Origin: Scenedesmus sp. PABB004
Lineage: Eukaryota
Reading direction: 5' to 3'
NCBI GenBank assembly: GCA_014905635.1
Contig: JABVCE010000042.1
Location: 62,001-126,000, forward strand
Length of the DNA: 64,000 nucleotides
Each line of letters opens with the position of its first letter. Within the stretch, counting starts at the first letter, position 1. The notes beneath the pieces were generated by a model that had not been told where the DNA came from, searched no databases, and saw only the letters and a program-made list of their open reading frames with translations. Positions 1-64,000 of the stretch are shown piece by piece. The position numbers and the translations under genes were made by a program.

Positions 1-52
1 ACGCAGCGCCGCGACAGCCGCCGCCGCCTCCTCGAGCGTGCGCGGCGCGGGC

Positions 53-88
<36 letters not shown>

Positions 89-3000
89 GCCGGCGGCGCC
101 GGCGCAGCGCGACCCTGCGCGGCCGCTGCGGCGCCAGGTAGCCGCGCGCGGCCGCCAGGTAGCCGCGCGCGGCCGCCAGTCGGGCGCCGCAGTCGCCCAG
201 CAGACGCGCGCCCTGGTCGCGCGCGGCGTGCGCGGCGTCCGCCGCGCGGCGGGCCGCGTCCGCGTCAGGCGCCGCCGCCGCGCCGTGCGGTCGCGCGAGC
301 CGCCGCTGGTGCTGCACGAGCGCCACGTCGCGCTCGTGGTGCTGCACCACGGCAGCCTGCCACTCCGCCTCCACGGCTGCGAGGTCGGCCTCCACCGTCG
401 CGTCGCCGGCGGCGGTCAGCGCGGCCAGCGCCAGCCGCAGCCGCTCCGCGGCCGCGGCCGGCAGCGCCGCGCCCGGCCCCTGGCCCGGCGCCGCGCCCGG
501 GCCCTGGCCCGGCGCCGCGCCCGGCGCGGCGCCTTGCCCCCGGGCGCGGAGCAGCCGCGCCTCCGCGACGGCCAGCCGGCGCCGGAGCGCCGCCGCGTGC
601 TCGTCCTTGCGCTGCAGGCGGCGCAGCCGGTTGCGCGCGTGGTCGGGCGGGCCCGTCATACCTCCCTGGACCGCAGCGCGGCTGGCGACCTCCCGCTGCA
701 GGTCCTTGAGGGGTTCCTTGCGCAGACGCACGGCCGCCTCGCTGGCATCCACGGCGGCGCGCAGGCGCTGCACCGCCGCCTCGAGCTTGCCCAGCTCGCG
801 CGCCCGCTGCAGCTCGCGCAGGCGCGGCTCCTGGGCGCTGGCGTCCAGCAGCTTGGGGGGCGCCGGCGGACGCTGGCCGCGGCTGCAGCTGCTGCTGCTG
901 CCGCTGCCGCTGCCGCTGCGCCCGCTGCTGCCGTCCAGCGCCTCTGCCAGCGACTCGACGGCCGCCGCGAGCGCGCCGGCCGACGCCGGCTCCGGGGCCG
1001 CCCCGAGCGACGCGGCGCGGCGCAGCATCGCCTCCAGCGCCGGCCGCGCCGCCGCGCCCTGCTGGGCTGCCAGCGAGTCCGCGAGCCGCGGCGCGCAGGC
1101 AGCAAACATGTGCTGCTGGCCGAGCATGACGACAAAGTCGCGCGCGACGCGGCGCGCCATGGCGTCGGCGTCGCCCTCCCGGTACGCCAGGCCCTCGAGC
1201 TGCCGGGCCAGCGCCGCGCGCCAGGCGTCGTAGGCCGTGTCGTGCTGCTGCCGCGCCGCCGCGCCCGCGCCGTGCGCCAGCGGCTCCGGCGGCTGCGGCA
1301 CGAGCGGCGCGCCCCCTGCCTGCGCGCCCGCGTCCGGCGCGCGCGGCATGCCGCTCCGCGCCCAGTCGAGCACGCGGCCGTGCTTGCCGGCCGCCTCGTC
1401 CGACTCCCAGCGCTGCAGGCCGGGCGTCGCCTGCGCCCCTGCCGCCTGGCGCGTGCGCGCCGCGCCGGCCGCGGGCGCGCGCGCCTCGCCGTCCGCCGCC
1501 GCCGGGAAGGGCTGCTCCAGGTGCAGGCGCATCCGCGCGAGCATGTCGCGCATCATCGCCATGGCCAGCCGCAGCCGGCCGGCGTCCTGGCCGTCGCCCG
1601 CCGCCGCGGGCACCACGCCCTCGCCCGGCTGCAGCACGCCCTGGCGCTCCCAGAGCAGCGGCGACGCGCTGTACAGCAGCGCCGCGCCGCCGGCGATGAG
1701 GCAGTCGCGCGCGGCGCGGCTGGGCGTGCCGGCGCAGCCCGCGGCAAACCACGCCTGCAGGGCGGCGGCGTCGAGCGCCTTCTCCAGGCGCTCGCCGTCG
1801 GCGAGGTGGAGCTGCAGGTTGGTGTTGTACAGCTCCGCGAGAGGGTTGACGAGGTCGTGGTGCAGGCGGCCTGTGACCCAGGCCGGCAGGGGCACGCGCT
1901 GCAGCTCGTTGACGCCGCAGGCCTGCTCCAGCGCGTGGCGCAGGTCGCTGGACAGGCCGCCGCCAACGCGCCGCCAGTTGCCCTGGCTAAAAAAGTTCAT
2001 CAGGTCGTACACGAGCGGCGCGCCGCCGCACGCGGCCTGCAGGTAGCAGGCGCACGCGGGCGGCGGCGGCGCCGGCTGCTGGGCCTGCTGCGCTGCAGGC
2101 GGGGGCTGGGGCTGCTGCGGGCCCTGCTCCTGCGCCGCCGGCTGCGGCGGCGGCTGGCGCGTGTCCAGCCCGTACAGCCGGCTGCGCAGCGGGCGGGCGG
2201 GCGGGCGGGCGGCGCGACTCGGCGGGCGGCGCGGAGGAGGGGGCGCAAAGCGCGCGGGCGCGCCCCACCCGCGCGCGCGCGCACCTCGCCCCATACACGA
2301 GCGCCACGTGGTGCGCGTCGCGGCCGAGGATGCCCAGCCGGCTGTAGGCGCACACGAGCGCCTCGAGGTAGGGGACCACCTCTGGCTTGCGCACGGCGCC
2401 GCGCAGCGCGCAGACGCGCACGCCTGAGGCGGGCGGGCGGGCGGGCGAGGGCAGGTGAGGGGGGCGCGGGCAGGGCGCGGGGCGGCGGCGGCGCTGGGTG
2501 CCGAGAGAGCGGCCCGGCGGCCCGGCAGCGCGCCGCGCGGCGGGCACACTCACGCATGCCAGAGCCGGCCGCTGCCTTTTTGGCCTGCTCGGTCCGTTTC
2601 TTGCTGCGCTTGGTGAAGTGGCGCGGCAGCGCCTGCTGCTGCTGCCGCCCTGCCTTGTCGCCCGCCTCGGCCGCCGCTGCACCGCGCGCGGGCGAGGCAC
2701 GCCCCGACGCCTCGTCGGCGCCGCGCGAGCGCTTGCGGCGGCCGCGCGGCGCCGCCGCCGCGCCGCCGCGCGAGCGCGCGCGGCCGCCGCCGCGCGAGGG
2801 CGTGCGGCCGCCGCGCGTCGCGGCCTTGGCGCTGCCGCGCGAGCGCGCGCGGCCGCGGCCGCGGCTGCGGCGCTGCGCCGCGTCGGCGCCGCGCGCGCGC
2901 TTCGCCGCCGGGCCGCCCTCCTCCTCATCGCTGCTGGCCGCGGCGCTGCCGGCGGACCAGCCGACGCTGGCGGCGGGCGCCGAGAGCACCGCCGCCATCG

Positions 3001-4841
3001 CCGCCGCGCGGGCGGCCTCGCCGCGGGCCTGCGCGTGGCGGCGCAGCGCCTCCCAGTCGGCGCCGCTCACGGGCTGCGCCGCGCGCTCGGCGGGGTCGAT
3101 GCCGCGCGCGGGCGGGGGCCCGGGGTGCCCCAGCCGCTGCGCGCGCCGCTCGTGCCGCCGCCGGTGCTGCTGCCGGCGCTGCCGCCGGCGCTGTCGCTGC
3201 GCGCGCGGCTCGTGCCGCCGCCGCTGACGCTGCCACTGCGCGCGCCGCTCTGGCCGCTCTGGCCGCCGCCGCTGGCGCCGCCGCCGCGGCGCGCGTGCTT
3301 GGCGTCGTAGCTCGCGCGCTGCTTGGAGCGCCGCACGTCCTCGTCGGACGTCCCGGCCGCCTCGGCGCGCGCCTCCGCGCGGCGCTCCACCGGCTTCTCC
3401 CACGCCGCGTCGATGGCGGCGGCGGTCGCGGCGCGGCGGCGGCGGCCGCTGCTGCTGCTGCTGCTGTCGCTGTTGCTGGTGCCCAGCGGCGCCGCGGCGC
3501 CGTTGCCCTTGCCGCGGCGCTCCTTGCGCCCGAGCTGCAGCGGCTGCAGCGGCTGCAGCGGCTGCCGCGGCTGGCCCGCCGCCGGGCCGCCCTCCTCGTC
3601 GCTGCTGTCCGCGGCGAGCTCCGCGGCGCGCGGCGCCGCCTCCTGCAGCCGCTGCTGCGCCGGCGCGCCGCGCGGCGGCTCGCGCACCTGCTGCAGCTCC
3701 GCCGGCGCGCCGCGCGGCGGCGGCATGCGTGCCGGCACCACCGCCGCCCAGTGGTTGAGCGGCAGCGGGTTTTGCGCCCCGAGCACGGGCGCAAACTCCG
3801 GCGCCGCGGCGGCCGGCAGCGCGAGCGCCACGAGCCGGTTGCCCTCGCTCGCCTGGAACGCGTCGCCCTGCTCCTGCAGGGCGATGAGGAGCGTGTCAAG
3901 GCTGTAGACGTCGGTCAGGAAGACCAAGTCTTCCAGGCGCATGCACAGCGCCCGCAGCTCAGCCTCGCTGGGGTAGCCCCCGGCCTCCAGGTCTCGCGCC
4001 AGCTCCTCCACGGCGTCCGCGCCGGCCACGCCGAGCACATCGCGCCAGGGCACGCCGCTCGGGTGCAGCTGGTCGCTCAGGCCCAGCTCGCGGATGAGCT
4101 CCACCGTCCGCGACCGCAGCTCGCTCGCCTGCTCGTCCAACATGTCCAGCACGTCGGGTTCGAAACTGCGCAGGTCGTGGGTCGGCTCCTGCAGCTCCGC
4201 CGCCTCCAGCATGCGCAGCACGGCAATCGCAATGAGGGAGAACCCGCACAGGCCGTTGGCGCGGCCGTGCACGAGCGCGTACCCCTTGTCCTCCAGCTCG
4301 CGCTTCAGCAGCGCGAGCTGCGCGCCGGTGCACGTGCCCGCCGGCGCCATGAGCTTCGGCGGCGCCCGCGCCGGCGCGCCGCGCGGCGCGGCCGCCGGCG
4401 GCTGCCGCTGCTGCGGCGCCACGGGCGGCGGCGGCGCCGGCGCCGGCGCGCCGCGCGGCGCGGCTGCCGGCGGCTGCCGCTGCTGCGGCGCCACGGGCGG
4501 CGGCGGCGCCGGCGCCGGCACCGGCGCGTCGTCCGGCCGCGGCGCCGGGCTGCCGCCGCGCCAGCCGCTCCCGCTGACGCTGCCGCTGCCGCTCCCGCTG
4601 CTGCTGCTGGGCCCGGGGCTGCCCCTGCCGCCACCGCCGAGCGCGGCTGCGCGGCCAGGGCCCGGCCGCGCGCGGCGGGCAGCGCGCCGCCGCCGCCGCC
4701 GCCGCCGCCGCCGGGGGGGCGGCGCGCGCGCGCCACGGTGCGCCACGGCGGCGACGCGTCGCTGGGTTGCTGCCCCTGCTGCGGCGGCGGCTGCGGCGGG
4801 CTGCGGCTGCGGCTGCGCCCGCCGAACGGGGCGGGCACGCC

Positions 4842-4877
<36 letters not shown>

Positions 4878-5488
4878 AGGGTCGCCAAGCGTAAACACCG
4901 CCGCCTGCTCATCGGGCGTGAACCCGATGTCCCAAAACCCCGGCGGGGTCTCGGGAGGCGCGTGCTTGGCGCGGTGCCGCGACGCGGCCTGCAGCGCGGC
5001 CGGGGCCAGCGCGTGCGTGCACGGGAGCAGCATCATGGTGCCCGGCGCCGGCGCGCCCCAGGTGGAGAGGGCGCCGTAGAAGTCGCGGCACTGAGCACAG
5101 TCGTGCCCCGGCAGGTCCTGGCGCGCCGGCCCGCGCACCACCTCCTGGTACGCGAAGCCGCCGGCAGCGGGCGGCTGCCGCGGCGCCGACGCGCCCGCGC
5201 GCTGCTGCTGGTGCTGGTGCTGGTGCTGCTGCTGCTGCTGCTGCTGCTGCGGCGGCGGCGGCGGCTGCAGCCAGTCCTCCTCCTGCCCGCGATACGCGCG
5301 GCGCCAGCCGGCGCCCGCCGGCGGCGGGCGCGGCTGCGCCGGCGCCGCCGGCTGCGGCGCGCCCCAGTTCAGCACCGGCAGCGCGAGAAGGCCGGCGGGC
5401 GCGCCCTGAGCCGGCGCGCCGGCGCGCGCTCGCTGCTGCGCCTCCTGCTGCCCGCCGCCGATCGCGGCGGCGGCGGCTCCGGCTCCAT
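1..5488 (-). CDS. Large multidomain protein, 3'-truncated by the window edge: CtIP/Sae2 C-terminal motif + OTU-like cysteine protease + putative Fanzor1-like N-terminal lobe
   Basis: Probable ATG at 5488. Motif FAYQEVVRG..DCAQCRDFY..ASRHR..PETPPGFWDIGF at 5156-4920. OTU-like GRANGLCGFSLIA..ELRSRTVELI..GGYPSEAELRAL..NHWAAV at 4290-3735. Clean GT-AG introns 2553-2424 and 2284-2182 give GMRVRVCALRGAVRKPEVVPYLEALVCAYSRLG; frame then appears open from 2181 to position 1. Three frame breaks (~5450, ~4665, ~3115), each fixable by one extra base, so the single-gene model is inferred. Confidence 0.6.
4363..4515 (-). repeat. Coding tandem duplication of the peptide PAPAPPPPVAPQQRQPPAAAPRGA (2 copies)
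   Basis: Near-identical direct repeat visible in DNA and in ORF 3067..4746. Confidence 0.8.
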
Positions 5489-6336
5489 GGCGCCCAGCGC
5501 GCCCCACCTCAGGGGCCTGGCGCTTGTCGGGAGGAGGAGGGCCGGGCGGGGCGCGGCGGGGCGGGGCGGGGCGGGGCGCGGCGGGGCGGGGCGGGCGGCA
5601 TGAATCTTCCGGAACGGGCCCGACGCGGAGCGCGCGATGGCCGACGCGCCGCGACGCACGCACCACACACGCGCCTCACAGGCTGACCATCGCGGCGCGC
5701 GCCGGCCGGGGCTGCCGGCAGCGCGCGCGCCGCGTGCTGGCGCGCGATCGACGAGCTTGCATCGCGGGAGGCTCTCGCCCGGCGCGGGTGGCCGCCGCGT
5801 GTGCCTCTCACCGTGCACGGTCTGGTGCCAGATGGGCTGGCGGTTCGGGCACCGAGAGCACGGGCGGTCAGGCGGTTCAGGGCGGTTGGCCCCGCCCCTC
5901 ACGACGTTGCCCGGCTGCCGCCGCTGCTTTCCTCCTCCTGGGCATCCCCGTCGCGCACCGCCACCGCCACAGCGTGCGCGGCGGCGTCGGCGGCGCGCGG
6001 CGGCGGGCGGGGCGCCGGCGCCGCTGCTGCGCCGCTCCAGCCGCGCCCGCCCGCCACCGCAGCTGCTGTCCCGCGCCTGTTCTCCGCGCTCTTGCCCCGA
6101 GGGCTGCGAATTCACGGCCCCAGTGCCGATTAAGGCGCCGCCCAACCGCGCCGGCGGCGGCGCGCTGCCCGCGACAACGGGAACAGCGGCGCGCCGCGTG
6201 TGCCGGCACGGCGGCAGCCGCTCACTGCCGCCGCCTCCCGCCGGCGCCGCGGGTGCCCTCCCCCCTCCCCCTCTGACCACCCGCCGCCGCCCGCCGCCCC
6301 GCGCAGAGCGCGCGCGCGTGCGCGGAGGCGGGCGCG

Positions 6337-9300
6337 ATGCGGCGCAGCACGGGCGGCGGCGACGCGGCTGGCGGCAGCAAGCGCGGCAGCGGCGCGGGCA
6401 TCCTCTTCCCCTGGCAGCACAGCGACAGCAACGCGGGCAAGCCCAGCTACCGGGAGGAGTTTGATGGTGCGCGCGCCCCGCCGCGCGCCGCGGCGGGGCG
6501 CTCGGCACCCGCGCCCGCGGCGGTGCCCCGCGCCGCCCCGCACCGCCGCCGATCTGCCCGGCCGCGCCGCCGCCTCTCTCGCCGTCCCTTTTTCCCCTGC
6601 AGGCCTCCGCAACTGGATGGAGAAGACGCGCGACTCGTGAGCAGCGCGGGCGCCGGGGGCCCGGGCGGTCGCAGCCGCCGCCGCCGCTCAACATACACTC
6701 ACTCGCACACCCACACACACGCGCGCAGCGGCAGCAAGGCGTTCCGGGAGTTTGGTCCCTTTGATTGGGCCGCCCTCTTCCTGCCCTGCCTGCGCTGGCT
6801 GCGTACCTACAAGCTCAAGGAGCACCTCATGGTGACGGCGGGCGCCGCGGTTCAGGGACGCCGCGGTTTAGGGACGCCGCGGTTCAGGGACGCCGCGGTT
6901 CAGGGACGCCGCGGTTTAGGGACGCCGCGGTTCAGGCGGGGCCTGGGGCGCGCCGGCGCCGGCGGGCCGCGCCGCCCGCGCCCGCGTTGCCGCCCGCCGC
7001 CGCGCCCCCCCCACGCCCGCGCCCGCGCCGCGCCCTGCACCGCGCCCTGAGCCGCGCGTCGCGCTGACCCGCGCCGCGTCGCCGCAGTGGGACCTCCTGG
7101 CGGGCGTGAGCGTGGGGTTCATGATCGTGCCCCAGGGCATGAGCTACGCCAACATCGCCGGCGGTGAGCGCGCGCGGCCGCGTGTCGTGTGTGCGTGTGT
7201 GTGTGTCTTCCACTCCCTCCCCTCCTGTGCCCCCGTAAACCCTGCCCCGTCGCCCTTAACCCCTGAACCCCGCCACGTCAACAGTGCCGTCGGTGTACGG
7301 CCTGTACGGCGCGTTCCTGCCCCTCCTTGTCTACGCCGCGCTCGGCAGCAGCCGCCAGCTCGGCGTCGGCCCCGTCGCGGTGACGAGCCTCCTCATCGGC
7401 AACGGCATTCGCGCCATGCTCCCCGGGGCCGCCGAGATCGACAACCCCAACGCGCCGCGCGACGCGGCCGAGGCGGCGCTGCAGGCGACGTACAACCACA
7501 AGGCGCGGCGCCGGCGGGGCCTGCGCGGCGCGGGCAGCTCGCCCGCCCCAGACGCACCCCTCAGCGGCCCTCGACGGCACACGCCTCGGCCCCGACCAAC
7601 GCCGTTCCAAACACCAAAACCCTGCCCGCCCCGCCCGCGCCGGCCGCGCCGCCCGCCCCGCCCACCGCCGCCGCCGCGGCCGCCGCAGGTCATCCAGATC
7701 GCGTTCCTGGTGGCCGTGATGTACACGGGCGTGGGCGTGCTGCGCCTGGGGTTCATCGTGCGCTTCCTGAGCCACAGCGTGATCACCGGCTTCACCAGCG
7801 GCGCGGCGGTCATCATCGGCATGGGCCAGGCGCGGCGCGCTGCTTGCTTTTGGGCTGCTTGACTATGGTTATATATGTTATAGGCCAGTTTGGCTATTGT
7901 TTGGTTTTGAGCCCCGCCCCGCCCCGCCCCGCCCCGCGCCCCTGTCGTCAAAACCTCCCCAAACCCCTAAACCTCCCCCCCGGTCCATCAGGTCCGCTAC
8001 ATCCTGGGCTATAAGGTCCCCCGCACCGACACGCTGCACGAGCAGATCACGGTGCTCATTGCGGGGCGGGCGGGGTTCAAGTGGAAGGAGTGCGTCATGG
8101 GGCTCAGGTGGGGCTCGGGGCTAACGGCTGAGCGCGGCAGGGTTTAGGAGCGGGCGCGGGCCGGGGGCGGCCGTGGGCGCCGCGCGGTCCGGCGGGCGGG
8201 CGCGGCGCCCCCGCGCGCCCGCCGGGCCGCGCCCGCCCCGCCGCCCTCCTCCTCACGCCCACGCCGGCGCCGCCCGCACGCCCCCCCCCCCCCCCCGCAC
8301 ACACACACACACGCACGCACGCACGCACGCCGCGCAGCATGCTGGCGCTGCTGGTCACGCTGCGCCTCACCTCCAAGCGCGTGCGCCGCCTGAGCTGGGT
8401 CGGCGCGGTGAGCTCCCCCCGCCGCCCGCCCCCGCCCCGCTGGGTCTGCGCTCCGCGCCCCGGCGCTGCGCGCCCCGGCGCCACGCGGCGGGCTTGGGCG
8501 CGCCCCCACGCAGCTGCCTGCCGCGCCGCGGCCGCGCCCGCCTGCAGCTGGGCCCCATCCTCTGCTGCGCCATTGGCATCGCCGCCGTTGCTGCGGGCAA
8601 CCTCAGCGCGCGGGGGATCAAGATTGTGGAGAAAATTCCCCAGGGTGGGCGCGCGCGCCGCCCGGGCCAGGGTTTTGGGGCCCCAGGGCTTGCGGGCGCC
8701 CTGTGAGCAGGCCGCGGGGCGGGGCGACGCCGGGCGCGGGCGGCGGCCGCAGACCCCGCGCCGCTCGGACCCCGCGCCCGCCCCGCCGCCCCGCGCCGCG
8801 CCAGGCCTGCCGAAGCCCACGGTGTCGTGGTGGCTGCCCATCGCCAACCCCGGGGCGATGCTGGGCCTGGCGGCGGTGGTGATGCTGGTGGACCTGCTGG
8901 AGAGCACCTCCATCGCCCGCGCACTCGCGCGGTGCGGCCGCGGCGGCGGGCCGCGGTTTTACTGCCGGGGTTTGCTCGCGGGGCGCCCGCCCGGGGGAGG
9001 GGTTTGGGGGGAGGCCGCGCGGAGGGCGGGCGGGCGGGCGCGCCGCGCGGCTAGCCCACGCGCGCGCGCCCGCGAACGACGCCGCGAGAGCGCCCCGCGG
9101 CGACGCCCCCCCCCCCCCCCCCCCCCCCCCAAACCCTGACGCCCCCAAAACCCTAAACCCTGCCACCCCGGCGCCGCGCAGGCGCAACGGCTACGAGCTG
9201 AGCTACAACCAGGAGATCATCGGCCTCGGCATCGCCAACTTTGCGGGTGAGGCACAGCGAGGGGGCAGGGGAGGGGGCAGGGAGGGACAGTGAGGGACAG

Positions 9301-11964
9301 CGAGGGACAGTGAGGGACAGTGAGGGACAGTGAGGGACGCGAGGCGACGCGACACGCGAGGGGGCAGGGGGTGGGGGCAGGGAGGACGTGGGGAGGGGGA
9401 GAGGGGCGGCCTGCCAGGGTGGTGGCCGCGCCGCGCCGCGCCGCGCCCAGCCGCCCCCGCGCCCGTGCCCTGCCTGCTTGGCCCGCCGCGCGCCGTGCGC
9501 GGCCAGGCGCCGCGTTCAACGCCTACACCACCACCGGCTCCTTCTCTCGCTCCGCCGTCAACAACAGCTCCGGTGAGGCCCGCCGGCGCGGCGCCCGCCC
9601 CCGCCCGCGATCCGGGCGCGCGCCCCGCCACCCGCCGACGCTCGCCCTGCGCCCCCTCGCGCCCGCCGCTCAACACCCTGCCCCCCCCCCCCCCCAGGCG
9701 CCAAGACGCAGCTCGCGGCGCGCGGTGACGGCGGTGGTGGTCATGTTTGTGCTGCTCTTCCTCACAAAGGCGCGGGGCACGGGGCACGGGGTTTAAGGGG
9801 GGCGCTCAGGGGCCGCGGTTTAGGGTCCAGGGGCCCGGCGGGGCGGCGGCGGCGGCTGCGACGACGCAGGCGGCGGCCCCCTCCCCCCGGAGCCCCCGCG
9901 CCCGCCGCGCCGCCGCCCCTTCTACTAAACCCCGCCGCCGCCGCCCCTGCCTAAACCCCAGGTGTTTGAGCTGCTCCCCTACAACACCATGGCCGCCATC
10001 ATCATCGCCGGCGTGGCGGGGCTGGTGGAGTTTGACACCGCCCTCTACCTCCTGCGCGTGAGGGCCGGGGTTTTGGCGGCCACCGGCGCGCCCAGGGTTT
10101 AGGGGGCCCAGCCGGCCCGCCCGGGGTGGAGGGGCGCCGCCGGCCCGCGCCCCGCGCGCGCAAGCCTCTGCTCCCAAACCCTCGCCCGCAAGGCCTTCTC
10201 AACCCGCCAACCCCCGCCCTCTTAACCCTCGACCCCCGCACCGCCCCCCGCTAACCCCCGCCGCGATCAGACGCACCTGCGCGACTTTGTCGTCTGGCTC
10301 GTCGCCTTCCTCGCCACGCTCTTCCTGGGCATTGAGCTCGGCCTGGCCGCCGCCATCGGGCTCGCCCTGCTGATCGTCATCTTTGAGAGCGCGTTCCCCC
10401 ACACGGCGGTGCTCGGCCGCATCGAGCGCACCACGGTGGGCTCGAGGGTTGGGGGTTGAGGGGTCTAGGGGTTTAGCGCGCCCGCGGCGCCGTTGGGGCC
10501 GGGTTTACGTTGGGGACGCGCCCGCGCGCGGCGGCGGCGGCCGGCGCTGCTGCCCGGCGGCCGCCGGGCGCCGCGCGCCGCGCCCCGCGCCCCGCGCCCT
10601 TAACCCCCCTCCACGCCTCCACGCCTCCCGCCCCCGCTAAACCCCCGCCCCCTGCTGCCGCCGCTAAACCCCCGCCCCCCTGCTGCCGCTAAACCCCGCC
10701 CCCCGCCCGCAGGTCTACCGCAACATCCAGCAGTACCCCGCCGCCGAGATGGTCCCTGGGCTGCTCGTGGTGCGGCTGGACGCGCCGGTCTACTTTGCAA
10801 ACGTGCAGTGGATGGAGGACAAGCTGGTGCAGTACGAGGAGGAGGCGCTGCGGTGCGTAACCCTAAACCCTAAAACCCTGGGGGGGGGGGGGGTGTTGGT
10901 GTGGGGGTCAGTGTGGGTGTTGGTGTGGGTGTGTGGGCGGGTGTGGTGCGGAGGGGCGCGTGCCTCCCTCTCCCTCTCCCTCGCACCCACCCAACGCCCG
11001 CCCACACGCCCCACGCCCCATGCGCCCCCGTCTCCCACGCACGCCTCCCGTCCCCCCGCCCACACCGCCGCCCCCGCCGGCGCCCGCCCAGGTTTGCGCG
11101 CGCCAACGGGCTGGACCGCGTGGAGTTTGTCATCCTCGACCTCACCCCCGTGCCCCACATGGACTCGATGGGCGCACACTTCCTGGAGGCGCTGCACGAC
11201 GTACGGCCGCCCCACCGCCGCGCGCGCTGCCGCCGCCGCCCCCGCCGCCGCCGCTATTGGGGCGCGCGCCGCTCCAGCTCGGCGCTCTAACCCTCAAAAC
11301 CCTCAAAACGTACAAAACCATCAAAACCTCAAAGCCTCAAAACCGCCATAAACCGCCATGAACCGCCCCGCCCCGCGCCCCCGCGCCCCCGCGCCCCCGC
11401 GCCCCCGCGCCCCGCCCCCCCCCCCCCCCCCCCCGCAGGAGTACAAGGCGCGCGACGTGCAGCTCATCCTCACCAACCCCAGCCCCCGCGTCGTGCGCCT
11501 GCTCGAGCGCGCGGGCCTGCTGGCCAAGCTGGGCCGGGAGCATGTGTACGTGCGCGTGCACGACGCCGTCGTCTCCTGCCAGCGCTCGCTCATGCAGGTG
11601 CGGCAGGGTTTTGGGGGGCGGCGCGCAGGGTTTTGGGGGCCAGGGTGGAACCTCCGTTGGGGCGGAGCGGGGTGGGGTGGTTGCGCGGGGCCGCAGGCGC
11701 CGCACGGCGGGCGCGCCCGCCGCCCGGCGGCGGCGGCGCGCGGGGCGTGGCTGCGGCGAGCGAGCGCGCGCGCCGCGCCGGCGCCCCGCCCGCCCCGTGC
11801 GCGCGCAGGTCGAGGCTGGCGGCACGCTCGGCGGCGCGTCCTGGCAGCAGATGGGCAGCGGGGACGGCGGGCCGTCGGGCGGCGCGGCGGCGCGCGCGGG
11901 CGCAGACCTGCCCGCCGGCGCGAGCAACGGCGGCGCGCCGCCCTCGCCCGGCGGCGGGCTGTGA
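6337..11964 (+). CDS. SULTR: SLC26/SulP-family H+/sulfate transporter with C-terminal STAS domain (about 16 exons)
   Basis: Spliced exons give [128 protein letters not shown] 6337, stop 11962-11964. One apparent frame break near 9720. Confidence 0.93.
6843..6936 (+). repeat. 16-bp minisatellite CGCCGCGGTT(C/T)AGGGA, about 6 copies, intronic
   Basis: Directly visible; variant order C,T,C,C,T,C; each unit contains TTCAGGG or TTTAGGG. Confidence 0.95.
9282..9338 (+). repeat. 10-bp tandem repeat GAGGGACAG(T/C), 5-6 copies, intronic
   Basis: Directly visible in a SULTR intron. Confidence 0.9.
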
Positions 11965-11983
11965 GCCAGCGGCGGGGGTGCAA

Positions 11984-13262
11984 ATGTTTTGGTCGGCGGC
12001 GGACTGCGCTGCCGCTGGACGCGTAGGCGGCGCGCGGGTGGATGCACGCCGCGCGCGAGCCCTGTTGCTCCAATCGAGCGCAGCGCGCGGGCAGAGCCCC
12101 GGACGGCGGCGGTGGCGGCGGCGCTCCTCGCGCCTCCGCCGCCCGCCGGTCGCGGGCAGCCAGGGAGGATGCAAACGTTTTGATCGGCGGCGGACTGCGC
12201 TGCCGCTGGCGCTGGACCGCCGGCGGCGCGCGGGTGGATGCGCGCCGCGCGCGAGCTCTGTCGCTCCAGTCAAACACAGCGCGTGGGCAGAGCCCCGGAC
12301 GGCGGCGGCGGCGGCGCTCCTCGCACTGCCGCCTGCTGCCGGCCGCGGGCAGCCAGGAGGGGGGCAGTGGATGTTTTGATCGGCGGCGGACTGCGCTGCC
12401 GCCGGCGCTGGACGCGCCGGCGGCGCGCGGGTGGATGCGCGCCGCGTGCGAGCTCTGTCGCTCCAATCGGGCGCAGCGCGCGCGGGCAGAGCCCCGGACG
12501 GCGGCGGCGGCGGCGGCGCTCCTCGCACTGCCGCCTGCTGCCGGCCGCGGGCAGCCAGGAGGGGGGCAGTGGATGTTTTGATCGGCGGCGGACTGCGCTG
12601 CCGCCGGCGCTGGACGCGCCGGCGGCGCGCGGGTGGATGCGCGCCGCGTGCGAGCTCTGTCGCTCCAATCGGGCGCAGCGCGCGCGGGCAGAGCCCCGGA
12701 CGGCGGCGGCGGCGGCGGCGCTCCTCGCGCCGCCGCCTGCTGCCGGCCGCGGGCAGCCAGGAGGGGGGGGGGGCGGCGGATGTTTTGATCGGCGGCGGAC
12801 TGCGCTGCCGCCGGCGCTGGACGCGCCGGCGGCGCGCGGGTGGATGCGCGCCGCGCGCGAGCTCTGTCGCTCCAATCGGGCGCAGCGCGCGCGGGCAGAG
12901 CCCCGGGCGGCGGCGGCGGCGGCGGCGCTCCTCGCGCCGCCGCCTGCTGCCGGCCGCGGGCAGCCAGGGAGGGGTGGGCAGGGGATGTTTTGATCGGCGG
13001 CGGACTGCGCTGCCGCCGGCGCTGGACGCGCCGGCGGCGCGCGGGTGGATGCGCGCCGCGCGCGAGCTCTGTCGCTCCAATCGGGCGCAGCGCGCGCGGG
13101 CAGAGCCCCGGACGGCGGCGGCAGCGGCGGCGCTCCTCGCGCCGCCGCCTGCTGCCGGCCGCGGGCAGCCAGGAGGGGGGGGGGGCAGGGGATGTTTTGA
13201 TCGGCGGCGGACTGCGCTGCCGCCGGCGCCTGGACGAACCGGCGGCGCGCGGGTGGATGCAT
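11984..13262. repeat. Satellite array, unit about 190-207 bp, 6 full copies plus a partial seventh
   Basis: Units begin with (A)TGTTTTGATCGGCGGCGGACTGCGCTGCC at about 11984, 12175, 12371, 12573, 12780, 12985 and 13192; length variation is mostly in GGC and G runs. Confidence 0.95.
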
Positions 13263-13581
13263 GCCCTAGGCGGCCGGCGCATGCGCCTGACCGCTCACGC
13301 AAGGGGTTTGCGGGCAATGGGGGCAGGGGGGCAGGGGTGACAGGGCCGGTGCAAGGGGTTTTTCGGGCGACGGGGTTCAGGGATGAACGGCGCTGAACCA
13401 CGATGAACCGCCCGGGTGCCTTTTGCCATCAAGGCGCGCCTGCGCTGCCCTCGGCGCGTCCCAGCCGCCCGCCCAGCCTGCCCCCGGCCGCCACGCCGCC
13501 CGCCGCGGCCGCCGCACGCGACCTCGGGCCTCGCGCTCCGCCGCTGCCGCCACCGGGCGCCGCTGCCGCTGCGCCACCGCC

Positions 13582-14842
13582 ATGGCGCCAGCTGCTGTGC
13601 GGCCTTCCAGGCGGTCCGTGTGGCGCACAACTCTGCTGGTGGGCGCAGCTGGACGCGCAGCAGCGCGCGCCGGCGGCAGAGCAGCGCGCAGCAGCGCGGC
13701 GGCAGAGCAGCGCGCGCCGCGCCGCGCCGATCCCGGTCGCCGCGCGCCGCCAGGCGCTGGCGTTGGTGGTGCTGGCGCCGCCGCCGCGGCCGTGCGCGGC
13801 GGGCGGCACCATCCCCGCGAGCGCCAACGTCACGGAGCTCAACGAGCTGACCTTTGCCGGCCTCACGCGCGACGGCCGCGTGTGGCTCGTCGAGTTTTTC
13901 ACGCACGACTGCCGCAGCTGGTCCGCGCGCGCCGCGGGCGGTGCCGCGGCCGCGGCCGCCGCGCGCTGCGCGCTGCGCGCCCCTGCCGCACGCCGTGCGC
14001 TGCGCGCGGCCCGCTCACAGCGCGGCCCCGCGCCGCACGCGCCGCCGCAGCCTGCGCGTCGCGTGGCACGTCTCGGCGCTGGCGGACAACCTCACCGCCA
14101 GCGCGCCCCACATCGCCGTCGGCAGGCGCGCGGGGGCCCCACCGCAGCGGCGCCGGGCGCGCAGGCCCCAGGAGCGGCGCGCGCCGGCCGCCCGCGCCCG
14201 CGCCCGCCCGCCGCAGGTTTGACTGCGGCGGGTCCGCCGAGGCGTTCTGCGCGCACAGCGTGCGCATCGAGCGCACGCCGACGTTCAAGGTGCCGGCCGG
14301 CTGGCCGCCGGCGCCGCGCGGCCGCTGGCGAGCGCTCCTGGGGTCCGCAGCGCGCTTGTCCGCCGGCCCGTGCCCACGCTCGGCCCGTTGCTTCAGGTGT
14401 ACTATGCCGGCAAGTACACGGGCCTGACCTACAGGGCTGACTTCTTCTTCCTCGACATGTGAGAGCCTTAGCTGCTCAGCTCAGCTCAGCTCAGCCGAGC
14501 GTCGAGCTGAGCTGAACCGAGCTGAGCCGAGCTGGGCGCGTCTGCGCGCGCGCGCGCCGGCCCCGGCGCCCCGCCCCCGCGGCGCCCCACCGCCCCCGCC
14601 GCGCCCACCCCCGCCGCAGGCTGCACGCCTACATCACACTGGCCGCCGCCGCGGTGCTGGGCCTGGACATCGCGCCGCCGCCGGGCGGCGCGGCCGGCGC
14701 GGGCGTGGCTGATGACTATATGTACGACGACGAGGAGGACGAGGGCGAGGGCGAGGGCGAGGAGGGAGAGGCGGCGGAGGCGGGGGCCGGGGCGCGCGGG
14801 GCGGCGGCCGACGCGGCGGCGGCCGACGCGGCGGTGCTGTGA
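13582..14842 (+). CDS. Secreted/ER single-domain thioredoxin-fold (PDI-like) protein with acidic tail
   Basis: Six exons give a signal-like N-terminus, NVTELNELTF..VWLVEFFTHDCRSC..IAVGRFDC..FC..VRIERTPTFKVY, then a D/E-rich tail; stop at 14840-14842. Confidence 0.75.
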
Positions 14843-15656
14843 CGGCGGCGGCGCTGAGGCGCGCGCCGTACTCGGGTTGCTTTACACAGACCGGGGCCGG
14901 GCATTATTGGCGGGGCGCGCACGCGGGCAAGCGAGCGCGCCCCCGGGGTCGCGCGCGGCTGCGTGCCGCGCGCCGCATGAGGGCGGCGCCGGGCGCAGCC
15001 GGGCCGCCACGCCCCGCCGGGCGCCGCGCCGCCTCTGGGGCGCGGCGCGTGTCGAGCGGGGCGGGGCTTATGGAGCAGCGGCCGCGCTCAGGCGGCGCCG
15101 CCCGTGGGGTGGCTGACTGTACACGCGCGCCGCGCCCGACGGCACGGGCCCCCGCGGGGTTGGCCGCGCGCGCGCCGCGCCGCCCGGCCGGCGCCGGCCG
15201 GGCGGCGGGCGCGCGCGCGGCCACACGCCGGCGAGTGGTTGGGTTTGGGACGCGGCGCCGCCGCGTTGGGTGCGGGAGGGACGGCCGGCGCCCAGCTCGG
15301 GAGAACAGGCGGGCGCCGCCGCACGCGCACGCACGAGAGAACAGGAAACGTGTTGGATCCGCGATCCCCAAAAGACGCCCAGAGCTAGGCCTGAGGCGCG
15401 CACCCCGCCGCGCCGCCGGGCGTCACCATCAGCGTTGCCGGCAGCGCCGCGCGCCGGCCGCAAGCCCCGGCAGGAGTGCGCGGCACCGGCGGCGGCGCCG
15501 CCGCGTGCGTGCGTGCGACCCGTCTGCTGGCGGCAGTCGGTGCGACTAGGAGGAGGGAGGCCGGCCCAGCGCTGCGCGCACACAGCAGGCATGCGTTGGG
15601 GCGCCCGTTTTGGCGCGCGAGCCATTGTCCCCGGACCAGAGAAAGAGTGTGTGTGC

Positions 15657-15678
15657 GAGAGAGAGAGAGAGAGAGAGA
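15657..15678. repeat. (GA)n microsatellite preceded by a short (GT)n
   Basis: Directly visible. Confidence 0.9.
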
Positions 15679-16816
15679 TTGGGTGCTGTGAGCAACCCCG
15701 GCACCCCGCAAGGCGCATGCCCTCCACGGACCACGTGCGCCCCGCCAGGCTGCGCGCCCACGCGCCTGTCTTGGGTTGGCCGGCACCCACCACCGAGGTC
15801 TGGCACAAGGCCACCAAACCCGCAGCCGCCGAGGGGGCGCCCGCAACAGTGTGTGCACCCGCCCCCGCGGCGCGCCGCCGGCCGGCCGACCGGCCGGCCG
15901 GCGGGCGCCGCGGGGACGCGGGCCCCGCCGCAGTGCATACGCGGAGGTGCGCACGTAAATGCCGCCGCCGCCGCAGCACCGCTCCAGTGTGTGCGCCCTC
16001 CTCAATGCAGCCCCAAGCCGGGCGACCGCTGCGCACCGGCAGCCGGCGTGCGGCAAGCCCGGCTGCGCACGCAGCGGCGCACGCCGGCTGGCACGCGTTG
16101 AAAGGCGCGCGTTGCGGGCCCGGCGGCGAGTGCAGTGCAAGCGGTGCACGCTCGCCCACACACCCTCACGCAGCGCACGAGCGTGTGCGTGCGCCGGCCT
16201 GCCGCGTCGGGCGGGCAGACGCGCGCGCCAGCCGCGGCCGCCGGTGGCTGCAGCGGCCGCCGCGGCACGGCGCGCGAGTCGCCCGTCCGAGGCATCATCC
16301 ATCCATCGAGCCAAGCAGAAAAAAAGAGAGAGAGGTCAAATGAAAGAGGGGCGCCGGGCGAGAGAGCGCGAGCGCTGGCCGCGCCCGCGCGCGCGGCGCC
16401 ACGCGCAGGCCCGAGGGCCGGCAATGGACTGAGAAGGCGCGGGCAGTCCCACCGCCCAAGAACACAGAGCCCGCCACTAAATGGAGGGCCGTCGCCCCGG
16501 CCACCGCCGCGCGCCGCGCGAGCCGAGGCAGCCGCCTCGGCGGCGCCCGTGTGCGCGCGGCCGCGGGCCGGCCTGCACTGAGTATATACCATTCACCACC
16601 AGGGGGCTGTTTCGCCCAGCGTCAGCAATGCGCCACGCGGCCGGCTGTGTGCGCGCACGCACGCCGTCCGGAACGGGGGCGGCCGCCGCGCGCGGCCCCG
16701 CGCACGCGCACGGTCTGGGGCCGGCGTCGCGGCGCAGCGCGCCCCACCACCCTCAGACGCGCGCGCCGCCGGCGGGCACGCGCCGGCGGCGCGGCCCCGG
16801 GAGCTCAGCGCGCGGG

Positions 16817-17084
16817 TCAGAAGAGGTCGGCCAGCGGCTCCATGAGGGTGCCGCACGGCAGGCCCGCCGGGGAGCTGCACGCATCCAGCAGCCAGCCGTC
16901 CTCGCCGTCCGAGTCGACCAGCCCACCCACGAGCGCCGCGAGCGCCGGCAGGTCGACGGGGCCCGGCGGCGGCAGCCCGGCCGCGCAGGCCGCGGTGCCC
17001 GCGAGCGCGCCGCCGTGCTGCGAGTGCGCGGACGCCTGCTGGCGGCCGTAGCCGGCGCCGCCGCCGGCCGGCGGCGTTGCGCCG

Positions 17085-17124
<40 letters not shown>

Positions 17125-18338
17125 GCAGCTGCGCGGGCAGGCCCGCGGCGGCGGCCGCCGCCGCCCAGCTCTGGCTGAACGCCTCCATTGCCACCACCTC
17201 GTCGGCGGGGGCGAGCGCATAGTCGCCGCCGTCGAGCTGCCCGCAGCGGGCAAAGGGACTGACCGTCGCGCCGAGCGTCGCGGGCGCGTAGCTGCCGGCG
17301 CCGCTGCTGGCGCCCGAGATGCCGGGGCTGCCCCCGGGCCGCCGCCCGCGAGCGCCTGCTGCGCCTGCTGCATCATCAGCTGCGCGAGTGCGCTCGCCGG
17401 CAGCGCGCGGCTGGCCGCCGCGCTCAGGAGCGCGTCGCCGGTGTCGGCGCCCCTGCCGGCCGGGCCGGCCAGCCGCGCGCCGCCGCCGCCGCCGCCGCCG
17501 CGCGCGGCCGCGACCTTCTGGGCAAAGCCGCCAAACTGCTCCGCCAGCGCCTGCTGCGCGGCGGCCGCGGCCGCGGCGGGGCGGCCGGGCGCGGGGCCGC
17601 CGCCGCCGCGCGGGCGCGCGCGCGCCGCGGCGTCGGCCGGCACCGCGCCGACGGACGCCGCGGCGGGCAGCATCAGCGCCGCCTGCTGCGCCGCGGCCTG
17701 GAGCTGCCGGTACCGCGCCTCGGCCGCCTGGCCGGCCCAGGCCTCGCTCTCAAAGCTCGGCGCGCTGCCAAAGGCGGCCGAGGCCTGCCGCAGGCCGCCC
17801 TGCGGCGCCGCAGCCTGCTGCGCCTGCGCGGCCGCGACCATGCTGGCCCAGTCGCCGCCGGCGGCCTGCGGCTCGCCGTAGCCCTGCGGCTGCGCCGCCG
17901 CGGGCGGCTGCCAGCCCTGCTGCGCGGCCTGGGCCATCCAGCTGGGCTGCTGCGGCGCCGCCGCGCCGCCGTCACTGCCGCCGCCGCCGCCGCCGCCGCC
18001 GGCCTGCTGCCAGGCAAACTGCTGCTGCGCCGCCTGCATCGCCGCCGCCTGGCGCTGCTGCCGGTGGTGCGCCAGCAGCAGCTGCTGCTGCTGCGTCGTC
18101 ACCATGCGGCCGCCGACAAACACGGGCGGCGCCATGTTGGGCGAGCCGCGCGAGCTGCAGCAGCTGTTGGACGGTGCCGGCAGCTCCTCCTCGGACTTGA
18201 CCTGCGCGCCCGACGCGCCGCCGGGGCTGCCGCCGAGCCGGCTCGCCCAGGCCGCCGCCGCCGCGATGTCGCTGCCGCCGACGCCCGGCGGGCAGCTGCC
18301 GTAGCCGCACAGGAGCGGGCTGCTGCCGCTGCCGCCGG

Positions 18339-18378
<40 letters not shown>

Positions 18379-19825
18379 CTGCTGCTGCGCCAGCAGCAGG
18401 CCGTCAGGCCCCACCAGGCCGGCCAGGCCGTCAACGCCGCCGAGCAGCGCGGCGGTGCGCGCCGCGCTCTGGCGCATCGCCGACAGCAGCACGCTGCTGC
18501 TGCAGCGCCCGCCGCCCACGCCGCCGCTGGGCTTGCTGGTGAAGCTGCCGCCGCCGTGCAGCTCGGCCATGAGCGGGGGGCACGACTCGGTGCCCACCAG
18601 CAGCCCCCCGCGGCCGGGCAGCGCCGCCGCCCAGAGCTTGGCGTCCGAGGCAGTGCGGCCGGCGACCGACACGGGCACCATGCCCGCCAGGGCCTTGCCT
18701 ACGCCCGCCGCCGCGGCCGCCGCCGCGGCCGCGACCGCGGCCTCGTTGCGCTCCGCCGCCGCGCGCGCGGCCGCCGCCGCCGCGGCCTTGGCCGCGGCCG
18801 CCTCGGCGCGCAGCGCCGCGCGCGCGGCCGCCGTCGCCGCCTTGGCCGCCGCCGCCTTGGCCTGCGCGGGCGTCTGCGCCTTTTTCTTGGCCGCGCCGCC
18901 GTGGCGCACGCGCTTGCTGGAGTAGAAGCTGCCCGGCGTGCAGCGGCGGCGGTGCTTGCGGCTCTTGTTGTGGTGCAGCAGCTGGCTGCGGCAGCTCCTG
19001 CGCGGCCGGCGGCGGCGGCGGCGGCGGGGTTGGGCGCGGCCGGCCCCGCGGCAGCGCCGCGGCGAGCGAGTGCAGCGGCCCCCGCCGCCGGCGCCGGCGC
19101 GCACCGCTTGGTGCCGTCGAACTCCGCGACCGGGTGGCAGCGCGTGCACTGCTGGCAGAAGCGGCACTCGACGCCGTGCAGCAGCACCGTGGCGCTGGCC
19201 TGGTGGCTGGGGCAGATCTTGGAGCGCCGGAAGTACGGCTTCATCTCACTCAGGTCCACGTCACACCCGTCCACCTGCCGGCAGCGGCGGCGGCGGCGAC
19301 GGCGGCGAGGGGTCGGGGCGCAGGCGAGGGGCGAGGGGTCAGCGCGCGGGGCGCGGGCGGGGCCAGGGGGCAAGGCGCAGGCGCAGGTTCAGGGGGCCGC
19401 GCCGCCGCCGCGGCGCCGCTGCGGCTCACGATGCAGACGTGCGTCGGCGCGGCCGGGCAGGGCGCCGCCGTCGCCTCCTCCTGCTCCTGCTCCTGCTCCG
19501 CGGCGGCCGCCGCGTCGGCGTGGTCGCCGCCGCCGGCCGCGTGCGAGGCCTGCTGGCTGTGCGCCGGGCACGCGACGCCGCCGGCGTCGCCGGCGCCGGG
19601 CGCGCCGTCGCTGCCGCCCGCCTGCTCTGCCACGCCGGCCTCTGCCCCGTCCATGGCAGCGTCCTGCTGCTGCTCCTGCTCCTGCTCCTCCGCGCCGGCG
19701 CCCTCGCCGCCGGGCGCGGCGGCGCCGCTGCCGCCGCTGCTGCGCGTCCCGCACTCAGCGCCGGCCGGCAGCTGCTGCGCGGGGTCCTGGCTGTCGCCGC
19801 TGACCTCCATGCTGCCAGCCAGCAT
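16817..19825 (-). CDS. SBP-box (SQUAMOSA promoter binding protein) transcription factor
   Basis: Spliced VCI|VDGCDVDLSEMKPYFRRSKICPSH..RFCQQCTRCHPVAEFDGTKR|SCRSQLLHHNKSRKHRRR, then long Q/A/G low-complexity region. One-base frame break at the C-run near 17333. Confidence 0.9.
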
Positions 19826-20908
19826 GGCTTGGAAGCTCGAGCTGCGGCGCCGGACGCGCGGCGGCGGTGAGCGTGCGCGGCGCGGCAGCTGCCGCGAGCT
19901 GCGCGCACGCCCGGCGCGCCCCCGCGGGCTGCGGCGAGCTTCCTAGCCAGTCTGGATGCCAGAAATCGAGGCCGTGGCGCGATCCGTCACGCCCTCCGGG
20001 GCCCTGCTGCCCGCGATCGGGCCCTTCCGAGCTGCTGGAGATTATCTGGACCAACCCGGCGCCCCGCCGTGCTGGGGCGCCGAGGGCGCCCACCGCACGC
20101 TGCAGAGGTCGACAGATATGCCGGCCATCCCACGCGCGCGCAGCGCGGCGCGGCGCACCTGTATGCGGTCGCCATCGGTGGTGGCCGTCACCGCATGCGT
20201 CGCCTGGCACGGCCGCCGGGCGCGGGCTCGCGGCGGCGCGGCGATGAGTTTGTAGGAGTGTTGGTGAGGCTGTCGCCAGCCCGCCGAGTCTCCCGGGTCA
20301 GCACTGTGGCGGTCGCGGGGGTGGTGTCAGCGCGATGCGTGCTGGCACGACTCACGGCGCTCCGCCCAGGCGCCTGCGGGGGCGGCGCGGCGGCGGTCAG
20401 GAAGGGAGATATGCGGGCTGCCCAGTTGCGACCTCACGGGCGCCAGCAGCGGCCCGCCCAGCGCGGGGCGCCGGTCAGCATGGCGCAGCGCGGGCCCCGG
20501 CGACCAGGGGCCACGCCGCGCCACGGCCGGATGCAATAATTTGATCGTTATCGACGCGCGTCTCGGAGCATTGCCGGCGCAGCCAGGCGCGCCCGGCGGG
20601 CGGCGCTTCCTGCGCACCTCTGGCCTGCCGCGATGGCCGCCCGCGTGTCGCCTGCCGCCCCGAGCACTTCCTCTGCTGCTGTTTGTGGGAGAGACGGGGC
20701 GCGGCGCCGGTCGCTGACGGGCACGGCAAATGACATCTGACAGCCTTTGTTCATTTTGCTCACCGCGCGCGTCGCTGATGGGCCCCGAGTTCTCAAGAGA
20801 GTGTGATAGGCCCGATGCCGCGAGCCCGCGCACACCCCGGTTGTGCCACACGCGCGCGCCCGGTTGGGCGCTGCCGCCGCCGGGCCGATGCGCGCCTCCG
20901 CACCGCTG

Positions 20909-21196
20909 CTACCGCTGGCCCCCCGCTGCCCAGGACGCCTCGCCGGCGGGGTGGTCTCCCCCGCCGCCGCCGCCGCCGCCGCCGCCGCCCAGCACCTCCC
21001 GCGTGGCGCCCTGCAGGTGCTTGAGTCGCGCCAGCGCCGACGCCCAGGCCGCGGGGCGCGGGCTGTGCGCCGTGGTCAGCAGCGAGCTGCGCTGCGCCGT
21101 CGCGCCGGTCGCGCTGGTCGCCATGCTGCCCTCGCCGGCCGCGGCGGCGGCCGCCGCCGTCGCCGCGCCGTCGCCGCTGCCGCGCGCCTGCCGCTG

Positions 21197-21255
<59 letters not shown>

Positions 21256-21823
21256 TGCGCGCCTCGCTCGCAGCCGCCCACCAGCCGCCGCTGCTGCAGT
21301 CGGGCGGGCGCACGTGCTCCGGCGGCGGCAGCGGCTCCCGCAGCACCGGCCCCCCGGGCAGGCCGGCTCGCGCGCCGCCGGGCGGCGGCGGCGCAGCGGC
21401 GCCGCCGCCGACGAGCCGCGCCGCGCGCTGCTTCAGCTCCGCCAGCTTGCCGAGCAGGTCGGCCGCGGGCTTGTCCGGCTGCGGCGCCCTGCGGGTGCGG
21501 CGCGCGGGGCGTCAGCAGGGGGCGAGGGCGCGGGGCACCGGCAGCGCCTCCTGCCCGCAGCGCCCTGGGACGTGGGCGCTGGCTGCGGCGGCGGCGCGGC
21601 CGCCCAAGACGCACCGCGCCTGCTCAGGCGGCTGCGGCATCGCCACCGGCAGCAGCAGGATGGGCACCGCCTGCTCCGGCGCAGCGAGCTGCTCGCTGTC
21701 GGCCGGCGCGGTGGCTCCGCCGCCGCTCGGCGCTGCTTTCGACGCCCCGCCCAGCCGGCCGCCGCGCTGCTTCACCACGGCCGCGGGCGAGGGCCGCTGC
21801 GAAAGCAGCGCGCGCCAGTCCAT
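20909..21823 (-). CDS. Hypothetical low-complexity protein (2 exons)
   Basis: ATG 21823, plausible intron about 21616-21489, coding-like DKPAADLLGKLAELKQRAARL; no recognisable family. Confidence 0.45.
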
Positions 21824-22124
21824 TGCGGGGCTGCCGCTGGCGGCGGTGCAGGCTGGCGGGGCGGGCCCGCTGCTGCTGCTGCTGCTCCCGTGCGTGCGGC
21901 GCCCGCAGGTCGCTGCCGCTTCGCGCAGGTGTGCCGCGTGTTCGGGCGATGGATGAGGGAGAGTCCGCGCGGAGCGCAGGTGCAGCTCCGCCCTCGCGCC
22001 GCATGACGGCGGTTGCGGCGCGCCTCAAAAACCCGCCCCGACCGTTGCAGCGTGCCTCGCTCCGCCCGCACGCTGGCTTCTCCCAACTGGCGCCACCCGC
22101 TCGTTGCCCACAGGAGCCAGCAGC

Positions 22125-23364
22125 ATGCCCGCCGCTGCCGCAGCGCCGCCGAGCGCGCCGTACCTGCTGCTGCTCGGCGTCGCGCAGGACGCGGGCGTGC
22201 CTCAGAGCGGCTGCACCTGCGCCAACTGCTCCGCGGCCTGGGCAGGCACCGCGCCGCGGCAGACAGCAGTGAGCGCCGCGCTGGTCGACCCGGCGCCCGA
22301 TGAGAGCGGCGGCGGCGTCTGGATTATCGATCCAACACCAGACTTTCGAGAGCAGTACCACGCGCTGCAGCAGCACCTGGGTGGGTGCACCGCGCGCGCA
22401 GGCCTGGCCTGCGCAGAGCTGGCCCGCGGCCCCGCCTTGCCCGCGCGGACCCGCCGCGCCCCGCGCGCCGCCGCAGCCGCGGCGGGCCTGGCGGGGCGCC
22501 GCCTGCGCGGCGTGCTGATCACGCACCTGCACCACGGCCACTACCTCGGGCTCGCCCAGTTTGGCAAGGAGGTCATGGACTGGCGGCCGGGGCTGCCGGT
22601 GCACGGCACTGCGCCGACGCTCGCGTTCCTGGCCGCCAACCAGCCCTGGGCGAGCATGATCGCCGCCGGCAACCTCGCGCCGCAGCCGCCGCTAGTGCCG
22701 GGCGGGGCGCCGGCCGCGCTGTCGCCGCGGCTGCGCGTCGCGGCAGCGGCGGTCCCCCACCGCGCCGAGTACGGCGACACAGTCTGCTTCTATGTCGAGG
22801 CGCGCGCCGCGCCTGTGGCATGCGCCTGGCGCGCCCGCGCCCGCGTGCACGCACGCCCCACTGCCGCGCGTGGCAGCCAGCCCCGCGGCGCGCCCCCGCG
22901 CGCCCGCGCGGCCGCAGGGCCCCAGCCGGCGCGCGCTGTACCTGCCTGACATTGACGGCTGGGACGCGTGGGCGGCCGCGGGCACGGAGCTGTGCGAGGT
23001 GCGGCGGCTGACCGCGGCGCGGCGCGGCCGGCCGGCCGCGCTGGCAGGCGTCGCAAGCGAGCCCCCGCGCGCGGTGCTGACCGCGCGCGCGCAGGCGGTG
23101 TCGGGCGTGGACGTCGCCCTGCTGGACGGCTGCTTCTTTAGCGCCGAGGAGCTGCCCGGCCGCGACATGCGCGCTGTGCCGCACCCGCTGGTCATTGACA
23201 CGCTCGCGCGGCTCGCGGGCCTGCCGGCGGAGGTGCGGGGCCGCGTGGCGCTGATGCACCTGAACCACACCAACCCGCTCTGGCGCCCGGGCGCGCCCGA
23301 GCGCGCGGCCGTCGCGGCGGCGGGCGTGCGAATCGCGGCGGCGGGTGACGTGCACGCGCTGTGA
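22125..23364 (+). CDS. PqqB-like metallo-beta-lactamase-fold hydrolase (4 exons)
   Basis: LGVAQDAGVPQSGCTCANC, IDPTPDF, THLHHGHYLGL, PHRAEY, YLPDIDGW, LLDGCFF, PHP, HLNHTNP. Confidence 0.88.
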
Positions 23365-23665
23365 ACCGTCGTCGTGCCCGCTGGCCGCCGAGGCCCGGCC
23401 TGACCGCCTGGCAGCCTGCCTCTCAGCTAGGAGGCAGGCTGCCTCCTGAGGCCCTCAGGCAGCCCAACGTGCCGCGCTGCGCCCTCAACCGCCGCCGCCG
23501 CGCGCGTTGTTGGCGCGCTCGGCCGCCGGCGCTGCCCGCCCGCCACTCCCGCTGCGCCTCCGGTACCTCGCGCGCGCGATCAGGCTCCCGTCCCGGCCCC
23601 CGCCCGCGGGCTGCGTGCAGAGCGCGGCGAGCAGCAGCGCGCGGCATCTTCGGGTGCTGCCCGCG

Positions 23666-25061
23666 ATGGCGGCCCCGGCCGCCTTCGAGAGCGGGCACGT
23701 GGACATGGTCCACGACGCCCAGCTCGACTACTACGGCAAACGCCTCGCCACCTGCTCCAGCGATCGCACCGTGAAGGTGTTCGACCTCGCCGGCGACCAG
23801 CGCAGCCTGCTCGCCGACCTGCGGGGCCACGAGGGGCCCGTGTGGCAGGTGGCCTGGGCGCACCCGCGTTACGGGTGCCTCCTGGCGTCCGCGTCGTTCG
23901 ACCACGCCGTGATCCTGTGGAAGGAGGGCCCGGACGGGCAGTGGGGCCAGGTGCGGGCCCCCGCGAGGGCCGGGGGCGGCGGAACGGGGCCCCGCCACGC
24001 GAGGGCGCGAGCCCAGCCACTGCGGCCGTGCGCCGGCGGCGCGCGCGCAGGTGTACAAGACGCCGCCGTCGCTGCACGCGGCGTCGATCAACAGCATAGC
24101 CTTCGCGCCGCACGAGCTGGGCCTCATCCTCGCGGCCGCCTCGTCGGACGGCAGCGTGTCCATCATCGAGCACAAGCCGGACGGCAGCTGGGAGAGCAGC
24201 AAGGCGCGGCGCGCGCCGCCGCGGCGGTTGGCGGCGCGGCGCGCGGTGCTGCAGCGCGCGGGCTGCGCCGCCGGCGCCGACCCGCTCCCGCCGCGCTCGC
24301 CCGCCGGCCCCGCAGATCAGCAACGCGCACGCGATCGGCGTGACGGCCGTGTCGTGGGCGCCGGCCGTGCCAGCGGGCGGGCTGGTGTCGTCGCAGCCGC
24401 CGGCGGCGCCGGCCAAGCGGCTGTGCACGGCGGGCTGCGACAACACAGTCAAGGTGGGCATGCAGCTGGCGCGGTGTGCAGCCGGCGCCGGCCACGACCG
24501 CTGGGAACTAGCAGCGCCGCGCCCCCGTGCCCCTGGGTGCCCCCCCCCCCACACACACACACGCACGCCACTCGCGCCGCACGCCACTCGCGCCGCACGC
24601 CAGGTGTGGAAGTTCAGCGAAGCGGGCTGGGTGCTCGAGGCGACGCTGGCGGGGCACAGCGACTGGGTGCGCGACGCCGCGTGGGCGCCCAACCTGGGGC
24701 TTCCCCTCAACACCATCGCCAGCGCGGGCCAGGACGGCCAGGTGCGCGGCGGGGGGCGCGCCGCTGCGCGCCGGCCGCGCAGCGGTGCCCGCAGCCGCGC
24801 CGCTGGCGGCGCCGGCGCCCGCCCACGCGCCCACGCGCCCACGCGCCGCGCCCGCGCCCGCCGGCGCGCCCCCAGGTCATCGCGTGGACGGAGGGCGCCG
24901 ACGGCAGCTGGTCGCGGCGGCTCGTGCACGACTTTGGCACACCCGCGTGGCGCGTGAGCTGGAGCGTCGCCGGCAACATCCTCGCGGTGTCGGACGCGAA
25001 CAACGCGGTCTCGCTCTGGAAGGAAGCGCTCGACGGCGCGTGGCAGCAGATCGTGGCGTGA
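23666..25061 (+). CDS. SEC13: COPII / nuclear pore WD40 protein SEC13 (5 exons)
   Basis: [81 protein letters not shown]. Confidence 0.97.
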
Positions 25062-25584
25062 GGCGGTGGCGGCGCGCGTAACGCCGAGCGTATGGTCAGA
25101 GGGCGGCTCGGGCGGCGTCGCAGAGGGGCCGCGCGACCGCTGCGGGTGCGGTTTGTGGCAGCGGCGCAGCGCGGCGCTGGCCGCCGCCCGTAGCCGCAGC
25201 CGGCGCGCTGCTGGCAGCCACTCTCTCGCACGCAGCCTAGCACCGGGCGTCGGCCCGCGCCATCCACGCAGCACCAGGCAGCGAGCGCGAGCCTGCCCGC
25301 CACACAGCTTCCCGCAGGCCGGCGCTGCCGCCCTCGCACGGTTTGGGTTGTGATCGCAAGCTCTAATTGGAGCGCTGGGCGCGCGGCGCCGGCGGCAGCA
25401 CCGCGAAAGCATCGGCGCGTGGTGCGCGCGCTGCCCGGCCCGCCCCACGCCGGGAGCGGCTCCCGCGGCCCGGCCCGCGCGGCAGGAAGAAGCAGCAGGT
25501 CCCGGGGCTGCTCAGGGCGGGGTCGCCAGCCCGCTCACGCGCCGCCGCCCCCGCCGCTGCTGCAGCGCCAGGCTGCGCGCAGCG

Positions 25585-28538
25585 ATGAGCGAGCCCAGCG
25601 CGGCGCCGGCGCCGGCGCAGCCGCTGTCCGTGGCGGACGCGCTGCCGCTCATGCAGGCGGCCGTGCGGCGTGGCGAGCTGCAGGAGGTGCGCGTCGCGGG
25701 GGGCGCGGCGTGCGCGCCGCGTTTGGTGGCCGGCGCGCGCGCCCGCGCCCACGCGCCCGCCGCGCACCGCTGCGCCGCAGGCGGCGGCCGTGGGCGCGCG
25801 CGCGGTGGTGCCGCTGTCGGTGCGGCTGGAGGACCTGTCGCTGCTCGGCGAGCTCGCGTCGGGCGCGGAGGCGACCGTGCTCGCGGGCCAGCTCGGCGGC
25901 GCGGACGTCGCTGTCAAGCGCTTCACGCTGCGCCACAGCGACGACCTGCTCCGCTTCCGCCGCGAGCTGTCCATCCTCGCGTCGCTTGCAGGACACCCGC
26001 GCGTCGTGCCGCTGCTCGGCGCGCGCGCGCTGCCGCCCGACTACCTCATCGTGATGCCCCTCGCGCCCTCCAGCCTCCACGCGCGCCTCTACGCCCTCGG
26101 CTGGCGCCCGGGCGCCGTCGAACTGCTCGCGCTGGGCGTCGCCGCGGCGGAGGGCCTCGCCGCGGTGCACGGCGCGGGGTACGTGCACCGCGACGTCAAG
26201 CCGAGCAACCTGCTGGTCAACGGCGACGGCGGCCTCTGGCTCGCCGACTTTGGCCTCGCCGCGGCCGCGGACGAGGTGGTCGCTGAGTCGACGCTCAGCG
26301 CGCGCATGGTCCGCGCGCGCGGCAAGCCGACAGGTGAGCAGCAGCGACGGCGCCGCGCACCGCTGCGCTGGGGGGCGAGCCGCCGCGGCGCGCCGCGCGC
26401 GCGCGCACGCACGCCGCCGCACACGCACGTCGCACCCTGGCCGCGCGCGCGCGCGCACACACGCAGGCGGGTTCATGCGGCGCGCGATGGCGGGCACGCT
26501 CGAGTATATGAGCCCGGAGGTGCTGCTCAAGCGCCCCGCGAGCGCCGCGAGCGACGTCTATGCCCTCGCCGTCACGCTCGCCGAGGCGTGGAGCGGGGTC
26601 TACCCCTTCTCAGACTGCACCAAGGACAACCCTGAGGTCCACACCGTGCTGGAGCACGGCTACGGGCGACAGGAGCTCGCGGCCGCGGTCGCGGCGGAGG
26701 GGCTGCGCCCGAGCCTGCCACGCGGCGGGCCGGCGGGGCTCGCCGAGCTGCTCGCGTCGGCGTGGCAGCGCGACCCCGCGGCGCGGCCGAGCGCGGCGGC
26801 GCTGCGCGACCGCCTGGCCGGGCTGCTGCAGGACGCGCTCGCCGACGCGGCGGTCCACGCACCGCGGCCGGCGCTCGCGCCGCCGGCGGCGGCGCTGCAC
26901 GCGGCGGCGGGCAAGCAGCTGGCCGCGGGGCCGGGCGACGGCGCCGGCAGCGGCGGCGGCCTGGTCGTCGTCGACTGCTGCCGCGGCGGCAGCGGCGTCG
27001 CCGGCGGCAGCAGCGCGCCGCCGTCGTGCGGGGGCTCGGACGTCTTTGACGAGGACTCGGAGACGCTCGCGAGCTCCACGCTGAGCCTGCTGGCCCCCGG
27101 CCGCGCGCGGCCGGGCGGCGCGAGCTGCGGCAGCAGCGTGCGCAGCTTCGCCGCGTGCGGCGGCGGCCGCGGCGCGCGCGCGAGCCACAGCAGCGCGAGC
27201 TCGCTCACCAGCGGCGAGCCGTGGCTGCTCGGCGGGGCCGAGGCCGGCGCCGGCCGGCCGCTGAGCGACGAGGCGGCGAGCGCGGCGGCGGCCGCCGCCG
27301 CCGCCGCGGCCGTGCCGGCGGCGGCGAGCCTGCAGGGCGTGCTGAGCCTCACCGCCGCCGCGAGCGGCGGGCCGCGCGGCGTCGAGGCGGGCGGCTTTGG
27401 CGCGCTGGGGCCGCGCGAGGCGATGGAGGACCGGCACACGATCGTGCAGGGCCTCGGCGGCGACCCGGCCATCACGCTCGCGTGCGTGTTTGACGGGCAC
27501 CGCGGCGCCGAGGCGGCCGCGTACGCCGCGGCCGCGCTGCCGCGCGCGCTGCTGCTCGCGTCGGCGCGCGCGGGCGCGGCCGGCGGCGGCGCCGCGGCGC
27601 CGGGCCCGGCGCCGTCGGCCGACGGCGGCAGCAGCGTCGCGGGCGCGCTGCGCGCGGCGTTCCTGGACACCGACGCCGCGTTCTGGCAGGAGTGGCAGGC
27701 CGAGGCGCTGTCGCACGGCGGCGCGGGCGGCGCGGGCGCGGAGCGCTGGCCCGGCGCGACCGCGCTCGCCGCGGTCGTCGCGGGCGGGGCGTTGTTCGTC
27801 GCCAACGCCGGCGACGGCCGCGCCGTGCTCGCGCGCGGCGGCGTCGCGCTGCCGCTCAGCCGGCAGCACACGGCCGACCTGCCCGACGAGCGCGCGCGCG
27901 TCGCCGCGGCGGGCGGCGCCGTCGCGCTGCGCGGCGGCAGCTGGCGCGTCGGCGCCGCGGCGCTGCAGGTCACGCGCGCGCTCGGCGATTTTGACCTCAA
28001 GGCGCCGCCGGCGGCGCAGCAGCACGCAGCGCCGTCGGCGGCGGCGGCGCAGCAGCAACACCACCAGCAGCACGCGGGCGGCGGCGCAGCGCGGCCGCGG
28101 CGCAGCCCGTACGCATGCGGCGCGCCGCCGCTGGGCATGCCCGTGACGGCCGAGCCGGAGGTCGTGAGCGTGTCGCTCACGGGCGCGGACCAGTTTGTCG
28201 TGCTCGGCAGCGACGGGCTGTGGGACGTGATCAGCGACGCCGAGGCGGTCGGGCTGGTGCGCGACACGGTCAAGGACGCGGGCCTCGCCGCGAAGCGCCT
28301 CGTCCAGGAGGCGCTCGCGCGCGGCAGCGCCGACAACGTGACCGCGGTCGTGCTCTTCCTCGCGCCCGCGGCCAGCCTCGAGGCGGTCTGGGTGCGGCGC
28401 GGCGGCGGCAGCGTGCCCTCCGCGACGCCCACGTTTTATGGCAGCAGGCGCCCGACCACCTCGGCCGCGGCCGCGGCGGCGGGCCTCGCGCCGCCGCCGG
28501 CCAGCGCCGCGCCGGACGAGCTGATGGACTCGTATTGA
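25585..28538 (+). CDS. Protein kinase and PP2C-like phosphatase domain-containing protein (3 exons)
   Basis: Kinase motifs VAVK, HRDVKPSN, DFG, GTLEYMSPE; PP2C motifs MEDRH, VFDGH, ANAGD, VTRALGD, GSDGLWD, DNVT. Confidence 0.93.
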
Positions 28539-28956
28539 GATGGTGCCGGCCGGTGCGCGCGCGGTGACCACGCCGCCACGCGAGGAGCGAGGGGCGAGCG
28601 AGGAGGAGCGAAAATGCGGCGCGGCGGCGGGGCATCCCCGCGCCCGCGCGCGCGAGCGTCGAGCGACAACCAATCACGGGGGGCGACCGGATTGTTTGCG
28701 CGACTAGCAGCGGCGGCGGCGGCAGCGGCGGCGCCGATTGGCGTCGCCGCGCGCCGCCCCCACGCGCGGCCCGGCCAATTGCCGGGGCCGCCGCGTGCAC
28801 GGGCGGAGAGCGGCGCGCGGCGCCTGCGCGAATGCGCGTCGTCGCGGCGGCTCGGCACGGGGAGCAATAAACGGGCCCGGGCGGGGCCAGCTGTATCTCT
28901 TGCGGGGGCGCGCCTTGCGTGACGATTGCAAACTCACTCGAGCCCGCCGCGCTCGC

Positions 28957-30516
28957 TCAGCTCTCCTCCTCCTGCTCGTGCTGCTCCTCCTCCTCGCTGT
29001 CCGAGGGTGGCAGCATCGAGTTGTCCAGGTAGCCGGCGTCGCCCTTCTGCCGCCGCGAGCCGCTGCCGGGCGGCTGCCGCAGCGGCGCGCCGCCGCCGGC
29101 TCTGCTGCTGCTGCCCCCGCCGCCGCCGTCGGCGCCGCCCGCGAGCGACAGCTGCGCCAGCGCCTCCTGCGCCGCCGCCCCGCTGCTGCCCGCTTGCTGC
29201 TGCCCCGCCCCGCACTCGGCGCCGCCGCTGCCCGGCGCCGCTGCGCCGCGCCGCGAGCGCCCCGCCTCGCCGCCCTCCTCCTCCTCCTCCTCCTCCTCCT
29301 CCTCCGACGGCTCGCCGCTGCTGCCGCCCTCGCCCTCGCCCTCGTCGCTGCTGCTGCTCGGCCACTCCGGCCCGCCGCCCGTGGCCGCCTCCAGCCACGC
29401 GTTCTGCGCCGCAATCACCTCGGCCGCGGTGCCGCACCCCGCGTACGCCTCCAGCAGCTCCGCGTTGGTGCTGAAAAAGGAGTGGCCCCTGGCGGCGCGC
29501 GGGCGCGGCCGCGCGGCGGCGCCCGCCGTCGGCCGCGCGGCCGCACGCCGCGCGGCGGCGCCCCGCCCCGCGGCCGCCGCGCCGCACCACTTGAAGCGGC
29601 TCATGATGCCCCGCGCCTCGTCCTGCAGGCCGCAGATGAACAGCGCCGCCGCGAGCGCCTCGGCGCACGAGAGCTTGCACGGCCGGCCTGCGCGCGCATG
29701 CGCAGGCTCGCCGGGGTGGGCCCGCTGGGCCTGCTGCCGCGCCCGCGCCCGCGCGCCGCGACACACAGCCGCCGGTTGCTGGCGCTGCCGGCCGCTGCCG
29801 GTCACCGCCTGCGCCGCCGCGCGCACCGTAGTTGACCGGGTTGGCCGCGACGAAGAAGGGCAGCAGGCGCGGCGCGGCGCCGCGGATGCGGCCAAACGGC
29901 ACGTCGTCGAGCCGGTTCCAGGAGCAGTCCACCACGGCGAGGCCCTTGGCGCTGATGAGCGCGGCGTCCTCGCGCGACACGCAGCTGCGTGCCGCGCCGC
30001 GGGCGCGGCGGCGGCGCGGCGTGGGCGTGAGCGGCGCCGGCCGCCGCAGCGGCGAGGGCGGCAGGCGGCCGCGGCGGCGGGGGCCGCCGCGTGCGCACCG
30101 CGTGCCGCTGGGGCTGAGGATGACGCCGGGGAAGGGCACGCCGAGGCGCAGCTCCTGCACCACGCCCTGGCGCACGAGCCGCGTGCCTGCGGCGCGGCGG
30201 GCGCGGAGCGAGAGAGCGGCCGCCGCCGCCTCAGCGAGGGCGCCACCGGCGCGTGCCCGACCGCCGCGGCGCGCGCGGGCGCACCCGTGCAGCGCTTCTT
30301 GTCGCACTGCCCCAGGTCCCACATCGCCAGCCGCAGCGCCGGCACGGGCGGCGGGCCGTCGCTGTCGCCGCCGTCGCTGCCGTCGGCGCCGGCGCCGGCG
30401 CCGCTCGGCAGGCTGTCGGCGCGCGCGTCGGCGTCCTCCTCGAAGCTGCCTCGGTGGTGGCGGCCCTTGCCGGGCTTGGCCTTGGGCCGCGCGGCCCCGG
30501 GCGCGCCGCGCGGCAT
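28957..30516 (-). CDS. TSR3: 18S rRNA aminocarboxypropyltransferase TSR3
   Basis: [74 protein letters not shown]; acidic tail. Confidence 0.96.
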
Positions 30517-30770
30517 CGGCGGCACGCGCTGCTGTGCCGGCGCGTGGGCGGGCGGCGGCGGCGGCGGCAGCGGCGCGGCGCGGTGGCCCTGCCCAGGCGG
30601 CGGAGGACTGCGGGGAGGCGCGCGGCGCGGGGCGCTGCCCGCAAAGTGACGGGCGCAGCAGGGGCGCGCCGCGCTGGCTGCCCACTGTCCGCTGCCCGCC
30701 TCGCCGCGCCGCTCGCCTGGCCTGACCTCCCCCGCGCCGGTCACCCACGGCCCGCCCGCCAGCGCCCGCC

Positions 30771-32404
30771 ATGCAGCTCTCCGCGCGCTCCCTGCGCGCT
30801 GCCGCGGCGCGGCCGGCCGCGCGGCCGGCCCGCGCGCCCCAGGTGCGGGCGGCGCAGGGGCGCCGCCAATGGGCGCCCGCCCGGCCGCCCCGGCGCGGGG
30901 CTGCGCGGGGCGAATGGTTGCGCGCCCCGCCCGCGCGCAGGCGCCCCGCTGCGTCGCCGCGCGCGCGGCCACGGAGGAGGTGAAGCTGGCCGCCTCCAAC
31001 GGCGCCCTGGACGGCGCGGGGTCGGCTGCCAACATGCTGGACTTTGAGGAGCTCTCGGACATCGTCAGGTGCGCCCGCCGCGCGCGACGGGCGGCTCGGG
31101 GCGCGGCGCGGCGTCCGCCAGGCGGCGCCGGGGCCGGGCCGCGTCCGACGCGCCATCCAGCGCCGCGCCGCGAGCCCGGGGCGCGCCGGGCGCTGCGCCT
31201 GATCCCCCAAGCGTTACGGAACGCTGCCGCGCGCTGCGGCGCCGGATTGGGCGCGGCGGGGCCGACGTCGCGTGACGCACGGGCCCGGCAGCGCCCCGGC
31301 GCCGCCGGGCGGCCGGGCGGCGCGCCGGCGCGGCGCTGCTGCCGCCGACGCGCGGCGCCGCTGCTGCCGCGCGCGCCGCTGCCGCGCCGCAGGATGGTGA
31401 ACGAGACCGACATCGTGGAGCTGGAGCTGAAGAGCAAGCGCTTCAGCCTGTCCTTGAAAAAGAAGGCGGCGCTGCAGGAGCAGGTCGTGCAGGTGCGTTC
31501 GCAGCACGGGCGGCGCCCGCGCGCTGCCGGCGCGCACGCGGCCAGCCGCGCGGGGGCAGCGGGCGCGCGCCAGGGGGCGCGGCGGGGCCGGCGCCCGAGC
31601 GCGCTGCCGCCGCCGCCGCCGCCGCCGCCGCGCAGGTCATCCAGGCCGCGGCGCCGGTGGCCGCTGCGCCCGTGGCCGCCGCGCCGGCGGCCGCGCCCGC
31701 GCCGGCGTCGGCGGCGCCGCCGCCGGCGCCCCGCCCCGCCGCGCCCGCGGCGGTCGAGGGCGTGGAGGTGACCAGCCCGATGAGCGGCACCATGTACCGG
31801 TGCGCCCCGCGACGGCGCGCCCGCCCGCGCACACCCACCGCACCCGCACCCATTGCGCTCGCCTCGCTCGCGCCGCCGCCGCGCCGCCGCCCACGCGCCG
31901 CGTCCGCCGCGTCCGCCGCGTCCGCGGCCGCCGCAGGTGTCCCGCGCCGGGCGAGCCGCCGTTTGTGAAGGAGGGTGACCGCGTGAAGAAGGGCCAGACG
32001 GTGTGCATCATCGAGGCGATGAAGCTCATGAACGAGATCGAGGTGAGGCAGCAGCAGGCCACAGCGCGGGCACAGCGCGGGCACAGCGCGCACAGCGCAC
32101 AGACCGCAGACCACGGCGGACAGCGCGCACAGCGCACAGACCGCAGACCACAGCGCACAGCGCACAGCGCGAGCCAAGCGAGAGCTCGAGCGCGAGCCAA
32201 GCGAGAGCTCGAGCGCACAGCGCCGCCGAGCGGCGGCGCAGAGCGGGCGGCCGCTGACGCGCCGCGGTCGCCGACGCGCCGCGGTCGCCGCACCGCCGCG
32301 CCCCGCCGCGGCAGGCCGAGGTCGGTGGCGAGGTGGTCAAGGTGTGCGTGGAGAACGGGCAGTCGGTCAGCCCCGGCCAGCCCCTGCTCATCATCAAGCC
32401 CTGA
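30771..32404 (+). CDS. BCCP: Plastid acetyl-CoA carboxylase biotin carboxyl carrier protein (6 exons)
   Basis: Transit-peptide-like start, [13 protein letters not shown] linker, [35 protein letters not shown] (biotinylation motif AMKL); stop 32402-32404. Confidence 0.96.
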
Positions 32405-33509
32405 GCCACACTCCCAGGGCAGGGCAGCGCGAGCGGCGCGGGGAGCCACGGCGCCGCGCGGCGCAAGGAGCTCTGGGCGCTGGAGCTGGCGCGGGGGGCG
32501 CTCGGGGAGCTCGGGGAGCTAAGGGGAGCTCGGGGCGGGGCGGCAGCGAGGGCGTCTGGAGCTGACGCACGGGCCCGCAGCTCGCGGCGGGGTCGGGACG
32601 GGGCAGGGCGGGGGGCGCGGGCGCGGCGCTAGGCAGGGGGGCTCCAGGGGGGACGGGGCGCGGCGGCGCCCGGCGGCAGCAGAGTTTTTGGCGGCGACGC
32701 CACGCGCCGCGCGCCGCCGCCGCGCGCGCACTGCACTGTGCTTGGGGGACGCCGCCCCGGCGTGTGTGTGGACATGTGAGGACGGTGCGCGCGCTGCGCG
32801 CGCTGCTGGGCGAGCGCGGCACGGGCGCGCGCCCGTGCCTGCTCCTGCGTGGAGCGGCAACTCACTCACCGCGCGGCACACAGTCCGAGCAGGTCGCGGG
32901 GGCGGGGCGGCCAGCGCGCGCCCGCACGGCGCGCGGCGCGGCGCAGCGCTGGCCTGTCGGCGCGCCGCGCTGCGCTCTCCGGCGATCCGCCAAACTCGGA
33001 GCGGCGCCGGCTGCGCTGCGCCTGCAAAAAACTGGGGGGCTCTCACCGCGCGCGCTCGCAGCTCCGCGCCGCCAGCAGCAGGGCTCTTGGCCCAGCGCCC
33101 GTGCGCCCCGCGCGGCCGCACTCCGGTGTTCCTTTGCCAGCGCGGCCATCACCGACGCCTGCATTCGCCGAGCAGCGCACCGACCGCTCCGCACGCGGCC
33201 AGGGGTGGCAGCCCGCGAAATCGGCCGGCGCTGCTCCTGTCGCGCCGCCGTCGCAGCGAGGCGGCTGTTTGTGGGTCTCCGCGTCGCGGCCAGGGCGAGC
33301 GGGCTGCTCCCCAGGCCGCGCGCTCGTCTGCTGCCACGATGCCCGCCGCAAAGCGATGACGTGAGCTGCGGGTCCGGCTGGACAGAGGGCCTGTGGCCGC
33401 GGCCGGGCGCGCTGCTGCGCGCGCGCCGGCCGGCCGGCCGGCCGGCCCACCGCTCCTGGCGCCGCCGCTCGCACCCGGCGCCTCCGCGCGCAGGGCGGCC
33501 GCCGGCGCG

Positions 33510-34489
33510 ATGCCGCCACCGTGGCGGCGCGGCCGGCGGTGGGGCCGCCGGCGCGGCCGGCGCGCGTTCGGCGGCGCGCTCGCCGCGCTGGCCGCGCTCG
33601 CCGCGCTGTGCACGCCTTGTGCCGCGGGCGGGCGCACGGCCTACGTCGTCCCCGGCCTCGCCGCGCCGACCCCCGCCAACGACTCCTTCCCCAGCCTGAC
33701 CGCAGCGCTGCGCGCCGCGACGCCGTACGACACCTACGCGCTCACCGCGGACGCCGCGCTGCCGCGCGAGGACGGGGGCGCGCCGCCGGTCACGCTCGCC
33801 CGCAACATGACCATCACGAGCGCGCCGGGGCGCCCGGGCGCGCCGTTTGTGCTCTCGTTCGGTTTCGCGACGGGCGGCGCGCTGTTTGGCAGCGCGGCGG
33901 TGGTCGTGACCTTTGAAAACGTCGCGCTCGCGCGCGTGCGCAAGACGTCGGGCCAGGCGCTGCCCTGGTGCGCGCGCGCGCGGCGGCCGACGCGGGCGCG
34001 GCGGCAGGCGGCAGCCGGTCCGCCGGCGCCGACGCCGGCGCCGGGTCGCCCGCGCCGCCCGCGCCGCCCTGCCAGGTTCATGGGCGAGGGCGTGGTCGCG
34101 ATGCGCGACGTCGTGCGCATCCGGCTCGCGTGCGCGCGCGGCGCCAACGTGACGGCCGCCAACCTGGTCGCCAGCCCGCGCCCGCCGCGCTTCCCCGGCC
34201 GCCAGGCGGCACGCGCGCTGCCGACGTTCACGTGGCGCGGGCGCACGCACGAGGACGCACTGTATATGGCGGTGAGAGCGGGGGAGAGGCGGGCCCTGCA
34301 CGCGGCCGGCCTGCCGCGGGGCGCCGTCCTGCAAGCGCCGCGCCGTCCTGCAAGCGCCGCCCGTGCCGCGCCGCGCGGCTTGCAGGACGTCGCGATGTTT
34401 GTGGGCCCCGGGGACGTCGAGGACGGGCAGCGCTACACGGGCTATTACGTCCTTCAAACGAACACCACGCGCTTCTGTGCGCGCGCGCT

Positions 34490-34523
<34 letters not shown>

Positions 34524-36413
34524 AGCCGCCCGCGCCGGCGGCGGGGCGCGGCCGCGCGGCGTGCGCCCCGACCCACGCGCCGCGCCGCGCCGCGCCGCGC
34601 AGGCGAGCACTTTGCGCCGGCGGACTGCACCGCGTCGGAGGCGGAGTGCATCGCGCTGGCGCTCAACGCGGCGCTCGCGGCGGAGCAGGCCGGCGGCGGC
34701 GGCGGCGGCGGCGGGGGCCCGCGCGGCGCGGCGCTGGCGGTCGCGCTCGCGCTGCCCCTCGCGGCGGGCGCGGCCGCGGCGGGCGCGGGCTGGGCGCTCT
34801 GGCGGCGGCGCCGCGCGCGGCAGCGCGCTCGCAAGGCTGCCGCGCTGGACGCCGAGGCGGGGCCGGCCAAGCCCGCGCCGCCGCCGCCGCCGCCGCGCGA
34901 CGCGTCCTGGCGGCCGCGCCATGACCAGCTGCAGGAGCACGCGGCGCTGCTGGCGGCGGCCGGCGGCGGCGACGGCGGCGGCGGCGGTGGGAGCGCGAGC
35001 GCGAGCAGCAACCTCGCGCCGCAGCCGTTGCCGCACGGGCGGCCCGTCCTGTACTGGTGCGCGCGCGCCACGCCCACGCCGCACCTGTGCGCGCGCGCCG
35101 CGCACGCCGGCCTGCCGGGCGCTCCTGGCGCGGCGCCGACGCGCGCCCGCCCGCCCGCCCGCCCGCGTGCCCGCCTCTTCTGCCTCGCGCGCCGCCGCGG
35201 CCGCAGCGGCGCGGCGGGCCCGATTGAGCAGCTCGCCGCCGGCGCGGACCGCGAGCGCCGGCCGGCGCCCAGCGGCTGGCGGCTCGTGTCGTACCACAGC
35301 CACAGCGCCCCGGAGTTCCGCACCGCCACGCCCAAGGACAGGATCAGCCTGGGTGCGGCGCTGGCGGGGCAGCGCCCTCACCGCCGCCAGCACGCGGCGC
35401 CTGCCTGCCCCCACACCCCTCTCCCCCCTCCCCGCCGCCCACGTCGCGTCGCGCGCTGACCGCTCGCCCTCACACCGCGGCCGCCCGCAGGCGTGCTGCT
35501 GGGGGTCGGGTCGTTTGCGCGAGTCTACCGCGGGCGCTGGCGCGGCATGGATGTCGCCGTCAAGGTACGGCGGCCGCGGCGGCGCGCGCGCACGCGCGCT
35601 GGCCGCGCGCCTCCCACACCGCGCTCGCGCCCCGGCCGCGCCCCTCCCACCGCGCCCGCGCCCACCGCGCCGCGCCGTGCAGGTGATGCATCACGACGCG
35701 TCGACCGCGGCGGCGGTGGCCAACGAGGTGGAGCTGGTCATGACCTTCCGGTGAGGAAAGACGGGGTTTCAGGGTTCAGGGTTCAGGGTTCAGGGTTCAG
35801 GGCTGAGCTGGTGTTGGCCTCAAAGGTCAGCGGGCGAGGCGGCTGCCTGGCCGGCCCCAGGCCGACGCCGCGCCGCGCCGCGCGGTGCCCGAGCTTTCGC
35901 GCCGCGCCGCGCCGCGCGGTGCCCGAGCTTCCGCGCCGCGCCGCGTGCGCCGCCCGGCAGGCACAAGAACATCGCGGTCGCATTCCACCACGTGACGTGG
36001 TCGCACACGGACGCGGCGGAGCACGACGGCGACGCCGACGGCGCGGCGGCGCCGCCGCCGGGCGGCGGCCAGCCGCAGTCGGGGGCCAGCTCGCCGCCCG
36101 ACTCGCGTGGCGCGTCGGGCCAGGCGCTTGCGGAGCCGCAGCCGCCCCCGCCGCTGCCGCCGAAGCAGCTGCTGGCGCCGGCGAAGCAGGCAGACGTGCT
36201 GGCGGACACGTCAGCGCTGTGGCTGGGCACGGCCGTGCAGTTGGCCGACGACGGCCTCGCGAGCGGCAGCGCCGCGTCGCTCAGCAGCACCGGCTGCAGC
36301 GGCGCGCTGCTCGCGGCGGCGCTGGCGAGCGCCGCGGCGTCGGGGCCGGGCGTGGCGGTGCTGGACGCCAGCGGGCGGTACATGCCAGTGCTGCAGGTGG
36401 CCGGGCCGCCCGC

Positions 36414-36454
<41 letters not shown>

Positions 36455-37869
36455 TGTCGGCGCCGCAAGAGCAGGCGGTCGTGGTGGTGCCGCTGGTGCC
36501 GGGCCACGTGGAGCTGGAGCACGCGCCGGACCCGCAGCAGCTGGACGAGCAGGCGCGGGCGCGGCAGCAGCTGCAGGCGTCGCCGGCGCGCGCCGGGCGG
36601 GGCAGCGGCAGCAGCGGGCGCAGGCGCGGCGGGGCCGCGCAAGCCGAGGCGCAGGTGGGCCACCGTGGCGGGCGCTCCGCGCCGAGTGCTCGCTGGGGCC
36701 TGCGCCGCAGGGCTCCTCGCAGCGAGTGTGCATTGACCCGCGCCCCCCTCCGCACGCGCGCGCCGCCCGCGCCCGCAGACGTGGCTGCTGCTCGAGCTGT
36801 GCGACGGCGGCAGCCTGCTCGACCTGCTGCTGGAGGGCGCGCTGCTCAAGAGCGGCACCGTCAACATGGTGAGCCTCGCCTGCCGCGCGGAGCGGCGCTG
36901 CCGCTCGCCTGCGCCGCGCCGCGCCTGCGCCGCGCCGGCGGCGAGCCGGCCCCGCCGCGGCGCGCAGGCGCACGCGCTGACGCTGCTGGTGGACGTCGCG
37001 GCGGGCATGGCCTACCTCCACTCGCGCAACGTGCTGCACGGCGACCTCAAGCCCGGCAACATCATGCTCAAGCTGCAGCAGGGCGCGCCGTTTGGGCACT
37101 GCGCAAAGCTCACAGACTTTGGGTTTGCGGTGCGCGCGGCACGCCAGGGAGCAGACGGCAGCAGCAGCCGGGACGGCCGTCCCCGCGCAGCGCGGGCGCC
37201 GCGATGCCGCGCGCGCGCGCCGCCCGACGCCGCGCGCCGCGCCGCGGGGCGCCCGGCGCCGCGCCGCCGCAGCGCGCGCTCAAGGTGGGGCAGAGCCACC
37301 GCTCGACGCGGACGATGGGAACGGTCAACCACATGCCGCCGGAGCTGCTGCGCTCGGGGCGGCTCAGCCCGGCGGGGGACGTGTACGCGTTCGGTGCGCG
37401 CGCGGCGGCGGATGGCGGATGGCGGCGCGGCGTGCGGAGCCTGCGCGGGCGCGTGCGCGAGCGCGCCGCGCCCGCGTCCGCCCTTGCGCAGGCATCATCA
37501 TGTGGGAGGTGTTCACCGGCGCGGTCGCGTTTGCGGGGCTGCACTTTGGCGAGGTCTTTGAGCGCGTCGCCCTGCTGCAGGTGCGCGCGCACGCGCGGGG
37601 AGCCGCCCCCGGCCCCCCGGCGCCGCGGCTGCGCCGCCCATGCGCGCCGCGCCGCCCACGCGCGCCGCGCCGCCGTGTGCTCGCAGGAGCGGCCGCCCAT
37701 CCCGCCAGACATGCCGCCGGAGTACGCCGCGATCATGACCTGCGCGTGGGCGCCCGACCCGCTCGCGCGGCCGAGCTTCGAGGCGCTGCGCGGCATGCTG
37801 GCGGCCATGCTGGCGGCCGTGCGGCAGGAGGGCGCGCTCGCGGCGGAGCGGTTTGTGTCCGACCTGTGA
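33510..37869 (+). CDS. Single-pass receptor-like (TKL-group) Ser/Thr kinase
   Basis: Signal peptide, ectodomain, TM helix ALAVALALPLAAGAAAAGAGWALWRRRR, then LGVGSFARVYRG..VAVK, LHGDLKPGN, KLTDFG, GTVNHMPPE, DVYAFG. Confidence 0.88.
35768..35802 (+). repeat. (TTCAGGG)5 telomere-like tract in a kinase intron
   Basis: Five perfect copies directly visible. Confidence 0.95.
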
Positions 37870-38497
37870 GCGCGCCCTGGGGCCTGCGAGCGGATGGATC
37901 CGTGGGCGCCGCGGCCACGCGCGGCGCGGCGCGGCGCGGCCTCTGCGCAGCTGCGGGCGCGCCAGCGCCTGGCCGGTCTGGGGCCGGAGGGGCGAGGGAC
38001 GAGTGGAGGGAGGGAAGGGGTGCCCGTATCGCGCACTCACATCACTCTGATCAGTCAAGCTTGCCACGCACTCCCCGCTTCAACAAACACCACCTAAAAC
38101 TCGCCTCGTTGTGCTGCGCGCGTCGCGCTCGTTCTGTCCATTGGCCCTCCGCCGCTCGCCTGCTTGTCTTGCGGCCAGTCCGCCGCACGGCGCGGCTGTC
38201 GCCGCTGGCGCCGCTACCTAGCTCTGCTGTGCAGCACCGATTTGGTGTTGGTCACCACCAGGCGCACTGCTATGGAGGCAGGGGCAACGCCACGATTGCT
38301 CTCTGCGGTGCGGCGCGCCACCGGCGCACGCCCGGGCAGGGCGCGCGGCGCGTTGGTGCCGTCGTCGTCGACCTGCGATTGCAAACATCACTGTCGCCAC
38401 GCCCTCGTGCCGTCGCCGCCGTCGTGCGGACGTCCCATCCGCTGCACAGCCAAATAGCCCCCGTCGCAGCCCCCAGCATGCCAAGGTAGCCGCTCAG

Positions 38498-39077
38498 TCA
38501 GTACGAGCGCGGCCCGCGGGGGTTGCCGTCCCTGGCGCGCGCGGCGTCGGCGTCAGCGGCGGGCTGGGTGCCTCGGCTGCGTGCGGCCGAGCGCTGGGTG
38601 CGCCGCCGCACCTGATGCGCTTCGGGACGCCGCCGCTGGCCAGCCAGTCGGCGTACTGCTTGTGGGCGAATTCGCTTCGGTCGCCGTCGCAGTCAAACAT
38701 CCCGCCCTTGCACGCAAAGTCCATCGCCTCGTCGCGCCGGTCCAGCGAGCGCTTGGCCGCGGCGTTGAGGGGCGCGATGCTGATCGCGATGGGCGGCGCC
38801 GGCGCCTCCTTGCCCGCAGGCTCCGCGGCGGCCTGGGCGCGCGCGGCGAGGCCGAGCAGCGCGGCGCCTGCGGCGGGCGGGCGGTGCGGGCTCGTGCGCT
38901 GCCTGGCCACGAGCCCAGGCCAGCCGAGCGCCGCCAGGCCCAGCGCTGCCGGCACACACCCGCGGAGCCGAGCAGCAGCGCGCGCCGCCCGGTGCCGCCG
39001 CCGACGGCGGCACAGCGAACGCCGCCCCGCCGCGAGTCAGCTGCGACCCCGCTCGGACGCAGCGCGAGGCTCGCCAT
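38498..39077 (-). CDS. Small predicted plastid/thylakoid-lumen protein of unknown function (3 exons)
   Basis: Transit-like [14 protein letters not shown], twin-arginine-like [23 protein letters not shown], mature part [23 protein letters not shown] introns. Confidence 0.65.
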
Positions 39078-39515
39078 GACGCGGATGCTGCTGGCGGGGG
39101 AGATCAAGTCGTCACGCCGCAGCGGCGCGGGGCGCGCCGCTCGCTCGTGCTTCGCCCAGAGCAGCGCTGCGGGCGCAAAAGTGAGCGAGCGGCTGTGCGT
39201 CGCGCCGGACGCCTCGGCGGGAGGGCACTGCTGCGTCGCAGGGCGCGCCGCCGGGGTGCAGCGGCGCCTGTTCTGCACCTGCCCCTGGATTCACCCTGCA
39301 GCGGCCCAGTTCGGAACCCCTCGCCTCCTCCGCAGCTGCACATCACAGCACCGCACGGCACGCAGCGCTGCGCACGCGCTCTCCGCCGCCGCCGCTGCAG
39401 ACCGCCGCGCGCCGCTGCCGCCGCCGCCCGTCCGTCGTCGCGCACCGTGCCGTGCCGCGCGCATCCTGTGCTGCTGCCGCACCCGGTCGCTCTAGCTCCG
39501 CCTAGACGATCCGCG

Positions 39516-40666
39516 ATGCGGGTGTTCCTGGACATTGACATCGGCGACGCCGCTGCGCACGGCCGCGAGGCGGCGGCCCACGCGCGCGCGGTTGCGTTCC
39601 TTGCAGCGTGCGGGCCGCAGCTCGGCCTGCCGGCCGCGCTGGGCGAGCTGGACGAGGAGGCGCAGGGCCTGCTGCGGGAGGCGTACGCGGCCGACCCCAA
39701 GTGGAGCGCGCAGGGGCCGCTGCGCACGGACGCGCCGCCGCCGCTTCGCGCGGGCCGTGTCGTCGCCGAGCTGCTGTCCGCCGAGGTTCCAAAGACCGCC
39801 GAGAACTTCCGCTGCCTCTGCACCGGCGAGAAGGGCCTGGGCAAGGCCAGCAAGAAGCCGCTGCACCTCAAGGTGCGTGCGCCAGGCGCGCCGCGCAGGC
39901 GGCGGCGCGGCGCGCGCGGCGCCCCCGCCCAGCGCGCTGCCCCTGGGCGGCGGCGCGCCGCGGGGCGCAGGGCTCCAGCTTCCACCGCGCCTGCCCCGCG
40001 CAGGGCACCAGGTTTCATCGCATCGAGCCGGGCTTCTGCAGCCAGGGGGGCGACGTCGTGCGGGGTGCGGCGCCGGCGCTCTGGGCGGGCCCGCGCCGGC
40101 AGGGCGTGCCTTGCGCGCGCTGGGCCCGCCGGCCTACGGGGGCGCGCGCCGCCGCCGCCGCGCGCACGACGGCTCAGGCGACGGCTCCGGCGGCGACAGC
40201 ATCTACGGCGGCAAGTTCAACGACGAAAAGGCGGGGCTCAAGCTCAAGCACGACGCCGCGGGGCTGCTGTCCATGGCCAACGCCGGCAAGAACAGCAACA
40301 CCAGCCAGTTCTTTTTCACGCTCGGACCCGCGCCCCAGTGCGACGGTGCGCGGCCGGCGGCGCGTGGGGCCCCCGCCCCGCCGCGCCACCCGCCGCCCGC
40401 CGTCCGCGGACGCGGCGCCGCCGCCGACGGCCGCGCCCGCGGCGCGCAGGCAAGCACGTCGTATTTGGCCGGGTCGTCGAGGGGCTGGACGTGCTGCAGC
40501 GCATCAGTGAGCACCGGCGCGGGGCGCCGGGCCCGCGCGGCGGTGCTCGAGCCGCCGCCCACCCGCCCGCTCGCCCGCCGCCCGCGCGCCAGACGCCGAG
40601 GCGGCGGCGCCCAGCGGCGTGCCGCGCGTGGACGTGACGATTGCGGACTGCGGGCAGCTGCTCTGA
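39516..40666 (+). CDS. Cyclophilin-type peptidyl-prolyl isomerase with N-terminal insertion (5 exons)
   Basis: [77 protein letters not shown]. Confidence 0.94.
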
Positions 40667-40682
40667 CCCGGGCTGGCGCCGT

Positions 40683-41040
40683 CTGCGTGCTGCATCACTC
40701 GTCGGGCGCGACGTCGGAGCAGGTCGCGTTGCTCGGCCGCGGGTTGACCTTGAAGCCGCAGCGCTCGCACGTGCGCTCGCAGTAGCGGCCGGCGGTCATG
40801 AAGACCGCATCGCAGGCGCCAAAGGAGCGCTGGCGCCAGGCGCGGCGCGGCGCGGGCGCGGTGTGAGGGCGGCGGCCAGCAGCAGCCTGGCACGCACGCG
40901 GCGTGCGCGGCAGACCTGCTGGTCGCAGGTGAAGCGGTCGTCCGGCGCGACGTCGGTGCAGCCCGTGGCGTTGGCCTGGCTGGGGTTGACGTAGAAGCCC
41001 TCGGGCGAGCGCGCGCCGCCCTCGATCGGGCGCCGCGCGC
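40683..41040 (-). pseudogene. Inverted duplicated fragment (two exons plus intron) of the secreted Cys-repeat gene at 45936..47245
   Basis: 40698..41027 is the near-perfect reverse complement of 46121..46450; CGA to TGA stop at 40697-40695; small deletions at both ends. Confidence 0.9.
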
Positions 41041-41231
41041 CGCTGGCGGCGCCACAGCGCTGAAGCGCCCGACCAGGCCCTGCGCCGCGCGCCGCCGTGC
41101 GCCGCGGTCGGCCCGCCAGCGTTCCACGCCGCCGTCAGAGCGTCTGCCGCCCGCTCGCGCCCTCCCCGCCCGCGCTCGCGGAAGAGGGCTTGCCTCTCTT
41201 GCCTCGCTTGCTGCTGGCCCAGTCCTCCGCG

Positions 41232-43007
41232 ATGGGGCGCCGTGCGGCCTTGATCGCGCTGCTGGCGTGGGCGTTCCTGGTCGTGTGCGCCAGGGGCGGC
41301 AGCGTGCTGGTGCTGGAGCCGCGGCAGCGGTGGTTCCTGAGGCCCGCATCTGCAGCATCTGCCCTCTCGCCCAGCGCCTGCGCCGGCGTGGCAGCCGCCG
41401 CGGCGGGCCTGGTGCCGCCCTATGCGCTGATCAAGCACGACGCGGAGGCGGTGCGGCTGCGCAGCTCGCCGCGCGCCGCACCGCGCCGCGCAGCAGCAGC
41501 GCCGGCGCCGACTGCTCGCCGCCGCCGCCGCTCCGCGCAGGTGGAGGCCCTGGTGGCGCCCAGCGCGTTCGACAAGCCTAAGGCCCTCGTGCTGCTTAAC
41601 ATCGCGGGCCTGGCGCCGGGCGCAGGCAGCGTGGCGCAGCTCACGACGGCGCTGGCGGGCGACGGCGCCGCCGCGCTCGAGCTGTCGGTGGCCGAGGCGG
41701 GCGCGCCCGCGAGCGCGGGCGCGCTGCTGCAGGCTGCCGGCGACGTGGTGGCCGCCAACCCAGACGTGCCGGTCACACTCCTGGACCACGCCGCGCTGCA
41801 GGTGCGCTCGGGCGCCGTGCGCGGGCGCAGGCGACGCGGCAGGCGCGCGCCGCCGCTCACACCCCGCGCACGCGCAGGGCTGCGACCCCGCGAGCTGCAT
41901 GGCCGGCCACCTCGCTGCCGCGGCGCGCCACTGCGGCGGCGCGCTGCACCAGCCGTCCCAGCGCGACGGCGCGCAGGCCGGCGGCGGCCTCGCGGGCGCG
42001 CTGGAGCTGCCCGGGCTGGACACGCCGCTCGACCTCGCGCACCCGGCGGCCCGGCTGTTTGGGATGGAGCTCGCCGGCCTGCGCGGCTCACTCGCGGCGG
42101 CGGCGGAGCGCCTGCAGGCGGGCGCGGGCGCGGGCGCGGCGGAGGAGCGGGGCCTGCAGGTGTTTGAGAGCACCTTTGTGGGCCTGCAGGGCCTCGCGGG
42201 CCACCCCGAGGGCGCCGACGCGGTCGCGGCGGGCGAGGCGGCGCTGGTCGCGGGGCTCGGCGCGCTCGGGCAGGCGCTGCGCGAGGCGTTTGACGACAGC
42301 GTGGTCTTCCAGGCGCGCGCGCGCACACGCGCCGCACGCGCCGCCCGCGGACGCGCGCGCGCCCGCGCCTCGCCCGCGCGGCGCCGGCCGCGGGCGCCGT
42401 GCCGCCGCGCTGCTCAGCGCCGCCGCCGCGCCCGCACGGACGGACGCGCGCAGGTGTCGCTGCTCGGCGACGCGCCCGTGGCGTCGCACGAGGCGGCGCA
42501 CCTGCAGGCCTGGAAGGATGCCGCCCGGCGCAGCTTGCTCGCGCGCGCGGGTGTGCGCCGCCGCCGCCGCCGGCGCCGCGGCACACTGCGCCGGCGCGCC
42601 GCGCCGCCGCCGCCGCCGGCGCGAGCCCCCGCCCCGCCGCGCCGCGCAGGGCTGTCGCTGCGCGGCGGCGAGGACGCGGGCGCGGGCAAGGCGTTTGCAG
42701 GCAAGGCCACCGCGTACAGCGTGGCGCTCATCCTCATCTGGTTCACCTTTGCTGGCGTGTACTGCATGGTGCGGCCGCCGGCCGGCTGCCCGCGCGCACG
42801 CTGCTGCCCCGGCTCGCGCCGCGGGGGCGCCGGCGGCCCGGCAGCCCGGCGGCCGCCCCGCCGGCCCGCCGGCCCGCCGAGCGCGCCGCCGCCGCCCTGC
42901 CCGCGCGCGCCGCCGCGTGCCTGTCTGGTGGCGCGGCTGGCGCCTCACAGGTGACCATGAAGTTCAAGCAGGACAGCCTGCTGTACGGGCGGAGCAAGTC
43001 AGATTGA
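41232..43007 (+). CDS. Type I membrane protein resembling plant V-ATPase accessory / (pro)renin-receptor-like (ATP6AP2-type) proteins
   Basis: Signal peptide, luminal domain, RRSLLA processing-like site, TM AYSVALILIWFTFAGVYCM, tail MKFKQDSLLYGRSKSD. Confidence 0.7.
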
Positions 43008-43804
43008 ATCGCGGAGGCCGCGGGGGGCCTCGCGCCGCGCTTCGTCCCCATGTCGGGCCCCGCCGGCGGCGGCGGGCTCGGCGGGCTCGGCCTCGGCCGC
43101 GGGCTCGGCTCCAACGTCTTCGGCGGCAGCGCGCTGGAGCTGTCGGTGCTGGGCGGCGCGGGGCGGGCGAAGGAGGAGTGAGCGGGCGGCGGCGGGGGCG
43201 CGGGGCTCGCGCCGGCGGCGGCCGCCGCGCGCAGCGGCCGCCGCCGGCGCGGCGCGCGCGGCGCCACGCGCCGGTCGGCCGGGGCAGCGGCCGGCGGCGG
43301 CGCGCGCGGCGCGCGCGGCGCGCGCGGGCCCCTCGCGGCCATACGGGGGCGATGCGGGCTCGGCAGCCGCGGCTGGAGACGGCGTCGTCGCCCCGCGCGC
43401 CTCGGCGGCGTGTGCGGGGCGCAGCGGGTGCGCGGCGGGGTGCGGCGGGGCGGGTGCGATCGGGGTGAGAGGCAGGCGGTGGGACAAGGTATAGGGGGTC
43501 TGTCTGAAACTGCTTTGCTGTGCCCGGTGTGCGGGTGCGGCGCGCCGAACCCGGCGCGCGCGGGCTCAAACCGCCGCCGCCGCGCGACGGCGGGCTGTCC
43601 CCCTCAGCTCCCAGGTCCACCCCTCCACACACAGGCCGCCCCTCCCGCTCGCGCCCTCGCCCGACCGCCCGCGCTCGCCTCATCCCGCCTGCGTCGCGCA
43701 GCGCTCCCGGGCGGCCTCGCAGCTGCGCTCACGACGCCCTGGTCGTCTGATCAGCACATACAGCGCGCGGGCAGCCCTCGGGCGCGCGGGATCAGGGCGC
43801 CGCG

Positions 43805-45440
43805 ATGGCCGGCATCCTCAAGGACGCCAGCGGCCTGCTGGAGAAGCTCAAGGTGCGCAGCTTGCCGCCTGAGGGCTCCCCACGCCGCGGGACGCCGCGT
43901 GAGCGCCGCCCCGGCGCGCCGCAGACGGCGGTGAAGAAGAAGGACCAGGCAGCGGGCAAGGCGGCGCTCGGCGCGCTCAAGGTGCGCCGCCGCCGCCGCC
44001 GCCGCGTGCCCGCCGCCGCTGCTGCTCCCGCGGCCGCCCACCACCGCTGGGCCCAGCGGACCGGGCGCCGCGGGGACCGCGGGCCCCGGCCGGCGCAGCA
44101 GCGCCGCCGCGCAACCGCCGCGCGCAACCGCCGGCGGCGCCGCAGCTCAAGCTCATCCAGCTGCCGGCGGTGCCGCCCAACTCGGACCTGAGCAGCCCCA
44201 CAGCGCAGCAGGAGCTGCTGCTAGCGCGTGAGCGGCCCGCGCGGCCACGCGGGCTCGCGGCCGCGCCGCGCACGCCAGCGTCCCGGCCGCCGACCGCGCC
44301 ACGCCGCGCCGCGCTGCGCCGCAGGCGAGGTGTACGAGCAGGCCGTGCTGCTGGCGCTGGGAAGCCACAGCGAGGCGGCGCAGGAGAGCGCGTTCACGCA
44401 GCTCAAGACCTTCTACGACGACACGCGGTGCGCGCCGCGGCCCCGCCAGCGCGAGCGAGCGCAGCAGCGGCGGCGGCGGGCGCCGCCGCTCCACCCGCCG
44501 AGCCCCGCCGCCGCCGCCGCCGCCGCCGCAGGGCGGTGCTGCCGGCGTCGCCGCAGGAGTGGGTGTTTGCCGGGCTCAACCTGCTGCGCCTGCTCGTCGC
44601 CTCGCGCATCGCCGAGTTCCACACCGAGCTGGAGCTCATCCCGGATGAGGTGCGGCACACAGCGCGGCACACAGCGCGGCACAGCGCGGCGCGTGCCGCC
44701 CAGTGCGCGCGGCGGCGACGCCGCCGCCCGCACGCCGCGCCATCGCGCCCGCGCGCGCGCGCCACACGCGCGCCCGCCCGCGCCGCGCGGCGCCGGCGCA
44801 GGGCATGGCGGCGCCGGCGGTGGTGCGCGCGGTGCAGCTTGAGCAGTGGCTCATGGAGGGGGCGTACAACAAGGTGCTCGCCGCGGGCGCGGCGCTGCCG
44901 CCGGAGTGCGCCTTTGCCGTGGAGCAGCTCAGCGCGACCGTGCGGTGCGCCGTGGGGCCCTTGCACGCGCGCGCGCGGCCGCTGCGGCCGCGCCGACCCT
45001 CTGCCCCGGCGGCGCTCGCCGCGCGGCGCGGGCGCCCACGCCCACGCGCGTGCGCGTGTGCGCCTCTCCCGCAGGGGCGAGATCGCGAGCTGCAGCGAGG
45101 CCAGCTACGCCCAGCTGGGGCTGGGCGACGCGCAGAAGCTGCTCATGCTGGGCAGCCGCAAGGAGACCGAGGCGTACGCCGAGGAGGTGCGGCGCGCGCT
45201 GCGCAGCGCCGCGCCGCGCCTCGCCCGCCAGCCGCGCGCGCGCGCGACCCGCCCGCCCTGCTCGCCCCGCTCACGCCGCCGCGCCCGCCCCGCCGCGCCC
45301 GCCAGCACGGATGGGCGATCGCGGGCGACGTCGTGACCTTCCCGCGCGCGGCCGGCGGCGGCGACGGCGGCGCCGAGGCGCACCTGGGGCTCATCAACCA
45401 CGCGCTCGCCTACACCAAGGAGCTCGAGCGCATCGTGTGA
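43805..45440 (+). CDS. RPN12: 26S proteasome lid subunit RPN12/PSMD8
   Basis: ELLLAR|EVYEQAV, FTQLKTFYDD, GLNLLRLLVASRIAEFHTELELI, LEQWLMEGAYNKV, LAYTKELERIV. Confidence 0.96.
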
Positions 45441-45498
45441 CGGGGCGGCCACGGGCGCTTCGGGGCTCGCAGGGGGGCTGCGGGCGCGCGGGCGGGCG

Positions 45499-45503
45499 TG
45501 TAA
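45499..45503 (+). promoter_or_regulatory. TGTAA green-algal polyadenylation signal for RPN12
   Basis: TGTAA about 60 bp after the stop; rare in this GC-rich sequence. Confidence 0.55.
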
Positions 45504-45935
45504 CTGCCGCCGGGGTTTGGGCAGCCGCGGCGGCGCCGCGCCGCCGCTGGCCGCCTCGTCCGCGGGGCACGGCCGCACAGCGCACAGCCCCCGCCCGTCT
45601 GCACACCGCAGCCCGCCGTCCGAGCCACACGCCGCGCCGCGCTCCGCGCCCGCGCCCGCACCTGCCGCCGCCCGCCTCGCTAAGCTCGCGCCCAGGTGAG
45701 CCGGGGCTGCGCGGGGATGGCTGGGTCGCCGCCTCGCGAGTGATGCGCGCCTCTCCGGGCCTGCCTGGGCTCCTGGCGGGGCGGCAGCGCCTGCGGGGAG
45801 CGCTCTCCTCGGCCGTTGCGCGGCAGTCGCCGGCGGCCTCAGAGCAGCGCGGCAGGCCGCAAACGTGCCCGCAAAATCTCAACGCGTCCACCTCCGCCGC
45901 GCCACGCGCACGCTCGCGGCCGGCAGGTGCCTGCA

Positions 45936-47245
45936 ATGGGGCGCCGCCCCGCGCTCCTGCTGCTGGTGATGGCCTGTGTCTGCGCCGCCTCGCCCGGTGC
46001 GGCGCGGCACCCCCACGCGAGCCGCCCGCGCGCGCGTCGGGGCCGCGCCGCGATCGCGGCCGCGCCCCGCGCCCGCCGCGCAGGCGGCGCGAGCGCCGGC
46101 GCTGGCGCGCGGCGCCTCCTGATCGAGGGCGGCGCGCGCTCGCCCGAGGGCTTCTACGTCAACCCCAGCCAGGCCAACGCCACGGGCTGCACCGACGTCG
46201 CGCCGGACGACCGCTTCACCTGCGACCAGCAGGTCCGCCGCGCACGCCGCGTGCGTGCCAGGCTGCTGCTGGCCGCCGCCCTCACACCGCGCCCGCGCCC
46301 CGCCGCGCCTGGCGCCAGCGCTCCTTTGGCGCCTGCGATGCGGTCTTCATGACCGCCGGCCGCTACTGCGAGCGCACGTGCGAGCGCTGCGGCTTCAAGG
46401 TCAACCCGCGGCCGAGCAACGCGACCTGCTCCGACGTCGCGCCCGACGAGCGATACAACTGCACGCAGCAGGCGCGGCCGCGGCGCCGCGCTGCAGCCGT
46501 CGGCGCTGCACGGCTAGCTGCGGCAGCGCCGCCCAGCTGCAGGGCGCTGCCCGGCGCTGGCCGACGCTGCGCGGCGCGCCGCCCCGCCCCCGCCGCCCTG
46601 TGCCGCCCGCAGGCGAGCTGGGGCAAGTGTGCTGACGTCATCCTCATCTCCAACCACTACTGCGCGCGCACGTGCGGCTTCCGGCCGTGCCCGCCGCGCG
46701 CCAACGCGACGCGGCCGCGCGTCAACGCGACGCGGCCGCGCGTCAACGCGAGCCTGCCCCTGGTCAGCGAGGAGCTGTCCCCGGTCAATGAGACTCTGCC
46801 CATGGTCAATGAGACCCTGCCCATGGTCAACGAGACGCTGCCCCTCAACGCAACGGTCGGCGAGGGCGAGCCCAGCCCGTCGCTGGCGGCGCCCACGCCC
46901 GTGCTCGAGGCGCCGCTGCCCGCGCCGCTGCCCGCGCTTGCAGCCAACGAGACGGCCGGCGCCGGCAACGCGACCGCCGGCAACCTGACCGCCGGCGCGG
47001 GCAACCTGACCGCCGGCGCTGCCAACGTCACCGCCGGCGCGGCCAACGTCACCGCCGGCGCTGCCAGCAACGCCACATCGGCGCTGGCGGGCGAGGCGGC
47101 GCCAGCGCCGTCGCCGGTCGCCGCCGTGGCGACCACGCCACCGCTCGGCGCGTCCCTCGCGCCGCCCGCAGCGCCGGAGACGGCGCCGGCCGCGCCGCCG
47201 GCCGCGCTGCCTGCTGCGCCGAACGCAACCACCGCAGGCGCGTGA
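45936..47245 (+). CDS. Secreted glycoprotein with two algal Cys-rich repeats and a sequon-rich Ala/Pro/Thr tail
   Basis: Signal peptide; [31 protein letters not shown] and [32 protein letters not shown]; tail with repeated N-x-T. Confidence 0.8.
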
Positions 47246-47889
47246 GATGGGGCGGGTGGGGCACGTGGCTGCCGATGCCTGCCCCCCAGCGCCCGGGCCA
47301 CGCTGCTGGCGGGCCGTCGCGCGCGCGCTCGCGTGGCGCGCAGCGCGGCCCCAGAGGCTCATGCGCTGGGCCAGCAAGCTACGCCTGGGGGGCGGCGCGC
47401 GCGTGCTGTCGCGGGGCGGGGGAGCGTTGACCTGCGCCCTGGTCTGCGGCCCGCCTGGCGCGCGGCCCCGTGGCCGTTGCGGCGGCCGAACAAGTTGAGC
47501 CCGGCGCGGGCGGCGCGGCGGGTAACACGCCGCGCCGGGTGCTCGCAGCGCCGACCGCCACGGCGGCGTCATGCTCGCCAGCCCGTTACCGCCAGCGCTC
47601 ACGCCGCCGCACGAGCCGGCCGCCCAGGTTGCGCCCCCACACGCCCCCGCGTCACCGCCCACGCGTGTTCGTGCCCGCCGCGCGGGCGCGTTCGCTCAGG
47701 CCCACGTGCGGGCCGCCCACGCACAGGGTGGCAGCCCAAAAATCAGTGCTCGGTCGGTCGTGTCAGCGCTTCCGCGGGCTGGTCTGTCGGTCTGGTCGGT
47801 CGGTCGCCGCCGCGCGGTCAAGCTCGGATCGAAGCAATCGCGTCAGGAGGGCCACGCGCGGGCCACGCCAAGCTGTGGACGCGTCGCGC

Positions 47890-50800
47890 TCAGTTGTTGG
47901 CGCCGGCGGCCGGCGCGTCATAGAAGCGCACCGCGTCGGGCGTGGTCGTGGACGACAGCCCCGGCCCGCCGCAGCGCGACACCGCGGCCGCGAGCGCGCC
48001 CACGTCGGCGCCCTTCTCGGCCGCGACGAGCTCCAGCGCGGCGCCAAACTGGGCAAAGGTGATCTTCTTGCAGCCCTGCGGTGCGCGCGCGGCGTGCGCG
48101 GTGCGCGCGGGCAGGCGGCGCGCGCGTCACCCGCCGCGCGCGCGGCCGCCGCCGCGCCGCGCCTCCGTGCGGGGCGCGCGCGCGGCGTGGCGCCTCTGCT
48201 GTCCAGGGGCCTCGCCTTGGTCTTGACCTTGGCGAAGACGATGTCGGCCGAGGTGGTGGTGAACCGGCCGTCCAGCAGGCCCGCCTCGCGGCAGAGCTTC
48301 ACAAACCTGCGCACGCACGCGCAGCCGGCCGGGGGCGGGGCGGCCGCGGCGGTCGCGGCACGGTCGCGCGGCGCGGTCGCGCGGCGCCCCGCCAGCCGCG
48401 GCGCCTGCGTGCTGCCCGCTAAGCGGCCGCCGCCGCGCTCGCCCCTCGCGCCTCTCGCCCCGCGCACCGGAAGCCATCCATCTCGGGCCCCGCTGCCTTG
48501 CCCGCCGCGCTGCCGGGCGTGCTGCCGCGCCGCGGCTGCGGGGCGCGACGCGGCGTCAGCGCGCGCGGCTCGCGGCAGGCGCCGGCGCGCGGCGGTGGGC
48601 GGGCGGGCGGGCGGCGCCGCGGCGCGGCGTAGCGCTGCGCACCGGCGTGGGCGTCGACGCGCCGTGCCACGCCGGCTCAGCGGGCGGCTTGGGCGGCATG
48701 GCGTGGATGCCGAAGGAGGCAAACGCAGCAAACACCTCCCGCAGGTCCCCCGGCGCGACCGCCGGCGGCGCGGCGTCGCCCGCCGGCGACGCGCCGGCGG
48801 CGGGCGGGGCCTTGGCCGCGCCGCGCTTGGGCGTCCTGCGACCGCGCGCGCGCGCACACGGGCGCGGCCGGGTGAGCCGCCAGGGCCGCGCCGCGCGCCA
48901 GCACGCGCCGCGGGGCTTGCCGGCGCGCCGCGCACTTGTCGGGGGAGGCGGGCGAGGGCGACTTGTCGCTGCGCCGCGACATCATGCCGGACAGCGCGTC
49001 CTTCAGCGCGTCCCGCAGGCTGCCGCTGCGCGCCGGCGGCGGCGTGGCGGCCTTGCCTGCGCGCGGCGACGGCGGCGCGCGGCGCGTGAGCGCGGAGGGC
49101 CGGCGGGGGGGGGGGGGGGCTGCGGCGGGCAGGGGCGCTGAGCGCGCGGCGTGTGCGGCGCCGCACCGCCGGCGGAGGAGCGCCGACCGCTGAGCGGCAG
49201 GCAGCCGGGCGTGCCGGGGCTGCCGGGCGCGTCCGCGCCGCCGCCGGACGTCGCGCGGCGGCTGCAGTCGCCGCCCGCAAACGGCGTCGCGGGTGCGTCG
49301 CCTGGGGCGGCGCGGCGGTGCGGCGGCGAGCGCGCTCAGCGGACAAGCGGGTGCGCCGGCGGGACGCGGGTGCGCCGGCGCGCGTGCGTGCGCCGCGCCT
49401 CACCCGCGGCGCCAGAGGCGCGCCGGCCGGCGGCGCCGGGCGCCGCGCCGCCGGCGGACGACAGCCGGCCGGGCGTGGCGGCGGGGCTGGCGGGCTCGCC
49501 CTCCAGCAGCACCACCTTCTTGCCGGCCGACCTGCGGCGCCCGGCGCGGCGCGGGGCCGGCTGCTGCTTGCCGCAACGCACGCGCGCCGCGTCGCCGCGC
49601 GGCCCGGGCCCCGGGCCCCGGCGCGCGCCGCACCTGGGCGTGCCGCCGCGCTTGACGCCGCGCACGTCGGCGGGCGAGCGGTCGAGGTAGGCCGGCAGGT
49701 CGAAGCGTGCCGCCTCGGCGGTCGAGGGGCCGCCGCGGGCGTAGACGCCGGTGTAGGAGGCCTGAGCCGCGGCGCGGCGCGGGGCGCAGCGCGCACGCGC
49801 GGCGTGGGCGGCCGCTCTCGGCGCGGCGCAGCGCAGCGTCCGCGCGAGGGTGTGAGGGTCGCCGTGTCGGAGCGGGCCCCCGCGGCGCCGCCGCCCACCT
49901 TGTCGTCGTGCAGGCGCACGCTGTCGGCCTTGGTCGCGTGCGCGATCGGCCCGCCCGCGCGCAGCACCTGCGCGACCGTCTCCTCAAACGCCACCACCTA
50001 GCGCGCGGCGGCGCGCGGCGGCGGGCGGGCGGCGGCGCCGCGTGTGTGCGCAGGCGCGGCGCGGCGCGGGCGGCGCAGCTCGTGCACGACAGCAGGAGCG
50101 GCAGGCAGGCGCAGCACCTTTTTGTCTGAGAGCTCCGCCAGGGCGGTCAGGAACTGCTCGAAGCTGATGCGCCGCGTACCCTTGGCCTTGACCTGCGCCA
50201 CAGCGGCGGCGGCGGCGGCGGCGGCGGCGCGTGAGCGGGCTGCCGGCGGCGGCACCGCCGGCCGGGGCCGCGTGGAGCCTGCGGCGTTGCCCGGGGCTCT
50301 AGCCACCACCGTCACACACGCACCTTGGCGAAGATCAGGTCGGCGTCGGTGGTGGTGAGGTGCCGGCCGAGCAGGTCGCAGTCGCGGCAGAGCTTCTGCC
50401 AGTGCGCGCCGTCCATCTCGTCCACGGGCTCGCGGCTGCCGAACGAGGAATAGCTTATGAACGCGGCCGTCAGGTCATCTGCGGGCGCGGGAGAGCGGGA
50501 GGGAGGGAGGGAGGAGCGACGGGCGCGGCCCGCCTGAGCCCCCGCGCGCGCGCGCGCCGGCGCTGCGCCGCACTTTGCCGCGCCGCGCCGCGCACGCCGC
50601 AGCAGCGCTGCCCCGCGCGGCCCGGCGCGGCCCCGCGCGCGGCGCGCCTTCCGCCTGCAGGCCGAGCTTGAAGCGCAGCGTCTGCCGCGCGCGCGCCATG
50701 ACGAGGGCATCGTAGAAGCGCACAAACGCGGCGTAGCCCAGCCCCCGCCCCGCCGCGGCGGCGGCCGCGTCGGCGACGCGCATGTGGTTGGCCGTCAGCA

Positions 50801-52635
50801 GCGCGGCCTCGCCCAGGCCGCGTCCGTCGAGCAGCCCCAGGTCGGCCAGCACCGCCTGGGCGCGCGCGCGCGGTGGGCGGGCGGGCGGGCGGGCGCGGGC
50901 GCGTGGCCGGTGTGGCTCGGCGGCCGCGGGGAGGCCGGCCCGGCCGCGTCGTCGGGCGCCGCCCCGCGGCGCAGCAGCGGGCGCCGCCGCGCGGCGTGCG
51001 CGTGCGCACGCGCGCGCACCTGGAGCTCGTCGCTCTCAATCGCGCCGCTGCGGTTGCGGTCGTACCAGCGGAACAGGTCAGCAAACAGCCCTGCCGGCGC
51101 GGCGCCGTCGCCGTCGGGCGCGGCCCCGCCGGCCACGCTCGACGCGGAGACCTCGGGGCTGATCGCGCAGCCGCCGCGCGCCGACGCGAGGCCGCCGCCG
51201 GGCGCGGCGTCGGGCGCCGAGGAGGGCAGCAGGCCGCGGAGAACCAGGTCCAGGTCCAGCTCCGACTCGGGCACCTGCTGCGCGCGTGCGCGGTCAGCGG
51301 CGCGTGTGCGGTCAGCAGCGCGTGTGTTGTCGGCGCCGCGGGCGCGGTCAGCGGCGCGGGCAGGGCGGTGGCAGCGCGGCGCGAGCAGCGCGGCGCGCCT
51401 GGGCGACCTCCTGGGCGAGCGCCTCGGGCGTCACCACGAGCAGCCGCGCGACCTCGGCCAGCGACGCCTCGCTGTCGCGCAGGCCCAGCACGCCTGCGCG
51501 CGGGCGGCGCGGCGTCGGCGTTGGCGCCCTCGCTCCCGCCATGCCGCGCGCCGCCCGGCACCGCCGCGCACCGCGTGGGATGCTGCCGCCGCCCATCTGC
51601 TTCAGCGTGCGCCGCAGCTGCCGCGCCGCGTCGCGGTAGTTGGGCGGCGCGAGCGCGCGGCCGTCCGGCAGCGCCAGCAGGCCCTCGCCCTGCGCACGGC
51701 GGCGGCGGCGCGCGTCGGCGCGCGTCGGCGGCGCCCGTGGGCCGCGAGGGCTCTGGCCACGGCGCGCCCCGGAGCGGTCTCTGCTGCCCCCGACAACGCC
51801 CTCCGCCTCCCCCTTCCCCCCTGTGGGCTCGCCTTGACCATCTCCAGCACCGCCTCGTGCAGCGTGTCCAGCTCCTCCTTGGCGCGCTCGTTGGACACGA
51901 GGCGCAACAGCCAGCCTGCAAACGCGCCGCGCCGCGGCGCGGCGTGGGCCGCCGTCTGTCGCCGTTGGCGCCGTGGCTGGCGCGCGCGACATGCAGCGGC
52001 GCGCAGCGCGTGGCGCACCCGGCTGCGAGAACCCGTCCACGAGCGCGGCGGCGTCGTCAAAGCACGACGACAGCGCCTCGAGCGCGGCGCCGCCGACCGG
52101 CGCGCCCTTGCGGCCTGCGGGGGCGGCGCGGCGCGCGGCGGCGGGTTGCTGGCGGGCGGGCGCGGGCGCGCCGGCGCGCGGGCTGGCCGGCGCGGGAGCG
52201 GCGCCGGCGCCGCCGCTGCTGCTGCTGCGCGTGTGGTCACCCGCGTGGTCGAGCACGACGAGCACGTCGCAGCCGAGCGCCGCGATCTGGGCGCACGCGG
52301 GGCGGTTGACCACCGCCATGGACGCCAGCATGTCCAGCGCCACGACGGAGCCTGCGCGTTGCCGTGCGCCGGGCGCGCGCGATTCGGCCGACAGCTGCGC
52401 GCGCGCGCGCGCGCGGACGGCGGGCCGGCGTGCCGCCGCGCGGCGCCGCACCGAACAGCTTGCCCGTCGCGGGCGTGCGCTGCAGCAGGGCGTGCAGGCC
52501 GGCGCCGATGCGGCCCAGGCGCTCCTGCAGGAAATGTTCGACGTCGCCGAGCGCCGCCGCGCCGCGGGCGTGCGGCACGAACGCCGCCGCGTGCTCCCGC
52601 GGCGCCGAGGCCGGGGCGCCGTAGACGCCCGCCAT
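47890..52635 (-). CDS. Multidomain protein: N-terminal helical bundle (MLKL/MCA-like), EF-hand, two TPPP/p25-alpha domains
   Basis: EF-hand YDRNRSGAIESDEL; p25 domain 1 EMDGAHWQKLCRDC..TTTDADLIFAK|VKAKG..RLHDDK|ASYTGVYARGGP; p25 domain 2 MDGFR|FVKLCREAG..SADIVFAKVK..ITFAQF..VRFYD; exons join in frame from ATG 52635. Confidence 0.8.
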
Positions 52636-53002
52636 GCAGCCGGCGCTTGCCGGGGCGGGGGCGGCGGGCGCGCGGCGGCGCCGCGTTCAACAACGGCGCC
52701 GCGCGGCGTGCGAGGGCGGGCGCGGACCGGCGAGCGCTTGGGCGGGCGGCGATCGCTCTCTGTGGCGGCCTGGCTGCGGCGGGCGGGGTCTGGGCGCGGC
52801 ACGGGGCCTTGTGGACCGCGGGCACAGCGCGGCGACTCGCAGCAGCCGCTCCGCTCGACCCCTGGGTCCCACCGGGTGCACGACCTGCACACCCACAGAG
52901 CAGGTCTGTCGCCACCGCCCGCGAGCGGAGGTCCCCGCGCGCGCCCTGCAGTCGCACGCCCTCAGCGTCCCCGTTCGTGTGCGGAGGGAGGCGGCCGTCA
53001 CC

Positions 53003-54412
53003 ATGCCGTCGGGTGCGCAGGCGACGGCGCTCGGCAGCGCGCCCGCGGCGCGGCCATCCTCGCTGCCGCAGCAGCCGCGCCCACGCTCTGCCTCTCTTGC
53101 CCGCAGGCTTCCGGCTGGACACGGACGCCTGGCTGAAGGAGTATGAGAAGTGCAAGGACCTCACGCAGGAGATCGTGACGCTGGTGCAGGTGCGGCGCCG
53201 GGAGCAGCGGCGGCGCGGGCAGCTGGGGCGCCGCCCCCGCTCGCTCGACAGAGCGGCGGCGCCGCGGCGGGCCTGACGCGCCTGGAGCGCCGCTGGAGCG
53301 CTGCTGGAGCGCCAGCCGGCGGGCGGCGGCGGCCGCGGCGGCCGGCGAGCAGCGGCCGGCGGGCGTCGCCGCTTACACCCGCGCCCGCGCGCGCGCAGGA
53401 GCGCAACCTGCAGCACCCCGACGGCGGGCCCGAGGCGTCGCGCATGACCGCGAACGCGCGCCGCAAGCTCGGCACGCTCGGCACGAGCCTGGACCAGCTC
53501 TTCCGCTGGATCGACTCGCCAGAGGCGGCCGCGCTGTGAGCAGCAGCGCGCCGCGCGCCGCGCGCCGCGCGCCGCCCGCCGCAGGGGCCGCGCGGGCGGC
53601 GGGCGCGCGCAGCGCGGCGCGCTGACCGCGCCGGCGACGCCGGCCGCGCCGGCGCCGCAGGAGCGAGCAGGAGCGCTTCCGGCGGCGCGACCTGCTGCAC
53701 GCGCTCAAGCACCGGCGCGAGCAGGTCCAGCAGAGCATCAAGCGCGGCGCCAACAGCAGCGACAGGTGCGCGCGGCCGGGCGCCCGCGGCGCCGCGGCCG
53801 CGCCCCGGCCGACGCGCGCGGCCGACGCCGCTCGCCGCGCCGCAGGGAGTCGCTGCTGGCGGGCGGCGGCGGGCCGCGGCAGCCGGCGCGCGAGACGGAG
53901 GCGACGGCCGAGCTGGACGGGCGGGGGCTGGTGCAGCTGCAGCAGGCCGTCATGGCGCAGCAGGACCAGGAGCTGGAGCAGATGGAGCGCACCGTCATCA
54001 GCACCAAGGTGCGCCGGCCGCGGCTGCTGCAGCGGCGGGCTACTGCAGCGGCGGCCGCTGCAGCGGCGGCGGCGCCAGCGGGCCGCGCGCGCCAGCGGGC
54101 CGCGCGCGCCAGCGGGCCGCGCGTGCCAGGGCCCGCCGCGCTCACCCGTCGCCGCCGCGGCGCGCGCGCGGCGCGCCGCAGCACATCGCGCTGACGATCG
54201 GCGAGGAGGTCGACCTGCACACGCGGCTGCTCACGGAGCTGGACGAGGACGTCGACGTCACGCACACGCGCCTGCGCGCGGCGACGAAGCGCGTGCGGCA
54301 CGTGCTGCGGCACAGCAGCAACTGGAAGGGCGGGCTGTGCATCTTCATGCTCATCATCTGCCTCACGCTGCTGCTGCTCGTGGCGTTCAAGGTCATCCGC
54401 CTCTTCAAGTGA
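53003..54412 (+). CDS. SYP5: Qc-SNARE, syntaxin-of-plants 5 / syntaxin-8 type (6 exons)
   Basis: DAWLKEYE, RRKLGTLG, RRRDLL, QDQELEQMERTVISTK|HIALTIGEEVDLHTRLL, C-terminal TM helix. Confidence 0.92.
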
Positions 54413-54832
54413 GCCCATCGTGTGGTGGCAGCGCGGTGGCAGCGAGCTGGGGAGGTGGCATGACGGCGTTGTACATCAGACTTTTGGGGGGGGGGGGGGA
54501 TCGCACTTGAGCATTTCATCGGCGCCGCGCCGCCCGCAGCCCTCTCTGCTGCGGCGGCGCGGCGCAGCGCCGCGCGGGGTTTCGGGCGCACCTGCAACCG
54601 CTCCGACACCGCCTATCTCCCGCGACCGGCTCACTCACGGGCGCCAGGCACTCTCCCAGGGGTGCCTTGCGGGGGCCACGCGACCGCAGCGACCGCCGCT
54701 CCCGGCTCCTGCGCCGCCCGCGCAGCGCTACGCCTTCTCCAGCGTGGCTTGCAGGTCGCGCAAGTGCTGTGACAAAGCCGGCGGGCCGTGCCACTGCGGG
54801 GCGGCAGCAAACAGCGCGGGTCAAAGCGGCAG

Positions 54833-57800
54833 ATGTCCCGCCCGGGCTGGAGCCTGGCGAGCATCGGCATCCCCATCGACACCATCGTCCGCGTGCATGG
54901 CGGGGCGCCCGGTGCGCGCGGCGGGGCGGCGGCGGCGGCGGCGGCGGCAGCGCTGGCGGCAGCCGAGCGCGCGGCGCCGTCGCGGCGTGGCGCTCCACAG
55001 GGGCCCGGCAGGACCTGCAGACCTCCCGCAGCCGCGTGTCCATCATCAGACCCGGCGCGTTGCAGCCAAAGCCGTGAGCGGCGGCGCCTGGCGCAGCGCG
55101 CAGCGCGCCACGCGCGGTGCCAGACCCCGCCGCGCCGCGCCGACGCTCCGCCTGCGGCGCGCGCTCGCAGGGAGGACGAGTTTGACGTGACCTATGTGCG
55201 CGCGCGGCGCCCACGCGGGCGGCGGCGCAGGCAGCGGCGCCGCGCGGCACGCCGGCCGGCGAGCGCTCGCTGCCGGTGACGCGCGCCGGCCGGCGCCGCA
55301 GGTGTACGGCCGCGACGCGGAGCCGGCCGACGTGCACGCGCGCAGCATCGCGCCGCTCGTGCGCAAGCTGGTGGAGGGCTACAACGTGGCGGTCCTGCTC
55401 TTTGGCGCGACGGGCGCGGGCAAGACGTCGACGCTCGAGGGCGCGCGGGCGCGCGCGCCGCGGCCCGGCGGCGGCGGCGACGCGGGCGCCGAGGGCGACG
55501 GCCTGGTGCACCACGCCATCGATGAGCTCTTCGCCCTGCTGCACGGCAAGGCCGTGAGCATCGGTGCGCGAGTGCAGCGCTGGCGGCCAGCGCCCGCGGC
55601 GGGCCCCGGGCCCGGCGCGCCGGGCTCCGCGCGGAGGCGGGCAGATCGCGGGTCTCCAGGGCGGCCCCGACGCGCCACGCGCGGCCGCCGCGGCCTGCCG
55701 CCGCAGGGGAGGCGGTGGCCAAGCGGCGGCGCGTGCCCGCGGCGCGGGGGTTTGACTGGTTTGTCGAGAGCAGCTTTGTCGAGCTCTACGACGAGGCCGC
55801 GCACGACCTCCTCGCGCGCGACGCCGCCGCCGCGGCGGCCGCGCTGCCGGTGCGCCGCGCGCGCGCACGCGCGGGCGGCGGGCGCGGGGCGGCCCCGCGG
55901 CGGCGGCAGGGCGCGCCGCCCCCCGTGCCGCTCCACAGCCGCCGGCCGCGGCGCGGCGCGCAGGTGGCGGAGGACGAGACGGAGGGCCCCGTGGTCACGG
56001 GGCTGACCGCGCGGCCCGCGCGCGGCGCCGACGAGCTGCGCGCCGCGTTCAACGCCGGCGCGGCCGCGCGCGACAGCCACCGCAGCGACCTCGGCAGCGT
56101 GCACGAGCGCGCCGCCGCGCTCTTCACCGTGAGCGTCGCGCAGCACGCGCCCGCGGCGGTGCACGGGGAGGAGGACCGCGTCATGGTGCGGCGGCAGACG
56201 GCGGCAGCGTCGCTGGCGCGAGGGCAACAATGGCGCGCGCGCGAGAGGCCGGCCGGCCGGCCGGCGCGCGGCCGCGCCTGCAGGTGTCGCGGCTGACGTT
56301 TGTGGACCTGCCCGGCGCGGAGCGCCTGGCGATGGACCCGGAGGTCCTCCGCCTGCGCGAGGGGCTGTCGATCAACCGGGGCCTGCTCGCGCTCGCGCGA
56401 GTGCTGCGCGCGCTGGCGCAGGACGGCGGCGGCGGCGGCGGCGCGTTTGCGGGGCACGACGACTCGCTGCTCACGCGCCTGCTCGCCGGTGCGGCGCGGC
56501 GCGGCGTGCGCGGCGCGGCGTGCGCGGCGCGGCGTGCGCGGCGCGTGGGCGCCGCGCACGGCAGGCCTCAGTGCTCCCAGCGCTCCCAGCGCTCCCCGCG
56601 CGCGCGCGCCGCCGCAGACGCGCTCGGCGGCAACTGCCTCACGCTGCTCGTCGGCGCGGTGCGCGTCGGCGACGACTTTGAGTCGACGTCGGCGACGCTG
56701 CGGCAGCTCGCCGTCGCGCGCGGCGTGCGCAACTTTCCCATCATCAACCACTCGCGCGCGCGCGGCCTGCTCAAGGGGCTGCGGCACCGCCTGCACGCCG
56801 TCATGGTGCGTGCTGCGCGGCGCGCGGCGCGCGCCGGGCGGGGCGGGGGAGAGGCGGGGCGGACCAAACACACCGCGCCGCCGAAAAAAAACACCAGCTC
56901 CGCCTTGGGGGCGTCACGGCACCCCCACGGGCGCCACTGGCGCCGGCACACCAGCCGCGCCGAGCAGCGGCGGTTGTGCAAAAAAAACGCCGTGCCGCCG
57001 GGCGCGGCTCGGGGACCCAGAAGCGCCAGCAGGCCGCTCGCCCGTGCAGCCCGCCTCGCCGGCCGCACCCCGGGCGCGACGCAGCGCCGTCAGCGCGCGC
57101 GAGGCCGAACAGCAGCAGCCAGCAGCGCCGCGCGCCCGCGCTGGTGGTTGGCCGCGCATGGCGGCCCCTGGGCCCGGCATGGGTGCCTGGAAGCTCGCGT
57201 GGATGGTGTTCGCCTATGTGTGGATGGCCATCGCGTCTGGTGCGGCGGCGCGGGCGGCGCGAGCAGCGGTGGTGCTCGCCGCGGGCCCGCCGCACCGCCG
57301 CGTCACGCGCGCCGCGCGGCTGCGCAGGCTGGATCAAGCTGCCGCTGCCCTATCCGGCGGTGAACCAGTACGCGCACCCCGTGCCGGGGCACGTCTACCC
57401 CTGGCGCCCGGGGTCGCTCGACAAGGTGAGCGGCGGGCGGCGGGCGAGCGCGCCCGCGGCAGCACGCGCCCGCGGCAGCACGCGCGGCGACGCGCCGGGC
57501 CGCGCCGCGCAGGGCCGGTTCAAGGTGCGCACGCGCCTCAACGCCACGCGCCTGTTCGAGGGCGTCGTCACCGGCTCGGGTGCGGCGGCGGCGGCGGCGG
57601 CGGCCGGGCCTGCGCGCGCGCCGCGCTGCCGCCGTCCTGTCCTGACCGTCCGCCGCGCCGCCGGCCGCGCCAGAGTCTGTGACGAGCGCCCCGGACGGTC
57701 GCTTCATCATGCTGGACCGCTACGGCGCGGTGCGCGCCGCGGTGCCCGTGCCCGGCGCGGGCCGCGGCGAGGCGCCGCTCGTGCTTGAGCCGCGCCCGGT

Positions 57801-60800
57801 CGCGCACCTGGGGCCGGGGCGGCCGCTCGGCGCGGCGTACGACGCGGCCGGCAACCTCATCGTCTGCGACTCGCTCAAGGTGTGTGTGTGTGTGTGTGCT
57901 TGGGGGGGGGGCATGGGTGTGTGCGTGCGCGTGCGCGGCGCGGCGGCGCCTCCTGGCTCGCCGCGGCCCACACCCGCCCCCCTCCCCACTCCCCCTCTGC
58001 CGCCGCGGCGCGCTCGCGCAGGGCCTGGTCATGCTCGAGGCGGGCAGCGGGCGCGTCGTGCTGCTCACGAGCCGCGTGAGCAAGAGCAGCCCGTCGGGGG
58101 CGGGCAGCCTGCTGAACTACGTCAACGACCTGGACATCGCCCCAGACGGCACGGTCTACTTCACCGACAGCGTCGACATCCACCCCCACCGCAACGCGCA
58201 GCCGGTCAACGACGTCACCCACATCATCTCCATCCAGGGCGACCCAGGCTTCTACGACACCGCCAAGTCGTGGGCGCTCGGCATGCTGCAGGTCCAGGCC
58301 TGGTGGAGCCGCGCGCCGCGTGCCGCGCACGCGCCGCCGCCTCGCCGTGCCGCTGGCACCGCCGCCAACACAGCTGCCGCCGCCGCCGCCGTGCCGCCAC
58401 CAACGCCGCCGCCGCCGCGGCGCAGGGCCTGCCGCGCGGGCGCCTGCTCGCCTACTTCCCCGGCAACCGCAGCACGCACGTCGTGTCCGAGGGCTTCTAC
58501 TACCCCAACGGCGTGGCCCTCGGCCCCGACGGCACCTGGCTCGCGCTCGCGGAGACCGACCGCCTGCGCGTGCTCAAGTGCGCGGGCGCGCGCGGCGGGG
58601 AAGGTTCTTTGGGGTGGCGTGGGGTCCGGTCGGTGGGACGCGGGTGGGCGCGGGCCTGGCTCGTCTCTGACGCGCTGCGCCGCGCCGCGCCGCGCGCCGC
58701 CGCGCGGCGCCGCAGGGTGTGGCTGCCGCCGCACCCGGCCGCGGGGCGGAGCGAGGTGCTGATCGACGACCTGCCCGGCACGCCCGACGGCATCCACCAC
58801 GCGCACGGCGGCGGGTTCTGGGTGTCGCTGCTCTCCAACATCCCCGGGTACACGCGCTGGTTCGGCATGCCCCTCGTGCGCGGCGTGCTGGGCTGGATCC
58901 CGGAGAACCGCCGCCCCCAGGCGCGCCGCCCGCCGCGCCGTGCCGCCCGCCGCGCCGCCCGCCGCGCCGCGCTGCCCGCCGAGCGCTGAGCGTGCCCGCC
59001 GAGCGCGCCCACCGAGCGCGCCCGCTGAGCGCGCCCGCTGAGCGTCCGTGCGCCGCCGCGCGTCGCGCGTCCAGGTGCCGAGCTGGGGCGCGGTGCTCAA
59101 GGTGACGGCCGACGGCCGCGTGCTGCAGTGGCTCGTTGACCTGAAGGGCGAGTCGGTCGCCAAGATTCCCTCCGCGCACGAGGCGGGCGGGCGGCTGTTC
59201 TTTGGCAACCTGGCGGGGCGCTACGTGAGCTACATTGACCTGGACACCCTGCCGCCAGACGGCGCGGAGGTCGGGGACGAGTGAACGGCCGGCCTCCTGG
59301 CGCGCGCATTCACCGAGGCGCTGGGGGCGCCGCGCGGGGGCGGCGGGCGGGGCGGGGCGGGGCGTGGGCGTGGGCGTGGGGAAAGGGAGGCAAGCCAGCG
59401 GCGCCTGCGGCGGGTGCGTGCCAGCGGTCGCGGAGCATGGCGGGCGCGTGGGCCAAACCAACTGCAGCGAAACAAGGGATACGGGGGCTGCAGCACTGCC
59501 AAGCCTGCGCCAGGCCCACGCGTCAAGCGGGGAGGCCCACGCGTGTCAAGCTCGTTGGCGAGGCCTCACAAACTTCTTCAGGCCACAAACGGGGCCGGTG
59601 ATGAGGCGCACGGCGCGCGGCGCGCGGGCGCGTTGGACTGGACGGGCCGCGAGCGGCGCATCTGTCGGGCCGCCGCCTTGTGCGCGCTCGCATTTCACAC
59701 ACGCTGTAATTCCACAGACCCGGCCGGCCGGCGCCCGGGGGGTCGGTCGGCTGGCTGGTGTTTGACGCCGCGCTGCACCGCCTCGCCTGCGCAGGCGGCT
59801 GGCGCCTCACGCCGCCGCTGCCGCCGCCGCGCGCGCAGGAGGACCGCGAGCTGCTGCGCGACCAGCTGCGCGCCGCGCCCGCGGAGGGCGACCCGCAGGA
59901 CAGGGCGATCAGCATCGCCAAGGTGCGGCGGCCGGGCCGCGGAGCGGCGTCGCCGCGCGCACGCGCCGGCACTGCGGCGGCCTTGTGGTGCGCACGCGCT
60001 CACGCGCGCCCGCCGGCCGCCGCCGCCGCGCAGCTGCGCGACCTCGAGGCGCGCCTGCTGGAGGAGCGCGAGGAGAAGGTGGCGCTGGCGGGTGGGCGCG
60101 GGCGTGGGCCCCGGCCGCGCGGCGGCCCGCCGCCGCGCGCGGCCGGCTGACACCACCGCCCGCATATGCGCCGCCGTGGGGGCGCCGCAGGTGAAAAGGC
60201 CTTGCTCGCTGCGCGGCTGGCCAAGCTCAAGGATGCGGGCACCGACGAGCTGCGCGAGAGGGGCGAGCTGCAGGAGGCGCTCGTGCGGTGGGCCGGCGGG
60301 CTGGGCCGCCGGCGCGCGCCCGCGCCGCCGCCGGCGCGGCGCGGCCGCGGCGGCGCGCCGCCGCTGAGCTGGTGCTGCCGCCGCCGCCGCCGCCGCGGTC
60401 AGGTCTGAGGAGCAGCGGCTGGAGGTGTCGCGCGCGCTGATTGATTTTGAGGTGGAGACCAACGAGGCGCGCGCGGCCTGGGCCAAGGAGCGGTTTGCTC
60501 TGGAGCAGCGCATCCTCGAGCTGGAGAGCGGGCGGCTGGAGCACCACGTGCGGCGCGAGGACCACGCCGCGCTCGCGGACGAGCGGGACGCCCTCGCCGC
60601 GCAGCTGCGCGCGCAGGGCGACGCGACGGCGCGGGCGCAGGCAGCGCTGGACGCGGAGCGAGAGACGGTGCGTGCGCGGGCGGGGCAGGCGGGCGGCTGT
60701 GCGCGCCGGCGCGCGCCCCGTGCCGGCACTCGTGCTGCGCACCGACGACGCTCCGCGCCGCGCCCCGCAGTCGGCGGCCGCGCAGGCGGAGCTGCGGCGG

Positions 60801-63575
60801 CTGAACCAGCTGCTGGCGGCGCTGGAGGCGGCGGCGGCGGGTGCGTGCGCTGGCCGGGCGCGGCGCCGCCGCAGCAGCGCGGCTGGGCGGCGGGGCGCTC
60901 ATGTGCTTTTGTGCGCCGGCGTGCTTGCCGCCGCCCGCCAGGCGACGCCAGCGCGCTGCTGCTGGACCACACCGAGGACGGCGGCGGCCAGCCGGGCTCG
61001 GCAGCGGCTCTGCGCTCGCGGGCGGCCGCCGGCCTGGGCGGCGGCGGCGGCGGTGCCGGCACCAGCGCCGGCGGCGGCGCGGCGCGGATAAACCTCGCCG
61101 AGGTTCGGCTGCAGCTGCAGCGGCAGCTCAAGCAGCAGGTGAGCGCGGGACCTCGTGCGCAGGGGGCGGGGTCGCTCGCCGTGCCGGGACGCGGCCGGCG
61201 CCGGGCCCCGCGCCAGAGCCGCCGCTGCACCCGCGCCGCCCGCGCAGGAGCGGCGCATCGGCGAGCTGGAGTCGCAGCTGGCTGAGGCCACGCAGGGCCT
61301 CGAGGCCGCGCAGGCGGCGCGCAGCAGCACGCAGGAGGCGCTCGACCAGGTGGGTGTGCGGGCAGCCGGCCGCGCGCGCTGCCGGCCGGCCGCCGCGGTC
61401 CTCGCTGCGCGCGCCATGGTGTCTGACCGCCGCCACGCGCTGCGCCGGCAGGCGCGCTCGCTGTTCAGACGCCGCATGGAGGGCGCGGCGCGCGAGGTGG
61501 CAGACCTGTCGCAGCGCGTAGCCGTCGCCGCGGGGTGCGCGCGGCGCGTCCGCCGCCCGCGGGCGGGGACGCCCGCGGGCGGGGACGCCCGCGACCGCGC
61601 GCCGCGCCGCACGCCGCGCTGCGCCGCCGCCCCACGGCCGCCCTGCACGCGCCGCGCCCCCGCGACAGCGACCCGGGGCACCTGCTTGCGCTTGGCCCGG
61701 ACGAGCTGCTGGCGCGGGTGAGCCGCTTCATCGACGAGCTGCTCCAGGTGCGGCGGCGGGGCCCGGCGGCGGGCTGCGGTGGCCCGGCCAGGGCTGGGTG
61801 GGCCCCCTGGCAGCGCGGTGGTTGCGCAGCGGCGCGATCCGCCGCTGCGCGCGCGCGCGCCGAGGCGCAGGCCGCCGGCGACGCGGCCGGCGAGACGCGG
61901 CGCGACGCCGAGGCGCTCGCGGCGCGGCACGCCACACTGCGGCGGCGGCTGCGCACGCTGTACGCGGGGTACCGGGCGCTGCGGTACCGAGTGGAGGACG
62001 AGTGGCCCGCCTCGGGTGGGCGGGGTCTGGACGATGGGTGATGCTGGCCGGGGCAGCGGGCTGGCGGGCGGCGCGGGCAGCACGGCCCGGCGGCAGGCCC
62101 CGCGCCGCGCCGCGGGCGCCCGCCGACCGCGCGCGGCGCGCCGTGCCCGGTCGGACCGCTCGCAGGCGCGGGCGCGCCGCCGCGCGTGGCGCACGAGGAT
62201 GCGGTGCTGGGCGGCAGCGTGGACGAGGTCATCCGGTGAGGGGCCCCACGGGGCGGTGCGGGCCCGGCCGGCGCGCCAGCGCGGCGTGCTGTGTGGCGTG
62301 CGGCGCACGCCTCGCCGTGCGCGCGCCGCCGCCGCCCTGAACGACGCCGCGCCCGCCGCCGCGGCGCAGCGCGGACGACGACGCCGACCGCCAGGCGCTC
62401 GTGCGGCAGCAGCAGAAGGTCGCGGCGCTCGAGGCGGTGCTCGCGGGGCTCAAGGTGCGCGGCCGCCAAGGGCGGCGCGGGCAGGGCAGGGAGGCAGGGC
62501 AGGGCAGGGCAAGGCAGGGCCCCGGCACCCCCCGCTCATGCGCTCTGCCGCCGTTGCTGCCGCCCGCGGCGGCAGGTGAAGCAGCTGGAGTGGGACACCA
62601 TGGGCGCCGCGGGGGCGGGCAAGCTCAGCGCCGCCAAGGGGCAGCCGGGCAACGGCAACAGCAGCGGCGCAGGTGCGGCGGCGCACGGGCGCGCCGGCGG
62701 CAACGGACCGCTGCCGGCCGCGGCGCCCTGAGCTGCTGCGGCGCGCCGCGCAGGCGCTGCGCCGGCCGCGCTGATGCTGGAGAACGCGCGGCTGCGGGAG
62801 GAGCTGGACGGCCTGCGGCGCCGCCTGCCGCAGGTCGGCCTGCTGCGGCGCAGCGGCAGCAGCGTCGGTGACGGCGCACAGGCGACCGCTGCGGCCGGCG
62901 GTGCGCTGGAGCAGCTCACGCAGCAGCTGGCGCAGGTGCGCGGCGCGGGCCAGGGCGCGGCGCTGCTGGCTCCGGCTGGGCCTCGCCCGTGCGCTCACCC
63001 GCGCGTCCGCTGCGCCCCGGCCGCGCAGCTGCGCGCCGAAAACCAGCGACTGCAGGCGGCGGCCGCGCGCGGCGGCGCCGCGGCGGCTGCGGCGGCTGCG
63101 GCGGGCGGCGCGCCGGGCCGCGCCGGCGTGGGCAGCGGCGCTGGCTCGGCCGAGCTGCGCCGGCAGGTCAAGGAGTTCACCCTGAACACGCAGCTCGAGC
63201 TTGAGCAGAAGCTCAAGGTGCGCTGTGGCTGCCGCGTGCGCGGCGGCCACGCACCCCCGCGGGCCGCGCCGCGCGCTGAGCCGCGCCGGGCGCCGCCGCC
63301 GCAGGCGGTCGAGTCGCGGGCGGTCATGGCGGAGGAGCAGCTGGCGCACCTGCAGGTGGTCGGCGCGCGCCACGCCGCGCCGCGCTCACGGCCAGCGCTC
63401 ACGGCGAGCGCTGGGGCTGAGCTGAGCCTCACCTTGCGCCCCCGCCCGCGCCCGCCCACGCCCGCCGCGCCCACCACCGCAGCGCTACATGGCCACCGCG
63501 AGCGTGACGTACCAGCGGGAGATCGTGCGGCTGCGCGCCGCGCTGGGCGGCGGCAGCGCGGCGGCGGGGCAGTGA
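54833..63575 (+). CDS. Kinesin motor domain fused to a CCDC78-like coiled coil; intron 56806..59838 hosts another gene
   Basis: EGYNVAVLLFGATGAGKT, SFVELYDE, LTFVDLPGAE, SINRGLLAL, SLLTRLLA|DALGGNC; later SEEQRLEVSRALIDFEVETN..RFALEQRILELE and KEFTLNTQLELE..RAVMAEEQL..YQREIVRLR (CCDC78 signatures). Confidence 0.85.
57158..59284 (+). CDS. Strictosidine-synthase-like / APMAP-type beta-propeller protein (8 exons), nested
   Basis: N-terminal anchor, GS|ES, GRPLG, NYVNDLDIAPDGTVYFTDS, GRLLAY, FYYPNGVAL, LAET, DLPGTPDGI..GFWV, LFFGNL. Confidence 0.93.
59705..59709 (+). promoter_or_regulatory. TGTAA polyadenylation signal of the nested gene, inside the kinesin intron
   Basis: TGTAA about 420 bp after the stop at 59284 and about 130 bp before the host acceptor at 59838. 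Confidence 0.55.
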
Positions 63576-63611
63576 TCGCGGACAAGCCGTGGGAGAGTGC
63601 GGCCTCACGTG

Positions 63612-63947
63612 TTAACATGTGCTCGTTTGTTCGTGACCGCGCGCAGCTCCGTGACCGCACACAGCGCGCGAGTCCCATATAAGTCTCTCAATCAGCCACC
63701 GCCGCCCCCCACGCCCACACCCTGCCGGCGCGCGGCGGCGCGCGTGCGCCCCGCGGCCCGCGCGGCTCGATTCCGCAGCGCGCGCGCTCAGGTCGCGCGC
63801 GATACAAGTTGGGCTACCATCACAGCCTTTTAGGCACGCCACGTGTGTTGGATCGGGCCGCAAGAGCATGAGGAAGGGCAAGCAGTCGTCAGGCAGTGCT
63901 CGCGGGGCACAAAGGGCCGCCCCGAATCCATCGCGGCCAGCCCGCAC
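63612..63947 (-). CDS. Possible last exon of a gene entering from the right edge
   Basis: More complex amino-acid composition than background (LPDDCLPFLMLLRPDPTHVACLKGCD); no family recognised. Confidence 0.25.
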   Translation of the reverse strand: MRAGRDGFGAALCAPRALPDDCLPFLMLLRPDPTHVACLKGCDGSPTCIARDLSARAAESSRAGRGAHARRRAPAGCGRGGRRWLIERLIWDSRAVCGHGAARGHEQTSTC

Positions 63948-64000
63948 GCCGCGCGCGGCGCCGGCCGCTTAGGGCGGCGCGCGCGCGGGCGCGGGGCTCA

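Follow-up and report, generated by a model that had tools for sequence, protein, structure and literature searches.

A same-strand strictosidine-synthase-like gene within a predicted intron of a kinesin-CCDC78 gene of Scenedesmus sp. PABB004

The host gene and its long intron

The window, i.e., the whole stretch of 64 kb that was analysed, holds on its + strand the two halves of a kinesin gene. The motor half (54833..56805) has been modelled with eight exons (54833-54911, 55001-55073, 55171-55195, 55302-55563, 55707-55849, 55964-56185, 56284-56488 and 56618-56805), which encode a kinesin motor and neck of 399 aa, end in phase 0 without a stop, and are separated by GT-AG introns throughout, the model having been built from coordinates. 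Pfam Kinesin matches have been obtained on motor exons 4 and 7 in single-exon profile searches (1.5e-11 and 8e-11), and a transcript of the related alga Enallax costatus (P0023) has been aligned to this half with 255 of 388 residues identical. The candidate catalytic motifs in the model, GATGAGKT and DLPGAE, resemble the kinesin consensus GQTxxGKT and DLAGSE, and switch I looks divergent. The coiled-coil half (59839..63575, + strand) comprises 17 exons (first 59839-59922, last 63483-63575), again with GT-AG introns throughout, and encodes 648 aa followed by TGA. Its exon 60403-60667 alone has returned the CCDC78 domain DUF4472 (Pfam, 4.5e-11), 315 of 458 aligned residues are identical to P0023, and exon 1 with the exons following it is conserved in the model of Tetradesmus obliquus (227 of 314 residues identical).

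According to the original prediction, the motor coding breaks off at 56805 in phase 0 without a stop and coding is resumed at 59839, also in phase 0, and both positions have been confirmed. Motor exon 8 (56618-56805) ends with CAC GCC GTC ATG|GTGCGTGC (HRLHAVM|GT), and coiled-coil exon 1 reads EDRELLRDQLRAAP (EDRELL) after the acceptor CGCGCAG|GAG. The stretch between them, host intron 8 (56806..59838, + strand, 3033 bp), contains a whole further gene, and its two splice sites conform to the local consensus, as given by the remaining 30 introns modelled here (7 in the motor half, 7 in the nested gene, 16 in the coiled-coil half). These introns had been taken to measure 100-300 bp, which is roughly right; the measured range is 81-154 bp with a mean of 113, and host intron 8 exceeds this local mean ∼27-fold. 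Under the spliced model, the host gene consists of 25 exons encoding 1047 aa and unites an N-terminal Kinesin domain (PF00225) with DUF4472 (PF14739) in one polypeptide. The sequence evidence thus supports a single gene for motor and coiled coil, with the strictosidine-synthase-like gene inside its intron on the same strand.

The nested gene and its flanks

The nested strictosidine-synthase-like gene (57158..59284, + strand) has been modelled with eight exons (57158-57239, 57328-57425, 57513-57579, 57674-57879, 58022-58291, 58426-58577, 58716-58920 and 59075-59284), and encodes 429 aa between its ATG at 57158 and a TGA at 59282-59284. Six of the seven introns follow the GT-AG rule, and intron 7 (58921-59074) requires a GC donor (CAG|GCGCGC). 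The full-length Enallax transcript ORF P0214 is collinear with the model (281 of 420 aligned residues identical), without a gap at any exon junction, that of the GC donor included. Nested exon 6 alone has matched Str_synth (PF03088) with 1e-7 and 32.4 bits, which lies above the gathering score of 25 bits, and the profile search with P0214 has given 55.6 bits for Str_synth together with an SGL match. P0214 (421 aa) is a separate transcript of the nested-gene orthologue, and it shares with a second Enallax ORF (P0031) the possession of the nested gene's own Met and stop and the absence of host sequence. Both the coding region 57158-59284 and the TGTAA at 59705 fall within 56806-59838, between two consecutive host exons whose alignment to contiguous sequence of orthologues is free of gaps. 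Accordingly, the 8-exon model bears out the claim of an intact same-strand gene with its own ATG, stop and TGTAA in the 3033-bp gap.

Within the 352 bp that separate the host donor from the nested ATG, two A8 tracts are found (56884-56891 and 56980-56987, + strand), which are possibly promoter elements of the nested gene; they are the only A8 runs in the 64-kb window, in which A-runs of at least 6 number five and T-runs of at least 6 are absent. On the other side of the gene, TGTAA, the usual chlorophyte poly(A) signal, occurs at 59705..59709 (+ strand), 421 nt past the stop and 129 nt short of the host acceptor, a position that makes it a candidate for the poly(A) signal of this gene. The motif is not enriched on the + strand of the window (2 occurrences vs. 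2.9 expected from composition), a count that in itself proves nothing.

A 10-bp inverted match (56889-56898 as 5′ arm, 59754-59763 as partner arm) had been suggested to help loop out the intron. The match does exist, and its loop-out role finds no support beyond chance: ten inverted 10-mers are shared by the two non-coding flanks, at least one has arisen in 285 of 300 dinucleotide shuffles, and the match is absent from the longest 25 of the 98 inverted pairs. As a looping element it has been rejected, since such 10-mers are at chance level for GC-rich flanks; the filter (at least five A/T) under which it had looked rare (1/300) was picked after the match had been seen. The region as a whole has 80% G+C and low-complexity repeats, and the repeat search for direct repeats or target-site duplications flanking the nested gene has returned only low-complexity G+C-rich families, which give no clue to the insertion mechanism.

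Relatives, transcript forms and competing explanations

The contiguity of kinesin and CCDC78 parts in related algae has been confirmed in 8 of 11 aligned relatives, in which the join ...VM|ED... is continuous, residue for residue. Three of these eight are transcript-derived (Enallax costatus P0023, Chlamydomonas euryale P0029 of MMETSP, and the MMETSP sequence P0038), the others being Monoraphidium minutum (P0005), M. neglectum (P0015), Raphidocelis subcapitata (Rsub_06126, P0018), Sanguina aurantia (P0008) and Cyanophora paradoxa (P0043). Pfam searches have detected both Kinesin and DUF4472 in P0023, P0018 and P0043. Across the join, P0023 reads ...RFRLMNVM|EDRETLRDQL...; Enallax, which may or may not carry the nested gene within its own intron, is known here from transcripts. 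At two metagenome loci (L001 and L002, the two that tblastn has confirmed among 177 pattern matches), the first coiled-coil match begins ∼340 and ∼490 bp past the end of the last motor match, without any Str_synth match at either locus, and in L001 a single exon encodes both the neck and the start of the coiled coil (RGLLHRMRQRLLAIASDRDTLRDQML). In the alga of P0017, the intron has ∼124 nt, as judged from the +1 frame of coiled-coil exons 1-2, whose alignment scores 107 vs. 16 and 41 for the other frames. In these three more distant relatives, the intron at this point is short or missing, and no inserted gene is present where a check was possible. Judged from these sequences, the insertion appears to be lineage-specific, the intron having probably acquired the nested gene in the Scenedesmaceae lineage.

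In T. obliquus, the order of motor, nested gene and coiled coil is kept, with the adjacent locus tags OEZ85_006108 (motor) and OEZ85_006107 (nested gene and coiled coil) on one 5.17-Mb contig. Its annotation disagrees with the nested model in that a motor-only gene stands beside a fusion of nested gene and coiled coil (P0028, P0004); a literature search for the evidence behind this annotation has found nothing relevant. The GenBank protein KAF8055598.1, labelled ‘SYP52’ (P0001, 1780 aa), derives from the same DNA, matches the query exons with 100% identity, and merges a SNARE, the kinesin, the nested gene and the coiled coil, its kinesin part being without the first two exons and reading through two introns. 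Instead of this four-gene merger, the evidence speaks for three distinct genes, of which one is nested, and the T. obliquus models are probably wrong as well. As a side observation, a nested-gene fragment that is Enallax-like (P0215) and a fragment of the coiled coil (P0006) come from Logan contigs with the same length of 14158 bp, the sole hint that Enallax may have the gene inside its intron, and P0032 and P0007 likewise come from contigs of 10911 bp; since the members of each pair lie on contigs of equal size, they give a hint of linkage between nested gene and coiled coil in two more algae.

The kinesin cluster of Enallax contains nine members, of which one is spliced from motor to coiled coil (P0023), two have ORFs that continue past the donor and encode the motor only (P0010 and P0025), and three start at a Met inside coiled-coil exon 1 (P0021, P0022 and P0024). 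Fully spliced and donor-read-through transcripts thus occur side by side, and to judge from these nine members, removal of the intron may be inefficient or there may be further transcripts. The original prediction had held that the host must skip the nested exons or else make motor-only or chimeric transcripts; the motor-only form has its counterpart in P0010 and P0025, and no chimera has been met in the nine kinesin-cluster or the four nested-gene-cluster members.

An unlikely alternative, though the strongest of those considered, is a functional split, in which the ancestral gene was disrupted by the insertion, the motor is produced by itself and terminates within the intron or close to it, the coiled coil is expressed from a start within the gap, and 56805 and 59839 are never joined in this alga. 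The motor-only gene annotated in T. obliquus (P0028, P0009), which reads into the intron, would suit such a split, as would the motor-only Enallax ORFs, those with Met starts within coiled-coil exon 1, and a candidate sense poly(A) signal 129 nt before the acceptor. However, the coiled-coil half is without Met before exon 8, and no ATG-started frame reaching its exon 1 has been found from within the gap, where the ATGs at 59437 and 59601 both run into stops after 54 codons, before the acceptor. Coiled-coil exons 1-7, DUF4472 included, have been conserved with frame and consensus splice sites kept, Enallax does make the spliced form P0023, and read-through ORFs are as expected from unspliced pre-mRNA in a transcript assembly.

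Real chimeras, with the nested gene spliced to the coiled coil or the motor to nested-gene exons, are improbable to a still higher degree. Such joins have been chosen by two pipelines (...GNLGGEY|EDRETL... in the T. obliquus model, ...PPDGAE|EDRELL... in the GenBank model of PABB004). The frames agree for the donors of nested exons 2, 4, 5 and 7 with coiled-coil exon 1, for the host donor with the acceptors of nested exons 3, 5, 6 and 8, and for cryptic GTs in the last nested exon, e.g., TAC|GTGAGC after 59224 and GAG|GTCGGG after 59269. The donors chosen, however, differ between the T. obliquus and GenBank annotations, the Val that follows the ‘Y|V’ donor is conserved at the protein level, and Enallax P0214 and P0031 retain the entire C-terminus up to the stop of the nested gene itself. 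Gene predictors are prone to fuse adjacent genes where an exon block has no start codon. A misassembly that put the nested gene between the two halves is very improbable, since nothing has been found in its favour in this region of high G+C and low-complexity repeats, no N's occur in the 64-kb window, and T. obliquus, which belongs to another genus and has been assembled independently, shows the same gene order in adjacent locus tags and a model in which coiled-coil exon 1 is again the exon joined to the nested gene.

Proposed history and known nested genes

The reading that we prefer, with a probability of about 0.8 on the sequence comparisons given above, is that of a kinesin-CCDC78 host whose pre-existing phase-0 intron 8, at the boundary of neck and coiled coil, gained an independently expressed sense gene in the Scenedesmaceae lineage. 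The strictosidine-synthase-like gene would have arrived complete, with eight exons, its own start and stop, and likely a promoter and a poly(A) signal; because its seven introns have been kept, it presumably moved as DNA and not via an mRNA copy. The full-length protein would require host transcription through the nested gene and subsequent joining of 56805 to 59839. In a purely inferred order of splicing, the seven nested introns would, in an alga with introns of ∼110 nt, probably be spliced out singly, every donor being matched with the acceptor close to it, and the donor and acceptor of the host intron would be the sole sites left unpaired. Cleavage at the nested poly(A) site or retention of the intron would yield motor-only by-products: with the whole intron retained, the 399 aa would be extended by a 185-aa tail, and splicing to the closest foreign acceptor (57328) would be out of frame and add an 11-aa tail. 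It is also conceivable, albeit doubtful, that, instead of an accident that is tolerated, a conserved isoform switch operates in Scenedesmaceae, by which promoter and poly(A) activity of the nested gene would decide between full-length kinesin-CCDC78 and a tail-less motor (possibly also a motor-less coiled coil). If so, a motor of ciliary-tip type would be coupled to whether an enzyme gene unrelated to it is being expressed, and a 3-kb intron with seven competing sense introns would have to be removed by a spliceosome adapted to introns of 110 nt.

A multi-exon gene nested on the same strand is an uncommon but known layout, of which the present case is a new example. The premise that most nested genes are antisense to their host agrees with the figures taken from the fly study, in which 71.27% of nested genes of D. 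melanogaster lie on the opposite strand, and 72.53% of those on the same strand are single-exon, the rest having a median of one intron (PMC3814207). The Scenedesmus gene resembles the same-strand cases described there in being complete, with own start and stop, within one host intron, and mis-splicing between host and nested gene is an expected cost in both; unlike them, it has seven introns, and its host intron is ∼27 times the local mean in a genome with introns of ∼110 bp. The same fly data suggest selection against same-strand multi-intron nesting owing to mis-splicing (PMC3814207). In mammals, the orientation of nested genes is described as only slightly biased to the opposite strand (PMC11694760), and in host/nested pairs such as H13/Mcts2, which are marked by transcriptional interference and intronic polyadenylation, a sense poly(A) site in the host intron can truncate host transcripts (PMC13309782, PMC11694760); the motor-only read-through ORFs of Enallax would fit truncated by-products of this kind. 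A literature search has found no report on nested nuclear genes in green algae, Chlamydomonas included, which is weak evidence of their absence. The present case is a nested multi-intron sense gene that can be dated in evolution, being present in two Scenedesmaceae genera and absent in three more distant relatives, and it offers, in a genome whose normal introns are ∼27 times shorter, a natural test of splice-site pairing and poly(A) site choice.

With respect to the host, a Tetrahymena kinesin with a CCDC78 domain (UniProt I7LVY1) has been placed at the ciliary tip, and the passages cited describe vertebrate CCDC78 as being without a motor (PMC10522465, PMC12796433). The Scenedesmus gene has been likened to I7LVY1 by architecture, both having a kinesin motor ahead of a CCDC78/DUF4472 coiled coil; on this ground it probably belongs to the same family, with a putative role at the ciliary tip. 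The combination of motor and CCDC78/DUF4472 extends to the glaucophyte Cyanophora. Scenedesmus is usually described as a non-motile alga, and a gene of this family, tied to ciliary tips in Tetrahymena, appears to be kept intact in Scenedesmus sp. PABB004. The public protein for the locus is a four-gene chimera, which is of relevance to users of the Scenedesmus PABB004 and T. obliquus proteomes.

Gene structure of the locus

The window has been found to be G+C-rich all along its length (~80%), and after reading 54000-64000 three gene models have been assembled from the coordinates, all of them on the forward strand. The kinesin motor (54833-56805; 8 exons, 399 aa) ends ...HRLHAVM in phase 0 and is followed by GTGCGTGC, the strictosidine-synthase-like gene (57158-59284; 8 exons, 429 aa) has its own ATG and TGA, and the coiled-coil block (59839-63575; 17 exons, 648 aa and TGA) starts with EDRELLRDQL, in phase 0, after CGCGCAG. 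The 30 ordinary introns of these models measure 81-154 bp (mean 113), and the gap 56806-59838 measures 3033 bp. Borders of the GT-AG type have been observed at every intron except nested-gene intron 7 (58921-59074), which needs a GC donor (CAG followed by GCGCGC), the sole non-GT donor among 31 introns. The original prediction had described precisely this arrangement, a motor exon running without a stop into a GT at 56805, coding that resumes in phase 0 at 59839, and an intact eight-exon gene with its own start, stop and TGTAA (found at 59705) in between, and as an observation it has been confirmed in all particulars.

Single exons have been sufficient for matches to the Pfam families Kinesin (1.5e-11; a second exon, 8e-11) and Str_synth (1e-7) and to the CCDC78 domain DUF4472 (4.5e-11). 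The motor (55302-56488) carries a P-loop GATGAGKT and a switch II DLPGAE, its switch I region appears divergent from the kinesin consensus, and it contains several low-complexity Gly/Ala inserts that are absent in Enallax. Within the nested gene, a (GT)n run (57880-57897) lies directly at the intron 4 donor, and three 13-bp tandem units (58988-59039) are located in intron 7.

A probable single host gene and a separate gene within it

When the spliced host model has been aligned with 11 relatives, 8 have shown no break at the join of motor and coiled coil, at exactly the same point. These are the transcripts of Enallax costatus (P0023, ...RFRLMNVM followed directly by EDRETLRDQLRAAPAEGDP) and Chlamydomonas euryale (P0029, MMETSP), a further MMETSP transcript (P0038), and the proteins of Monoraphidium minutum (P0005), M. 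neglectum (P0015), Raphidocelis subcapitata (P0018, Rsub_06126), Sanguina aurantia (P0008) and Cyanophora paradoxa (P0043); both the Kinesin and the DUF4472 domain have been verified in P0023, P0018 and P0043. Two of the 11 (P0010, P0028) are motor-only models in which the donor is read through, and one (P0004) is a fusion model of nested gene and coiled coil. With the Sanguina protein as query against 1.84 billion representatives, many more proteins have been obtained whose best matched stretch passes from motor to coiled coil, and at L001, a metagenome locus, one exon encodes the neck together with the earliest coiled-coil residues (RGLLHRMRQRLLAIASDRDTLRDQML).

In the window, coiled-coil exons 1-7 contain no Met, and both ATGs in the gap run into stops before the acceptor. 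As these exons are nevertheless conserved (315/458 residues identical to Enallax, 227/314 to T. obliquus), they have to be translated from a start further upstream, which the motor provides in the correct phase. Taken together, a strictosidine-synthase-like gene nested in an intron of a kinesin-CCDC78 host is supported with a probability of about 0.8. We infer that the host is spliced from 56805 to 59839 in Scenedesmus sp. PABB004, and the Enallax transcript P0023 would likewise skip a nested gene.

The nested gene is matched in Enallax by a full-length transcript ORF of 421 aa (P0214) that has both a Met and a stop of its own (...PPDGSQIGDD), and a second Enallax ORF (P0031) has the same C-terminus. 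The window model and P0214 are collinear (281/420 residues identical) without gaps at the exon junctions, which therefore validates the GC-donor intron 7, where the junction of ...ENRRPQ with VPSWG... is confirmed. Chimeras with the host have been found neither among the 4 members of the nested-gene cluster nor among the 9 of the Enallax kinesin cluster.

The architecture of the host is already known, since the ciliary-tip cap proteins reported for Tetrahymena include UniProt I7LVY1, a predicted kinesin that carries a CCDC78 domain, and vertebrate CCDC78 is described there without a motor (PMC10522465, PMC12796433). That most nested genes are antisense to their host, as the original prediction had stated, agrees with the 71.27% on the opposite strand given for Drosophila (PMC3814207), and the orientation bias given for mammals is only slight (PMC11694760). 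Same-strand nested genes of Drosophila are stated to be single-exon in 72.53% of cases, with a median of one intron in the remainder, a pattern ascribed by the authors to selection against mis-splicing (PMC3814207), whereas the PABB004 gene has seven introns. From these figures, a sense nested gene with seven introns is among the rarer forms of a known class, and our literature search has found no report of a comparable one in green algae.

Distribution and age of the proposed insertion

Tetradesmus obliquus speaks against a misassembly: its motor (OEZ85_006108, P0028) and its model of nested gene plus coiled coil (OEZ85_006107, P0004) have neighbouring locus tags on a single contig of 5.17 Mb. 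The order of motor, nested gene and coiled coil thus recurs in another genus that was assembled independently. Further fragments of nested gene and coiled coil lie on Logan contigs of equal size (P0215 and P0006 both on 14158 bp, P0032 and P0007 both on 10911 bp), which hints at the same linkage in two further algae.

Outside the family the arrangement is different. Of 177 pattern matches in a metagenome scan, two have been confirmed (L001 and L002); here the first coiled-coil match starts ~340 and ~490 bp, respectively, beyond the point where the last motor match ends, and no nested-gene match has been detected anywhere in these loci (3.2 and 15.3 kb). In the read-through ORF P0017, coiled-coil exons 1-2 have been recognized in the +1 frame 41-42 codons past the donor, with an alignment score of 107 versus 16 and 41 in the other frames, and the intron in this alga therefore measures ~124 nt. 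Val directly follows the junction in the read-through ORFs of 8 of the 11 proteins fetched, so a GT donor at this position is widespread in the order; the L001 intron sits a few codons earlier. An ordinary short phase-0 intron would accordingly have gained the nested gene in the ancestor of Scenedesmus and Tetradesmus. Because its seven introns are retained, the gene would have moved as DNA, and the repeat search has revealed no flanking repeats marking the insertion.

Proposed passage of the host transcript, and public annotation

The host transcript would have to traverse a promoter and seven introns in sense orientation as well as a candidate poly(A) signal, the TGTAA at 59705, 129 nt upstream of the host acceptor. 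Given the short introns, every nested donor probably pairs with its own nearby acceptor, which would leave host donor and host acceptor as the sole free pair. Upon failure, a fully retained intron would extend the motor by a 185-aa tail that stops at 57361, splicing to the closest foreign acceptor (57328) would shift the frame and add an 11-aa tail, and some other sites might give in-frame chimeras. In Enallax, the spliced P0023 has been found alongside P0010 and P0025, both running through the donor to a stop, and three ORFs labelled complete (P0021, P0022, P0024) begin with a Met located within coiled-coil exon 1 (MAINIAK...), a position occupied by Arg in the window; the upstream part of their contigs is therefore not motor, being either unspliced intron or preceding an internal start. 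This mix fits a large intron that is removed slowly or incompletely, and alternative transcripts would also fit.

The only two A8 runs of the whole 64 kb (56884-56891 and 56980-56987), 96 bp apart, both fall into the 352-bp stretch between host donor and nested ATG, in which the motif ACACCAGC also occurs twice (56891, 56948). The runs may be part of the nested promoter; runs and motif may also represent a promoter or nucleosome-excluding element, or an internal priming or termination site. The 10-bp inverted match (56889/59754), put forward as a possible aid to looping out or else as chance, does exist. However, the flanks have 10 inverted 10-mers in common, at least one occurs in 285 of 300 shuffles, and the match is outside the 25 longest of 98 inverted pairs, so that it is treated as chance.

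As a by-product, the public models of the locus are probably wrong in two species. GenBank KAF8055598.1 ('SYP52', P0001, 1780 aa), 100% identical to the window exon queries, spans 54180-63575 as a composite of four genes: an upstream SNARE gene ending ~54412 (a long G run, 54486-54499, comes after its stop) is joined directly to kinesin exon 3, the kinesin lacks its first two exons and has two introns left unspliced, an acceptor in the 5' flanking region leads into the nested gene, and the coiled coil is joined from a GT 15 nt upstream of the nested-gene stop. In T. obliquus, the model OEZ85_006107 splices the nested gene onto exons 1-8 of the coiled coil. It terminates, as does the Flechtneria rotunda transcript ORF P0003, in ...RVAL(S/A)AG, where coiled-coil exon 8 ends, which looks as though the next intron had been kept and began with a stop. 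What remains of the coiled coil in T. obliquus must have its annotation elsewhere, or have none.
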